A stretch of DNA of 62,395 bases, filler included, from Actinomycetota bacterium (GTDB lineage: Bacteria > Actinomycetota > CADDZG01 > JAHWKV01 > JAOPZY01): NCBI GenBank assembly GCA_025963875.1. It is 3 parts of 3 records of this genome, joined end to end, with 100 filler letters (N's around TTAATTAATTAA, not from the genome) between each part and the next. Parts side by side here need not be neighbours in the genome. Positions count along the whole stretch, not along the records: positions 14,531 to 38,542 come from JAOPZY010000130.1; 2 more parts are not named here. The stretch is one strand, 5' to 3'. The translations under genes were made by a program, and so were the position numbers. The notes beneath the pieces were generated by a model that was not told where the DNA came from, did no database searches, and saw only the letters and a list, made by a program, of their open reading frames with translations. This document shows, piece after piece, positions 1 to 62,395 of the stretch. Position 1 is the stretch's first letter; every line of letters starts with the position of its first letter.

Positions 1-2012
1 GCGTAGGGATAGGTCTCGGGGACCTCGCCCCGCTCCCAGGCGGCCGTCCGCTCGAGCGGCTCCACCCCCCGCGTCTCGTCGATGTGGATGACCAGGTCGA
101 ACTGGTCTGCAAGACGTGCCCGGAAGAAATGGCTCTGCCGCTCCGTCTCCGGGCGATAGATGACGCCGATGGCCCGCTCCAGGCGGGCCGAGCGAAGCGC
201 ATCCGCGGCCCGCGGAGCGGTTGCGAACCGCAGCAGGAACTCCTTGTCACCGACCTGGTGGAGGACCTCCTCGACGCTGCCCGGCAGGGCCGGCCGCACC
301 CGCTTGCGCTCTGCTGGACCCCCCCAGTCGTCCGCCGCCGTCACCGTGCCCGTATAGGTGGTGAAGCCGAGGAGGAGGCAGCTGCCGGGATGCCGCTCAC
401 GCACGAGCTGGCCAACGTTGTATTCGCCGAGGCTCGCCATCTCCGTCGCCCGGGCGTCGCCCAGGTGCGAGTTGTGGGCCCAGACCACGATCCTGGCCTG
501 CCTGCCGCGCTGGCGGCTGAGGTGGCCCGAGAGCGCATCGAGGGTGTCGGTCATGTGGCGGTCCCGCAGGTTCCACGACGAGACCCTCCCGCCGAACATG
601 GTTCGGTAATACTCTTCCGCCGCCTTCACCGTCCTGGCATTCTGCTCGGCGTAGAACAGCTCGTCCTCGGCCAGGAGACCGTCTCGCCGCGCGTACGTGA
701 GGGCATTGCGCTGGAGGTCGACGAGCTGCTCGATGGCCTCACGTTCGCACGATTCGCCGGCCCCGAATGCCGCGCCGTAGCCGTACGCCTGCGGGTCCTC
801 ACCAAAGTGGTCGAAGCAGGCGTAGCGGGCACGTGCACGCTTCGCGGCGTCGGGATCCACCCGCTCCAGATAGGAGACGACCTCCTGGATGGAGCGGAAG
901 AGGCTGTACAGATCCAGGCCGTAGAGGCCGGCCTTCGCCCGCTGGTCGCCGGCAACCGCGTCGTTGTGCTCCCGCAGCCACCCGACGAAGTCGAGCACGA
1001 CCGCGTTGCGCCACATCCAGGTGGGGAAGCGTTGGAAGCCGCGCAGGGCCTCCTCTGCGGTGGCATCGGCACTCTGGCCGCGCACGTAGCGGTTCACCCG
1101 GTAGGCGTCGGGCCAGTCCGCCTCCACGGCCACTCCATCGAATCCCTTCTCCTCGATGAGCCTCTGGGTGATCCTGGCGCGCTCCGCATAGAACTCGTGG
1201 GTTCCGTGGGACGCCTCCCCCAGCAACACGAAGGGAGCATCCCCGAGGAAGTCGACCAGGGCGTCGTAGTCCCGGTCCATGCCGCCCAACGCAGCGAGCC
1301 CGGAGCGGATCGCGACCACCTCGCTCGGGCCCTCCCACGCTGCCATGCCGGCCCGCGACACCGAGGCCTCACGAAGAAGCCTGCGGACCTCGTCGTCCGC
1401 GGTCTGCGTGAAGTCCCAGTAGGACCCGCCCACGGCGAAGAAGGGCGACGGGGTGGTCGCGCAGACCACTTCATCCACCTCGGCGGCGAGCTCCCGGCAG
1501 GTGGACTCGGGGGCAGCGGGGACGGCGACCACGATGCGGGCAGGCCCGAGCGTGCGGAGGGCCTGGATCGCCGCGCGCATGCTCGAGCCCGTGGCAAGCC
1601 CGTCGTCGACCAGGATCACGACCTTGCCGGCGATCTCTGGCATGGGCCGGTCGCCGCGGTAGGCGCGTTCGCGTCGGACGAGCTCGCGGGCCTCCTGGTC
1701 GGCGACGCGCCGAAGGGCCTCGGTCGTGATGCCCATATCGCGGACGACGTCGTCGTTCAGCACGACCACCCCGCCACTGGCGATGGCCCCCATGGCAAGC
1801 TCCTCATGGCCGGGGACTCCGAGCTTGCGAACGAGGAAGACGTCGAGTGGCGAGCCGAGGGCGGTGGCGACCTCGTACGCGACCGGGACGCCTCCGCGGG
1901 GCAGCGCCAGGACGAGGACGTCGTCCCGACCCCGGTAGTGCTCCAAGAGGCCGGCAAGGACTCGACCAGCCTCGTGCCGGTCCCGGAACAGGCCGGTGGA
2001 GGAACCGGCCAC
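1..2012 (-). CDS. Phosphoribosyltransferase + erythromycin esterase family fusion protein (Rv2030c-like); stop codon lies just outside the window
   Basis: Translated by hand because the ORF track misses it. GTG at 2012 follows GAGGAG. N-terminus is [13 protein letters not shown]...[16 protein letters not shown] (PRT) and C-terminus is [35 protein letters not shown] (erythromycin esterase). Both ends are in the same frame. Confidence 0.9.
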
Positions 2013-2232
2013 TACCGGCTCCTCTGGGGAGGCGAACAGCCTGCGGACGGTGTCATTGCCATTCCCTTCGTGCGCCGGGCGGGCCACGATTTACCGGGGC
2101 GGGCGCCTCAGCCGCCCCGGCCGCCCGCACGACGAGCCTCGCGCCACCTCCGTGCGTCCGCATCCCCGAATCGCGTGGTCTTCGTGCGACGCCGACGTGG
2201 AGGTGGGAGCCGGCTCCCCTGCCCGTTGCTGC

Positions 2233-3102
2233 TCAGGCGTGGGGGGCAGACTGGGCATCTCCGTGGGCCCTCGAGGCCTGTCGCCCAGTGGCCTCCTGCG
2301 ACGGGTCGTCGGCGTCATAGCCGACGTCCCGGAGGGCCGACATCACCCGTTGAGCCTCCGCGCCGGACGGGGATTCATGGCCCGTGAAGACAAGCGCAGG
2401 GCCGATCACCTCGAGAAACCAGGGCGCAAGCCCATAGATCGTCTCCTCGCCCCGTGGGCCGCGTCGTTGGAGTGGGACAACAAGATCCTGGTCGCGGAGT
2501 TCATCGACAGCGACCGCCAGGTCGGGATCCCGCCGCAATTGTTGATACTGGGTGCGGGTGAGATGGTGCCCTCCCTCGAGGGCTCGCAGGAGCTCGATCG
2601 AAAGCGGGGACAGCGACTCGATGGCTTCCACCGCGGCGTTGAACGCCCAGCTCCTCGGTGCCGAGTGCCGCTCGGCGCCACCCTTGCGGTCCGTCGCGCG
2701 TCGCACGCGCTCACCAACCTCTCGAGCGAGCTTCTCCACCCCGGTGCCGGGCGCGATCTCGTTGGCGTCCTCGCGAAACTCTGCGATCAGGCCCGCCAGC
2801 AGGCCCTGGAGGTCGCCGTCGGCTTGGGCGCTCTGTGCGCCCATCGTGCCCAGCATCCGCTCCCACGCGACCTTGATCAGGCCGCCCGTGTCCTCGGAGA
2901 GACGCTGCACGGTGGATTGGATGGTCTGTAGCGAGCGGATGGTTTGATTGTTGATCTCGATGGAACGGCGATCGACGTCGCGGGCGAAGAAAATGGCGAC
3001 CAACGACAACACAACGCTGACCACCGCGCTCAGCAAGCCGGCCCAGAGGCCTACCGTCTCCAGTTGGGTCAGCGCCAAGGGCGGTGCGGCAGACAGAATC
3101 AT
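2233..3102 (-). CDS. Hypothetical membrane-anchored protein (N-terminal TM helix, coiled coil, possible winged-helix C-terminus)
   Basis: 289-aa ORF with protein-like composition and a hydrophobic segment VGLWAGLLSAVVSVVLSLVAIFF; 12 nt downstream of a same-strand gene. Confidence 0.65.
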   Translation of the reverse strand: MILSAAPPLALTQLETVGLWAGLLSAVVSVVLSLVAIFFARDVDRRSIEINNQTIRSLQTIQSTVQRLSEDTGGLIKVAWERMLGTMGAQSAQADGDLQGLLAGLIAEFREDANEIAPGTGVEKLAREVGERVRRATDRKGGAERHSAPRSWAFNAAVEAIESLSPLSIELLRALEGGHHLTRTQYQQLRRDPDLAVAVDELRDQDLVVPLQRRGPRGEETIYGLAPWFLEVIGPALVFTGHESPSGAEAQRVMSALRDVGYDADDPSQEATGRQASRAHGDAQSAPHA

Positions 3103-3114
3103 GCTCGTTGTTGA

Positions 3115-3495
3115 TCAGGAGGCCGCCAGCGAGCTTCCCTCACGGGTCATCAACGCATCGAGCATGCCATGCAGGTGGGCGGTCGCAAGCTCGATGTCAG
3201 AGTATTTGCGTTGGCCGGCCCGTGACTCCGCAGCGAGCACGGCGCAGCGGTGCACCTTCGCGAAATCACCATAGGGAAACTTGTAGCGCGCCTTTGTGTC
3301 CTCGTTTTCTTCGTCGTCCACGCCGAGATGCCAGCGCGCATATGCGGCGAATCCGTGCTCCTCGATGTACCGGTTCTCCTGTTCTGTCGACGGTTGATGC
3401 TGGCTCCATGCATCTCTCTCGTCGACAACGAATTCTCCCTCCTTGACCAGCGCCTTCGCGTGATCAAAGGATGTCCGGTTCAGCCGTACGGCCAT
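3115..3495 (-). CDS. Conserved hypothetical protein (about 126 aa)
   Basis: GGAGGTGGAG RBS before ATG; globular composition (YARWHLGVDDEENEDTKARYKFPYGDF). Confidence 0.75.
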   Translation of the reverse strand: MAVRLNRTSFDHAKALVKEGEFVVDERDAWSQHQPSTEQENRYIEEHGFAAYARWHLGVDDEENEDTKARYKFPYGDFAKVHRCAVLAAESRAGQRKYSDIELATAHLHGMLDALMTREGSSLAAS

Positions 3496-3652
3496 TGACT
3501 CCACCTCCTGTCGCTGGAGTAGCAGGGACAGGTCACACCAACCGCCCCTCGTTGACGGGCGAGCCGAGTGTCACCAGGGCCACTTTGCGCCCTCGGCGCC
3601 CTCGTCGGATCACGAAGGCGCGTAGTTCTTTGCGTGGCTGGGGTCGGGCAGA

Positions 3653-4120
3653 TCAGCCCAGATCCATGCTCGGAGGCGCTTTGTGGCCGTTCTTCCGCCA
3701 CACCTCGGGCCAGGCCGCGCGGCCGGCGCCGTCGATCAGTCGGACGCGACGCCGCTCCGTCTCCACCGTGGCAACCGGCTCGAGAGGGGCGCCTCGTGTC
3801 ATGGCCCTCACCAAGCCGACCGCTTCCGGCGGCAGGGCGTTGCGCGCCCCGGGCCAGCTGAATTCCTCCCGGGCCAGGGCTACCCCGCCGGCCACTCCGG
3901 AAGCTTCAGGGTCCAACCTTCCTCGCTGTCGTCCCCGTCGGTCTCCTTGCGATGCCGCAGGGTCACCCGATTCCTGGCCAGGCGGAGGTCAAGCGGTGTC
4001 GAAGTACACCGCTTTCTGCCGGAGGGTCGGCGGCGTCGTGGCGGTGATTCCCTTGGCGACGCCGGTGAGGTCCGGCAGACGAAACGACGGGCCCGCCGCC
4101 AGCATGATCTCAGTCTCCAT
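3653..4120 (-). pseudogene. Degraded CYTH(-CHAD) domain gene, frameshifted and truncated
   Basis: RBS GGAGG then METEIMLAAGPSFRLPDL. VYFDTA ends in a stop; DLRLARNRVTLRHR...GWTLKLP continues in a shifted frame and AREEFSWPG...LVRAMTRGAPLEPVATVETERRRVRL in another. Confidence 0.7.
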
Positions 4121-4363
4121 GCCGAACCTCCGCCTACCACCTCACCACGGTCTACCCGCCCGCGGCTGCCGACAACCGAGTCGGCGCCCCCAGCTGCGCC
4201 GGTATCGTCGGCAAGGCGCCCCGGGAAGACCACGGGATCACGTGATGGCGTGGGTTCGGGCGGGGTGCATGGTGGCATTGACGCGGTGCTGGGATTGCGC
4301 CGGATCGTCGGGAGTTGGTTGCGCCGGGGCGGGCCCGGGCGCCGGGACTAGGGAGCATGCCCC

Positions 4364-5053
4364 ATGCCAGTGATCGAGGACAGCCTCCCGATCCCCGTCG
4401 CGGGGGTCGTCTTGGCGGCCGACGTCGTCGTGCCGGAGTCGCCGCAGGGGGTCGTCCTGTTCGCGCACGGCAGCGGGAGCAGCCGCCACAGCCCCCGGAA
4501 CCGCTACGTGGCCAGTGAGCTGCAGCGGGCCGGTCTGGCCACGGTCCTCGCCGACCTGCTCATCGAACGTGAGGAACGGCTCGATGCCCGAACCGGTGAG
4601 CTGCGGTTCGACATCGGCCTGCTTGCCAGGCGGCTCACGGCCTTGACCGATTGGGTGGCGGGGCACGAGCCCACCGCAGGGCTCGCCGTCGGGTTGTTCG
4701 GGGCCAGCACCGGGGCGGCGGCGGCGCTGATCGCCGCGGCCCAGCGGCCTGCCGACGTGGCGGCGGTCGTGTCGCGCGGCGGTCGACCGGACCTCGCTGG
4801 CGAGTTCCTCCAAGCGGTCCGCCAGCCCACCTTGCTGATCGTGGGGGAGCGCGACGAGATCGTCATCGACCTCAACCGGCGGGCCATGACGCAGCTTGGC
4901 GGCGAGGCGCGCCTCGAGATAGTCCCCGGAGCGTCGCACCTGTTCGAGGAGCCTGGAGCCTTGGAGCTGGTCGCCCGCCTCGCCCGGGACTGGTTCGTCA
5001 CCTACCTGCGGCGCATGCAACCCGGCAGCGAGCACCCGGAAGCCGAGACATGA
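4364..5053 (+). CDS. Dienelactone hydrolase family alpha/beta hydrolase
   Basis: VLFAHGSGSSRHSPRN, GLFGASTGAAAAL, VSRGGRPDLA, PGASHLFEEPG. Confidence 0.9.
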   Translation: MPVIEDSLPIPVAGVVLAADVVVPESPQGVVLFAHGSGSSRHSPRNRYVASELQRAGLATVLADLLIEREERLDARTGELRFDIGLLARRLTALTDWVAGHEPTAGLAVGLFGASTGAAAALIAAAQRPADVAAVVSRGGRPDLAGEFLQAVRQPTLLIVGERDEIVIDLNRRAMTQLGGEARLEIVPGASHLFEEPGALELVARLARDWFVTYLRRMQPGSEHPEAET

Positions 5054-5140
5054 GAGCCTGCACCCGAGCCCGGGCGCCCCGCTGCACTCGTCTCAGCGGC
5101 GGGGGGCTGGCCCGGCCGCGTGCGACAGGAGAGTGGCCGT

Positions 5141-5262
5141 ATGCGTCATGCGCTGCTCGGTCCGCCGGGCTCGGGGAAGAGCACCCCCAGGGCGGCGTCC
5201 TGGCCCGCCTTTTCGATGTGCCCCTAAGCTCGACCGGGGAGCTGCTGCGGGCCCGGGCAGCG
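5141..5262 (+). pseudogene. adk: Adenylate kinase N-terminal fragment, frameshifted
   Basis: ATG 5141 gives MRHALLGPPGSGKST (P-loop), then after a frameshift QGGVLARLFDVPLSSTGELLRARAA, matching the Adk pattern GPPGAGKGTQ...HISTGDLLR. Confidence 0.65.
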
Positions 5263-5465
5263 GGGCGGCGCTTCGCCTCACGACCCGGCCCTACCGGGCC
5301 ATGTGGCTCTCCGCGGCCCTGTCGGTAGCCGCCATGTGGCTGGGCCTCACCCTCAGCTACGCCTACCCGAAGCTGCCCCCGAGCTTGGCCGTCATCGCCG
5401 CCGCTTCGGCGGTCTACCTCGCGGCGACCCTCCGGGCTCAGGCGGCGGCTCGGACGGTGATGTAG
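5263..5465 (+). pseudogene. C-terminal fragment of a metal (Zn/Mn) ABC transporter permease
   Basis: AALRLTTRPYRAMWLSAALSVAAMWLGLTLSYAYPKLPPSLAVIAAASAVYL resembles the last helices of ZnuB/MntB permeases; no N-terminus. Confidence 0.6.
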
Positions 5466-6091
5466 TTCTTCACGGAGGTGACGCCCGGGGCGGCCCAGGC
5501 GGCCCGCTCGGCCTCCTGGCGCTCCGCCCACGACCGCACCGTCCCGCGGAGGATGATCTCGCTGCCGTTGACCTCGACGGAGACGTTCTCGGCGTCCAGG
5601 TCCGCCATGCGCTTGAAGGCCTTCTCGATCTCCCCCTTGACGTTGCTGGGTTCGACCTTGGGCTTGACCTGGATCAGGTTGATCACACCCTTGACGCCAG
5701 GGATGTACCGGACGGCCCGCTCCGCAACCCGGCGCTGGAAGTCGTAGTTCACCTCGCCCGTGAGCGTGATGTAGCCGTTCTCGACCTTCGGCAGTACCTT
5801 GCCCTGGGGGACCATGAGGTTCCAGCGCAGTGCATCCGCAGCCTCGCGGGCGATGTCCTCGTCGGTGTACTCGCCAACGATCTTGACGTCGATCTTGTTG
5901 ACGATGCCGCGGACCCCCTCCACCCGCTCGGCGGCCCGCTCGGCGTTCCATTTCTCGGCGAAGGACGGCACCTCACCGGTCAGCGTCACGATGCCGTCCT
6001 CGACGGCCACGCCGATCTTGCGGGCGTCGACGCTCGGCTCCCACTCGAGCTCCTCCACGACGTCCTTGCGCAGCTCCTGGTCCGATTTCAC
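5438..6091 (-). CDS. BON domain protein (three BON domains, OsmY-like)
   Basis: GTG 6091 after GGGAGG; KSDQELRKDVVEELEWEPSVDARKIGVAVEDGIVTLTGEV...AERAAWAAPGVTSVKN. Confidence 0.92.
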   Translation of the reverse strand: MKSDQELRKDVVEELEWEPSVDARKIGVAVEDGIVTLTGEVPSFAEKWNAERAAERVEGVRGIVNKIDVKIVGEYTDEDIAREAADALRWNLMVPQGKVLPKVENGYITLTGEVNYDFQRRVAERAVRYIPGVKGVINLIQVKPKVEPSNVKGEIEKAFKRMADLDAENVSVEVNGSEIILRGTVRSWAERQEAERAAWAAPGVTSVKNYITVRAAA

Positions 6092-6224
6092 CCTGAACCT
6101 CCCTTTCACATGGATAGCTATGTCTTCGCGGTGCTGCCACACCGCACCCTCGCGCCCGGCTCGCCGGGGCACATCCCGAGGTCGCGTGGTCCGGGCGCGG
6201 GGTTTGGCAACCTTGCCTCGCGCG

Positions 6225-6809
6225 TTACGCCTCCCGCTGGGGCACCGCCTGGATCTCCGCCGTCACCTTGACCTGCTGGCCGACCAGGACGCCGCCGGTC
6301 TCGAGAGCCTGGTTCCAGTTCAGACCGAACTCGGTGCGGTCGATCTCCGCCTCGGCGCTCAGGACGACCCGCTGGTTGCCCCAGGGATCGGTGGTGAGTC
6401 CCTGGTACTCGCAGGCCACCAGGACCTCCCGAGTGACGCCATGCAACGTGAGGTCACCGCTGACGTCGAAGCGGCAACGGTCCTTGCGGCGCATGCCGGT
6501 CGAGTGGAACTCGATCTTGGGGTACCTCTCGACGTCGAGGAAGTCGGCCGACCGCAGGTGCTCGTCGCGGGTCGCATCACCGGTGTTGATGCTGGCGGCC
6601 TCGATGGTCACGTCGGCCGTCGAGGTCTCTGGGTCCTCCTCGACGTGGATGGTTCCCGAGAAGGAGCCGAACGTCCCCCGTACCTTCGCGATCATGAGGT
6701 GCCGGACGACGACCTCGATGGATGAATGGGCCGGGTCGAAGACGAGCGTCGTGCCCGCTGCCGGGACGGGCACCCCGTCGACGGTCCGGACGGCCGTGTC
6801 AACTAGCAT
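6225..6809 (-). CDS. YceI family polyisoprenoid-binding protein
   Basis: DPAHSSIEVVVRHLMIAKVRGTF, RDEHLRSADFLDVERYP, DPWGNQR, IDRTEFGLNWNQALETGGVLVG; RBS GAAAGGGGG. Confidence 0.92.
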   Translation of the reverse strand: MLVDTAVRTVDGVPVPAAGTTLVFDPAHSSIEVVVRHLMIAKVRGTFGSFSGTIHVEEDPETSTADVTIEAASINTGDATRDEHLRSADFLDVERYPKIEFHSTGMRRKDRCRFDVSGDLTLHGVTREVLVACEYQGLTTDPWGNQRVVLSAEAEIDRTEFGLNWNQALETGGVLVGQQVKVTAEIQAVPQREA

Positions 6810-6842
6810 GTGTTGCCCCCTTTCTCGTTGGATCTGGTTCAC

Positions 6843-8164
6843 CGAAAGTTCCCCGAGGAAGCTGCCTGATTTATCTGGCAGAGGAATCGGGGTTCGCCCG
6901 CCAGGGCGAGGGAAGTTGGAGTTTCTTCGCGCCATGCCAAAAGTGGCCTCTTGTTGTTAGTACCCTTCGGCATACTTGGCCCATGACCCAGACCCTGGTC
7001 GCCCAGATCCAGGTCCTCCCAACTCCCGGGCAGGCACCCCTCTTGGAGGCGACCCTGCGCCGGGCCAACGCTGCCGCCGGAGTGCTGAGCGGCGTGGCGT
7101 GGGAGCGCCGGAGCTTCGGACGGCGGGCTCTCCAGAAAGCCGCCTACCACCAGGTGCGGGAGTCCTCGGGCCTGTCGGCACAGGTGGTGATCCGCCTCAT
7201 CGCCAAGGTTGCGGACGCCTACCGCCTGGACAAGAAGGTGAGGCGGGAGTTCGCCCCGTTGGGAGCCATCGCCTACGACGCCCGGATCCTGCGGTACTTC
7301 CCCGACGTCTCGACGGTGAGCATCTGGACCATTGCCGGTCGCCAGCAAATCCCGTTCGTCTGCGGGGCAAAGCAACGCAAGATGCTGGCATGGCAGCGGG
7401 GCGAGTCTGACCTCGTCTACCGTGACGGCAACTGGTTCCTCCACGCTACGGTCCATGTGCCAAAGGGCGAGCCGAACGGAGCCACCGACGTGCTCGGTGT
7501 CGACCTCGGCATCGTCAACATCGCCTACGACTCCGACGGCAAGCGGTACTCGGGAGCCCGCCTCAACTCGATCCGCCACCGCCACCGCCGCCTCCGTGGG
7601 AAGCTCCAGAAGAAGGGGACCAAGAGCTCCAGGCGTTTGCTGAAAAAGCGGAGAAGGAAGGAATCCCGCTTCGCCAGGGACGTGAACCACTGCATCTCCA
7701 AGAAGATCGTGGCAAAGGCCCAATGCACCGGACGCGGGATCGCCCTCGAAGACCTGGAGGGGATCGGCGGCCGGGTAAAGGCTAGGAAGCCTCAGCGTGC
7801 CACGCTCAAGTCCTGGAGCTTCCACCAGCTCGGGTCGTTCGTCGAGTACAAGGCCGCCCTGGTGGGGGTGCCCATCGTCTTCGTGGACCCGGCTTACACC
7901 TCGCAGGAGTGCCCTGCGTGCGGTCATACCTGCCGGGCCAACCGGACCCGTCAGTCGAGATTCACGTGCGTGTCGTGCGGGCTCGCTGGCCCGGCCGACG
8001 CCATCGCGGCCCTGAACATCCGTGCTCGGGGCCGGGTCACCGTCATGCGGCCAGACGCAGGAGAACCAGGCGGGCTTGGCGATGAGGCTACCCACAGGGC
8101 GGCTGCGACCGTTCCGCCTGCCGGGGACCTTGCAAGCTGCCTGCTTTAGCTGGCAGTTCATGAC
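6843..8164 (+). mobile_element. Non-autonomous IS200/IS605-family (IS1341-type, tnpB only) element
   Basis: Near-identical subterminal hairpins AAGCTGCCTGATTTATCTGGCAG (6859-6881) and AAGCTGCCTGCTTTAGCTGGCAG (8134-8156); preceded by TCAC and ending in TGAC; contains tnpB but no tnpA. Confidence 0.85.
6983..8149 (+). CDS. tnpB: TnpB RNA-guided endonuclease (388 aa)
   Basis: RuvC-I GVDLG, RuvC-II IALEDL, zinc finger CPAC...CVSC, Ruv[19 protein letters not shown] and [10 protein letters not shown] motifs; CATACT-N6-ATG suggests a leaderless start. Confidence 0.95.
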
Positions 8165-8184
8165 CATCCGGCACGGCCCGCACC
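8030..8184 (+). ncRNA. Predicted TnpB omega/reRNA: scaffold overlaps the tnpB 3' end and right end; guide about 8165-8184 (CATCCGGCACGGCCCGCACC); 5' boundary approximate
   Basis: Established IS605 architecture plus the observed right-end hairpin and TGAC end; expression not shown. Confidence 0.6.
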
Positions 8185-8401
8185 AGGGTGCCCACAGGTC
8201 GAGCAGAACGGGCATCGTCGCGGCTTCGACGACGGCTGCGAAGGTCTCGTCGTCGGCCTCCGCGATCCACGGGAGCGGGGCCCCGCACTTGCCGCACTTC
8301 GGCGCGCCTGGGGCGGCGAAGGGCACGCGGTTCTTCGTCCCGCAGCGTTCGCAGCGCACGATGGTCGCCTGCCCTGCACCGGTCCCGGGCATCGCCGTCA
8401 C
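8165..8401 (-). pseudogene. trxC: Zinc-ribbon thioredoxin (TrxC-type) N-terminal half, cut by the IS just after the active site
   Basis: [11 protein letters not shown]...[18 protein letters not shown], then IS sequence; the C-terminal half is not present on the other side of the IS. Confidence 0.88.
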
Positions 8402-8423
8402 CTCCTCTCCCGCTCGAGGCGTC

Positions 8424-9008
8424 CTACGCCCCGCTCGGAGCGCCCAAGAAGCCTGGCAAGGTTTGCGAGTGCAGCTTGCGCAACCGCCAGGCCCGGGCAG
8501 CCAACACGCCCGAGACGAAGAGCGCGTACCAGCCGATGGCCCAGGTGATCGCCAGGGCGCCGGCCACGGGAGCGAAGACGAGCAGGCCGGCGAGCAGGAT
8601 CGACAGCACCCCGCTCAGCACCAGGAACCACTCGTGGCGGACCTCCTTGCGCAAGGAGATGGCGGCGGCGATCTCGAAGACGCCGGTCACGACCGCCCAG
8701 GCGGCGATCACGTAGAGCAGCGCAAGCGCCGTGATGGCCGGCCAGAAGAATGTGACAAGTCCGGCGCCGGCGCCGGCGAGGCCCATCACGCCCAGCCAGA
8801 CCGCGTGCCATCCCAGGGCCCGCCCGACAGTGAAGGCGGCGACGAGCGCGAGGACCCCGTCGATGAGGGCGTAGGCTCCGAACAGGATCAGGAGCGCCCC
8901 GAGCGTGATGCCGGGCATCAGCAACGTGAGCGCCCCAAAGACAAATGCTGCGAGAGCTCTGACGGCCGTCCACCGCCAGTCCGTCGTAATTACCTGAACC
9001 CTGATCAT
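8424..9008 (-). CDS. HdeD/DUF308 family membrane protein
   Basis: Six hydrophobic segments, [48 protein letters not shown]. Confidence 0.88.
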
Positions 9009-9039
9009 CGACGACCTCCCATCTGTCGTGCCTGACGTG

Positions 9040-9827
9040 TCATGCAGCAGCTGTTGACTCCTCTTCCTTGTTGGCGTAGGTCACCGCCAGCTCGCCGTCG
9101 GCCAGGTCGATCCGGATGACCGCGCCGTCGTGGACATCGCCACCGATCAGGGCACGGCCGATCCTGGTCTCGACCTCCCGGGAGATGAAGCGCCGCAGCG
9201 GGCGGGCTCCGTAGACAGGGTCGTAGCCCTGCTGGGCGATGTACGGGCGGGCCGGCTCGGTCACCTCGAGGGTGATGCGCCGGTCCGCCAACCTCGCCCG
9301 GAGGTCGTCGAGCATCAGCTCGACGATGCGTTCGATCTCCGGAAGGGTCAGGGCCTAGAAGAGCACGATTTCGTCGATGCGGTTCAGGAACTCCCGGCCG
9401 GAAGTACCGGCGCAGCTCACCCATCGCGCGGTCCCGGGCCTCAGGCTTCAGCTCCCCGCTCGGTGTGACGCCCTCGATGAGGTACTCCAAGCCGACGTTG
9501 GACGTCATGATGATCACGGTGTTGCGGAAGTCGACGGTCCTGCCCTGGGCGTCGGTGAGCCGCCCGTCGTCGAGCACCTGCAGCAACGTGTTGAAGACGT
9601 CCGGGTGCGCCTTCTCCACCTCGTCGAAGAGCACGACGGAGTAGGGCTTGCGGCGCACGGCCTCGGTGAGCTGGCCGCCCTCCTCGTAGCCGATGTAGCC
9701 GGGCGGGGCTCCCATGAGCCGGCTCACCGTGTGGCGTTCCTGGTACTCGCTCATGTCGATGCGGACGATGGCCTCCTCAGTGTCGAAGAGCGCCGCCGCC
9801 AGCGTCTTGGCCAGCTCGGTCTTGCCG
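9040..9827 (-). pseudogene. clpB: ClpB C-terminal (second AAA+ domain) fragment with a frameshift and an in-frame stop
   Basis: [65 protein letters not shown]; frameshift near 9395; TAG at 9355-9357; [13 protein letters not shown]. Confidence 0.9.
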
Positions 9828-10155
9828 GGGCGCATAGAGCTTGCCGCGGACCTTGAACCTCACGGCCCCGTCCGAACCGGACACGACGGTGACGGTGACG
9901 GTGTTGAGCTCGCTCTGCACCTCCTCGAACCGCCGCCCGATGAAGCGCTTGGCGGAGTAGATCGTCGCTTTGGGGTTGAGGATGGCCTGTCGCCGCGCGA
10001 GCTGGCCCACCAGGCGCTCACCGTTCTCGGTGAACGCGACCACCGACGGTGTGGTGCGGGAGCCCTCCGTGTTGGGGATAACGACGGGCTGGCCGCTCCA
10101 CGGTTGCGATGACGGAGTTGGTGGTGCCCAGATCGATGCCCACTGCCTTCGCCAT
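9828..10155 (-). pseudogene. dnaK: DnaK (Hsp70) N-terminal fragment, frameshifted and fused to the clpB fragment
   Basis: [17 protein letters not shown], frameshift, then [52 protein letters not shown]. Confidence 0.9.
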
Positions 10156-10414
10156 TTCGCCCTTCCTTTCTGACTTTCCCATTACCTCTTCGCTCTGCCC
10201 GCTCGTGGTGGGCTCTCGCCACCGGCAGGTTCGCGCCTGTAACGGGGGGTCACATCCCGGGATCGCGTGGTGTTCGTGCTGCCTTGGTCGCGATGGCTCA
10301 AGATGTTTCTGAAATCCACTACGTCGTCGGTGTCGTGTCCGACGGCAACAGCGTTCCCTCGCCCTTCACCGAGGCCCAGGTGTGGTGTCTCGACGACAAG
10401 ATCCGGTGGAGATT

Positions 10415-12063
10415 TCACACTCGCTCAGCTTTGAGTTCCTCCTCGTACTCGTGCTCCAACACCAGACGGGTCAGGTCGACCCGTGACGTGATGTCGAGCT
10501 TGCGATAGATCTGGCGAAGGTGGAAATCGATGGTGTGGCGGGAGAGGAACATGCGCTGACCGACCTGCCGGTTCGTCGGACCCTCGGCGACAAGATTGGC
10601 CACGCGGCGTTCGGTATCGGTGAGGCTGGCCCAGCCGAACACCCGGCGTGCGGCGCGGCGCCAGTGGCTGCGTCGCTCGCCGAGCCGGCGCAATCTGCTC
10701 CGAACTCGGGCGACATCGCGGTCGGCCCCCGCCTTCCGGTACGCAGCCATGGCCTGATCGAAGGAGGCGATGGCGCCTGTCGCCATCGCCCCGGGCAGCG
10801 AGCAAGACGCCGGCGTCTTCGGCGGCGGAGGCCCGGGCCCACAGATGGCGGTGTTGACGGCAGCCTGGACCAGTGCCGCAGCGTTCCCGTGGAGCAGGCC
10901 CCGAGCGTGTTCAGCAGCCGCCGCGACCGTGGGGAATTCGGGGTTGGCGGCGGCCAACTGCTCGGCTCCCGGCGACGACTCCTTCTGCCCTCTTCCGGTC
11001 GCCGACGGCGAGTGCGGTGCGCACCATCCAGGCTGCGAGAGCAGGGTCGCCGACGAGCAGCCCCCGTCGGGCCGGAAGACAGTCGTAGACGCCCGTCATG
11101 ACCTCGAAGGCGCCCACTGGGCCGTCGCGCGTCGGCGAGTTGGGCCTCCACCCAGGCGAAGTGCGGCGACCCGAACGTCACCGGGTTGGCAGCAAGCAGC
11201 GCACGGTAACTCTTGACATGCTGCGCGGCCGCGCCAAGGTCACCGCGTCGCAAGGCGACGGTAGCGAGCACGCACAGGCCCCCCGGGGCCAACGGGTGGG
11301 GTCCCAACTGGTCGGCGGTGGCGAGGCCGGCCGCTGTGGCGGCTGCGTCGAGACGTCCGGCGGCGAGCTCGATCTGGGCGCGCAGGACTGCGGAAGTGGC
11401 CGCCTGCACGCTGCGACGGGAAGGCTCTATCTCCTCAGCAGAACGGACGACCGCGTTCGCCTCATTGAAGCGGCCTACGTCAGCGAGCATCTTGTCCAGC
11501 CGGAGGGACAGGTGGGAGCGGCCGAGCTCGCTGTGAGAGCTGGTGCCGAAGCCGCGACTCGCTCGGTGGACGGCATCCCGCATGAGATCGAGTCCGGCGG
11601 CCAGCCGCCCCTCGTCCCAAGCGCCGAGCGAGAGGATCGTCTCCGCCGCCATGAGGGCAGGGTCATCATGTCTGTCGGCCGCCGCCACGATCGCTTCGGC
11701 ACGTTCACGTGCCCCCGGGAGGTCACCGAGCGCGGCGAGGGCCCAGAGTCGAACCGGCTCGGCGGTCATTTTGAGCCCGTCGACGAGATCCGGATCTGCG
11801 AGCGGAATTTCGACCTCGGTCACCGGATCCGAGGTCCGGCCACCCGCCGGGAGAGCCGCAGACCTGAACCCCGGCAGCGTGGGGGGCTGCTCGGCGAGGG
11901 CGGACCGGGCCCGTGTGACAGCTCGCCGGGACCGACCGTACGGCAAGATCCGATCATGGCTGGTGGCAACGAGACGGCTGGCGGCCAGGGTCTCGCGGAG
12001 CGTGGACAATACGTGCTCGAGCGGGTCACCCATCACCTCCGCGAAATCCCGCGAGAGCTCCAC
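10415..12063 (-). pseudogene. Large LuxR-family (MalT/LAL-like) regulator with multiple frameshifts
   Basis: C-terminal GWASLTDTERRVANLVAEGPTNRQVGQRMFLSRHTIDFHLRQIYRKLDITSR; upstream TPR-like helical region split across three frames; 5' limit uncertain. Confidence 0.7.
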
Positions 12064-12700
12064 CAGGCCGGAACTCGGTGCAACATCTTCGCCCTACCGG
12101 GCCTGAGCGCCCGCATGTACCCTGAGCTCGCCGAGACACCCACCTCGAGCACCCTCACCGCCCTCAGCGGGCTGGTCCGACGCCTCTCGGAGCATGACTA
12201 TGCTGCTGGGCAGCAACGAACGGCCCGCTCTGCGCCCTCAAAGGATGGGAAGCGGCGTCACGGGAACGTCACGCGGCTGTGACGCGGGGCCGATCACGAT
12301 GATGGACATGAACTCCTCGAGGTGAACATGGAGGGTGCGTTGCGAATACCGGCTTGGGGAGGTCCCTCGGCCAACTCACTATCGCCTGTTTCGAGAAGAC
12401 CGCCCCGCCGACGGACAGCTGAAGGAGCTTACGCATCAACGGCAAGGGGTCGACGAGACCGCCGACATCCGGCCGGTCTGGTCAAGCGATGACGGCTGAA
12501 TGATGAGCTGGGAATTAGACGATCTAAGAGACCTTCTGGCTGCTCCCATCCCCCGGCGTCGAGCGATCACCCTGGTCGCAGAATCGGTCCTCGGTGCGGC
12601 CGTGGGGCTTCGGTCCCGATCAGCCGCGGCGGCGACTCAGGCGCCGGTAGGCGTCATCGACGGCAGTAGGGTCAGCGACAGTCCAGGCCGTCGATCAGAC

Positions 12701-13576
12701 ATGGCCCTGTTCGACGGCTTCACCCGAACCCGGGTCACGACTGGCGGCGCCGAGATCAACGTCGTGTACGGGGGCTCCGGCCCGCCGGTCCTCCTGTTGC
12801 ATGGCGCGCCCCAGACCCACGTGATGTGGCATGCCGTGGCGCCGCGTCTGGCGGATCACCACACCGTCGTAGCCGCGGATCTGCGGGGCTACGGCGACAG
12901 CTCCAAGCCGCCGGGAGGCGGCGATCACGCCGACTACAGCTTCCGTGCGATGGCCACCGACCAACTCGAGGTGATGCGCGCCCTGGGTCACGAGCGGTTC
13001 GCCCTCGTCGGCCACGACCGCGGCGCACGCGTCGCGCATCGGCTCGCACTCGATCATCCCGATGTGGTCGAGCGCATGGCCGTGCTGGACATCGTGCCGA
13101 CCAGCTACGTCTACGGACACGCCGATCGCCGGCTTGCCACGCTCTACTTCCATTGGTTCTTTCTCATCCAGCCGGAGCCTCTGCCGGAGCGTCTGATCGG
13201 AGGCGATCCCCTCTTTTTCGTGCGGCGAATCCTGTCCTTCTCCGGCGGACTCGACGGCTACGCGCCCGAGGCGCTGGCGGAGTACGAGCGTTGCTTCGTC
13301 GAGCCTGCGACCATCCGCGGGATATGCGAGGACTACCGTGCCGCAGCCTCCATCGACCTCGAGCACGACGAGGCCGACCGCGATCGACGCGTCGCGTGCC
13401 CGTTGCTTCTCTTGTGGGGGGCGCGCAGCGTCGTCGGCGCGCTCTATCAGCCCCTTGAGGTCTGGCGCTCCTTTGCCACTGACATTCGGGGCCGCGCCCT
13501 GGACGCAGGCCACTTCCTGGCGGAGGAGCGGCCGCGTGACACCCTCGCAGAGCTGGAGCCGTTCCTGGCCTGCTAA
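12701..13576 (+). CDS. Haloacetate/fluoroacetate dehalogenase-like alpha/beta hydrolase (ORF open upstream to 12500)
   Basis: LLLHGAPQTHVMWH, DLRGYGDS, GHDRGARV, YFHWFF, CEDYRA, GHFLAEE. Confidence 0.88.
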   Translation: MALFDGFTRTRVTTGGAEINVVYGGSGPPVLLLHGAPQTHVMWHAVAPRLADHHTVVAADLRGYGDSSKPPGGGDHADYSFRAMATDQLEVMRALGHERFALVGHDRGARVAHRLALDHPDVVERMAVLDIVPTSYVYGHADRRLATLYFHWFFLIQPEPLPERLIGGDPLFFVRRILSFSGGLDGYAPEALAEYERCFVEPATIRGICEDYRAAASIDLEHDEADRDRRVACPLLLLWGARSVVGALYQPLEVWRSFATDIRGRALDAGHFLAEERPRDTLAELEPFLAC

Positions 13577-13584
13577 AGGTCAGT

Positions 13585-13986
13585 TCACCTTCCCCTCCCT
13601 ACCTGACGTTGGATCGTCAGGATGAGCGCCTTGGAGCTTTCAGACCGCGTTTGTGCTGGTAGATGGCGTCGAGGTCTGGGTGTCGCAGGGTGAGGGCCCA
13701 TGGCCTCGATGAAGGCGGCGGCGTGCTCGCCCATCGCCTCGATGGTGTCAGGGGTCTCGCCGCTGGAGTTGGCCACTCCGGCGTTGTCGAACAGGATCAC
13801 CGGGCGCCCGGCGGCGAGCCCATCGGTCACCAGTGGATCCCAATGGTCGAGGCCGCCTCGAAAGTGCTGTAGGAAGATCAGCGGGGTCCCGCTGGCCTCA
13901 CCGAAGCGGCGATGGGCGTAGCGGATGCCGTCGGCTTCGACGAACTCGGTCGGTGCCGTGACATGCGTTGTCGCCTCAGTTTTCAT
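13585..13986 (-). pseudogene. Truncated alpha/beta hydrolase (N-terminal about 97 aa only)
   Basis: PLIFLQHFRGGLDHWDPLVTDGLAAGRPVILFDNAGV; similarity ends near 13695, before the nucleophile elbow. Confidence 0.75.
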
Positions 13987-14070
13987 CGCGGTCCTCTGCT
14001 GGGGTGGTAGGGGTCAATGGCTGCTCAGCCTTAAGGTTGCAGATGTGGAGGTGGGGAAGTGTGTGGTACA

Positions 14071-14084
14071 AGAACGTATGTTCG
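14071..14084. promoter_or_regulatory. Candidate LexA (SOS/Cheo) box
   Basis: aGAAC-GTAT-GTTCg matches the GAAC-N4-GTTC core and is flanked by GTAC on both sides. Confidence 0.45.
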
Positions 14085-14311
14085 GTACTGGGCGGTGGGG
14101 ATGTGACCGCACCCGACCAGAGGATCGAAGCAACCCTCCGGGTAGCTGCGGGCGGGCCGGTGGAGAGAGCTAGCTATCCGCCCGGGACCGCACACAGGAA
14201 CCGTTTGGCCCGTAAGGCACAAGGGCGGCCGGATGCGGCGTAGGACTGGGGGGCCGGAGGATGCCCCGACCAGACCAGCCGGTCTGCCAGAGAGAGGCTG
14301 AGAGTACCTGT

Positions 14312-14367
14312 GGGAATTCTGTGAGCACAAAACGACGTACAGCGTCGTCCTGTACTCAAAGAATCCC
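14312..14367. repeat. AT-rich imperfect palindrome (ATTCT...AGAA family, copy a)
   Basis: ATTCTGTGAG...ACGACG-TACAG-CGTCGT...CTCAAAGAAT. Confidence 0.55.
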
Positions 14368-14430
14368 GCCCTGCCCAGATCCGGTGTCCTGAAGGAGAGG
14401 TCCCCCGCGTCCTGGTTGCACAGGTGGGAG

Positions 14431-14530
14431 NNNNNNNNNNNNNNNNNNNNNNNNNNNNNNNNNNNNNNNNNNNNTTAATTAATTAANNNNNNNNNNNNNN
14501 NNNNNNNNNNNNNNNNNNNNNNNNNNNNNN
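14431..14530. other. Artificial contig linker
   Basis: N44-TTAATTAATTAA-N44 (stops in all six frames). Confidence 0.98.
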
Positions 14531-14869
14531 CGGCGCCAGATCGACATCGTGGAGCCCTACGACCCCTTCGACTACAAGGAGCTGCACCACCTGGAGGGCC
14601 TGCTGCTCTTCGACAGGGGCAAGGCGCCGGAGGCCGCCCGGGACGGCGTCCTGGACCGCGACGGCGACCTGCCCTCGTGCCCTTCGGGCGGCCTCCTCGG
14701 CGTCGGCAATCCCATTGCCGCGGCAGGTCTCATGAAGGTGGCCGAGTTGTTCTGGCAGTTGCGGGGCGAGGCCGGGGCGCGGCAGGTGCCGGGGACGCCG
14801 CACCGGGGCCTGGCGCAGGCCTGGGGCGACCTCATGCAGGTGGGCACCGTGATCGTGATGGGCCGCTGA
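14531..14869 (+). CDS. Thiolase-superfamily (SCP2/Ltp-type) protein, C-terminal part (5' partial)
   Basis: EPYDPFDYKELHHLEGL, PSGGLLGVGNPIAAAGLMKVAELFWQLRGEAGARQV. Confidence 0.85.
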   Translation, partial: RRQIDIVEPYDPFDYKELHHLEGLLLFDRGKAPEAARDGVLDRDGDLPSCPSGGLLGVGNPIAAAGLMKVAELFWQLRGEAGARQVPGTPHRGLAQAWGDLMQVGTVIVMGR

Positions 14870-14871
14870 GC

Positions 14872-15360
14872 ATGGCTGCTCCGGCCCCCTTCCCCACCCG
14901 GTCACTCTCTGACACGGAGTTCCGGGAAGGCGTCATCACCGTGAGCCATTCCGTGCGGGCCGAGTACAGCTGGGACGCCGGCGTGGCGGTCGGGCGGTAC
15001 CTCGATGGCCTCAAGGAGGGCAGGATCCTCGGCCGGGAGTGCCGCGTGTGCGGGCGTGTCCTCGTGCCGCCGAGGATGTTCTGCGAGCAGTGCTTCCGCC
15101 CGACCGATCGGTGGGTCGACGTCGCGCCCACCGGCACCGTCAACACCTACTCCGTCTGCTACGTCACGTGGGACATGCGACCGCTCACCGTCCCGGAGTT
15201 GCCCGCAGTCATCGAACTGCAGAGTGGGGGCATCATGCACAAGCTCGGCGGCGTCGAACCCGCCGACATCCACATCGGGATGCCCGTGGAAGCCGTGTGG
15301 AAGCCCCTAGAGGAACGGGTGGGCTCGATCCTCGACATCGCCTACTGGAAGCCCCTGTAG
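14872..15360 (+). CDS. DUF35 Zn-ribbon/OB-fold protein
   Basis: ECRVCGRVLVPPRMFCEQC...IGMPVEAVW. Confidence 0.9.
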   Translation: MAAPAPFPTRSLSDTEFREGVITVSHSVRAEYSWDAGVAVGRYLDGLKEGRILGRECRVCGRVLVPPRMFCEQCFRPTDRWVDVAPTGTVNTYSVCYVTWDMRPLTVPELPAVIELQSGGIMHKLGGVEPADIHIGMPVEAVWKPLEERVGSILDIAYWKPL

Positions 15361-15363
15361 GCG

Positions 15364-15834
15364 ATGTTCGACAAGCCCACGAACCCCGACGCCATCCGGC
15401 TCTGGCCCGGCTCGATCCCCGTGTCGCACCGCTATACCGCGGGCCTGGCGGGGGAGCGGTTCTTCCGGACGCTGGCGGAGCGGGGGGCCTTCCTCGCCGC
15501 ACGCTGCGACCGGTGCTCGGTGGTCTACTGCCCGCCGACGGCGTTCTGCGAACGCTGCCTCGGGGCGATCGACGAGGAGCTCGAGGTGGGCCCGGCCGGC
15601 ACGCTGGAATCGTTCACCGTGGTGCGGATCGGCTTCGACGGTGAGCAACTCGCGGCCCCCGTGGTCGTCGGCCTCATCCGGCTGCACGGCGCCGACACCT
15701 GCCTGGTGCACCGGGTGGCGGGGGACCCGACCCTCCTGTCGGTGGGGATGGACGTCGAAGCGGTCCTCAGGGACCCGGGGGCACGGACGGGCTCCCTCGA
15801 CGACGTGGAGCACTTCGAGAGCACTCGCCGATGA
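15364..15834 (+). CDS. Second DUF35 Zn-ribbon/OB-fold protein
   Basis: RCDRCSVVYCPPTAFCERC...VGMDVEAV. Confidence 0.9.
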   Translation: MFDKPTNPDAIRLWPGSIPVSHRYTAGLAGERFFRTLAERGAFLAARCDRCSVVYCPPTAFCERCLGAIDEELEVGPAGTLESFTVVRIGFDGEQLAAPVVVGLIRLHGADTCLVHRVAGDPTLLSVGMDVEAVLRDPGARTGSLDDVEHFESTRR

Positions 15835-16490
15835 TCCCGATGATCCGGAAGCTGATCGGGTTGGCCCTTGTGTTGCTGATTGTGGCCGTCGTGCCCGAGG
15901 CCGCCGCCCATTTCCTGTTCCAGTCCGGCATTGCCGCCGCGGTGGCCAAGCGCGACCCCGGTGCCCAGCACGTCTCGGCCCGCGTGCCGGTCCCGATGCT
16001 GCCCAACCTCCTCACGAAGGCAACCCTGTCGAAGGTCAACGTATCGGCCCGGCACGTCGATCTCCGCACGGTCACTGCCGACTGGGTGACGGCGACCGCA
16101 ACGGGCGTGCACGTGAACCTGCCATCGTCGCTCATCAACAAACGGGCCCAGATCACCCACGTCGACCACATCCACCTGACGCTCACGTTCACGGAGGAGG
16201 AGGCCTCGGCCCGACTGCCCCCGGGTTTCAAGTTCGTCTTCGGGAAGGACACCGTGACGCTCCAGGGCCTGGCCACGTCGGTCACCGGGACCTTCCGGCT
16301 GGAGCCGCCGGCCAGGATCGTCTTCACCATCGTCGGGTCGTCGGTGCCGGGATTGACCAGGCTGGCGCCGATCTCGTTCTCCGTGCCGCCGCTGGCGGCC
16401 TGCGTGCAGAGCGTCGCGCTCAACCCCCACCACCTGACGGTCACCTGCGACGAGACGAATCCTTCTACCGACCTGCTCCCCCACCCGTGA
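15831..16490 (+). CDS. DUF2993/LmeA-like exported protein
   Basis: N-terminal hydrophobic anchor, beta-rich body, ATGA overlap with the upstream gene. Confidence 0.65.
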   Translation: MIPMIRKLIGLALVLLIVAVVPEAAAHFLFQSGIAAAVAKRDPGAQHVSARVPVPMLPNLLTKATLSKVNVSARHVDLRTVTADWVTATATGVHVNLPSSLINKRAQITHVDHIHLTLTFTEEEASARLPPGFKFVFGKDTVTLQGLATSVTGTFRLEPPARIVFTIVGSSVPGLTRLAPISFSVPPLAACVQSVALNPHHLTVTCDETNPSTDLLPHP

Positions 16491-16500
16491 CGGATCGCTG

Positions 16501-17667
16501 ATGGACTTCGACCTTCCGCCGGAAACCGAGGAGTTCCGCAGGGTCGTGCGCTCGTTCGCCGAGGAGGTCGTACGGCCCGTAGCCGAACACTACGACGCAC
16601 GCTCCGAGTTCCCCCTCGAGGTCGTGCGCCAGATGGGAGAGCTGGGTCTGTTCGGCTTGGTGCTGCCGGAGCGCTACGGGGGGGCGGATGCCGAGTTCAT
16701 CACCTTGTGCGTCGCCATCGAGGAGCTGGCGCGGGTGGACTCGTCGGTGGCGATCACCCTGTCCGCCGGCGTCGGCCTGGGGGCGATGCCCTTCCTGCTG
16801 TTCGGAAGCGAGGACCAGAAGGAGACGTGGCTTCCGCCAATGGCAGCCGGCGAGGTGCTGGGGGCGTTCGGCCTGACGGAGGCGTCCGGAGGGTCCGATC
16901 TCTCGGCGCTGAGGACCGTGGCCACCCGTGACGGCGAGGAATGGGTGATCGACGGCTCGAAGGCATTCATCACCAACGCCGGGACGCCGCTGTCCAAGGT
17001 GGTGACCGTGGCGGCCATCACCGGCCGGTCGGAGGGCGGCAAGGAGATGAGCTCGATCGCCGTTGCCCACGGGACGCCCGGCTTCTGCGTCGGCCGGGAG
17101 TATCGCAAGCTCGGGTGGCGGGCCTCCGACACCAGGGAGCTGGTCTTCGAGGGCTGCCGGGTGCCGGTGACCAACCTCGTGGGGGAACAGGGGAGCGGCT
17201 ACCGCAACTTCCTCACGATCCTCGACGGGGGTCGCATCGCGATCGGCGCCCTCGCTGTGGGCCTGGCCCAGGGATGTCTCGACGAGAGCCTGCGGTACGC
17301 CCGCCAGCGGATGGCGTTCGGACGGGAGATCGGCGCCTACCAGGCGGTCCAGTTCAAGCTGGCCGACATGGCGACGAAGATCGCCGCAGCCCGGGATCAG
17401 ATCTACAAGGCGGCGTGGCTCCGCCAGCAGGGGCGCCGCTACAAGGCCGTGGCCTCGATGGCGAAGCTGTTCGCCTCCGAGGTGGCGATGGAGTGCGCCA
17501 GGGAGGCGGTGCAGATCCACGGTGGCTACGGCTACATCGAGGAGTTCCCGGTGGCCCGCCACTTCCGGGACGCAAAGATCCTGGAGATCGGCGAGGGAAC
17601 GTCCGAGGTGCAACGGATGCTGATTGCCAGGGAGCTCGGCCTGCCGGGGGCCGTGCCCGGCAGCTAA
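16501..17667 (+). CDS. Acyl-CoA dehydrogenase
   Basis: GAFGLTEASGGSD, GSKAFITNAG, QIHGGYGYIEEFPVARHFRDAKILEIGEGTSEVQR. Confidence 0.96.
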   Translation: MDFDLPPETEEFRRVVRSFAEEVVRPVAEHYDARSEFPLEVVRQMGELGLFGLVLPERYGGADAEFITLCVAIEELARVDSSVAITLSAGVGLGAMPFLLFGSEDQKETWLPPMAAGEVLGAFGLTEASGGSDLSALRTVATRDGEEWVIDGSKAFITNAGTPLSKVVTVAAITGRSEGGKEMSSIAVAHGTPGFCVGREYRKLGWRASDTRELVFEGCRVPVTNLVGEQGSGYRNFLTILDGGRIAIGALAVGLAQGCLDESLRYARQRMAFGREIGAYQAVQFKLADMATKIAAARDQIYKAAWLRQQGRRYKAVASMAKLFASEVAMECAREAVQIHGGYGYIEEFPVARHFRDAKILEIGEGTSEVQRMLIARELGLPGAVPGS

Positions 17668-17729
17668 GCGCAGCGCCGGGAGGACTGAGTATCTTTCGTC
17701 GTGTGCACTAGATGTTCTGTTTCGGTGGC

Positions 17730-17758
17730 TTGTCAGGATGCCGCACGAGCAGTAGCAT
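17730..17758 (+). promoter_or_regulatory. Sigma70-type promoter
   Basis: TTGTCA-N17-TAGCAT. Confidence 0.5.
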
Positions 17759-17869
17759 TCGTGATGGCCCCCTGAGGCCACTTCTTGCCCCAGATCCCGG
17801 CAGGCTGCCGCGCACCCTGGCCCCGGTGACGCATCGAACCTTCGATGTGGTCGACGTGGGGGTCCCCGG

Positions 17870-18292
17870 ATGGCGCAGAATCCACAACCGGTGCCGGACA
17901 GCGAATCTCTGCCCGCCCGGCATGCCGAGGCCAACGAGTCCCTCTTTGTCACCCCGGCCGGGGTGATCTCCATGCTGCGACGCTACCGGGATGTCTTTGA
18001 TCCCAAGACGACCTCGATTCTCCTCGTCTCCAGGCAGGGATTCGACCCGACCCAGGGTCCGTTCCGGGCAGGGTTCGTCAGCAGGTTGGACGAGCGGGAG
18101 GAGCTCCGCCGGCGTATGACCGATCGGCTGGCGGAGCGGGAGCGCAGACTTCTGTTCCTCTGGTACGTGATGGAGTTGCGGCCGGGGGACGTGGCCCGCA
18201 GGATCCGCGTCTCGAGGGTGCACTGTTACCGCCTCCGGCAGGCTGCCCTCTCCGCCCTCTGCGACGAAGAGGCCTCCGAAACCGCCTCCTAA
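17870..18292 (+). CDS. Small protein with a sigma-70 region 4-like HTH
   Basis: LAERERRLLFLWYVMELRPGDVARRIRVSRVHCYRLRQAAL; no region 2 recognised. Confidence 0.7.
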   Translation: MAQNPQPVPDSESLPARHAEANESLFVTPAGVISMLRRYRDVFDPKTTSILLVSRQGFDPTQGPFRAGFVSRLDEREELRRRMTDRLAERERRLLFLWYVMELRPGDVARRIRVSRVHCYRLRQAALSALCDEEASETAS

Positions 18293-18323
18293 ACCCAATA
18301 CCGTTATCTCGCGGGGGCAGAAT

Positions 18324-18372
18324 ATTCTTTGTTTGTTTCACCGCGATATACGCGGTAAAGCAAACAAAGAAT
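18324..18372. repeat. AT-rich palindrome (family copy b); may act as a terminator
   Basis: ATTCTTTGTTTG...ACCGCG-ATATA-CGCGGT...CAAACAAAGAAT. Confidence 0.7.
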
Positions 18373-18499
18373 TCCGGCGGTCGTCGTCGAAGGCCAGATG
18401 CCGGCCCCGGTTCCGAACGGGCGCCCTCGGACCCGGACGCGCTAGCGAGCCCCCCCGGGGGGGAAGGGGCTCGGTAGCGGGCTGCCGGTTAGTGCCCGG

Positions 18500-18630
18500 T
18501 TAGGGCTTGGCGCCGATGTGGACGATGTCTGGCCGACCCTCTGCTCCGAGGCTGCCCTGGAAGGTCCCATCCCCGAAGTTGAAGACGCCGCCGTCCGAGG
18601 CCACCAGGCAGTAGCCCTGCTGCACATAGG
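18500..18630 (-). pseudogene. Remnant of a surface-protein repeat
   Basis: GYCLVASDGGVFNFGDGTFQGSLG resembles the GYWLVASDGGVFxFGD repeat of actinobacterial surface proteins; single isolated copy. Confidence 0.5.
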
Positions 18631-18961
18631 GGGCGGGAATGGCGGCCTGGACGCTCAGTCTGCCGGCAGCTCGGCCTCGAGTTCGTCCAGTTCGCATACG
18701 TATCCTTCTCGTGCAATGGCTGGCCGGTACCGCAGGACTGCGCGTACCGCGCACGGGCTTCCGGGTGGGAGCCATGGATGCCTCCAACCGGCTGACCATC
18801 GGTGACGGCTGGGGGGAGTCTGCCTGGACATTACTCTCCAATAGTCCCCGGTGCTAGAGCATTTGGAAGATACGTCGAAAAAGTGTTCATTACGCAGAAC
18901 ATTGGTCCCACATTGTTTGCCGGTTATTCCGTTCCTTCCTCCTTCCGTACGGTAATCCCCG

Positions 18962-19147
18962 GTGGCGTTCAGCTACACGGTGCCCAATGCCTTGGCGGGG
19001 GGGCTCTACCGGCTGAGCGTCCAGAACCAGGCCACCGTGTATCCGGACCGCCTGTCGGTGGACGTGATGCTGCCCGACGGGGTGCACCTTCCCGACGGGG
19101 CGCCAACGACGCCGGCGGCAGCTCACTGGCAGCGCATTGACGGCTGA
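18962..19147 (+). pseudogene. Probable C-terminal gene fragment (DUF4012-like)
   Basis: FSYTVPNA...YRLSVQNQATVYPDRLSVDVMLPDG; coding-like stretch without a convincing start. Confidence 0.35.
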
Positions 19148-19176
19148 TCTCTACCAACTTCGAAAATGGCGAGGTC

Positions 19177-19206
19177 TTGACAATGTTACAGAAACGGCGG
19201 TAACTT
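19177..19206 (+). promoter_or_regulatory. Sigma70-type promoter of the repeat-protein leader
   Basis: TTGACA-N18-TAACTT. Confidence 0.65.
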
Positions 19207-19299
19207 CCTACTCGGAAAAGAGTCGTTCCCCCTGCGGCTCTTGTCCGCCACCGAGCCGTCTCTGGCCGGCCCTCAAAGGGAAGCCAGGGACGCTTCGAC

Positions 19300-19400
19300 C
19301 CCCTGACGTTGCCGGAGCCTGGGCACCGTGGAGGTATGGGGATCCCTCCTGCGATCCGAACCCACGGCTGCGGCTACAGCTCCCGCCAGTGCAAGGTGCT
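19300..19400 (+). ncRNA. Candidate cis-regulatory RNA, possibly a c-di-AMP (ydaO-like) riboswitch variant
   Basis: Lies between the promoter and a leader terminator; contains GCCGGAGCCTGGGCACC, GGGGATCCCTCC, CCGAACCC...ACAGCT, reminiscent of ydaO motifs. Confidence 0.4.
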
Positions 19401-19433
19401 TGTCGTTGTCGCCTGCCCTGGTGGGTCTTGCTC

Positions 19434-19473
19434 AAAGGGCCCGCCGAGCCTCCTCGGCGGGCCCTTTTTCTTC
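19434..19473 (+). terminator. Intrinsic terminator in the 5' leader
   Basis: Perfect stem AAAGGGCCCGCCGAG-cctc-CTCGGCGGGCCCTTT running into TTCTTC, about 40 nt before the start codon. Confidence 0.85.
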
Positions 19474-19513
19474 AACTGTTCGTCAATCCCACGCAGAAAA
19501 GGATGGAGGACGT

Positions 19514-22144
19514 ATGCGACGTAAGCAGGGTCGGCAAGGTCGGCAAGGTCGGCAAGGTAAAGGCACAAACAGCAGTTTGACGGCAAGAGTCACGCTGCTT
19601 GGCGGGGCGATCCCGCGCGTGCTGGTGATGCTCTCGTTGGCGGTGCTGGTCCTGAGTTGGGGGGCGACGACCACCTCCGCCTCCCCGTCCGGGGATCGCG
19701 AGACCGTTGCCGGTGGGTGGACGCGCGGCGAGGTGATCAGCTCCGGCCTCTATCACACCTGCGCCCTGAAGAGCGACGGCACCGCCACCTGCTGGGGCCT
19801 CAACGGGTCCGGGCAGGCCACGGCGCCCGGCGGCACCTTCGTTTCGATCAGCTCCGGCGGCTCCCACACGTGCGCGATCCACAGCGACGGGACCGTCGCC
19901 TGCTGGGGCGACAACACCTACGGGCAGAGCACACCGCCAGCCGGCACCTTCACCGCGATCACCACCGGTGGCTCTCATTCGTGCGGCATCAAGACCGATG
20001 GCAGCGCCGCCTGCTGGGGCTCCAACAGCAGCGGGCAGACCACCCTGCCGCCCGCACTGGGCACGATCAGCGCGATCAGCGCCGGCGCCCTGCACACGTG
20101 CGCGATCAAGAGCAACGGCCTCCCCCTGTGCTGGGGCCTCAACACGGACGGGCAGGCCACCCCGACGGGAACGCTCGGTACCTTCAGCTCGATCAGCTCG
20201 GGCGGCTCGCATTCTTGCGGCATCAAGACCGACGGCACCGCCGTGTGCTGGGGCCTCAACAACTACGGGCAGGGCACCCCGCCGGCCGGACTCGGCACCA
20301 TTGGATCGATCAGCGCCGGTCACGTGCAGACGTGCGCGATCAAGAGCAACGGCGCTGCCGTCTGCTGGGGCTATAGCGGCTCCGGCGCCGCGCCTGCGGG
20401 GTTGACCACGCTCCAGGCGGTCAGCGTCGGGGGCCTGCATGTCTGCGCGCTCCGCAGTGACGGTAGCGCCGCCTGCTGGGGCGACAACACCTACGGGCAA
20501 AGCACTGCGCCGGCCGGATTGCAGGTCGTCACGACGGTCAGTGTCGGGCTCCACCACACGTGCTCGATCAAGTCGGACACCACCATCGGCTGCTGGGGCG
20601 ACAACACCTTCGGGCAGAGCCTCCCGCCGGCCTCGTTGACCACGACCACCGCGGTTGCCACCGGGATGAATCACTCGTGCGCCATCAGAGGCAGCGACAG
20701 CACCGCCGTCTGCTGGGGCGACAACACCTTCGGGCAGAGCGCCCCCACCGGGACGATCGGCGCCCTCACCGCGGTCAGCGCCGGCGGCAATCACTCGTGC
20801 GCGATCAAGGCCAACACCACCCCGGTCTGCTGGGGCAGCAATGCAAATGGGATGAGCGTCCCGCCCGGGGTGACCTTCACTGCGATCAGCGCCGGCGGCG
20901 GTCACACGTGCGGGATCAAGGGCAACGGCACCGCCGCCTGCTGGGGCCTCAACAACTACGGGCAGAGCACCCCCCCCGTGACGGCCACCTACACCGCGAT
21001 CAGCGCTGGTGACAACAACACCTGCGCGATCAAGACCGACGGCACCGTCGGCTGCTGGGGCTACGACGGTGACGGGCAGAGCACGCCCCCGCCCGGGTTG
21101 GGCACCGTCCTCCAGGTCAGCGCCGGCTCCTCGCACTCGTGCGCGATCAAGACCGACAACACCGTCGCCTGCTGGGGCTTTGGCATCTACGGGCAGAACA
21201 GCCCACCGGGCGGGTTGGGCACCGCCACCAACATCAGCGCCGGCACGACGAACACATGCGCGGTCAAAACCGGCGGTACCACGGCCTGCTGGGGCGACAA
21301 CAGCTACGGGCAGAGTGTCGCGCCGGCCGGGTTGGGCACCGTCACCGCGCTCACGACCGGCCTCTTCCACACCTGCTCGATCAAGACCGACGGGAGGACC
21401 GCCTGCTGGGGCGACACCAGCTACGGGCAGATCACCCCGATCACCGGCACCGTCAACGCGATCAGCGCCGGCGACAACAACACCTGCGCGATCAAGAGCG
21501 ACGGCACCGTCGCCTGCTGGGGCTCCAACAGCGACGGGCAGAACACCGTGCCGGCCGGGCTGGGCCCCCTCACGGCTATCAGCGCCGGCGGCTCACACAC
21601 CTGTGGGATCAAACCCGACAGCACCGCCGTCTGCTGGGGCGGCAACGCCTACGGGCAGGCCACCTTGCCTGGCGGCATCGGCACCCTCAACGCGATCGGT
21701 GCCGGCTGGGTGAACACGTGCGCCATCAAGACCAACAGCACCGCCTCCTGCTGGGGCTACGCCGCCTACGGTGTCAACACCGTGCCGGCCGGGCTGGTCA
21801 CCGTCACCGCGATCAGCGTCGGGGGGCTGAATGCGTGCGCCATCAGAGTTACCGGCACCGTGGCCTGCTGGGGCTCCAACGCCTACGGGCAGAGCACCCC
21901 GCCTGCGCCGACGTCCACCTACACCGCGATCAGCGCCGGCTTCTACCACTCGTGCGCGCTCCTCGCCGACGGGTCCGCCTCGTGCTGGGGTCTCAACAAC
22001 GTCGGGCAGGCCATCCCGCCGGCCGGCACCTTCACCTCCATCAGCGCCGGTGGCTTCCACACGTGTGCGAAGAAGACCGATGGCACGACCGCCTGTTGGG
22101 GTGACAACTTCTTCGGCCAGAGCACCCCGCTCGCCGGAGGATGA
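19514..22144 (+). CDS. Secreted RCC1/BLIP-II/crinkly-like beta-propeller repeat protein (876 aa, 21 repeats)
   Basis: GGAGGA RBS; signal peptide with a basic N-region ((QGR)x3) and ASA cleavage site; 21 counted repeats of ISAGxxHTCAIKxDGTxxCWGxNxYGQ. Confidence 0.9.
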   Translation: MRRKQGRQGRQGRQGKGTNSSLTARVTLLGGAIPRVLVMLSLAVLVLSWGATTTSASPSGDRETVAGGWTRGEVISSGLYHTCALKSDGTATCWGLNGSGQATAPGGTFVSISSGGSHTCAIHSDGTVACWGDNTYGQSTPPAGTFTAITTGGSHSCGIKTDGSAACWGSNSSGQTTLPPALGTISAISAGALHTCAIKSNGLPLCWGLNTDGQATPTGTLGTFSSISSGGSHSCGIKTDGTAVCWGLNNYGQGTPPAGLGTIGSISAGHVQTCAIKSNGAAVCWGYSGSGAAPAGLTTLQAVSVGGLHVCALRSDGSAACWGDNTYGQSTAPAGLQVVTTVSVGLHHTCSIKSDTTIGCWGDNTFGQSLPPASLTTTTAVATGMNHSCAIRGSDSTAVCWGDNTFGQSAPTGTIGALTAVSAGGNHSCAIKANTTPVCWGSNANGMSVPPGVTFTAISAGGGHTCGIKGNGTAACWGLNNYGQSTPPVTATYTAISAGDNNTCAIKTDGTVGCWGYDGDGQSTPPPGLGTVLQVSAGSSHSCAIKTDNTVACWGFGIYGQNSPPGGLGTATNISAGTTNTCAVKTGGTTACWGDNSYGQSVAPAGLGTVTALTTGLFHTCSIKTDGRTACWGDTSYGQITPITGTVNAISAGDNNTCAIKSDGTVACWGSNSDGQNTVPAGLGPLTAISAGGSHTCGIKPDSTAVCWGGNAYGQATLPGGIGTLNAIGAGWVNTCAIKTNSTASCWGYAAYGVNTVPAGLVTVTAISVGGLNACAIRVTGTVACWGSNAYGQSTPPAPTSTYTAISAGFYHSCALLADGSASCWGLNNVGQAIPPAGTFTSISAGGFHTCAKKTDGTTACWGDNFFGQSTPLAGG

Positions 22145-22257
22145 GGCAACCTGACGGGAGGAGTCCGCAAAGAAAACCGCCCCACCCAGAGGGCCGGAGA
22201 AGGTTGGGAGTCTACCGCGCGCATGTGCGCGCTGGGCTCCCAACTTCGGGCCAGGCA

Positions 22258-22524
22258 TCACATCGACCACCGCACGGGCGTGCTGCCGGTCTGGTGCCGG
22301 AATGAGGCCTCGCCGACCCGGCGGGAGCGGTGCGTGCTCAGATCGAGCCCCCGCCGCCCCATCACCTTCACGGCCTCGTCGGTGGCCGGCTCGCCGGGAC
22401 GAAGAAGGCCGGCGCTGATGACGTTCACGGCTTCCGTTCTGCCGGCCGGGACGTGGCTGGCCACCGTGGCAGCCATGGGGGAGCGGCAAAGGTTGCCCGT
22501 GCAGACGAAGAGCAGGGTGGGCAT
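22258..22524 (-). pseudogene. Truncated low-molecular-weight protein tyrosine phosphatase/ArsC-like gene
   Basis: LLFVCTGNLCRSPMA P-loop, SAG, DLSTHRSR; stops at 88 aa without the catalytic DP loop. Confidence 0.7.
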
Positions 22525-22648
22525 GCCCGCATCGTACCCACGCCGTTGACGAGGACCTGACCCATGGCCCGCATCGCCCGCATCACGGAAGCGCCGCATC
22601 ACGGAAGCACTGCCTCGAAGTCCGTCCACCACCGTCCGGGAGCCTGCC

Positions 22649-22966
22649 ATGCGAACTAACCCTTCGAACTTCGACTTTCCACATCCAGAGCCGTCACTCA
22701 GGACTGCAGAGGTTGCCCGAGCGCTGGGGGTAAGCGCCCGGGCCATCCGCACCTGGGCGGACGAGGGCAAGATCGCCTGCTACCGCACCTTCGGCGGCCA
22801 CCGGCTGTTCGCCGCGTCGGAGGTCCGCCGTGTGCTTGCCAGTTGGGGTGGGGGATCGATGCCGGACCGGGCTAACGAGGATTCGAGCGTGTTCGCCGTC
22901 GCCGACCGCTCGCCTGACCAACCCAGAGTGGAAGCCGAGCAGGAAAGCGACGCCGCCCGTGGATGA
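22649..22966 (+). CDS. BldC/excisionase-like (MerR-type HTH) DNA-binding protein
   Basis: LRTAEVARALGVSARAIRTWADEGKIACYRTFGGHRLF. Confidence 0.8.
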   Translation: MRTNPSNFDFPHPEPSLRTAEVARALGVSARAIRTWADEGKIACYRTFGGHRLFAASEVRRVLASWGGGSMPDRANEDSSVFAVADRSPDQPRVEAEQESDAARG

Positions 22967-23292
22967 ATCCACGGGAGTTACTTCCCCGAGATAAGGCACG
23001 GGGTTCGGGGGAGCTGCCGCTCTGTCTGGGCGGTGGACTCCTTCCAGGGGCTGCCCAAACCCGATGGTCGCTGGAGCCAGGAAAAGGGGGATACTCACTG
23101 GACTCGCCGGGAGCTCAGCGCGTCCCTGGACGAAGTCTGGACTGAAGGGCTGCCGCGCCGCCGTCAACGATATCCGCCGTACGCACCGAATCTCGGAGCG
23201 AATGACGGTCATCGATCGAAGTAACGCTGTCTTCTGGAGAAAACGAGGTTCGCTGGCCCGACGGCAACCGGCCGCGCAATTGTGAGCCGTGC

Positions 23293-23601
23293 CTACCGGG
23301 ATTCCCCCCGGCCCAGGCGGCCCTGATGAGCCCGGCCCGCCCACGGGATCCGGGCGCTGGCCGGCCACACCCTGCGGCCCAGCGCCGAGCGGCCGTCCAG
23401 GATGCCGCTCCGGCGGGCGGTCAGCCGTCCGGCCAGTTTCCATGCCGACAATGAGGCGCCCGTCCCTGCCCCCGCAGCCTCGTGGTCCCGGCCCAGGAAC
23501 TCGTCGAGCGCCTCGAGGATGGCGGCCTCCTCCTCCGGCGTGGGATTGCCCCGCATCCCGAAGACCTCGAAGCCGGGGACGTCGCCGGACTCGCCCATCA
23601 C
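23293..23601 (-). CDS. Probable acyl-CoA carboxylase epsilon subunit
   Basis: RGNPTPEEEAAILEAL and SAW motifs; directly downstream of the carboxyltransferase. Confidence 0.65.
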   Translation of the reverse strand: MMGESGDVPGFEVFGMRGNPTPEEEAAILEALDEFLGRDHEAAGAGTGASLSAWKLAGRLTARRSGILDGRSALGRRVWPASARIPWAGRAHQGRLGRGESR

Positions 23602-23620
23602 CCCTCCCTCATCGCAAGGT

Positions 23621-25216
23621 CTACAGCGGGATGTTGCCGTGCTTGCGCGGCGGGAGCGTCTCGCGCTTCGTCAGCAGCATCTCCAGCGCGGCGATGAGCT
23701 GTGGGCGGGTCTCCTCGGGCTCGATGACGTCGTCGACGTAGCCCCGCTCCGCCGCGATGAACGGGTTGGAGAACTTGGTCTTGTACTCCTCGATCATCTC
23801 CGCCTTGCGACCAGCGGGATCGGCAGCCTTCTCGAGCTCCTTGCGGAAGATGATGTTGACCGCTCCCTCCGGTCCCATCACGGCGATCTCGGCGGTGGGC
23901 CACGCGTACGAGATGTCGGCCCGGATGTGCTTGGAGTTCATGACGAGGTAGGCCCCGCCGTAGGCCTTGCGGACGATGACGGTCAGGCGGGGGACGGTGG
24001 CCTCGGTGAAGGCATAGAGCAGCTTGGCCCCGTGGCGGATGATCCCGCCGTATTCCTGGTTGGTGCCCGGCAGGAAGCCCGGCACGTCGACGAAGGTGAT
24101 GAGCGGGATGTTGAAGGCATCGCAGAAGCGCACGAACCTCGCCGCCTTGGTGGACGAGTCGATGTCGAGGGTGCCTGCCAGGATCTTTGGCTGGTTGGCG
24201 ACGATGCCCACCACGTGGCCGTTCAGGCGGGCGAAGCCGGTCAGGATGTTGCCGGCGTAGTGGGCGTGTACCTCGAACAGCTCGCCGTCGTCCACGACGA
24301 GGCGGATGAGCTCGCCCATGTCGTAGGCCTTGTTCGGGGTGTCCGGCAGCAGCTCCCGTAGGCGCATCTCCCGGCGCTCGGGGTCGTCGCTGGGAGCGAA
24401 GTACGGCGGATCCTCGAGGTTGTTGGCCGGCAGGAACGACATCAGGAAGCGCACCATGCTCAGGGTGTGCTCCTCGTCGGTGCCCACGAAATGGGCGACG
24501 CCCGACTTGGTGGCATGGGTCATGGCCCCGCCGAGCTCCTCGTGGGTCACCTCCTCCCCGGTGACCGCCCGGATGACCTCGGGGCCGGTGATGAACATGT
24601 GCGCCGTGTCCTCGCACATGAAGACGAAGTCGGTGATCGCCGGGGAGTAGACCGCCCCCCCGGCGCAGGGGCCGAGGATGACCGATATCTGCGGGATGAC
24701 GCCGGAGGCCCGGACGTTGCGGTCAAAGATGTACGCGTAGCCGGCCAGCGACGGCGCTCCCTCCTGGATGCGGGCACCGCCGGAGTCGTTCAGCCCGATC
24801 ACCGGGGCGCCCGTCTCGAGCGCGAGGTCGAGGATCTTGCAGATCTTCTCCGCATGCACCTCGCCGAGCGACCCCCCGAAGACCGTGAAGTCCTGCGCGA
24901 AGACGAACACCTTCCGGCCCTCGAGCGTCCCCCAGCCCGTCACGACCCCGTCGCCGTAGGGCCGTTTGCCCTCGATGCCGAAGCCGTGCGAACGATGGCG
25001 GGCCAGCATGTCGGTCTCGTGGAAGGAGCCGGGGTCGAGCAGCTTCTCGAGCCGCTCCCTCGCCGTGAGCTTGCCGCGCTTCTTCTGGCGGCTGATGGCG
25101 GCCTCCCCGCCGCCCAGCTCGGCCTCGGCCTTGCGCTTCTGGACCTCCTCGATCCGCTCGTCGATGCGGGAACGCACGGGGACCGGGGCCCGGTCGGACT
25201 TCTCGGATGAAGGCAT
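23621..25216 (-). CDS. pccB: Propionyl/acyl-CoA carboxylase beta (carboxyltransferase) subunit
   Basis: [52 protein letters not shown]7-ATG at 25216. Confidence 0.95.
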
Positions 25217-25237
25217 GGGCGACATCCTACTTGCGAC

Positions 25238-25285
25238 TTGACGCCTCCTTTCATGAAAGCTACTCTTTTATGACAGTAACTTTCA
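25238..25285 (+). promoter_or_regulatory. MFS promoter with an overlapping inverted repeat (probable TetR operator)
   Basis: TTGACG-N17-TACTCT; IR TGAAAGCTACT-N10-AGTAACTTTCA (10 of 11 matches) covers the -10 box. Confidence 0.65.
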
Positions 25286-25301
25286 AAAGGAGGTGGTTCC
25301 C

Positions 25302-26885
25302 ATGAATCGTATTGAGGCGCCCGTGCAGCGGCCGGAGGGCTACGAGCGGCGTTGGTGGATCCTTGCCGTGCTGTGTCTCAGCCTGCTGATCATCGGTGTC
25401 GACAACACCATCCTCAACGTCGCCCTTCCCACCCTGTCGCGCGTGCTCCACGCCACGAACAGCCAGCTGCAGTGGATCGTCGATGCCTACGTCCTCGTGT
25501 TTGCGAGCCTCCTCCTCACCACGGGGAGCCTGTCCGACCGCTTCGGCCGGCGGTCTGCCCTGGCCCTGGGTCTCGTCGTCTTCGGGTTCGGCTCGGTGGC
25601 ATCGGCCTTCGCCGGCACCGCCAACCTCCTCACCGCCGCCCGGGCACTCATGGGCGTCGGCGGCGCGCTGATCATGCCGTCCACGCTGTCGATCCTCACG
25701 AATGTGTTCCCCGCCGAGGAGCGGGGCCGTGCCATCGGGATCTGGGCCGGCGTCTCGGGCCTCGGCATCGCCATCGGCCCCGTGGTGGGCGGCGCGCTGC
25801 TCGGTCACTTCTGGTGGGGCTCGGTGTTCCTGGTCAATGTGCCCGTGGTCCTCGTCGGCCTCGTCGCCGGCCGCCTGATCGTCCCCAACACCAAGGACCC
25901 CTCCTCGCCCAAGGTGGACCCGATCGGCGCCATCCTCTCGGTCGTGGGTCTCGTCGCCCTGGTCTACGGGATCATCGAGGTCCCGAGCTACGGATGGGGC
26001 AACGGCCGCATCCTGGCCGCCTTCGCCCTCGCCGTGGTGGTCATCGGATCCTTCGTCGCCTGGGAGCTGCACACCGACCACCCGATGCTCAAGATCCAGT
26101 TCTTCCGCAACCCACGGTTCACAGCGGCGAGCGTCGGCATCATGCTCGTGTTCTTCGCCCTCTTCGGCTCCTTCTTCTTCGTCACCCAGGAGCTGCAGTT
26201 CATCCTCGGCTACACGCCCCTGCAGGCCGGCCTGCGCCTCGCCCCCATCGCCCTCGTGATGGCCATTGCCGCCCCGATGTCCGGGCGACTGGTCGAGAAG
26301 ATCGGCAACAAGGCCATGGTCTCGATCGGCATGGGCTTTGCCGCCCTCGGCCTCGCCTACCTGGGGACCACGACGGCAGGCTCGGGCTACGGCCACATCT
26401 TCATGTCGCTGCTGTTCCTGGGCGTGGGGATCGGCTTCGCCATCGCCCCGGCGACCGAGTCGATCATGGGCTCCCTGCCGATCGAGAAGGCGGGCGTCGG
26501 CTCGGCCATGAACGACACGACCCGCCAGGTCGGCGGCGCCCTGGGCGTGGCCATCCTCGGCAGCGTCTTCTCGTCGGCGTACATCGCCGGACTCGCCCCG
26601 GCGCTTCGCTCGACCCCGGCCGTGGCGGCGAAGGCTGCGGGGCAGTCGGTCGGTGCGGCCCTGGCGCAGGCCCAGCGCCTCGGTGGCAGCGCCGGCCAGG
26701 CCCTCGAGTTTGCGGCGCGGACGTCGTTCGTCCACGCCATGGACCGATCCCTGTTCGTCGGGGCGGGTTTTGCCCTGCTGGGGGCGTTGATCGCCCTCAT
26801 CTGGCTGCCGAACCGGGCCGTGCCGCTTGCAGCCGATCCAGACCTGCTGTGGGAGGAGGAGATCGACGTTGTCCCCGCTTACTGA
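25302..26885 (+). CDS. DHA2 (EmrB/QacA) MFS efflux transporter
   Basis: DNTILNVALP, LQWIVDAY, GSLSDRFGRR, GPVVGG, WGSVFLVNVP. Confidence 0.95.
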   Translation: MNRIEAPVQRPEGYERRWWILAVLCLSLLIIGVDNTILNVALPTLSRVLHATNSQLQWIVDAYVLVFASLLLTTGSLSDRFGRRSALALGLVVFGFGSVASAFAGTANLLTAARALMGVGGALIMPSTLSILTNVFPAEERGRAIGIWAGVSGLGIAIGPVVGGALLGHFWWGSVFLVNVPVVLVGLVAGRLIVPNTKDPSSPKVDPIGAILSVVGLVALVYGIIEVPSYGWGNGRILAAFALAVVVIGSFVAWELHTDHPMLKIQFFRNPRFTAASVGIMLVFFALFGSFFFVTQELQFILGYTPLQAGLRLAPIALVMAIAAPMSGRLVEKIGNKAMVSIGMGFAALGLAYLGTTTAGSGYGHIFMSLLFLGVGIGFAIAPATESIMGSLPIEKAGVGSAMNDTTRQVGGALGVAILGSVFSSAYIAGLAPALRSTPAVAAKAAGQSVGAALAQAQRLGGSAGQALEFAARTSFVHAMDRSLFVGAGFALLGALIALIWLPNRAVPLAADPDLLWEEEIDVVPAY

Positions 26886-27480
26886 GGTGCGCGGCGGCGT
26901 CGCTCGTGGCCTCAGAGAACGCAAGAAGGCGAAAACGCGGGCGGCGATCCGCCGGGAGGCCATGCGCCTGTTCCGGGAGCAGGGCTACGACGAGACCACC
27001 GTCGAGGAGATCGCCGAGGCCGCCGAGGTGTCGCCGAGCACCTTCTTCCGGTACTACCACACGAAGGAGGACGTCGTCCTCCAGGACGAGTTCGACGAAC
27101 CCCTCATCGAGGCGTTCCGGGCGCAGCCGCCGGAGTTGACCCCGCTCCGGGCCATGCGCGGGGCCCTGCGGCAGGTGTTCGGCAGCCTCACCGCCGAGCA
27201 GCGGGCTGAGGAGGATGAGCGCCTGCGGCTCTCCCGTGAGGTGCCGGAGCTGCGGGCGGCGCGCCTGGATGAGCTGAACCGGACGATGCGGCTGGTTGCC
27301 GCCATCGTCGGCGAGCGGGTGGGTCGCAGCGCCGATGACCCTGCGGTCCTGGCCTTCGCGGGAGCCGTCATCGGTGTGGCCGTGTCGGCGATGCTCTGCG
27401 CAGGGCCGAACCCCGCCGTCAAGACGTACAAGCAGTTCGACGACGCGCTGGGGTTCCTCGAGGCCGGCCTGCCCCTGTAG
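26869..27480 (+). CDS. TetR family regulator
   Basis: GLRERKKAKTR...TTVEEIAEAAEVSPSTFFRYYHTKEDVV; start uncertain (TTG after GGAGGAG). Confidence 0.92.
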   Translation: MSPLTEVRGGVARGLRERKKAKTRAAIRREAMRLFREQGYDETTVEEIAEAAEVSPSTFFRYYHTKEDVVLQDEFDEPLIEAFRAQPPELTPLRAMRGALRQVFGSLTAEQRAEEDERLRLSREVPELRAARLDELNRTMRLVAAIVGERVGRSADDPAVLAFAGAVIGVAVSAMLCAGPNPAVKTYKQFDDALGFLEAGLPL

Positions 27481-27484
27481 CCCG

Positions 27485-28843
27485 TCAGTCGCGGGGATCC
27501 ACCGACACCGGCCGGCCTGCCGCTGTCTGCCACAGCGCAACGAACGTCGACCAGCCCCGCGTCGGCACGGCTGCGGCAGGGGAGTAGCCGGGCGCGTGGT
27601 GGGGGATGCGCACCCGCAGCGCCTTCGGGACGATGCGGAACGGGATCGCCGGTTCCTGGGAGATGGGATCGCCGTCGACGCCGATCTCCACGGATTTGGC
27701 GGACCGGACCTCGAAGCTCGTATCGGTCCATTCCATCCACCCCGGGAACCGGCGGGCCAGGCCGAGCGCCTGCAGTTCGATGAACAGGGCGACGTCCGCG
27801 GGCGAGCGGAAGGTTGCCGTGACGATGCCGAGGACCCCCGCGTCGATGCGCCGCCGGGAGCCGAAGCCCTCCACCCTGGTCAGTTCGTACCGGCCGTTGG
27901 AGACGAGGAGGAGGTGGGCCGACGAATGCTCCCGGCCGTCCGGACCCGTGAAGCGGAGGTCGAAGGGCGGGCTGGGCGTTCCGAGCAGGCCCGGCAGCAT
28001 CTCGAGGGCGGTGGCGACCTTGCGCTGCCGGTAGGCCGGTGACTGCACGATCTTTGCGTAGAGCCCCATGCAGGCGTTGTTGACGAACACGGCGTCGCCG
28101 CTCATGGCAAGGTCGATGCGGCGTTCGACGGCGTCGCCGAAGGCATCGAGGGCCCCGACGACGTCGTTCCGGTCGAGGCCGAGGTCCATGGCCAGATGGT
28201 TGCGGGTCCCGGCGGGAACGCAGACGTACCCGACGCCGTGGCGCATCGCCACTTCAGCAACGAGCGCCTGCGAGCCGTCGCCGCCGGCCATGCCGATGGC
28301 ATCCGCGCCGTTTGCCACGGCGGTGCGGGCCAGCTCGGCGAGGTCGTCGCCGGGACCCAGGACCACCGGCTCGATGCCCCGGCGGCGGGCCTCCTCCACC
28401 AGCGCGAAGCGCTCCACCTTCCCGCCCCCGGACCGGGGGTTCATGAGCAGCACCGGTCGCTGTGCCGGACCGACCGGCTCGCCGGGCGTCGGGCCCCTCT
28501 TGAGCGACTTGATGTCCCTCCCCAGCGCGTGGCGAGCGGCCGCCGCCCCAGCCGCTCCCACGCCGAGGATGGCAATGAAGTCCCAGACACTGCTGAACAC
28601 GAGGATGAGGGCGACGGGGGAGGCAAGTGCCAGGACGGCCAGCAGGGCGGCCACGGCACGCCGGAACCCGGTGCGGGTCAGGGCATAGGCCGCCGAGTAC
28701 AGACCGACGACGAGCCCGAGGACGGCGCCGGCAACGACCAATGGCCGGGCGACCAGCATCACGACGGCGAGCGTGACGAGGGCCACCGGGGCGAGCAACG
28801 CAACGACTGCGGTCACCCGCCGGGTCACAGCCACTGACTGCAT
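27485..28843 (-). CDS. Membrane-anchored diacylglycerol kinase family protein
   Basis: Four N-terminal TM segments; MNPRSGGG, AGGDGS, PAGTRNHLA, VDGD. Confidence 0.88.
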   Translation of the reverse strand: MQSVAVTRRVTAVVALLAPVALVTLAVVMLVARPLVVAGAVLGLVVGLYSAAYALTRTGFRRAVAALLAVLALASPVALILVFSSVWDFIAILGVGAAGAAAARHALGRDIKSLKRGPTPGEPVGPAQRPVLLMNPRSGGGKVERFALVEEARRRGIEPVVLGPGDDLAELARTAVANGADAIGMAGGDGSQALVAEVAMRHGVGYVCVPAGTRNHLAMDLGLDRNDVVGALDAFGDAVERRIDLAMSGDAVFVNNACMGLYAKIVQSPAYRQRKVATALEMLPGLLGTPSPPFDLRFTGPDGREHSSAHLLLVSNGRYELTRVEGFGSRRRIDAGVLGIVTATFRSPADVALFIELQALGLARRFPGWMEWTDTSFEVRSAKSVEIGVDGDPISQEPAIPFRIVPKALRVRIPHHAPGYSPAAAVPTRGWSTFVALWQTAAGRPVSVDPRD

Positions 28844-28909
28844 GCAGGTCCCCTCGCGCCACGGATTCGCGTGATGTCCGCCGCTCCCCGGACCTGGAGA
28901 CTGACACCT

Positions 28910-29524
28910 ATGGAGCACGCCCGGGTGAGTCTGCTGACTGCGGATCCTGCACAGGTCGACGAACTCGTTCGTTACGTTACCGGCGATGTCCGGAAGGTGA
29001 TCGAGGACCACCCGGGCAGCCGTGGCATGGCGTTGCTCGTGATCCCCGAGTTGGCGGTGGTTGTGTTCGAGACGTTCTGGGTCACCGGTGACGCCATGCG
29101 CGGCAGCGAGAAGACCGAGGAGCCATTGCGCGAGGAAACGGTCCGGCGCGGCCGGGCCACGGTGTCGGTGGAACGCCACGAGGTGGCGAGCTCCGTTCGT
29201 TCCGCGCGCCCACGGGAGGGAGCGGGCGTGCGACTGACTCGGGTCGACATCGAACCATCACGGGTGGACGCGGCGATCGCCGACTACGAGGACACCGCGC
29301 TCCCGTGGCTGATCGAAGCCGAGGGGTTCTGCAGCGCCCTGCTCCTCGTCCACCGGCGTTCCGGCCGGGCCATGGTCGAGACCATATGGCGAGATGGCGC
29401 TGCGATGGCGGCGAGCCGTTCCGCCGCGGCTGCCGCCCGGGCCGACGCCATCGCGGCCACGGGAGGAGTGATCCGAGCCCTCGAGGAATTCCGGCTCGAG
29501 TTCAACTCAGCTCCGTTCTCGTAG
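28910..29524 (+). CDS. Duplicated ABM-like (dimeric alpha/beta barrel) protein
   Basis: Two internal halves, each ending in ETFW/ETIW...AM..S. Confidence 0.7.
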   Translation: MEHARVSLLTADPAQVDELVRYVTGDVRKVIEDHPGSRGMALLVIPELAVVVFETFWVTGDAMRGSEKTEEPLREETVRRGRATVSVERHEVASSVRSARPREGAGVRLTRVDIEPSRVDAAIADYEDTALPWLIEAEGFCSALLLVHRRSGRAMVETIWRDGAAMAASRSAAAAARADAIAATGGVIRALEEFRLEFNSAPFS

Positions 29525-29544
29525 GCCGCGCCGGGCCCGACGTT

Positions 29545-31027
29545 CTATTGACCTGGGGCCGGGCAGGCGGTGGGGTCGTAGCTCTGGGCGGCGAAATGGG
29601 CAGGGGTGATGGAGTCGCTGGCTTTCGGGGACGGCGCCGGGCTGGGAACCCGGACGGACGGACCGGGTGTCGCCGCAACCGGTGGGGACGGTGGTGCGAC
29701 GGCGACGTCGGACCCGACGTCCAGCGCCACCCGGCCCGCCGGCACCGACTGATCCGCAGCCAGCATCACCGAACCGCTCAGCCTTGCCAGGACGGTGTTG
29801 GCGTCGGCGAGCGAGCCGGGGTGGTAGCGGATCACCGTTTCCACAGGCTTCCCGGGTGCCGCCATCTGCGTGACGCCGCCCACGATGAACCCGTTGGACC
29901 TGAGGGCGGCTGCCACGGTGCTGCCCCGGCCCGGCGTGCCCGACACGTCGGTGATCGTGAGCGCCACGGCGGCCGGGGCGGCGACCGCCGGGGCCGTGCC
30001 GAGGAAGCCGGCGATCACCTTCCTGCGGCTCGGCCGGCATGTCGACGTCGCCGTAGGCGCCACCCTTCCAGTGGTAGTTGAGCGCCACGCTGATGGGCAA
30101 CGTGGCGGTGGGGACCGTGTCGGGATTGAGCCCCCGGTAGGTGCGCAGAAGCGACAGCATGTCGCCGAAGCTGAATCCGGAGTCGATCGTGACCTGATGG
30201 ACCAGGCTGGCGATGGTGGCCTGCGCCCGGAGCGGGTTGTCGAAGCCCTTCGTCTTCGCCTCGTGCACCAGGACTCTGAGGAACGCCTGGTCCCGTCGGA
30301 TGCGGCCCAGATCCGACAGTGGATCGGTGCTCCAGCTGCCGCCCGCGAAGTACTGGAGATGCCGCGCCCTGACGACCGCCAGCGCCTGGAAGCCGCCGAG
30401 GTGCTGGCAGCCGGTCTGGGCGATATTGAGGCCGGACAACGAGTCCCGAAGTGGCGTCGGGAAGTACAGGTCGATCCCGCCGAGGGCATTGACGACGCTC
30501 TGGAAACCGTCGAAGTTGATCGAGACGTAGTGATCGATCGGGATGCCCAGGTTGCTGGTGATCGCGGTGACCAGGTTCTCGGGACCGTCGTTCAGGGCGG
30601 CGTCGATCTTGCCGACCGGCCCCGACATGCTGTGCGGAGGCAGGGGGACGAAGAGGTCCCGCGGGATCGACAGCAGCGAGGCCGTGCCCTTGGCCGGATC
30701 GAGGTGCAGGACCATCGTCACGTCGCTGCGGGCGCCACCCACCTCCTGGGGGCTGCCGAACAGCTGCGCATCCTGGGGAGCAAGCCCGGTCCGCGTGTTG
30801 TTCCCCACGATCAGGATGTTCTCGGATGTCTTCTGGGTGGCGGTGGGGGCTCGCAGGGCCTGGTGCAGGTTGACCTTCGTCACCTGTCCGAAGCGCCAGT
30901 GGGCGTAGGCATCGACGCCGGCGGCGCTCAGGGCGGCGAGCACGACCAGCGCCAAGCAGGCGGCGACGGCCCGGCGCTGCCAGAGGCGGCGGCCCGGCAG
31001 GAGGTAGCGGCGGCGGGGGCGGTCCAT
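29545..31027 (-). pseudogene. LCP (LytR-CpsA-Psr) protein with a LytR_C domain, frameshifted near 30022
   Basis: NILIVG, RSDVTMV, SIPRD, VRARH, DLGRIRRDQ; after MPAEPQ the C-terminal domain (VIAGFLG...GTPGRGSTVAAALRSNGF...IRYHPG) continues in another frame. Confidence 0.75.
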
Positions 31028-31102
31028 GATGCGGTGGAGAATAGCGTCGGGGGATGGTTGTTCCCTTGACGCGGCTGCCCGCTACCTGCTAGACGAAGCA
31101 TC

Positions 31103-31951
31103 GTGACTCCGCTGGATGTGCTGTGGTTGTTCTTCATCCTCTCCAGCCTGCAGCCGGCCCTGCAGCAGCGGGCCCTCGCGTTGCAGCGGGCTCGGGCGCT
31201 GCGGGCGCTGGAAAAGCGCGAGGGGTCGAGGGTGATCACGATGATCCACCGGCGTGAGGGCTTCGCGTTCCTCGGGATCCCCTTCGGAGGCTTCATCGAC
31301 ATCGAGGACTCCGAAAGCGTGATCCGGGCGATCGAGATGACCGGCCGCGAGGTGCCCATCGGCCTTGTCCTGCACACGCCGGGCGGTCTGGTGCTCGCCG
31401 CCGAGCAGATCGCCGCTGCCCTGGCGGCGCATCCCGCCCGGGTCACCGTGTACGTGCCGCACTATGCGATGAGCGGGGGGACGATGATCGCCCTTGCCGC
31501 CGACCGCATCGTCATGGCACCCTCCGCCGTCCTCGGGCCGGTCGACCCCCAGGTCGGCGAGTACCCGGCGGCGTCGATCCTCGCCGCGGTGGCGAAGAAG
31601 GATCCGAACGAGGTCGACGACAAGACGCTGATCCTTGCCGACGTCAGCCGCAAGGCGCAACAGCAGGTGGAGACCTTCGTCGCCAAGCTGCTCGTCCGCC
31701 TGTTGCCCGCCGACACGGCACAGGAGACTGCTCGCATGCTCTCCGAGGGGCGCTGGACCCATGACTTCCCCATCGAGGTCGAGCATGCCCGGACATTGGC
31801 CCTCCCCGTGTCGACGGAGCTTCCCGACGAGGTGCGCCTCCTCATGCGCCTGTACCCGCAGCCGCGGGGGCGCCGGCCTTCCGTCGAGTACATCCCCACG
31901 CCGTACGAATCACCGCGACGCCCCGGACCGGGCAGGCAGGCCCCCAGCTGA
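31103..31951 (+). CDS. SDH-family ClpP-fold serine protease
   Basis: LHTPGG, PHYAMSGGT, GPVDPQ, WTHDFPI. Confidence 0.9.
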   Translation: MTPLDVLWLFFILSSLQPALQQRALALQRARALRALEKREGSRVITMIHRREGFAFLGIPFGGFIDIEDSESVIRAIEMTGREVPIGLVLHTPGGLVLAAEQIAAALAAHPARVTVYVPHYAMSGGTMIALAADRIVMAPSAVLGPVDPQVGEYPAASILAAVAKKDPNEVDDKTLILADVSRKAQQQVETFVAKLLVRLLPADTAQETARMLSEGRWTHDFPIEVEHARTLALPVSTELPDEVRLLMRLYPQPRGRRPSVEYIPTPYESPRRPGPGRQAPS

Positions 31952-32076
31952 CCTGGCTTTTCGCGAGAGTCCGTCAGGCGAGCGGCCGGTCGCCGATCCA
32001 GTGGCGTGCACTCGGGCCCAGACGGGCCGCTCGATCGTTTGCGAGCTTGCAGCGATCGAGGGATAGGCAGCCGCAC

Positions 32077-32211
32077 CGCGCTCTGACCGAGGCGGCGGCA
32101 GGCCGGATCAGGCTAGTCATCGGGCAGACCTTCCCGTTGGAATGCGCCGCCGACGCTCACCGCGCCATCGAGGCCCGGGATTTGGTCGGCAAGACCTTGC
32201 TGCTGGCCTGA
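32077..32211 (+). pseudogene. C-terminal remnant of a zinc-binding dehydrogenase/quinone reductase
   Basis: Hand translation RALTEAAAGRIRLVIGQTFPLECAADAHRAIEARDLVGKTLLLA*. Confidence 0.65.
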
Positions 32212-32243
32212 AGGACGACCCCGGCGCATTCCTCTTAATCGAG

Positions 32244-32279
32244 ATTCTGTTTGACCACGCTATACGTGGTGAAACAGAA
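32244..32279. repeat. AT-rich palindrome (family copy c)
   Basis: ATTCTGTTTG-ACCACG-CTATA-CGTGGT-GAAACAGAA. Confidence 0.65.
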
Positions 32280-32313
32280 AAAGAATTCTAGAACTGTGTT
32301 TTGAAGCGAAATC

Positions 32314-33243
32314 TCAGCGGGGGACGCGCAGCCGGGGGAGGGCCTCGCCCCGGCGCGACAGCTCACTCCACAACGTCGCCCTGAGGGCACCGGCCCTCGG
32401 GAACTGCGACAGCGGGAAGATCGACAGGAAGGAGGGCCGGGTGTCCGGCTCCCGCCCGAGGAAGCCCACCACCCGTCTCGGTACGAACCGTACAATTCCG
32501 TCCGAGGTCTCCACCCGGCCCCGGGCCATCAGGGCGTCGAGCCGGACCCCGGCGAGGCCCTCGGTGTGGAACGTCAGGGCGGCAGGGCCTGTCCCCGGCG
32601 CCGATTCGAGCTCGACCGAACCCTCCGGCCCAGGCGCCACGCGCACCCGGGCGATCGACGGGTAGCCGTCTGGCCCCGCCAGCGCGACCACGGCCGACGT
32701 GGCCTGCCGCACCCAGCGCAGCAGGGCGTTGAGCTGGGGGCCCGGTGCCATGCTCGGGCGATGTTTCTCCGCTGAGCGGGGGTTTGTTCCCAGACTTCCG
32801 CCGGCGACGTCGGCCAGGAGGTGCACCGGCGTGATCTCGATCCACAACCGTGGCAGGTAGAAGTCGAGGAGCCTCACCGAGAGCGGGTTCAGCCCGAATC
32901 GGGCGGACAGGAACTTCGCCCGCATCTCCCGGACGTACCGGTCGGTGTTGGCCTGGAGGTCGTCGTCGAGCACGACGGCATCGCCCTGCAGCAGCGTCGA
33001 GCCGAAGAGCGCCGCCACGCGGGGGTGTCGCTGTGCGTAGTAGGCCTTGTTCGGGTAGCCGAGCCCCGTCGAAATGCCCAGGATGCCGCGTTCGGGATAC
33101 CAGTACGGCGTCACGGGCCAGCACAGCGGCTCGCCACGAGGCGTGAGGTAGGCGAACTCCGTGATCGACGCAGCGCGGAACTGGGCGGAGAGCAGCCGGG
33201 GGATCTCTGTGCCTTCGGGGCCGCCGGCCGGCGGGCCGGTCAT
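32314..33243 (-). CDS. Pyridoxamine 5'-phosphate oxidase-like (split barrel) protein
   Basis: EFAYLTPRGEPLCWPVTP...YPNKA...HPRVA; ATGA overlap with the upstream gene. Confidence 0.65.
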   Translation of the reverse strand: MTGPPAGGPEGTEIPRLLSAQFRAASITEFAYLTPRGEPLCWPVTPYWYPERGILGISTGLGYPNKAYYAQRHPRVAALFGSTLLQGDAVVLDDDLQANTDRYVREMRAKFLSARFGLNPLSVRLLDFYLPRLWIEITPVHLLADVAGGSLGTNPRSAEKHRPSMAPGPQLNALLRWVRQATSAVVALAGPDGYPSIARVRVAPGPEGSVELESAPGTGPAALTFHTEGLAGVRLDALMARGRVETSDGIVRFVPRRVVGFLGREPDTRPSFLSIFPLSQFPRAGALRATLWSELSRRGEALPRLRVPR

Positions 33244-33932
33244 TCCTCGTCCGTGATGTATTCCGCGTTGGCCTCTTTCAGGTCCTTCACCGTGTCGATG
33301 CCCCGCCAGTAGCCTTCGATCTTGTAGCCGCCCAGGCGCCCGGAGAGCGCGAGCTCGGGGAACGTCGTGTCCTCGTGGTCGCCCTTGTCCGGGAGCATGT
33401 CGATGACCTCGGGCTCCATGGCGTAGATGCCCCCGTTGATCCAGTAGGGGAGGTGGGGGCTCTGGACGAAACCGAGGACGAAGTCGCCCTCGAGGGTGGC
33501 CAGGCCCCAGTTCGACCGGTAGGCGGCCAGGGCGATCGTCGAGAGCGCCGAGATCCTCCGGTGGTGGGCGGCGAGGTCCGCGAGGGGGAACCTGGCGAGG
33601 ACGTCGCCGTTCATGGCGAACCATCCCTCGTCGGCGAAGGGGAGCTCCCTGGCGGCCAGCTTCATACCGCCGCCGCGCCCCAGCGGCGTGTCCTCCACGG
33701 CATATTCGACCTTGATCCCGAGCCGGCCCCCGTCGCCGATGCGGTCCTGGATGACCTCGGCCCGGTAGCCGACCGACATCACCGCGTGCTCGACGCCCGC
33801 CGCAGCGAGCCAGATCAGCTGGTGCTCGCACACGGGGACACCGGCCACCTCGACCATGGCCTTGGGGCGGTCCTCGGTATAGGGGCGAAGCCGGGTTGCC
33901 TGACCGCCCGCCAGAATCACTGCCTGTCGCAT
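33240..33932 (-). CDS. Nucleotidyltransferase (NDP-sugar pyrophosphorylase family)
   Basis: AVILAGGQATRLRPYTEDRPKAMV, NGDVL, INGGIY, YWRGIDT. Confidence 0.92.
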   Translation of the reverse strand: MRQAVILAGGQATRLRPYTEDRPKAMVEVAGVPVCEHQLIWLAAAGVEHAVMSVGYRAEVIQDRIGDGGRLGIKVEYAVEDTPLGRGGGMKLAARELPFADEGWFAMNGDVLARFPLADLAAHHRRISALSTIALAAYRSNWGLATLEGDFVLGFVQSPHLPYWINGGIYAMEPEVIDMLPDKGDHEDTTFPELALSGRLGGYKIEGYWRGIDTVKDLKEANAEYITDEE

Positions 33933-33956
33933 CGCCCTCAGCTTACGGGATCCGCT

Positions 33957-34364
33957 TCAGTTGTGAGGAATTTCCACCAGCTCGACCAGGACACCGTGGT
34001 TTGTCCTCGGGTGCACGAAGGCCACCCGGGTGTTGCGGGAGCCGCGCCTCGGCTCCTTGTCGATGAGGACGAGGTCGTGCTCCCGGGCCGTCGCGAGCGC
34101 CGCCTCGATGCCGTCGACCTCGTAGGCGATATGGTGGAGTCCCTCGCCCCGGCGTTGGATGAACCTCCCCACGGGGGTATCAGCATCAAGAGGGGCGACC
34201 AGCTGCAGGTAGGTGTCCCCGAGGCGGAACATGGCTTCCTCGACGCCCTGTTCAGCCACGACCTCGCGGTGGGAAAGGGTCAGACCCCAAACCCGCTGGT
34301 AATGTTCGATAGAGGCATTCAAGTCCGAAACTGCCAGGGCAACGTGATCCACACGCCTGAGCAC
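33957..34364 (-). CDS. mce: Methylmalonyl-CoA epimerase
   Basis: DHVALAV, EQGV, GEGLHHIAY, AFVHPR..GVLVELVE. Confidence 0.88.
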   Translation of the reverse strand: MLRRVDHVALAVSDLNASIEHYQRVWGLTLSHREVVAEQGVEEAMFRLGDTYLQLVAPLDADTPVGRFIQRRGEGLHHIAYEVDGIEAALATAREHDLVLIDKEPRRGSRNTRVAFVHPRTNHGVLVELVEIPHN

Positions 34365-34388
34365 GGCCTGATCCTACAGGAGGTAACC

Positions 34389-35570
34389 ATGAGCGAATCG
34401 GTCATTGTCGCCGGGGCACGGACCCCGATCGGAAAGTTTCTCGGCGCCTTCTCCAGCCTGCCCGCCGTCGACCTGGGTGGCGTCGCCATCGCCGAGGCCC
34501 TGAAGCGCTCGGCCGTGGATCCCGCCTCGGTCGACTACGTGATCATGGGCCACGTCCTGCAGGGCGGGCAGGGACAGATCACCGCCCGGCAGGCCGCGGT
34601 CAAGGGCGGCGTGGGCATGAACGTGCCCGCCATCACCATCAACAAGGTCTGCCTGTCGGGCCTCAACGCCATCGCCCTCGCCGACCAGCTCATCCGGGCA
34701 GGGGAGGTCGAGACGGTGGTCGCCGGCGGTATGGAATCGATGACGAACGCCCCGTACGCCATGCCGAAGGCCCGCCAGGGTGCCCGCATGGGCAACGCCG
34801 AGCTGGTCGACCTCATGATCCACGACGGCCTGTGGTGCGCGTTCGACCACGTGCACATGGGCGAGGCGACCGACGCCGTCAACGCCGCGCTCGGCATCGG
34901 GCGGACCGAACAGGACGAATGGGCGGCCCGGTCGCACGAGCGGGCGGCCGAGGCCACGAAGGCCGGCCGCCTGGGCGCCGAGATCATCCCCGTCGACACC
35001 CCCGGCCGGAAGGGCGATGGCAATCGGGTCGAGACCGACGAGGGCATCCGGCCCGGCATGACGGCCGAGAGCATCGCCAAGATGCGCCCCGCTTTCACGA
35101 AGGAAGGAACGATCACCGCCGCCAACGCGTCCCAGATCTCCGACGGCGCAGCTGCGGTCGTCGTCACCAGCCGCGAACGTGCCGAACGCGACGGACTGCC
35201 TATCCTGGCGACCATCGTCGCCCACGGCATGGTGGCCGGCCCCGACGCCTCCCTTCCCGCCCAGCCGGCGAACGCCACCGCCAAGGCGGCGTCGAAGCTC
35301 GGCGTCGATCCCGCATCGTTCGACCTGTACGAGATGAACGAGGCATTCGCTGCTGTCGCCCTCTACTCCGCCAAGCTGCTCGGTGTCTCCGAGGACAAGG
35401 TCAACGTCAACGGCGGCGCGGTGGCGCTCGGGCACCCCATCGGCGCCTCCGGAGCTCGCCTCGTCCTCACGCTGGCGATGGAGCTGCAGCGTCGGGGCGG
35501 GGGCACGGGTGCCGCATCCCTCTGCGGCGGCGGCGGCCAGGGCGACGCCCTGATCATCCGGGTGGACTAG
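34389..35570 (+). CDS. Acetyl-CoA C-acetyltransferase (thiolase)
   Basis: [26 protein letters not shown]. Confidence 0.96.
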
Positions 35571-35578
35571 CCGCGAGG

Positions 35579-35626
35579 TCCGGAACTTTTCGCGTGCATG
35601 CACGCGATTTTTTCCGAACTTCCGGG
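35579..35626. repeat. Intergenic palindrome
   Basis: Perfect TCGCGTGCATGCACGCGA core flanked by T-tracts and CGGAA/TTCCG. Confidence 0.6.
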
Positions 35627-35642
35627 CCCTACAATGGCGGCC

Positions 35643-36818
35643 ATGGGCGGCGACGGCTTCGAACTGAGCGAGGAGCAGGAGGAGTTCCGCAAGGTCGTGC
35701 GCGCCTTCGCCGAGGAGGTCATCGGCCCCCGCGCCGCTGAGATCGACGAGACCGACGAGTTCCCCTGGGACATCCACAAGGCCATGGTGGCCCAGGGCTT
35801 CCTGGGTATCGGGCTCCCGGAGGAGCTGGGGGGCGCGGGTGGCGGCCCGCTGGACGTCTGCGTCCTCATCGAGGAGCTGGCCCGGGTCTCCGGCGGGGTC
35901 AGCGTGATCCCGCTTGTCAACCGCCTCGCCGCCATCCCGATCCTGCTGGCCGGCAGCGACGCCCAGAAGCGGGAGGTGGTCGAAGGCCTCGTCTCGGGCG
36001 AACACCAGTACTCCTACTGCCTGACGGAGCCGGGGTCGGGCTCCGACGCGGCGGCGATGTCCTCCCGGGCGGTCCGCGACGGCGACGGGTGGCGCCTCAC
36101 CGGCCAGAAGCGCTTCATCACCAACGCCGGGATCTCCGACCGCTACGTCTACTTCGCCGTCACCGACCCCGAAGGCGAGAAGGGCCACAACATCACGGCG
36201 TTCCTCGTGCCCGGCGACGCCCCGGGGTTCTCGCTCGGCCGTTCGGAGAAGAAGATGGGCATCCGGGGCTCCCCGACGAGGGAGGTGTTCTGCGAGGACG
36301 TCCCCCTCACGGACGCCGACGTCATCGGAGAGGTCCACAAGGGCTTCCAGGTGGCCCTCCGGACCCTCGACTTCGCCCGCCCCACCGTGGCCGCCCAGGC
36401 GGTCGGGATCGCCCAGGGCGCTCTCGACCAGGCGGTGCTCTACGTCCGCCAGCGCGAGCAGTTCGGCAAGCCGATCGGCGAGTTCCAGGGCATCCGCTTC
36501 ATGCTCGCCGACATGGCGACCGCCACGGAGGCCGCCCGGCTGCTCGCCTACAAGGCTGCCTCGATGGTGGCCGCCGGCGACCCCCGCACCGGGTACTTTG
36601 CCGCGATGGCGAAGACCTTCGCATCCGATACCGCCATGAGCGTGACCACCGACGCCGTCCAGCTCCTCGGCGGCTACGGCTACATCAAGGACTTCCCGGT
36701 GGAACGGATGATGCGGGACGCCAAGATCACCCAGATCTACGAGGGGACGAACCAGATCCAGCGGGTGGTCATCGCTCGGTCGCTCCTGCATTCGGGTGGG
36801 CCGGGAAGGAAGGCGTGA
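35643..36818 (+). CDS. Acyl-CoA dehydrogenase
   Basis: YCLTEPGSGSD, KMGIRGSPT, GGYGYIKDFPVERMMRDAKITQIYEGTNQIQR; TACAAT-N7-ATG. Confidence 0.96.
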   Translation: MGGDGFELSEEQEEFRKVVRAFAEEVIGPRAAEIDETDEFPWDIHKAMVAQGFLGIGLPEELGGAGGGPLDVCVLIEELARVSGGVSVIPLVNRLAAIPILLAGSDAQKREVVEGLVSGEHQYSYCLTEPGSGSDAAAMSSRAVRDGDGWRLTGQKRFITNAGISDRYVYFAVTDPEGEKGHNITAFLVPGDAPGFSLGRSEKKMGIRGSPTREVFCEDVPLTDADVIGEVHKGFQVALRTLDFARPTVAAQAVGIAQGALDQAVLYVRQREQFGKPIGEFQGIRFMLADMATATEAARLLAYKAASMVAAGDPRTGYFAAMAKTFASDTAMSVTTDAVQLLGGYGYIKDFPVERMMRDAKITQIYEGTNQIQRVVIARSLLHSGGPGRKA

Positions 36819-37588
36819 GCTTCCGTCTGATCTACGAGATCGATCCTCCGCGGGAGGCGACGCTCACCAAGTTCTTCCGCCAGCTCGAGATCTTCGGCGA
36901 CGTCGTCGACGCGGTGCTGATCCCTGACAACCATCTGGGCCGCTCCGCGCTGTCCTCCGTGGCCCTGGCGATCGAGGCGACCAAGCGGGGAGTACGGCCG
37001 ATCGTGGCCCTCAATGCCCGGGACCGCAACCACCTCCGGCTCCACAGCGACTTCCTCACGCTGCGGGCCTTCGGCGTCGAGGAGGTGCTCCTGCTCTTCG
37101 GCGACCGGATCGAAACCGGCCGCAGCGACCTGACCGTCCGGCGGATGCTCGAGCACGAGGGCGGCGACGGGCTGCGCCGGGGCGTCGTGGCCCCGCTCTC
37201 GAAGGCGCTCGCCTGGCGGCGGGCTGCGGATTTTCTCGTGACCCAACTCGGCGTGGCCGGCCTGAAGTCGGCGGCGGCGCTCCGGGAGCAGGCCTGGTCG
37301 AAGCCGGTCTACGGGGGCACCGCCGCCCTGCCCACCCGCGAGATGGCGACCAGGGTCCTCGCCAGCATCCCCGGCTTCACGGTGCCGGACGGGTACCTCG
37401 CCGCGTTCGAGGACGACCCGGAGTCGGGCTTTCGCTTCGCCCTGGAGTGCCTCGACGAACTGTGCGCCGGCGGCGTCGACGGCGCCCACCTCGTGGTGCC
37501 TGCGGGACGGGTCCGGTTCGCCGAGATGCTCGGGGACTGGGTCGCCGCCCGGCGGCGCCCCCCCGCTGTGGTTGAATGCCAGACGTGA
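36815..37588 (+). CDS. Methylenetetrahydrofolate reductase-like flavoprotein (divergent)
   Basis: YEIDPP, IPDN, NARDRN, FGD, ADFLVTQ, GVDGAHL; GTGA overlap with the acyl-CoA dehydrogenase. Confidence 0.75.
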   Translation: MSFRLIYEIDPPREATLTKFFRQLEIFGDVVDAVLIPDNHLGRSALSSVALAIEATKRGVRPIVALNARDRNHLRLHSDFLTLRAFGVEEVLLLFGDRIETGRSDLTVRRMLEHEGGDGLRRGVVAPLSKALAWRRAADFLVTQLGVAGLKSAAALREQAWSKPVYGGTAALPTREMATRVLASIPGFTVPDGYLAAFEDDPESGFRFALECLDELCAGGVDGAHLVVPAGRVRFAEMLGDWVAARRRPPAVVECQT

Positions 37589-37971
37589 CCGAGCCCCTGT
37601 TCACCGGCGGCAACGCCACCATCTACGTCACCGACATGGACCGGTCGGTGCAGTTCTACACGGAGACCCTCGGTCTGCACCTGGCCTTCCGCGGCGGTGA
37701 CAGCTGGGCGCAGATCGACGCCGGCAGGGGACTGACCCTGGGGCTGCACGTGGCCCCCCATGGCGCCGCCCGGCCCGGCACGAACGGATCGATCACCGTC
37801 GGCTTCGAAGTCGCCCAGCCCATCGACGACGTGGCCGAGGAGCTCGGGCGCCGGGGTGTGGCCGTCCGCCGCCCGCCTTCCGAGGGGGCCGCCAAGCTCG
37901 CGTTCTTCAGCGACCCCGACGGCAACTCGCTGTACGCGGCCGAAGTGCCGAAGGGGCCTCCAGCGGGTTAA
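37576..37971 (+). CDS. VOC/glyoxalase family protein
   Basis: IYVTDMDRSVQFYTETLGL...FFSDPDGN. Confidence 0.88.
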   Translation: MPDVTEPLFTGGNATIYVTDMDRSVQFYTETLGLHLAFRGGDSWAQIDAGRGLTLGLHVAPHGAARPGTNGSITVGFEVAQPIDDVAEELGRRGVAVRRPPSEGAAKLAFFSDPDGNSLYAAEVPKGPPAG

Positions 37972-37999
37972 AGGCCCCACCCTGGACTACTCTGGTCGC

Positions 38000-38464
38000 A
38001 TGGCCCCGGTCCTGACCAGGCCCCATCAGCGACGCCTTTCCGACGGGGCGCCGCCTCCCGAGCCGCGTGACCCGGGCGGCCACGGCGGGGGTGACTGGGC
38101 CCTCCTCACCGTCGCCGCCAACCAGGTGATTGCCTACCTCATCCGCGGCAGGCTCGCCGAGGAGGGGATCGAGGTGGTCCTCGACTCGTCCAACGCCTCG
38201 CCCGGCGCCTGGCTGCATCCCTTCGGGGACCCCGCCTCGCCGGTCCGGGTGTTCGTCCGGCGCGCGCAGCTCACCGAGGCCAGCCTGCTGCTGCACGAGG
38301 TCGACCAGGTCGCCGAGGCAGCGAGCCGCCGCCTCTCCGCCGGCGCGAGCGGTAGGGGCTCGTCGTGGATCGGGTTCCGGGTCCTCGTCGCCGTGGCGGC
38401 GGCGCTCGCCCTGAGCGGCCTCCTCGTCTTCGGGCCGTGCGTGTCGCACTGGTTCTGCGTGTAG
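38000..38464 (+). CDS. DUF2007-like putative signal-transducing membrane protein
   Basis: AYLIRGRLAEEGIE...VRVFVRR...EA; C-terminal TM helix. Confidence 0.65.
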   Translation: MAPVLTRPHQRRLSDGAPPPEPRDPGGHGGGDWALLTVAANQVIAYLIRGRLAEEGIEVVLDSSNASPGAWLHPFGDPASPVRVFVRRAQLTEASLLLHEVDQVAEAASRRLSAGASGRGSSWIGFRVLVAVAAALALSGLLVFGPCVSHWFCV

Positions 38465-38467
38465 GGA

Positions 38468-38542
38468 ATGCCCCGGGCGCAGCCGCTGCAGGTCGCCACC
38501 ATCGAGTGGCAGGGGGATCGTCTCGACGTCATCGACCAGACG
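38468..38542 (+). CDS. mtnA: Probable methylthioribose-1-phosphate isomerase N-terminus (3' partial)
   Basis: MPRAQPLQVATIEWQGDRLDVIDQT; only 25 codons before the contig end. Confidence 0.5.
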
Positions 38543-38642
38543 NNNNNNNNNNNNNNNNNNNNNNNNNNNNNNNNNNNNNNNNNNNNTTAATTAATTAANN
38601 NNNNNNNNNNNNNNNNNNNNNNNNNNNNNNNNNNNNNNNNNN
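38543..38642. other. Artificial contig linker
   Basis: N44-TTAATTAATTAA-N44. Confidence 0.98.
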
Positions 38643-38893
38643 TCGCCGACCAGCTCGACCAGGTGGCCAGGCTCACCAACGTCACGCTGGACCAGGTGAG
38701 CTCCCCGTTCGGGTCCCAGGCGCAGGGCCTGACCGGCCCCGTGAGCGAGTTGACCAACGGCCTCACCACCGGCCTGGGCACCACCCTGAAAGGCCTGGTG
38801 GGCGGGCTTCGCCGCTCCGTCGTGCCGAGTTCCGTGGTAACGAGTTCGGTTGTACCGAGCCAGGCGCCGGCGGACAAAAACCAGCTGCCCTGA
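38643..38893 (+). CDS. C-terminal part of a hypothetical protein (5' partial)
   Basis: Open GC3-biased frame from the contig edge to TGA 38893; rich in G/L/T/V. Confidence 0.55.
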
Positions 38894-38913
38894 ACGAGGG
38901 CTCCGTGACAAGT

Positions 38914-38958
38914 AGTTTCCGTCAAAAAGTGTCCCCTCGGCCCTTTTTGACGGAAACT
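38914..38958. terminator. Perfect 16-bp inverted repeat between convergent genes
   Basis: AGTTTCCGTCAAAAAG-N13-CTTTTTGACGGAAACT. Confidence 0.65.
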
Positions 38959-38978
38959 GCCTCGAGGGGGTCGGGGCG

Positions 38979-39776
38979 CTAACCCGACCCACTTACTAGG
39001 CGGGCCCGCACGATGAGGCGCTTGGCTGCGCTCCCCTTCGGGTGGCAGGTCGTGAGTGTGAGGTACGAGCCCTGGAGCGGCGCCACCGCCGACCAGTCGC
39101 CGGGTGACGTGACCCAGGCTGCCGACCCTTTCCGTGGCGCCGGGAGGGGGGAGGCGCCGGCCACCACCTGGTAGGTGCAACGCCGCTGTGGCGTGGCGAG
39201 GGTGATCTCGTCGCCCGCCGCCAGCTCGTCGAGGCCGGCGAAGGGCCGGCCGTAGGTGGTCCGGTGCCCAGCGATGGCCACATTGCCGCGGGCACACGCC
39301 TGCGACGACCCGGGGTAGTGACCGGGGCCCTGGCGCAGCGTCGCCGGGTCGGTGCCCTCGACGACGACGGTGTCCACACCGAGCTTGGGGATCCGGATCA
39401 GGGCCACGCCCTGCCCTGCGTGGACGGCGGGCGGCGTGCCCTTCGAGGTCGCCGGCGCCGGCCCCACGTTGGCCGGAGGCGTCTGCGCCTGGACGACCTG
39501 GGCGGCGAAGTCCCGCCGCAGCCGTGCCTGGGCGCGGCTCGTATAGATGTCGGTCGTCACGGGATAGACGAGCATCCCCAGCCCGAAGACCACCAGCGCG
39601 ACGGCGAGTCCCGCAACGGCCCGGCGCACCCCGGGGCGGGCGAGCAAGGGCACAATGGGGCCAGGGGGAGGGACAAACGCGCCGTGAACCGGTTCACGGA
39701 CCGGGATTGCGGTGCGCTTCGGGTCGGATAGGCGGGATGGATTAGGCAAGTTGGACACACTGACTAAACACAACAT
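38979..39776 (-). CDS. Sortase (class E-like); true start probably downstream of 39776
   Basis: IRIPKLG, GPGHYPGS, IAGHRTTYG, LTLTTCHP...RLIVRA. Confidence 0.92.
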   Translation of the reverse strand: MLCLVSVSNLPNPSRLSDPKRTAIPVREPVHGAFVPPPGPIVPLLARPGVRRAVAGLAVALVVFGLGMLVYPVTTDIYTSRAQARLRRDFAAQVVQAQTPPANVGPAPATSKGTPPAVHAGQGVALIRIPKLGVDTVVVEGTDPATLRQGPGHYPGSSQACARGNVAIAGHRTTYGRPFAGLDELAAGDEITLATPQRRCTYQVVAGASPLPAPRKGSAAWVTSPGDWSAVAPLQGSYLTLTTCHPKGSAAKRLIVRARLVSGSG

Positions 39777-40563
39777 GGGCGGCGCGGCATTCTTTGACCT
39801 CGACCGGACCGTGGTCGCCCGGCCGAGCGGGCTGGCGTTCGGCAGGAACTTCTACCGGGCGGGCCTGATCACCCGGGCCACGCTCCTGCGGGGCTACGCC
39901 GCCCAATTCATCTACCTGCTGCGCGGCGCCGACGAGGCCCGCATGGAGGAGTGGCGCCTGCGTGGTCTCGAGCTCTCTCGCGGACAGACCCGGGCGAGCT
40001 TCGGACGGGTCATCCAGTCGACCATGGACGAGGTCATCCGGCCGATTATCTACCGGGAGGCTCTCGACCTCATGGCATGGCACCGCGCCCGGGGGCGGCG
40101 CATCTACCTCGTCTCGTCGTCGCCCGAGGAGGTGGTGACGCCGATCGGCGGCCTCCTCGGCGTGGACGATGTCATCGCGACGAAGTCGAGGGTCGATGAC
40201 ACGGGCCGCTACGTCGGCGAGCTCGACTTCTACTGCTACGGTCCCCACAAGGCCGAGGCCATGCGGGCACTGGCGGCGGGCAACGGCATCGACCTGGCGG
40301 ACTCGTGGGCCTACTCGGACTCGATCACCGACCTTCCGATGCTGGAGGTGGTGGGCCACCCCGTCCCGGCCAACCCGGACAAGGACCTCCGGCGCATCGC
40401 CAGAGCGCGGGACTGGCCCGTCGTGCGGTTCCATCTGCCCGCCGATCTGCGGCCCGCCCGGCTGGCGACGGCGACGCCGAGGCGCCGGCTCGTCGTGGGC
40501 GCCGGCGTGGCGGCGATGACGGCCGGCCTGCTGGCGGTGCTCCGGCCCCGCCGCCGGCGTTAG
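39775..40563 (+). CDS. HAD-IB (SerB-like) phosphatase
   Basis: AAFFDLDRT, LVSSS, K, AYSDSITDLPML. Confidence 0.9.
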   Translation: MGGAAFFDLDRTVVARPSGLAFGRNFYRAGLITRATLLRGYAAQFIYLLRGADEARMEEWRLRGLELSRGQTRASFGRVIQSTMDEVIRPIIYREALDLMAWHRARGRRIYLVSSSPEEVVTPIGGLLGVDDVIATKSRVDDTGRYVGELDFYCYGPHKAEAMRALAAGNGIDLADSWAYSDSITDLPMLEVVGHPVPANPDKDLRRIARARDWPVVRFHLPADLRPARLATATPRRRLVVGAGVAAMTAGLLAVLRPRRRR

Positions 40564-40637
40564 CCCGGGGCTGGCGGCGAGCTTGGTCGCCGTTCGCGCG
40601 CCGGCGCGCGATCCACTCCTATCCTCGCCGGGCGTCG

Positions 40638-42505
<1,868 letters not shown>

Positions 42506-42531
42506 AGCCCATCCTACTGCCTTCTCCCCGC

Positions 42532-43212
42532 TCACAGCTTCCCGAAGTCCGTCACCTCCGGAGCGACGAGCGGCGTGCCGATGTCGAGCTGGATGTCGGC
42601 ATGGGCGGTCAGGGGGATCGCCCGGAGGTCGCTGCCCGTGTAGGGCCTGCCCCTGTAGAAGGCGGTGACGGTGCCCGTCACCGGTCCCGCCTGCGTGGTG
42701 CTCAGTGGCTGGCCCCAGATGTCGAAGAACTCGCCGAGGGTGTAGCCCCGTGCCGACGGGGACTCGACGTGGATGATCCCGTCCGACATGTGGGTGTGCA
42801 GCCAGTAGAAGCACTTCCCGCTCACGACGAAGGGGAAGCCGTTCGCGTTCTGGGTGACGGGGTCGGGGATGCCGATGCCGAACGGGACCTGGCGGGGCTT
42901 CCCGTCCACGTAGACCGCCAGATGGGCGTGGATGTGGTACGTGACGCGCTCGGCGGTCTCGCACTTGATGCCGTCGACGTCCTGGCCCGTGGCGGCCTTG
43001 CTGAGATCGGCGAGCGGGGGCGCTTGCGGGATGGGCGCGCCTTCCGCGCCGATGGTCCCGGGTGACGGGGAGGCGAGGGGGCCGAGGGAGGCAAGGTCAC
43101 CGACCGGGACCGGGGTGGAGGTGGCCGCCGGCGGGGAACTCGAGCATGCGACAAGGAGGACCGCCAGCAGGCCGGGGAGGATTTTCCACAAATAGCGTGG
43201 AGTATTCGACAC
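42532..43212 (-). CDS. Hypothetical His-rich lipoprotein
   Basis: Lipobox LVAC; YHIHAHL, WLHTH, IIHVESP. Confidence 0.8.
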   Translation of the reverse strand: MSNTPRYLWKILPGLLAVLLVACSSSPPAATSTPVPVGDLASLGPLASPSPGTIGAEGAPIPQAPPLADLSKAATGQDVDGIKCETAERVTYHIHAHLAVYVDGKPRQVPFGIGIPDPVTQNANGFPFVVSGKCFYWLHTHMSDGIIHVESPSARGYTLGEFFDIWGQPLSTTQAGPVTGTVTAFYRGRPYTGSDLRAIPLTAHADIQLDIGTPLVAPEVTDFGKL

Positions 43213-43221
43213 GCCCCCACC

Positions 43222-43932
43222 CTATCGAGCGGAGAGGAACGCCAGGGCGGCGATCTCAGCCGCCATGCCCGCCGCTCCGACGATGTCACCCGTCACGGCC
43301 CCGAAGCGCCGCCGGGCCAGCCGGGCACCCGCCTCGGCGACGAGCGCTCCCAGCGCCAGCGCCAGCGCACCCCGGAGGTTCGCAGCCAGGATCGAGGCCG
43401 CCAGCGCGATCGCGGCCACGGCGGCGGTGATCCGGGGCCCGGCGGCGACCAGCGGTCCGGCCAGCGACCCGCCCGCGGCCCGGGGCGAGGTTGCCATCGT
43501 CACCGCCATGGCGGTCCGCCCGGCGACGGGCACGGCCACGAGGAACCCCCACCGGTGCTGGGAGGCCAACAGGGCGATGAACGACCACCGGGCGATCAGC
43601 GCTGCGCCCAACGTCGCCGCCCCCACGGCTCCGATGGCGGGGTCCCGCATCACCTCGATTGCCTGTTGCGCCGGCAGGCGGGACGCCCAGCCATCGGCAA
43701 CGTCGGCCACGGCGTCGAGGTGCAGCCCGCCCGTGAGGGCGAGGTCGGCGAGGATGACCGCCGCCGCCGCGGGCCAGGGTCCCCAGAGCCACGAGGCGCC
43801 GTAGGCGGCGAGGGCCCAGACCGCCCCCACGACGAGGCCCACGAGCGGGAAGGCGAGCAGGCTTCTCCGGCTGGGCGGCCGGTCCCTCGCCCCGACCGGC
43901 AGGACGGTGAGGAAGGCGAGCGCGTCGCGCAC
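43222..43932 (-). CDS. cobS: Cobalamin synthase
   Basis: AFLTVLP, FPLVG, TGGLHLDAVADVADG, MRDP, GAVTGDIVGA. Confidence 0.93.
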   Translation of the reverse strand: MRDALAFLTVLPVGARDRPPSRRSLLAFPLVGLVVGAVWALAAYGASWLWGPWPAAAAVILADLALTGGLHLDAVADVADGWASRLPAQQAIEVMRDPAIGAVGAATLGAALIARWSFIALLASQHRWGFLVAVPVAGRTAMAVTMATSPRAAGGSLAGPLVAAGPRITAAVAAIALAASILAANLRGALALALGALVAEAGARLARRRFGAVTGDIVGAAGMAAEIAALAFLSAR

Positions 43933-44990
43933 TATCCGATGCCCGCCTCTTCAAATGTGGCCATGTCACGAAGGACGGAGGCCGCGGCGATGACGATGGG
44001 GACCGCAAGGAGGGCCCCCGTGCCCTCGCCGAGCCGCATCTGGAGGTCGAGCAGCGGCTCCAGGCCAAGGTGGTCGAGGGCGGCGCTCGCTCCCGGCTCG
44101 ACGGAGCGGTGCCCGGCAAGGAGGTAGCCCACAGCCTCGGGGCGGAGGACCGCGGCTGCAAGCGCCGCCGCCACGGCGTTGACGCCGTCGAGCACCACCG
44201 GGATGCGGTGGGCCGCCCCGGCGAGGATCAGGCCGGCGAGGGCAGCGTGCTCGAGACCGCCGACCGCCGCCAGGACGCCCAGAGCATCGCGGGCATCGGG
44301 GCGGTGCAGGTCGATGGCATGCGCGACGACCTTGGTCTTCAGCGCGAGCGTGGCGTCGTCGATCCCCGTCCCCCGGCCGGTCACCTCGGCCGCGGGCTTG
44401 CCCGTGAAGGCGGCGATCAGGCAGGCGGCGGGGGTGGAGTTGCCGATCCCCATGTCGCCGGTGACGAGCAGGTCCGCCCCGCCGGCGATGAGGTCCTCGG
44501 CGGCGGCGGCCCCCGCGAGGACGGCGGCGGCGGCTTCGGCCCGGCTCATGGCGGGCCCTTTGGAGAGGTCGGCGGTTCCGGGCCGCACCCGCGCATGGCG
44601 CAACCGCGGATGGACGGGGAGGTCGGACGCCACTCCCACGTCGAGGACGAGCACCCCGGCCCCGACGGTGGCGGCGATCGCATTGACGGCTGCCGTGCCA
44701 GAGCAGAAGGCCGCAATCATTGCCCCTGTGACCTCCGAGGGCCAGGGCGACACACCCTGGGCGAGCACGCCGTGGTCGCCCGCGGCAATCACCACGACCG
44801 GCCGGCGGGGCACCGGTGGCGGGCATGCCCCGGCAATGGCGGCAAGCCGTACGCCGATCGCCTCGACGCGGCCCAGACTGCCGGGCGGCTTGACGAGCCG
44901 GTCGTGGCGGCGCAGGGCCTCCGCGCCTGCCTCGCGGTCGACCGGCGCCACGAGGGCAGCCATCGCAGCGACGCTCTCCTCAGCCTCCAT
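43932..44990 (-). CDS. cobT: Nicotinate-nucleotide-dimethylbenzimidazole phosphoribosyltransferase
   Basis: KPPGSLG, AGDHGV, GDMGIGNST, GRGTG, MRLGEGTGA, MATF. Confidence 0.95.
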   Translation of the reverse strand: MEAEESVAAMAALVAPVDREAGAEALRRHDRLVKPPGSLGRVEAIGVRLAAIAGACPPPVPRRPVVVIAAGDHGVLAQGVSPWPSEVTGAMIAAFCSGTAAVNAIAATVGAGVLVLDVGVASDLPVHPRLRHARVRPGTADLSKGPAMSRAEAAAAVLAGAAAAEDLIAGGADLLVTGDMGIGNSTPAACLIAAFTGKPAAEVTGRGTGIDDATLALKTKVVAHAIDLHRPDARDALGVLAAVGGLEHAALAGLILAGAAHRIPVVLDGVNAVAAALAAAVLRPEAVGYLLAGHRSVEPGASAALDHLGLEPLLDLQMRLGEGTGALLAVPIVIAAASVLRDMATFEEAGIG

Positions 44991-45609
44991 GCAGACTCCA
45001 ACGCTCGCAGCCCTCGGACACCGCCCGGTGGACGGCCCGGGCAAGGTCTGATCCGGCCCGGGTGGCAGGGCCGGCGAAGGCGATGGAGGCCCCGGGCGCG
45101 CACGCCACTGCGATGGCGTCGCTGGCGGTTCCGGTGGCCGGGCCGGTGTGGTTGGAAGCCCCGATCCCGGCGTCGGCAAGGGCCTGCGCCTTCGCCTCGA
45201 CCGCGGTCTGGAGCGCTCCGACGAGCCCGGCATCGGTCAGCGCCGCACCGGTGACCACAAGGACGTTGATGGTGCCCGGGCAGAGCGCGGCGGCGACCTC
45301 CCGACGGCCGGCCGCGGCGGTGGGCCAACCGAGCCCGACGGTGGCGATGGCCCGTGCCGAACCGCAGTCCACGTCGCGGAAGTCCTTCACGGAGGCAGCC
45401 GTCAGCATCCCGACGACGGGGCCCGGGAAGCCCGCCGTCACCTCCGCCAGGTGGACGTCGGGGTCGGTCCGCGCGTAGTCCGACGGGACCTGGAGGTTGA
45501 CCCAGGTCCGGACCGCCCCGAGGCCGCCCCCCAGCACGCTCGAGGCGAGGCAGCGGTGCTCCGAACCGAGATCGACCCGCAGCAGGTCACCGGCGAGGAC
45601 CGCTTCCAC
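44980..45609 (-). CDS. cbiZ: Adenosylcobinamide amidohydrolase
   Basis: SSVLGGG, GMLTAA, ATVG, GTIN, EAKA, ATGTASDA. Confidence 0.9.
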   Translation of the reverse strand: MEAVLAGDLLRVDLGSEHRCLASSVLGGGLGAVRTWVNLQVPSDYARTDPDVHLAEVTAGFPGPVVGMLTAASVKDFRDVDCGSARAIATVGLGWPTAAAGRREVAAALCPGTINVLVVTGAALTDAGLVGALQTAVEAKAQALADAGIGASNHTGPATGTASDAIAVACAPGASIAFAGPATRAGSDLARAVHRAVSEGCERWSLHGG

Positions 45610-47210
45610 TACACCACCTCCGCCAGGGCCGCCAGGAGGCGCTCGTTATCGGCCGGCGTTCGGACGGCGATGCGGAGGTGGTCGGCCGTCAGGCCGGGGA
45701 AGGTGGCGGCTCGCCTGACCGCGATGCCGCGCTCCAGGAGGCCCGCCCGCACGTGCTCCCCACCGGACACCCGGACGAGGAGGAAGTTGGCGCAGGAGGG
45801 CCAGACCCGGACCCCCGGGAGGCAGCGGAGACGGGTGGCAAGTTCCTCCCTGGCCAGGGCGGTCTCCCCCGCGACGGCGGCCGCGGTGAGCTCGCCACGG
45901 CCGTAGGCCTCCAGGGCGGCGAGGGCAAGGTTGTTGACGCTCCAGGGTTGCCGGGCTGCACAGAGCGCAGCGACGATACCCGCCGGGGCCAGCAGGAAGC
46001 CGGCGCGCAGGCCGGGCAGCGCCCACGCCTTGGTGAGGCTGCGCACGACGACCAGGCCGGGGATGTCGCCGCGGCGCGCCAGGCTCTCGCCCTCGCCGGG
46101 GACCAGGTCCATGAATGCCTCGTCCACGACGAGGATCCGGCCGGGTCGCGCCAGACCCGCGATCGTCGCCGCCGGGTCGAGGTTGCCCGTGGGGTTGTTG
46201 GGGTTGCCGATGACAACGAAGCCTGCGGCTGGGTCGATCGCGGCCGGGTCGAGGGAGAAGTCCTCGGGGTCCCGCTGGGCCCGCACCACCTCGGCGCCGG
46301 CGGCCCGGAGGGCGGCCTCCGGCTCCGTGAACGAGGGGTGGACACAGACCGCCCGCCGCGGGCGCAGCGCGTGCGCAAGGAGCCAGAAGGCCTCGGCGGC
46401 GCCGTTGAGCACGAGGGCCTCGTCCGGGGGCCGGCCGTGGCGTGCGGCGACCGCGCTCGCGGCCGGCGCGTCGTCCGGGTACCGGTCGATGGTGCTCAGC
46501 GCCGACGCCAACCGCTCCCGGACCTGCGGCGGGGGGCCGCCCGGCACGACGTTGACCGCAAAGTCCAGGGCGCCCGGTGGGACCTGCGAGTCGCCGTGCA
46601 CCCGCAGGTCGGGTCGCTCTGGTTCGGGGGCCGGCGGGTTCGGAGCCTTGAGTGGCACCGCCTGGCCTGCCACCACGAGCCAGACGGCGTTCGCCGATGA
46701 GGCCAGGAGTTGGGTCGCCTCGCCGCTCAGGTCGAGGAAGCGGCGGGAGCCTGCCCCGGGCGGTACCCCGCCGAGCCCCGCCTCGTCGGCCACGACGATC
46801 GTGGCGGCCTCCCGGGATGCGGCGGCTCCCGCGAACGACGACACGGCCGCCAGGACCCGCCGGCGGGCTGCCTCGCCGGCCTCCCCCCAGGGGGCGACCG
46901 CCTCGTCGGTGAACAGGCAGTTGGCCTGCATCAGCGCGCAGATCCAGCCCCCGAGGCCGTCGATCAGCACCGTCGCTCCGGGCGCTCCAGCGAGATCGGC
47001 GCCGAGGGCCCCCAGGGGATCCGCGGCTTCGAGGGTCTGCCAGGCGGAGGGCCGGCGGCGGCGGTGTCGCTCGATGCGCTCTGCCATCTCGGCGTCGTCC
47101 CCTGCCCCGGTCGCAACGTAGACCACCGGAGGGCCCGCCGCCTCCGCCAGGCGCTCGGCGTACCCGCTCTTGCCGGAACGGATGCCGCCGACCACCAGCG
47201 TGAGACCCAT
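45609..47210 (-). CDS. cobU: Fusion of adenosylcobinamide kinase/guanylyltransferase (CobU/CobP) and L-threonine-O-3-phosphate decarboxylase (CobC/CobD)
   Basis: N-terminal GGIRSGKS, EMAERIERHR, EAGLGGVP, VVAG; C-terminal HGD, DFAVN, NPNNPTG, DEAFMD, RSLTK, GLRAG; single 533-aa frame. Confidence 0.88.
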   Translation of the reverse strand: MGLTLVVGGIRSGKSGYAERLAEAAGPPVVYVATGAGDDAEMAERIERHRRRRPSAWQTLEAADPLGALGADLAGAPGATVLIDGLGGWICALMQANCLFTDEAVAPWGEAGEAARRRVLAAVSSFAGAAASREAATIVVADEAGLGGVPPGAGSRRFLDLSGEATQLLASSANAVWLVVAGQAVPLKAPNPPAPEPERPDLRVHGDSQVPPGALDFAVNVVPGGPPPQVRERLASALSTIDRYPDDAPAASAVAARHGRPPDEALVLNGAAEAFWLLAHALRPRRAVCVHPSFTEPEAALRAAGAEVVRAQRDPEDFSLDPAAIDPAAGFVVIGNPNNPTGNLDPAATIAGLARPGRILVVDEAFMDLVPGEGESLARRGDIPGLVVVRSLTKAWALPGLRAGFLLAPAGIVAALCAARQPWSVNNLALAALEAYGRGELTAAAVAGETALAREELATRLRCLPGVRVWPSCANFLLVRVSGGEHVRAGLLERGIAVRRAATFPGLTADHLRIAVRTPADNERLLAALAEVV

Positions 47211-48739
47211 CAGTCCGCCAGTCCCGTCGTCACAACCGGCAGCGTTGCCCCGGCGGTGACGTTCGAGCCGTCGATCAGCCCGAGGAGGGCTGCCCCGTCG
47301 ACGTGGTCGGCGATCAGGTCTCCGAGCAGGTCGAGGCGCGCCTCCCGGGCGTCTGCGAACGACCCGGTGCCCGGGATCCATGCCACGCCCCGCACGCCGG
47401 CTACCCACGAGCAGAAGGCGCGCCGGAAGGCGTCGGATTCGAAGACGCCGTGCCAGGACGTACCGACGACCGCGCCGCTGCGACAGCCCTCCCCGGAGGC
47501 GCCGTCGACAACGAAGACCGGCTCGCCGCCGTGGCGCCGGACCCGGCCGTGGTGGATCTCGTAGCCATCCACCCTGGTCGCACCGAACGACGGTGCGAGG
47601 CCACTCGGGCGGGCAAGGACCTTGTCGGGCTCGAAGACCGTCTCGACCGGCAGGAGCCCGAGGCCCTCCACCGGCCCGGCCCCGCTCTCCACGGCGTCGT
47701 CGACGCACCTGCCGAGCATCTGGTAGCCGCCGCAGATGCCCAGGACGGGCTTGCCCGAACGGGCCCGGTTGGACAGCACCTGGTCGAGCCCACGGGAGCG
47801 CAACCACGCCAGGTCGGCGACGGTCGCCTTCGTCCCCGGCAGCACGGCGAGGTCGGCAGCGGCAAGCTCGGTTACCGAATCCGTGAAGCGCACTTCGACG
47901 CCCGGCTCGGCGGCAAGGGGGTCGACATCGGTGAAGTTGCTCACCCGGGGGAGCCGGACGACCGTCACCAGCAGGGTGGCCCCGCCCGGCACCGGCGGCG
48001 CCGCGCGCCTCGGCGCCTCCAGGGCGAGGGAGTCCTCGGCGTCCACCTCCAGGCCCCGCACCCAGGGCAGGACGCCGAGCACGCTGCGCCCGGTGCGCCG
48101 TTGCAGCTCGGCGATGCCGGGCTCCAGCAGGTCGACGTCTCCGCGGAACTTGTTGACAAGGAATGCCCGCACGAGGGCCTGGTCCTGCGGGTCCAGCAAC
48201 GCCAACGATCCGAACAGCGAGGCGAAGACCCCACCCCGGTCGATGTCGCCGACGACGACCACCGGCAGCGAGGCCGCCCTGGCGAGGCCCAGGTTGGCGA
48301 GGTCGGAGTGACGGAGGTTGATCTCGGCGACACCTCCGGCCCCCTCGCAGATGACGACGTCGAAGCGGGACCGCAGGTGCTCCAGGGCGTCGAGGACCAC
48401 CGGCAGGAGGCGGTCCTTGAGGTCCTGGTAGCCGGCGGCGCTGGTGCGCGTCAGGACCCGGCCCATGACGACCACCTGCGCCTGTCGCTCGCCCGTCGGC
48501 TTGATGAGCACCGGGTTCATCGAGGCCTCCGGCTCGACGCCGGCCGCCGCTGCCTGCGCCGCCTGCGCCCTCCCGATCTCGCTGCCGTCGGCGGTGACTG
48601 CCGCGTTGAGGGACATGTTCTGGGCCTTGAAGGGCGCCACGCTGACACCCTGGCGTCGCAGCCAGCGGCAGATCCCGGCGACGACCACGCTCTTGCCGGC
48701 GTCCGAGGATGTGCCGGCGACGAGGAGGGCCGAACTCAC
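47210..48739 (-). CDS. cobQ: Cobyric acid synthase
   Basis: GTSSDAGKS, PFKAQNMS, EGAG, DIDRGG, GICGGYQMLG, GYEIH, WHG. Confidence 0.96.
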   Translation of the reverse strand: MSSALLVAGTSSDAGKSVVVAGICRWLRRQGVSVAPFKAQNMSLNAAVTADGSEIGRAQAAQAAAAGVEPEASMNPVLIKPTGERQAQVVVMGRVLTRTSAAGYQDLKDRLLPVVLDALEHLRSRFDVVICEGAGGVAEINLRHSDLANLGLARAASLPVVVVGDIDRGGVFASLFGSLALLDPQDQALVRAFLVNKFRGDVDLLEPGIAELQRRTGRSVLGVLPWVRGLEVDAEDSLALEAPRRAAPPVPGGATLLVTVVRLPRVSNFTDVDPLAAEPGVEVRFTDSVTELAAADLAVLPGTKATVADLAWLRSRGLDQVLSNRARSGKPVLGICGGYQMLGRCVDDAVESGAGPVEGLGLLPVETVFEPDKVLARPSGLAPSFGATRVDGYEIHHGRVRRHGGEPVFVVDGASGEGCRSGAVVGTSWHGVFESDAFRRAFCSWVAGVRGVAWIPGTGSFADAREARLDLLGDLIADHVDGAALLGLIDGSNVTAGATLPVVTTGLAD

Positions 48740-49746
48740 GCCCGCCGCCCGGCCGTTGCGCGCCAAGGTGAGGAGCTTTTGGTACTTAGAGCAACACTTT
48801 TCCTCCTCACCTTCGCGAGGGCAAAGGCGAGGGCCGCGCACACTGCGCAGGAGGCCCAGCCGGTGGCACGGCTGAGGCGAACCGCGCGCCTGAGGTCCTC
48901 GGGCACGGGCTCCCGGCCAGCGTCCGCTCCCATCCTGGGGCGAGCCTCGACCCGGCTGCCGTAGACGTTGACGCCCCCGAGGCCCACGCCGAGGGCGCCG
49001 GCGAACGCCGCCTCCAGCCGGCCCGCATTCGGGCTGGGGTGCAGGGACCCGTCCCTGCGCAGGACCGTCCACGCTCGGACCGGATCCCCCTCCGCCACGG
49101 GGGCAAGGAGCACCGCCAGCCCGGCCGCCAGCCGTGCCGCGGGCCAGGTAAGGAGGTCGTCGAGGCGTGCCGCCGCCCACCCGAAGCGCTCGTAGCGCTC
49201 GCTGCGATGGCCGACCATGGCGTCGAGGGTGTTCGCGGCCCGGTAGACCGCGACGCCGCCCGGGCCGGCGAGGGCGCCCCACAACAGGGGTCCCGTCACG
49301 GCATCGGCGGTGTTCTCCGCGACCGACTCGATCCCCGCCCGGCACAACTCCGTCGCCCCGAGTGCGGTGGGATCACGGCCGGCCAGCGTGGGGAGCAGGG
49401 CGCGGGCGGCAGGGAGGTCGCCCCGCTCGAGGGTGGCGGCAAGGTCCAGGGCGGCACGCTCCAGCGACCGCCCGCCCAGTGCCGTCCAGACGACGGCGGA
49501 ACCCAGCGCGAGCCGTCCGAGTGGCCGCCCGCCCGTGAGGCGCCAGGCCAGCGCGGTGACCGCGCCGGCGGCACCGACGAGTGCCCCTGCGTAGACGGTC
49601 CCGGCCCAGCGACACGGCCGCCACACCCGGGCCTCCAGGCCTCCGGCGAGCCGTCCGAAACCGGCGACCGGATGGCAGCGGACCGGGTCGCCGGCTGCAC
49701 GATCGGTCAGCCAGCCGAGCACGAGGACCGCCGGGATCTCGAACAC
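48736..49746 (-). CDS. cbiB: Adenosylcobinamide-phosphate synthase
   Basis: GDP..HPV, ESVAENTAD, YRAANTLDAMVGH, HPSPNAG. Confidence 0.95.
   Translation of the reverse strand: MFEIPAVLVLGWLTDRAAGDPVRCHPVAGFGRLAGGLEARVWRPCRWAGTVYAGALVGAAGAVTALAWRLTGGRPLGRLALGSAVVWTALGGRSLERAALDLAATLERGDLPAARALLPTLAGRDPTALGATELCRAGIESVAENTADAVTGPLLWGALAGPGGVAVYRAANTLDAMVGHRSERYERFGWAAARLDDLLTWPAARLAAGLAVLLAPVAEGDPVRAWTVLRRDGSLHPSPNAGRLEAAFAGALGVGLGGVNVYGSRVEARPRMGADAGREPVPEDLRRAVRLSRATGWASCAVCAALAFALAKVRRKSVALSTKSSSPWRATAGRRA
48761..48817. repeat. Inverted repeat within the cbiB 3' end
   Basis: CGCCAAGGTGAGGAG...CTCCTCACCTTCGCG (14 of 15 matches) around an AT-rich core. Confidence 0.6.
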
Positions 49747-50015
49747 CCGGCCAGCCTACAAGCCACGGCGAAGAGAATGAGGAATTCTTAATTCGGCGCT
49801 TCTTTCGAATGATAAAGCGGATTCGTTGGAGTTCGCGTCGAAATGTCCGCATGCGTCTAGATGCTTCGTGAACCTTTGCGTCCGGTGCCTCCCGCAAAGG
49901 ATGACCGTCCGGTGGTGCGCTTTGTTCGCGTAAACGCACAGCGTTTGCTCAGTTTCGATTGTCCCGGTTAACAGTACGCTGTTGATGCTCCCGGGCGGAG
50001 GAAAGGAATCCCCAC

Positions 50016-51596
50016 ATGCGAACGGTACGACGCTCTTGGCGTGGCCGGATCGGCGCCGCCACCGGGCTGCTCACCCTGGCAGCCTTCGGTGTGACGCAGA
50101 TCGGTGCCCGGGGCGCTGTGGCTGCCGGCCCGCCGCAACTCGACCACATCTTCACGATCGTGATGGAGAACCACAACTACGGCACGATCCTCGCCAACAC
50201 GACCGAGGCGCCCTACACCAACTCGCTGATCGCCCGGTACAGCCTTGCCGCAAACTACGCAGCGGTTGCGCACCCGAGCCTGCCCAACTACCTGGCCCTG
50301 ACCGGAGGCAGCACCTACGGCATCACGACGGACTGCACCACCTGCACCGTGACCGCAACGAGCATCGCCGACCGCATCTCGGCCTCCGGCCGCACCTGGA
50401 AGTCGTACCAGGAGTCCATGCCCGCGCCGTGCTTCGCCGGCGACTCGTATCCCTACGCCCAGAAGCACAATCCCTTCGTCTATTTCAACGACATCCGAAC
50501 GGGCTCCGAGTGCGGCAAGGATGTCCCCTACAGCTCCCTCGCCTCCGACCTGGCGTCGGCGTCGACCACGCCCAACTACGCCTTCATCGTGCCGAACCTG
50601 TGCAACGACACCCACGACTGCCCCATCGCCACCGGTGACCAGTGGCTGTCGCAGAACGTGCCGCTGATCCTGCAGTCCCCGGCGTTCACGCAGCAGAACT
50701 CGGCGCTGTTCATCACCTACGACGAGGACGAGAACGGGACGAACCAGGTGGCGACCATCGTCATCACGAACAGTACGAACAACGTGCCGGCAGGCTACCG
50801 CTCTGGCGTCGCCTACACGCACTACTCCCTGCTGAAGACCGTGGAATGGGCATGGGGCCTGGCGCCGCTCACCGGCAACGACGGCGCCGCGCAGCCGATG
50901 GCGGACTTCTTCGGCGCCGCCCCGCTGAGCCCGGCCCCCACCCCTGCCCCGACGCCATCACCCCCTCCTGTCCCGAGCACCGGCTTCTCCATCAGCCTGT
51001 CGGCGAGTTCGACGACCGCGGCCACGGGGCAGTCCGTGAACCTGAGCGGGGTCGCCAACCGTGACGTGGGCCCGACGCCCTACGGCCTTTCGATCGTCGA
51101 CACCACCACCGGCCAGGAAGTGGTCCACGTCGGATCGGGCTCGACGATCGCGGCGTCGGTGAGCCAGTCCGTGGCCGGCACCCACAGCTACGTGGCCTCC
51201 GTCTCCAACAGCGGGGGAGCCAACGCCCAGACGGTATCGGCGCCGGTCGTGGTGACCTGGGGTGCCTCCGCCGCCCCGGCGCCCACCCCGGCCCCGCCGG
51301 TCCCGGGCAACGGCTACGCCATCAGCCTGTCGGCGAGTTCGACGACCGCCGGCGCCGGGCAGGCCGTGAACCTGAGTGGGGTCGCCAACCGCGACGTCGG
51401 CCCGACGCCCTACGGCCTTTCGATCGTCGACACCACCACCGGCCAGGAAGTGGTCCACGTCGGATCGGGCTCGACGATCGCGGCGTCGGTGAGCCAGTCG
51501 GTGGCCACGACCCACACCTTCGTGGCGATGGTCTGCAACACCGGTGGCGCCAACTCCCAGGCGTCGTCGGCGCCGGTGACCATCACCTGGTCCTGA
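50016..51596 (+). CDS. Secreted phosphoesterase (acid phosphatase/phospholipase C family) with two C-terminal Ig-like repeats
   Basis: Signal peptide; IVMENH, HPSLPNYLAL, YAQKHNPF, PNLCNDTHDC, ITYDE, THYSLLKT. Confidence 0.9.
   Translation: MRTVRRSWRGRIGAATGLLTLAAFGVTQIGARGAVAAGPPQLDHIFTIVMENHNYGTILANTTEAPYTNSLIARYSLAANYAAVAHPSLPNYLALTGGSTYGITTDCTTCTVTATSIADRISASGRTWKSYQESMPAPCFAGDSYPYAQKHNPFVYFNDIRTGSECGKDVPYSSLASDLASASTTPNYAFIVPNLCNDTHDCPIATGDQWLSQNVPLILQSPAFTQQNSALFITYDEDENGTNQVATIVITNSTNNVPAGYRSGVAYTHYSLLKTVEWAWGLAPLTGNDGAAQPMADFFGAAPLSPAPTPAPTPSPPPVPSTGFSISLSASSTTAATGQSVNLSGVANRDVGPTPYGLSIVDTTTGQEVVHVGSGSTIAASVSQSVAGTHSYVASVSNSGGANAQTVSAPVVVTWGASAAPAPTPAPPVPGNGYAISLSASSTTAGAGQAVNLSGVANRDVGPTPYGLSIVDTTTGQEVVHVGSGSTIAASVSQSVATTHTFVAMVCNTGGANSQASSAPVTITWS
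50991..51590 (+). repeat. Intragenic tandem domain duplication, 330-nt period
   Basis: 50991-51260 and 51321-51590 are near-identical in DNA (ISLSASSTT...DVGPTPYGLSIVDTTTGQEVVHVGSG). Confidence 0.9.
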
Positions 51597-52095
51597 CAGC
51601 GCAGATCCGTTGGACGGCAGCAGGCTTCGGCTCCTCGAGGACCACGTCCTCATAGGCGACGACCCGGAGGCGACCCCGGGCCAGCTCCAGCAACTCGCCG
51701 TGGCGCAGGAGGAAGTCGGGGTTGGTCACCCGGCCCCCCAGCGCCTCGTTGCCTTCGGCAAACGTTTCGTAGATGAAGACCCCGCCGGGCGCCAGCGCGG
51801 CCACCAGATCCTCCAGGAGCGGGCGGTGGAGGTAGTTGGTGACGACGACGCCACCGAAGGTGCGGCCTGGGAGCGGAAACGGTTCCCCGCCCTCGAGGTC
51901 GGCCTGGACGGGCTCCACCCGGGGATCGTCGGCGAGGTCACCCAGGCGGCTCAGGTCGATGTCGACGGCCGTGACGGGATGACCCGCCCCGGCGAAGAGC
52001 CGGGTGTGGCGGCCGCCGCCGCAGGCCAGGTCCAGCACCGGCGCCCCTTCCGGCACCATCGAGGCGAAGCGCTCGACCCACGGCGATGGGGCCAC
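51583..52095 (-). CDS. Class I SAM-dependent methyltransferase
   Basis: VLDLACGGGRH, VTAVD, VVTNYLHRP, LAPGGVFIYETF; 11 nt downstream of egtD. Confidence 0.85.
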   Translation of the reverse strand: MAPSPWVERFASMVPEGAPVLDLACGGGRHTRLFAGAGHPVTAVDIDLSRLGDLADDPRVEPVQADLEGGEPFPLPGRTFGGVVVTNYLHRPLLEDLVAALAPGGVFIYETFAEGNEALGGRVTNPDFLLRHGELLELARGRLRVVAYEDVVLEEPKPAAVQRICAVRTR

Positions 52096-52106
52096 CGGGA
52101 ACCCGT

Positions 52107-53093
52107 CTAGCGGAAGGCGAGGAAGAGACCGAAGTCGCCGCCCTCGTCGCTCCAGAAGTGGCGCAACTCCAGGCCCGCCTCGTCGAGCTCGCGTTCGACG
52201 CCCTCCCGGCGGAACTTCGTCGACACCTCGGTGCGCATCTCCTCCCCCTCGCCGAACTCGACCTCGATCCCCAGGTCGACGACGGGCACGGTCTGGGCCT
52301 CCAACGAGCGCAGCCGCATCTCGATCCACTCGTTCTCGGTGTCGAAGCAGGCGACGTGGGCGAAGCGCTCGGGATCGAAGCCGGCCCCCAACTCCCGGTT
52401 GAGCACGGACAAGACGTTGAGGTTGAACGCTGCGGTCACGCCGAAGGCGTCGTTGTAGGCGGCAACGAGGCGGTGGGTGTCCTTCACGAGGTCGCAGCCC
52501 AGCAGCAGGGACTCGCCGTCGTCGAGGTTCCCGGCGATCTCCGACAGCAGCTTGGCCCGCTTTGCCGGCACAAGGTTGCCGATGGTGGAGCCGAGGAAGG
52601 CGACGACCCGCAGGCCTTCGTGGGGCAGCAGGCCCACGTGGTGCTCGAAGTCGCCGACCACCGCATGGACGCTGGTCCCGGGATACTCGGAGGCGACCGC
52701 GGCGGCCGCCGAGCGAAGCGTCGCCTCGGCGATGTCGAAGGGCACGAAGCGTTGCAGTGCACCGGCCTCGGAGAACGCATCCAGGAGGATCCGGGTCTTC
52801 TCCGAGGTGCCCGAGCCCAGCTCCACGAGGGTGTCGGCCCCGGTGGCGACGGCGATGTCGTCGGCGTGGTTCACCAGGATCTGTCGCTCGCGGCGGGTGA
52901 GGTAGTACTCGTCCAGGCACGTGATCCGGTCGAAGAGCGAGCAGCCGACCTCGTCGTAGAACCACCGTGGCTGCAGTTGCTTGGGGCTCGACGTCAAGCC
53001 CTTGCGGGCGTCGGACCGCAGCGCTGCCGCCATGTCGTCCGGGCCGAGGTGCACGTCGAGGGTGAGCGCCTGCACCGCGTCGCCGAGGGTCAC
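52107..53093 (-). CDS. egtD: L-histidine N-alpha-trimethyltransferase
   Basis: PRWFYDEVG..LFDRIT.LDEYY, ELGSG, FLGSTIGN, AYND, TEVSTKF. Confidence 0.95.
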   Translation of the reverse strand: MTLGDAVQALTLDVHLGPDDMAAALRSDARKGLTSSPKQLQPRWFYDEVGCSLFDRITCLDEYYLTRRERQILVNHADDIAVATGADTLVELGSGTSEKTRILLDAFSEAGALQRFVPFDIAEATLRSAAAAVASEYPGTSVHAVVGDFEHHVGLLPHEGLRVVAFLGSTIGNLVPAKRAKLLSEIAGNLDDGESLLLGCDLVKDTHRLVAAYNDAFGVTAAFNLNVLSVLNRELGAGFDPERFAHVACFDTENEWIEMRLRSLEAQTVPVVDLGIEVEFGEGEEMRTEVSTKFRREGVERELDEAGLELRHFWSDEGGDFGLFLAFR

Positions 53094-53848
53094 CGGGACA
53101 TCCCCCCGATCCTCAGCTTGAGCGGGCTGCCGCCCTCCGTCGCCTCGATCACCGAGCCGTCGGCAACCTCCCGCCAGCCCGGGCGGTCGTCGTAGGGTTC
53201 GGATGCCACGACAAAGCCGGGGGCGTCCTCCTGGACGTAGAGCGAGTCGCCACACGCGGTCGCTGCGACCGTGTGGCCGTCGGTGAGCACCATGTTGAGC
53301 CTTCCTCCTGTCGATTCCATGACGGCGCCCACCACATCGGAGAGGGCGCCGGCGGGCGAGGCCCCGGCGTCGAGGCGGTCGAGCACCATGGCGAAGAGCA
53401 CCTCCGAGTCCGCCGACCCACCGATCTCCGCGGCCCGGCGGTCCGAGATTGTCTGGAGCAGCGTCCTGCGGCCCCCGCGAGCGAAGCCGGCCACCTCGCC
53501 GTTGTGGGCGAACAGCCAGCGGCCGGAGGTGAAGGGGGGCGTGTTGGACTCCTCGGTCGGCGACGGCGCCGTGGCGTTGCGGACTGCCGCGAGGATGGCC
53601 CCGGAGTGGGCCAACCCGGCGATCGACGCGAAGGTCCGGTCGGACCACATCGGGGTTGCGCGCCGGTACAGCGCTGGCTCTTCGCGGACGCCGAAGTCGT
53701 ACCACCCGGCCCCGAAGCCGTCGGCGTTGACCCTGCCCCGACGCATGAAGCGCGGCTCGTAGCTCTGGCGCAGCAGCGACCAGGGCGGGGCGAGGAGCAG
53801 CGACTCCAGGCTCATGTCAGGCCCGAGATAGGCCAGGAGGCGGCACAT
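53090..53848 (-). CDS. egtC: Gamma-glutamyl-hercynylcysteine sulfoxide hydrolase
   Basis: MCRLLAYLG (Ntn Cys), NADGFGAGW, AVRNAT, HNG, DSE, ASEPYDD. Confidence 0.95.
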   Translation of the reverse strand: MCRLLAYLGPDMSLESLLLAPPWSLLRQSYEPRFMRRGRVNADGFGAGWYDFGVREEPALYRRATPMWSDRTFASIAGLAHSGAILAAVRNATAPSPTEESNTPPFTSGRWLFAHNGEVAGFARGGRRTLLQTISDRRAAEIGGSADSEVLFAMVLDRLDAGASPAGALSDVVGAVMESTGGRLNMVLTDGHTVAATACGDSLYVQEDAPGFVVASEPYDDRPGWREVADGSVIEATEGGSPLKLRIGGMSR

Positions 53849-53854
53849 GGGAAC

Positions 53855-55168
53855 TCAGGCGTCCCGGGCGCAGCGAAAGCCGGCGAAGATCTGGCGCCGG
53901 ATGGGGAAGTCCCAGTTCCGGAAGGTCGTGCGGACCGCCGCGGGGTCCGTCGCCCACGAGCCGCCGCGCAGCACCCGGAACCTGCCCTCGTCCTGCTTGA
54001 AGAAGACCTCCGAGTACTCCTTGTAGGGGAACCAGTGGTACCCGGGATAGGAGGTGAACCCCGAGGACGTCCACTCCCACACGTCGCCGATCATCTGCTC
54101 GCACCCCCAGGGGCTGGCGCCCTGCGGGTATGCCCCGACGGCCGCTGGCCGGAAGTAGCGCTGGCCCAGGTTGGCCAGCTCGGGGCTGGGAGGTGCATCG
54201 CCCCACGGGTAGCGGCGTTTGGCTCCCCCCGGCTCGGCGGAGGCCGCCTTCTCCCATTCCGCCTCGGTGGGCAGCCGCTTGCCGGCCCAGCGCGCGTAGG
54301 CGTCGGCCTCGTACCAGCAGACGTGGCACACCGGCTCGTTGAGGGGGAGGTCCTCCCGCCACCCGAACCGCAGGCGGGTCCACACCCCCTCGCACTCCTT
54401 GCGCCAGAACTGGGGTGCGCTGAGGCCCGCCTTCTGGCGGTGCGCCCACCCGGCCTCGCTCCACCAGCGGGGATCGTCGTAGCCCCCCGCCTCGACGAAG
54501 CGCAGGTAGTCCCGGTTGGTGACGGGCGTGGTGTCGATGAAGAAGGGGGGCAGGTCCACGACGTGGGCGGGGCGTTCGTTGTCGTAGGCCCATGGCTCCA
54601 GCGACGTCCCCATCTCGAAGGGGCCGCCCTCGACGAGGACCTCGGCCTTGTCGATGCGCCGCCCCCGGGGCGGCACCGGTGCCTGCGGACGGTAGCCCTC
54701 CCCGTCCATGAGCTGCAGGGTCGCCAGCATGGTCTCGTCGTGCTGGTGCTCGTGCTGGACCACCATGCCGTAGACGTAGGCATTGCCGAGCAGCTGGTGG
54801 TCCGGGTCGAATTCGACCTTGTCCAGCACGTCGAGGGCCTTGTCGCGGACCCCGGCGATGTAGGTGCGGGCCTCGCTGGGGCCGAGGAGCGGCAGGGCGA
54901 CGCGCTCGGTGCGGGAATGGCGGAAGGCGTCGTAGATGTCGTCGAGACTCCTGGGTCCGGCGCGCACGCCGGCCACGGCCTCGAGCAGCCACAGCTCCTC
55001 GTAGTTGCCGACGTGGGCGAGGTCCCACACGAGCGGTGACATGATCGGCGAGTGCTGGCGGAGCAGGTCGGGCTCCGACAGGGGGTCGAGGAGAGCGAGG
55101 GAGCGGCGGCGAACCGCCCCGAGCTCCTCGGCGATCGTCTGCTTCAGGTGAGCGTCTTCTAGGTCCAT
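53855..55168 (-). CDS. egtB: Ergothioneine sulfoxide synthase (type I)
   Basis: WDLAHVG, HEHQHDETM iron ligands, YKEYS, RNWDFPIRRQIFAGFR. Confidence 0.97.
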   Translation of the reverse strand: MDLEDAHLKQTIAEELGAVRRRSLALLDPLSEPDLLRQHSPIMSPLVWDLAHVGNYEELWLLEAVAGVRAGPRSLDDIYDAFRHSRTERVALPLLGPSEARTYIAGVRDKALDVLDKVEFDPDHQLLGNAYVYGMVVQHEHQHDETMLATLQLMDGEGYRPQAPVPPRGRRIDKAEVLVEGGPFEMGTSLEPWAYDNERPAHVVDLPPFFIDTTPVTNRDYLRFVEAGGYDDPRWWSEAGWAHRQKAGLSAPQFWRKECEGVWTRLRFGWREDLPLNEPVCHVCWYEADAYARWAGKRLPTEAEWEKAASAEPGGAKRRYPWGDAPPSPELANLGQRYFRPAAVGAYPQGASPWGCEQMIGDVWEWTSSGFTSYPGYHWFPYKEYSEVFFKQDEGRFRVLRGGSWATDPAAVRTTFRNWDFPIRRQIFAGFRCARDA

Positions 55169-56433
55169 GCTGGCTCCAGTGGCTGGTCGTTGGGGAACAG
55201 GGCGCCGGTGGACTCCCAGGCGTCGAGCAGGTCGTCGGCGGGGCAACGGCCCCGGCTGGTGAACTCGTCGTGGAAGGCCTCGACCACCCAGGCGGCGCCG
55301 CCGAAGGCGCCGATGCGGGGGAGGGCGTCGATCGTCGCCTCCAGGCACTCGGCGGCCGCGGCGGCGAGGGCGGGATGGTTGAGGCCGACGCGGGCGGCCT
55401 CCGTCCAGAGCTCCGTCACGCCGGCGCACGCCCGGGCGGCCCGCTCCGCCGCCTCGGGGTCGGAGACGATGGCCGTGGCGACCAGGGGTGGGACGCGCCA
55501 CCAGGGGTCGGGCAGGCTGTCGACCATGCGCAGCTCCAGCCAGCCCCGAGGCCGGACCGGTGGGAAGAGCGTGGACAGGTGGTACTCGAGGTCACCGACG
55601 TCCGGGTACCCCAGTTCGTGACCCCGGAACATCCACTCGCCGAAGGTGAGGCCGTCGGTCACGGGGACGAACCGGTCCTCGCCCGCCCGGATCAGCATGA
55701 CGCGGGCGTTGAAGGCGTACGTCGCCCAGGCGTCCGGGCCGGGCGACCACATCCCGACCGGCGCGGTGCGGGTGGCATCCAGGGCCTGCCACACCGCGAG
55801 GCGCGTCGAGCGCCATCCGCTGGGCCCTCCGCCCTGAAACGGCGAGTTGGCAAAGGTGGCGGCGAGGGTTGGCCCGACCCTGTGGGCCTGGCGCCAGCGA
55901 CTCTCCGCCTCCTGGCCCGAGCCGAGGTCGAGGTTGGCCTGCACGGAGGCCGTGCCGCACATCATCACCCGCCCCAGGGAGCTGAGGGCGTCGAAGTACC
56001 GCTCCATCGCCACGTAGCGGGGAGACTCCAGCACCCGGCGCTCGAGCCGGAGGGGGTCGCGCCCCATCCCGACGAGGGCGATGCCGTAGTCGGAGAGGTG
56101 GCGGCGCAGGTGGGCGACGTCCTCGGCAACCGCCTGGCAGGCGGCGGAGGGCAGGTCGGCGGGCGAGCTCAGCTCGAGCTGGCCCCCGGGCTCGAAGGTG
56201 ACCCGGCACCCGCCCGGCAACGTGCCCGCCGCCGCGACCGCGCCGCGTGTGTCCCGCAGCGGGATGTGGCTCTCTCTGTTGTGGGTCGAGACGGTCAGCC
56301 ACTCGACCTCGACACCCGCATGGGCGCCGAGCGGCGTGCCGACAGGGCCTCGGTCACCCCGGGCAGAGAAGCTCCGGTCACCGATGAGACGTCGTGCAGC
56401 TTCCTGCGAAAGGATGGGATTTTTTGAGGGCAT
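55159..56433 (-). CDS. egtA: Glutamate-cysteine ligase
   Basis: GVEVEW, TFEPGGQLELS, MMCGTASVQANLD, HLSTLFPPVRPRGWLELR. Confidence 0.95.
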   Translation of the reverse strand: MPSKNPILSQEAARRLIGDRSFSARGDRGPVGTPLGAHAGVEVEWLTVSTHNRESHIPLRDTRGAVAAAGTLPGGCRVTFEPGGQLELSSPADLPSAACQAVAEDVAHLRRHLSDYGIALVGMGRDPLRLERRVLESPRYVAMERYFDALSSLGRVMMCGTASVQANLDLGSGQEAESRWRQAHRVGPTLAATFANSPFQGGGPSGWRSTRLAVWQALDATRTAPVGMWSPGPDAWATYAFNARVMLIRAGEDRFVPVTDGLTFGEWMFRGHELGYPDVGDLEYHLSTLFPPVRPRGWLELRMVDSLPDPWWRVPPLVATAIVSDPEAAERAARACAGVTELWTEAARVGLNHPALAAAAAECLEATIDALPRIGAFGGAAWVVEAFHDEFTSRGRCPADDLLDAWESTGALFPNDQPLEPAWT

Positions 56434-56697
56434 GGTCCTTAACCTGGCAGCTTCACCGACCCCCGCCCCTTCAGCGAGAGCCGCCCGGCGCCTAACAGCT
56501 TGGGGCCACTATCAGGATAATACGAGATTTTTTTACCGCCCCGGGTCACGGCTCTGGTCACGCTGTCTGTCATCAGTTATACGTCGCACTGGGTGACAAG
56601 GCTTGGCCGCGGGCCGTGGCGGAATGTCTGGTCTTTTCCGCACCAATCTTACCCACCTCGATTGCGGGTCAGGCGCCGCTCATCCGCCGCTCATCGC

Positions 56698-57795
56698 TCA
56701 TCGCTCCAGGCGGGCGGCTCGGACCCCCCGTTCCGCCAGGATGGCCAGGAACCGATCCGGTTCGAACGCCGATTCCGGCGGCGCCACGCCGTGGGCCTGG
56801 ACCTCGCCGCTGGCGGCGAGGAGGCCGGCGACCACCAGGGGTGCGGTCTCGAGGTTGGCGAGGTGGTCGACGATCCCGTAGGTCTCCGTTCTCGCCCTCC
56901 CGGCGTACCGGCCAGCGACATCGACCCGGAGCGCCGACCATCCCGACGCACGGCTCGCCGAAGGACCGAGGGCGGCGACGGCGGAGCGGGTGAGCACCCC
57001 GAGGCTCGGGCGCACCGCCCGGGCAGCGCCGGGGGCACGCGAGGTACGGGTGGCGGCTCTGGCCAGGGAGGCCGCGGATCCCCCGTCCATGCCGGCTTCG
57101 ACGCACATCGACTGGACGTCGCCGACGGTCTCCGGCAGGGTGAGGACCTCGGCCCCACGGGCGAGGCTCACCCGCCGCCAGCCGACCGGCTGGGGGAAGA
57201 AACAGCGGCTGGGCCGGGACCCCGCCGGGCGCTCGCGCCGTTGCCCGCCTTCGATGACCTCGGCGTCGCCCGACCACGCTGCCAGCAGGCGGCCGAAATC
57301 GGCACCCTCGTCACGACCGGAGACGGTCCAGGCGATGCGGATGGATTCGACAGTGTCGAGCTGCTCCGACGCCGCCCGCACCAGGAGATTGCTCAGCCCG
57401 GGGGTCCAGCTCATCCCCGGGACCGCCACCCCGGGAAACGTGTTGGCGCCGGCCCGCTGTCCGAGCATGGCTTCGATGGTGTCGGGGTCCTCGCACGAGG
57501 ACACGTAGGGGATCCCGGTGGTGACGGCCGCCTCGAATGCCGTCAGTTCCGGTTCGGCGCCCTCCCCGCCGCTTTCCAGACAGGCAAGGGCCACGTCGAG
57601 GCCACTGAAGGCTTGCGAGATCCCCTCGACGGTGAGGGGGACCGGCGCTGCCTCCACCCGGCGGGGATCGAGGACGGCGAGGTTGGATTGCTCGGGTCCG
57701 ACCAGCACGACGCCGGACACCTCCGGGCGTTCCAGGAGGTCCCGTACCACTCGGCGCCCACGTTGGCTGGGCGCCCCGAGCACTGCGACGCGCAC
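56698..57795 (-). CDS. Saccharopine dehydrogenase-like NAD(P)-binding protein
   Basis: RVAVLGA, GIPYVS, GMSWTPGLSNLL, GVAPPESAF; degenerate glycine-rich loop. Confidence 0.7.
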   Translation of the reverse strand: MRVAVLGAPSQRGRRVVRDLLERPEVSGVVLVGPEQSNLAVLDPRRVEAAPVPLTVEGISQAFSGLDVALACLESGGEGAEPELTAFEAAVTTGIPYVSSCEDPDTIEAMLGQRAGANTFPGVAVPGMSWTPGLSNLLVRAASEQLDTVESIRIAWTVSGRDEGADFGRLLAAWSGDAEVIEGGQRRERPAGSRPSRCFFPQPVGWRRVSLARGAEVLTLPETVGDVQSMCVEAGMDGGSAASLARAATRTSRAPGAARAVRPSLGVLTRSAVAALGPSASRASGWSALRVDVAGRYAGRARTETYGIVDHLANLETAPLVVAGLLAASGEVQAHGVAPPESAFEPDRFLAILAERGVRAARLER

Positions 57796-58066
57796 GGGAC
57801 GCCTACGCTTCAGCGACGATTGCCGGAAACCACGCCGTTGCCAGAGATCCCTTCCTGCCAGTGGCCCTCGGGCGGCGCCTGCCGGGACCGCTGCCGGCGG
57901 GCAACCCAGAGACCGACCGCTGCGACCACGGACAGCCTGAGAAGGCGTACGATGATGCGCTTCGCAGAATCCGAGGCCATGGGTGCAGGCTAGCACGGCC
58001 GTCTGCGGGGGTGGCTTCGGTGGGGCTTTGTTTCAGGCGGGGTAGCCTAGGATTATGGGAGAGACA

Positions 58067-59107
58067 ATGCCGGGGGCGGGGATTTCTTCCGAGGCGCTGC
58101 TTGACAAGCTCGGGCGGCCCGTGCGCGACCTGCGGATCTCGGTGACCGACCGCTGCAACTTCCGGTGCGTGTACTGCATGCCGAAGGAGGTCTTCGGCCC
58201 CGGCTACCAGTTCCTCAAGATGAAGAGCCTGCTGAGTTACGAGGAGATGGAGCGCCTCGCGCGCATCTTCGCCGGGCTCGGCGTGACCAAGCTGCGCCTC
58301 ACCGGGGGCGAGCCGCTGGTCCGGCGCCACATCGAGCGCCTCATCCGGATGCTGGCGGGGATCCCGGATCTCGACCTGGCCCTCACCACGAACGGTTCGC
58401 TGCTCACCGACAAGGCGCAGCCGCTGGCCGATGCCGGGCTGAAGCGCATCACCATCAGCCTCGACTCGCTGGACGACGACGTGTTCAAGGCGATGAACGA
58501 CGCCGAGTTCCCCGTGTACAAGGTCCTCGCCGGCATCGATGCCGCTGCGGCGGCGGGCCTCGACCCCATCAAGATCAACATGGTCGTGAAGCGTGGCCTC
58601 AACGAGGCGTCGATCCTGCCGATGGCCCGGTACTTCCAGGGCACCGGCCAGGTCGTGCGCTTCATCGAGTACATGGATGTGGGCAACGCCAACGGCTGGC
58701 GGATGGACGACGTGGTCACCTCGGCGGAGATCGTCGCCATGATCGACGCCGAGCTGCCACTGGAGCCGGTCGAGCCGAACTACCCGGGCGAGGTCGCCAA
58801 CCGGTGGCGGTACCGGGACGGCAGCGGCGAAATCGGCGTGATCTCGTCGGTCAGCCAGCCCTTCTGCGGCACCTGCACCCGGGCCAGGCTGTCGTCCGAG
58901 GGCCGGCTCTACACCTGCCTGTTCGCCACCCAGGGCCACGACCTGCGCGGCTACCTGCGGACGGGCAAGACCGACGAGGAGGTCGCCGAGGTGATCCGGG
59001 GCATCTGGCGCCAGCGGGCGGACCGGTACTCGGAGATCCGCTCCTCCCACACGGTGGGAGGGTTGCCGAAGCTGCCCAAGGTGGAGATGTCCCACATCGG
59101 AGGCTGA
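58067..59107 (+). CDS. moaA: GTP 3',8-cyclase (radical SAM)
   Basis: [34 protein letters not shown]...C, C-terminal MSHIGG. Confidence 0.97.
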
Positions 59108-59152
59108 GTCCTCTTTGGTAGGGCCCTCGAGCCGAAGTTCGGCGATCTGGCT

Positions 59153-60277
59153 CTAGCGGAAGCGGGCGAAGCCGAGCTTCCTGCGTGGCGGCTCGGGGGC
59201 CGGCTCCGGTTCGACTTCGACTTCGACTTCGGGCTCTGGTTCGGGTTCGGGTTCGACCTCGGGCTGGGGGGCCGGGCCGCTGCCGGCGCCTTGGGCGAGC
59301 GCCCGCCAGAACGCGAGGTAGCCCAGGACGTCATCGACGTGGTAGCGGACCTCGGTGATCTGGCCGGAGCGGATCCGGTAGGCCGTCATCGTCGTATAGG
59401 TCACGGCGTTGTCGCCGGCCTCCGCCCGCGTCTCCATATAGGTGAAGACGTGGTCGTCGCTCCCGGCCAGCGCCCGGACGTCCGTCTCGAAGGCGTCGGC
59501 TTCGTCGAGAAGCTCTGCCTGGCGGTCCCAGGTCCCCAGGAGATTACGCCGGCCGACGATGGGCTCCTCTCCAGGGAGGATGAGAGCGATGTCCTCGGCG
59601 AGCAGGCGGGCAAGCGCGTCCTGGTCGTCCTCGAGGCGCGCCGAGAGCAGCGCCCGGACGAGCTTCTCGTTTGCTTCGCGTGGGGTCTCCCTGGGCCGTT
59701 CGAGCGGCGCGGCGGCGGCCGGGGCGGGCGGCGCTGCCGGAGCCGGGGCGGGCTCAGGCTCCTCGGCGGGGGGCTCCGGCTCGGCTGCGGGGGCCTCCGC
59801 GGCGGGCGCGGGCGCGGGTTCCGGAGCGGAGAAGCTCCTGACCCGGCGCCGGCGAAGAGGTGGTGCTTCCTCTTCAGTGGCAGGCTCGGGCTGGGCTTCG
59901 GGGGCCGGTGTGGCGGTGGGGGCGGCCCTGCCACCACGGCGGGCGCGCGGCGTTGCCGCCTTCTCGGCGGGCTTCGGCTCCGCCGCGGGGGGCTCGGCCG
60001 ACGGTGCCTTCCGTGCCGCCGACTTGCCACCAAAAGAACTCCGAGCAAGGCGCGGCTTGGCAACCGGAGCCTCGGCAGCGGGCTCGGGCGCTGACGTCTT
60101 TGGGGGCACAGCATCCGCCCCCAACGAGCTGCGGCCTCGTCGCCTTGCGGGCTTGGGAGCGGGCGCCTCCTCAGCGGCGGGGGCTGGGGGCGCGGGGGCG
60201 GCCTTCTTGGAGGAGCGGCTCTTGGGGGCGGGGGCCTCCGCTGATTCGTCCCGGAGATATTGGAATTTCTTTGGCAT
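59153..60277 (-). CDS. SnoaL/NTF2-like domain protein with long P/A/E/K/R-rich disordered arms
   Basis: Low-complexity N-terminus; NEKLVRALL...LARLLAEDI...YRIRSGQITEVRYHVD; PE/VE repeat tail. Confidence 0.7.
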   Translation of the reverse strand: MPKKFQYLRDESAEAPAPKSRSSKKAAPAPPAPAAEEAPAPKPARRRGRSSLGADAVPPKTSAPEPAAEAPVAKPRLARSSFGGKSAARKAPSAEPPAAEPKPAEKAATPRARRGGRAAPTATPAPEAQPEPATEEEAPPLRRRRVRSFSAPEPAPAPAAEAPAAEPEPPAEEPEPAPAPAAPPAPAAAAPLERPRETPREANEKLVRALLSARLEDDQDALARLLAEDIALILPGEEPIVGRRNLLGTWDRQAELLDEADAFETDVRALAGSDDHVFTYMETRAEAGDNAVTYTTMTAYRIRSGQITEVRYHVDDVLGYLAFWRALAQGAGSGPAPQPEVEPEPEPEPEVEVEVEPEPAPEPPRRKLGFARFR

Positions 60278-60658
60278 GCCTGGCCTCTCCATCCTGGTTC
60301 GTCGATGTGCCCAACGTTGTAGGTAGTAGTTCTACAGCGATCCCGTACCCGGCGCACCTTGGTTCGTCTCGAAAAACCCCACATCCCCCGTATCCTCGGT
60401 TCATGGGGGATGCTGCGCGCGTGACCGGCGGCTTGACTTCTGGGTAGGCCCCATGAACCAGGTCTGATGCACGTGTGGAAAATTCTCATCCTTGTTACAT
60501 ACCGCGTGGTACTCTGAAGTGCAGGGGAACGACGAACATCAGTCGCCCCATGGGATTCTCTCGCTTGCTGCTGCTCCCTTTCCGCAAGTCTCGGGCGATC
60601 GAATCTCTCCGAGATGTACGTTCGGCCGAGACCGGCCGGAAAGGAGTTGCTTCACATC

Positions 60659-61963
60659 ATGCCAACACCCTTCGTCGCGGGTACAGGCGCACCCGAGTTA
60701 AGCGCCGATGAGCTCGACCTCGACTTCGACGAGGCCCCCGAGCTCGAGGCCGTCGAGGCCGAATCCGAGCCCACCTTTGCGGAGCTCGGCGCTTCTCCGG
60801 GCGTCATCGCCGCCCTGGCCGCCCAGGGGATCATCTCCCCCTTCGAGATCCAGGCCCGGGTGATCCCGGACGCCATCGCCGGCCATGACGTCCTCGCCAA
60901 GAGCCGCACCGGCTCGGGCAAGACCCTCGCCTTCGCCATCCCGATCGTCGAGCGCCTCCAGGGTGCCCCCTCCAGGCCGAAGGCCGTCGTGATGGTCCCC
61001 ACCCGTGAGCTTGCCTCGCAGGTGACCGAGGAGTTCCAGATGATCGCCAAGCCGAAGGGCCTCAGGGTCGCATCCGTCTATGGCGGCGTGGGGCTCATCG
61101 ACCAGGCCCGCAACGCCTCCCGGGCGCAGATCATCGTCGCTACGCCGGGCCGCCTGTACGACCTGATCCAGCGCAGGAGCGTGAGCCTCAAGGACGTCAC
61201 CATCCTCGTGCTCGACGAGGCCGACCGCCTCCTCGACATGGGGTTCAAGCCCCAGGTCGACCGCATCGCCATGACCATCCCGACCACCGAGCGCCAGACG
61301 ATGTTCTTCTCCGCCACGCTCGACGGCGAGGTGGGCATGCTGGCGAGCCAGTACACCAAGGACCCACGCCGCCACGAGACCATCTCCCCCAGGGAGACGG
61401 TCGACTCGGTGGCGCACCGCTTCGTGCCGGTCACGATGGACACCAAGACCACCACCCTCGCCGACCTCATCGCGACGGAGAAGGGCCGGGCGCTGGTGTT
61501 CGTCAAGACGAAGCGGGGGGCCGACCGCCTGGTGCAGCGCCTCAAGACACACGGGATCCCGGCGGCTGCCATGCACGGCGACCTCAGCCAGGCCCAGCGT
61601 GAGCGGGCGCTCTCGTCCTTCGATGCGGGGCGGGTGCAGACGCTTATCGCCACCGACGTCGCGGCCAGGGGCCTCGACCTCGACTGCATCACGCACGTCA
61701 TCAACTTCGACCCGCCGGAGGACGAGAAGGCGTACGTCCACCGGGTTGGCCGCACCGCCCGAGCGGGCCGCGACGGCATCGGCGTCACGTTCGTGCTGCC
61801 CGACCAGGAGCGGGACGTGAGCCGCATCGCTGCCCACCTGAAGTTGCGGGACGAGTTCGAGCAGGAGGGCCTGAAGCTCGCCCTGCCGGCTCCCGTGTAC
61901 CGCAGCCGGCGCCGGGGACGCGGCAACACCATGCTGGGCCGTGGGCCTCGCCCGCGGCGCTAG
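60659..61963 (+). CDS. DEAD-box RNA helicase
   Basis: Q motif, TGSGKT, PTRELA, TPGR, DEAD, SAT, ARGLD, HRVGRTAR. Confidence 0.97.
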   Translation: MPTPFVAGTGAPELSADELDLDFDEAPELEAVEAESEPTFAELGASPGVIAALAAQGIISPFEIQARVIPDAIAGHDVLAKSRTGSGKTLAFAIPIVERLQGAPSRPKAVVMVPTRELASQVTEEFQMIAKPKGLRVASVYGGVGLIDQARNASRAQIIVATPGRLYDLIQRRSVSLKDVTILVLDEADRLLDMGFKPQVDRIAMTIPTTERQTMFFSATLDGEVGMLASQYTKDPRRHETISPRETVDSVAHRFVPVTMDTKTTTLADLIATEKGRALVFVKTKRGADRLVQRLKTHGIPAAAMHGDLSQAQRERALSSFDAGRVQTLIATDVAARGLDLDCITHVINFDPPEDEKAYVHRVGRTARAGRDGIGVTFVLPDQERDVSRIAAHLKLRDEFEQEGLKLALPAPVYRSRRRGRGNTMLGRGPRPRR

Positions 61964-62197
61964 CGCTCACCCTTACCCCCCTCGGTGCGGCCTTCATCGG
62001 AAGGACTCACTGCGTTCTCGATTTGTTCATATTGAGAGGGTATGGTGTTGTCAGCTGAATAAGTAAACGACCTCTTATTCGCAGCCGCAGCATGCAGCCT
62101 GGGATGTGGCCACCCCGGGCACTTGATGCATTGACCCGCCCTCGCCGGGGGGCGGAGCGACCGTCCCGCAGGACCCCCTACCCCAAGGAGAAACGAC

Positions 62198-62386
62198 ATG
62201 GCATCCACGCGCATCACGATCGTCCTGGACGTCCAGCACGACCCCGAGGTCGATCTTCCACTCCGGGCCGCCCAGTTCCTTGAACGTACGCTGAGCGATG
62301 TCGACGGCCTCCACAGCGTGGCCGTCGTCCGGGGGGAGACCGACGAGGTCGTCTGGACCCCGCGTGGAGCGAGAATGGCCAGCTAA
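62198..62386 (+). CDS. Small hypothetical protein (62 aa)
   Basis: AAGGAG RBS, GC3-biased codons. Confidence 0.6.
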   Translation: MASTRITIVLDVQHDPEVDLPLRAAQFLERTLSDVDGLHSVAVVRGETDEVVWTPRGARMAS

Positions 62387-62395
62387 GCCCTTCGG

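Follow-up and report, generated by a model that had tools for sequence, protein, structure and literature searches.

A conserved leader RNA with a predicted terminator before an RCC1-repeat gene: a candidate attenuator restricted to one lineage of soil Actinomycetota

Introduction

In riboswitches and attenuators a conserved sensor is usually joined to a faster-changing expression platform. The ydaO class of riboswitches has a pseudo-symmetric fold, whereas 6C RNA acts through C-rich loops, and RNAs of the 6S/Ms1 kind are abundant in Actinomycetota. Ms1 is defined by a 6S-like fold combined with synteny with HAD-IB hydrolase/oxidoreductase genes (PMC9130861), and the yjdF motif is described as an orphan riboswitch candidate tied to one gene of unknown function (PMC4793209). 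Here we compare with these systems a leader RNA that stands before a gene for an RCC1-repeat protein in an uncultured actinomycetotal lineage.

Results

The locus and its likely transcription start

The window, by which we mean the whole stretch of DNA that was analysed (62,395 nucleotides), comes from a genome (G000) of 273 contigs that is 94.6% complete. Since the window consists of several contigs joined, distances across contig borders within it are not real; the locus lies in positions 14531–38542, which are one 24-kb contig (C7). The sole congeneric genome with the locus is an Actinomycetota MAG (G001). The genes and the promoter are arranged as follows:

16501–17667, + strand: acyl-CoA dehydrogenase gene, the upstream neighbour
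17870–18292, + strand: conserved 140-aa ORF, HTH-like, with a weak sigma-70 region-4 match
19177–19182, + strand: -35 hexamer TTGACA, where a block begins on the left that G001, G005 and 12 metagenome contigs share unchanged
19201–19206, + strand: -10 hexamer TAACTT, after an 18-nt spacer from the -35 hexamer
19505–19516, + strand: Shine-Dalgarno sequence GGAGG (19505–19509) and start codon ATG (19514)
19514–22144, + strand: RCC1-repeat gene of 876 aa; N-terminus signal-peptide-like, RCC1 repeats along the whole protein

The 140-aa ORF (17870–18292) is kept at 80–87% amino acid identity in 10 metagenome contigs; it has no Pfam match, and its match to sigma-70 region 4 (HTH), at E 8e-6, is far under the cut-off. 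It is possible that it specifies a small DNA-binding protein linked to the leader/RCC1 module. The ~885 nt between this ORF and the promoter (18293–19176) hold no conserved reading frame and, in the scanned part (18800 onwards), no Rfam match; there are patches of 70–89% nucleotide identity to relatives within them, e.g., at ~18432–18543.

The RCC1 protein has 19 stretches of Pfam RCC1_2 (E 6.5e-153) and is 70.8% identical in amino acids to its orthologue in G001, with dN 0.19, dS 0.44 and dN/dS 0.44. The label of "surface protein" given to it in the preliminary description goes further than the sequence does: the N-terminus is signal-peptide-like, the RCC1 repeats run to the end, and no anchor is seen by eye. 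Ahead of the signal peptide is a variable-number repeat, a 9-nt unit GGTCGGCAA that occurs three times at 19529–19555 (RQG three times at the N-terminus of the protein) and twice in a near-identical contig (L018). A second RCC1-repeat gene of the same genome (G000:C159:1722–2555; L025), 41% identical to residues 546–820, has no copy of the leader RNA (nhmmer, genome G000).

The elements with which the preliminary description began, namely a TTGACA/TAACTT promoter, a leader of ~300 nt, a perfect 15-bp hairpin with a T-rich tail and a ribosome-binding site, can all be read in the sequence. The -10 hexamer is TACCTT, TATCTT or TACATT in relatives, giving the form TANNNT, which is the usual actinobacterial form of this box. 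The likely 5' end is 19214 (GGAAAAG...), from which 300 nt lead to the ATG, 19513 being the last leader base. A consensus scan of the window listed neither the leader promoter nor the hairpin. TAACTT fits just three of the six positions of TATAAT, and the hairpin was missed, on our reading, because its stem absorbs three of the T's. The same scan called the orthologous hairpin a terminator in one relative (L011) and did not in another (L010), where the hairpin has almost no U tail. No other promoter-like site was found by the scan between hairpin and ATG, in the window or on the same strand in L010 and L011. Because the window offers neither room nor signal for another promoter, the intact RCC1 gene must be transcribed through the hairpin.

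Four soil RNA-library runs, chosen from 20 listed, were compared with positions 18700–20500, and the stretch that they cover is:

19214–19389, + strand: P1–P3 of the leader (see below) and a further 13 nt, covered by contigs of two studies

The two runs of one study gave contigs at 19214–19389 (X2, mean word depth 95) and 19214–19392 (X6), both of which begin 8 nt past the -10 box, while a run of the other study gave a contig at 19276–19384 (X7) from a relative with an insertion in P2. Assembled contigs cannot prove transcript ends or transcription; their shared start does support a start site at 19214, and a start downstream of the hairpin, on which the preliminary description had been prepared to give up its reading, is not what they display. 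Their ends at 19384–19392, in two studies, hint weakly at best at a processed 3' end or a stable piece of ~176 nt. The X2 and X6 contigs cover neither 18700–19213, nor P4 and the terminator, nor the gene, and this missing cover is not counted as evidence of termination, of an off state or of a 3' end at the terminator; low-depth contigs of relatives in X8 and X7 lie on parts of the RCC1 gene.

The fold of the leader

The 316-nt leader folds with z = -4.3, none of 100 shuffles being as good, and its 176-nt P1–P3 part with z = -2.2 (5 of 200 shuffles as good). The consensus structure computed with RNAalifold on nine sequences consists of P1, P2, a C-rich linker, P3, P4 and the terminator. The predicted fold of P1–P3, which we take as the sensor part, is thus of three hairpins in a row:

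19214–19246, + strand: P1, hairpin at the 5' end with loop UUCCCCCUG; 13 of 13 pairs invariant
19252–19297, + strand: P2, hairpin whose tip carries an extra hairpin of 30–33 nt (P2b) in most relatives
19298–19309, + strand: C-rich single-stranded linker ACCCCCUGACGU, invariant
19310–19376, + strand: P3, long irregular hairpin with invariant internal loops and UGGGGAU at its tip

The P1 loop and the linker each hold an invariant CCCCCUG run. The tip of P2 appears to tolerate large insertions, given that P2b is present in most relatives and absent from the window's type. P2b resembles a REP-like genomic repeat. Such a hairpin repeat (approximately CCCGAGGCGCCCCTCAAGGCGCCGGAT) has many copies in G000, where GGCGCC-N3-6-GGCGCC occurs 147 times against 20–94 for four control patterns, and REP-like hairpins are found in the P2 tip or the hairpin-to-ATG spacers of L003, L009–L012, L017 and L019.

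Comparison with described RNA families

When cmscan was run against all 4227 Rfam families no family matched, in agreement with the preliminary view that the RNA belongs to none described so far. Scans at E<=10 were made of a 1001-nt region and of the 228-nt sensor part alone. The region gave only far-sub-threshold matches, the best being ar14 with 26 bits against a cut-off of 58.8, and those for which alignments were displayed are driven by the terminator hairpin; the sensor part alone reached 16 bits, on the wrong strand. The T-box, 6S, 6C and all riboswitch families are absent from the E<=10 lists at the locus. The only gathering-score Rfam match in the window lies elsewhere, on a different contig, and is a TPP riboswitch (42401–42510, - strand; 55.7 bits against a gathering score of 54.3). 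A literature search on RCC1 and riboswitch candidates returned neither such an RNA nor any paper naming RCC1 among the matches listed, while supplements of motif surveys could hold it, and nothing relevant came from a search for small RNAs of unknown kind that are abundant in soil Actinobacteria.

The preliminary description had proposed a divergent c-di-AMP (ydaO) or c-di-GMP-II riboswitch. The strings that led to this proposal (GCCGGAGCCTGGGCACC, CCGAACCC, ACAGCT and AGTGCAA) are all present in the leader, those that speak for it being the short strings GGAGCC, CCGAACCC and ACAGCT, and by analogy an attenuator before a secreted protein would suit control by a second messenger. The likeness is not confirmed by the Rfam models, however, and a link to cyclic dinucleotides is not supported: neither ydaO (RF00379) nor c-di-GMP-II (RF01786), nor any other riboswitch among the 4227 families, aligned at E<=10. 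RF00379 (cut-off 38 bits) gave nothing at the locus at its gathering score and nothing in the whole genome at E<=0.001; its controls were found in B. subtilis and C. glutamicum (2 of 14 genomes). With a predicted fold of three hairpins in a row as well, we hold this reading to be highly improbable.

An RNA that binds RNA polymerase, of the 6S/Ms1 kind, would fit a length of ~176–260 nt, a strong promoter and presence in RNA libraries, the more so in a genome that holds no match to RF00013 (6S) anywhere. RF01066 (6C) was likewise found neither at the locus nor in the whole genome. The absence of RF00013 from the locus itself counts against such an RNA, as do three separate hairpins in place of a rod with a central bubble and a distribution at the level of a genus. 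Its neighbours are the acyl-CoA dehydrogenase gene, the small HTH-like ORF and the RCC1 gene, and the synteny with HAD-IB hydrolase/oxidoreductase that serves to define Ms1 (PMC9130861) is absent. We regard this reading as scarcely probable.

Distribution and linkage to the RCC1 gene

A BLAST search over 41 genomes found the leader in G001, of the same genus, with 78% identity over bases 1–327, together with a promoter match in another genus (G005). A 21-base promoter word led to 12 soil metagenome contigs, all of which continue with the leader RNA as far as they reach, and promoter, RNA and hairpin are accordingly kept in one other genome and 12 metagenome contigs. Among 27 genomes of the order a covariance model of P1–P3 (R1) detects the RNA in two, and a wider search of 113 genomes of the class likewise yields two; in pattern scans of the genome contig collection the G001 contig was the sole match. 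Searches of the family's four other genomes gave neither the leader RNA nor an orthologue of the RCC1 gene (E<=1e-20), and nhmmer revealed no second copies in G000, where the RNA is single-copy. No genome searched outside this genus-level group gave a match to the RNA.

The RCC1 gene follows the RNA in all eight related loci that reach the start codon (G001 and seven metagenome contigs). A general link between the RNA and the RCC1 family was considered and rejected, as the RNA stands beside just 1 of 79 RCC1-family loci from other organisms, this being the G001 orthologue. The distribution, the linkage and the single copy together lead us to view the RNA and the RCC1 gene as one lineage-restricted module.

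The match in G005 (L005:1494–1526, - strand) is of 33 nt, with 94% identity and 26 of 26 positions in the core, and spans TTGACA, the spacer, the -10 box and the first transcribed bases. It lies in a ~570-nt gap between divergent methyltransferase and convergent phosphotyrosine-phosphatase genes, at a locus that has neither the leader RNA nor an RCC1 gene. The shared promoter spacer might serve as an operator or be left over from the module. As a distant homologue of the RNA the G005 locus was discarded: it has no match to model R1, and its fold is like that of shuffles (z = 0.14).

Selection, covariation and coding potential

The identity of the window to seven relatives differs sharply along the locus:

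P1–P3: 93–95%
Promoter: 89–94%
P4 plus terminator: 75–78%
First 330 nt of the RCC1 gene: 75–78%
Spacer from hairpin to ATG: 43–72%
Upstream DNA: 43–54%

With ~7% differences against a dS of 0.44 in the adjacent gene (G000–G001), P1–P3 evolves at about one sixth of the synonymous rate. Judged by these comparisons, P1–P3 is under strong purifying selection and its likeness is not simply a matter of recent shared ancestry.

Covariation among homologous leaders had been put forward in the preliminary description as a check on the structure, and it gives no such backing: among the nine aligned sequences no pair of P1–P4 changes on both sides, and 52 of its 65 pairs never vary. Over the whole alignment 89 pairs are found, 96% of cells are paired, and the sequences are 89% identical on average; three pairs change on both sides, one in the inserted P2 hairpin and two in the terminator. 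Sequences so alike leave little room for double changes in P1–P4, and covariation cannot decide here. For the structure of the sensor part we therefore have fold energy and conservation to rely on.

The same absence of covariation, along with the narrow distribution, would agree with a leader that has no function as RNA and is kept for DNA-level reasons, through recent transfer or for a small peptide. An ATG at 19336 does open a frame of 62 codons, which ends 11 nt into the RCC1 gene, but in L009 and L017 this codon is ACG. P1–P3 is 164, 194, 196 or 197 nt long, which breaks any frame, and a long ORF from an in-frame GTG at 19328 runs through the hairpin and the variable spacer; both frames were rejected as coding. 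As these frames are not conserved, the constraint is on RNA or DNA and not on a peptide. The contrast between ~7% differences and a dS of 0.44 and the RNA-library contigs over the stretch also count against this reading, which is in our estimate very improbable; given the selection, the absence of any function is unlikely.

The predicted terminator and its competing pairings

Downstream of P3 lie three predicted hairpins that share strands:

19382–19425, + strand: P4 hairpin (CCCGCCAG...CUGGUGGG), -20 to -25 kcal/mol, evolving faster than P1–P3
19417–19448, + strand: alternative antiterminator hairpin of the P4 3' arm GGUGGGUCU and the terminator 5' arm GGGCCCGCC
19434–19475, + strand: terminator hairpin (stem-loop 19434–19467) and U-rich tail

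The GC-rich terminator stem (AAAGGGCCCGCCGAG, loop CCTC, CTCGGCGGGCCCTTT) consists of 15 perfect pairs, with TTCTTC after it; two of its pairs are changed on both sides among relatives with the pairing kept. By computation the P4 3' arm, GGUGGG[U/C]CU, can pair either with the P4 5' arm or with the terminator 5' arm GGGCCCGCC. In eight of eight sequences the energies are -20.2 to -24.7 kcal/mol for P4, -16.2 to -20.1 for the antiterminator and -31.7 to -35.9 for the terminator, so that the antiterminator hairpin is computed to be about as stable as P4. Between 5 and 69 of 1000 shuffles of the P4 3' arm match the antiterminator energy. Once the terminator 3' arm is omitted, the antiterminator appears in the minimum-energy fold of the window, L011 and L014. 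There is thus a predicted terminator between start and ribosome-binding site and a computed alternative pairing that excludes it, as in an expression platform. L012 and L019 have a change for which the terminator compensates but which leaves the antiterminator weaker, at -16.2 kcal/mol and with 69 of 1000 shuffles doing as well. The P3 5' strand was also tried as a partner of the P4 5' arm (RNAduplex, -15 to -23 kcal/mol) and rejected as far weaker than P3 and inconsistent between sequences.

The hairpin-to-ATG spacer is 45 nt in the window and up to ~230 nt in relatives, with 0–3 repeat copies. The hairpin is accordingly not tied to the ribosome-binding site, since the spacer varies and takes up repeat elements.

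Discussion

The preliminary description had seen an attenuator layout before the repeat-protein gene, and that view stands in so far as promoter, structured leader and terminator are all present. Along with this layout we observe a conservation pattern that separates P1–P3 from what follows, competing pairings, and RNA-library contigs over P1–P3. We tentatively favour a reading in which the leader is a lineage-restricted, signal-dependent transcription attenuator of the RCC1-repeat gene, at a probability that falls a little short of even. Transcription would start at ~19214, and the first 165 nt would fold into P1–P3 as the conserved sensor part. P4 would form next and then the terminator, 45 nt before the ATG, such that most transcripts would stop and the gene would be off; as P4 forms first, termination would be the default state. 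If the P4 5' arm were kept unpaired, the P4 3' arm might pair with the terminator 5' arm and the polymerase would read into the gene. The balance could be tipped by the binding of P1–P3 to a small molecule, a protein or a second RNA; the RCC1 gene itself offers no metabolic hint of a ligand. P1–P3 may, in addition, persist as a separate small RNA. That transcripts terminate or antiterminate, and that a signal exists, is what we infer for this attenuator.

Several observations weigh against it. No double changes occur in the pairs of P1–P4 across nine sequences, and the RNA is single-copy, with 2 of 113 genomes of the class and 1 of 79 RCC1-family loci having it, whereas proven riboswitch classes are usually wider and multi-copy. 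The antiterminator is weakened in L012 and L019, L010 has almost no U tail, and the distance from hairpin to ATG ranges from 45 to ~230 nt. A terminated transcript is moreover expected to end at the terminator, whereas the contigs end at 19384–19392, inside the P4 5' arm, which suits a processed small RNA at least as well.

The last point bears directly on the chief rival reading, in which the locus is a small RNA gene that stands alone, has a promoter and terminator of its own and gives a stable RNA of ~176–260 nt acting in trans, for instance by contacting G-rich ribosome-binding sites with its C-rich loop and linker or by binding a protein, with the RCC1 gene merely downstream and fed by read-through. 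The conserved unit would then run, as it does, exactly from the -35 box to the hairpin, with the flanking DNA diverging on both sides. The RNA begins in a 5'-terminal stem, and the contigs form a discrete piece (19214–19392), that of X2 running after 19389 into what is presumably an Illumina adapter. The two invariant CCCCCUG runs in the P1 loop and the linker, the stems that are invariant in sequence and not covarying, as expected if the sequence itself is read, and the freely variable spacer to the gene are also in keeping with it. Such a small RNA accounts better than an attenuator for stems that do not vary, for single strands rich in C, for a spacer of variable length and for contigs that end before P4. 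It has more difficulty with an intact gene (dN/dS 0.44) that begins 45 nt past the hairpin with no other promoter and must be transcribed through the RNA, with the company of RNA and gene in all eight loci and the failure to find either of them in the family's four other genomes, and with the balanced arrangement of P4, antiterminator and terminator, which has no role in a plain small RNA. We hold a stand-alone gene to be possible, if on the unlikely side; it and the attenuator are not exclusive of each other.

A bolder form of the attenuator is that P1–P3 (19214–19376) might be the aptamer of a new riboswitch class of this uncultured soil lineage of Actinomycetota, which would bind a small molecule, open the terminator and switch on a secreted RCC1-type beta-propeller protein, with the same domain persisting after processing as a small RNA. 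We consider this improbable and offer it as speculation.

The finding remains a lead, given the narrow range and the lack of covariation. If the attenuator is real, a regulatory RNA not described before would operate in a lineage of soil actinobacteria for which metagenomes are the sole source, and identifying its signal could give a first hint of when secreted bacterial RCC1-repeat proteins are needed. With about one sixth of the change seen at synonymous sites next to it, and with its presence in RNA libraries from soil, this RNA domain is a good candidate for in-line probing or pull-down.

Comparison with known systems

The leader resembles 6C RNA (RF01066) in the C-rich hairpin loop UUCCCCCUG, in a second C-run in its single-stranded linker, and in coming from the same phylum. 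It differs in being 3–4 times longer, in having one C-rich hairpin loop as opposed to two, and in its position in cis, ahead of a gene from which a terminator separates it. With Ms1/6S RNA it shares the size class, a strong promoter and presence in RNA libraries, and it departs from these in having no rod-with-bubble fold, no HAD-IB hydrolase synteny and no match to the 6S model. The likeness to ydaO-yuaA (RF00379) and c-di-GMP-II (RF01786) is that of a leader before a secreted-protein gene in an actinobacterium with a few short strings in common; no covariance-model match was obtained at the thresholds tried, and the predicted architecture differs.

The closest parallels are with terminator-type riboswitches and attenuating leaders, orphan riboswitch candidates such as the yjdF motif included. 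Unlike these, the present leader is of genus-level distribution and single-copy, has a sensor domain to which covariation lends no support, and matches none of the 4227 Rfam families. It has in common with them a promoter followed by a long structured leader, a conserved 5' domain with a faster-evolving pair of hairpins, a terminator upstream of the ribosome-binding site, exclusive terminator and antiterminator pairings, and a single downstream gene. The opposition of P4 and terminator to the antiterminator is arranged like that of the classical attenuator design, in which pairings 1:2 and 3:4 stand against 2:3. We place the RNA as a new family within a known kind of element, the leader that carries a terminator.
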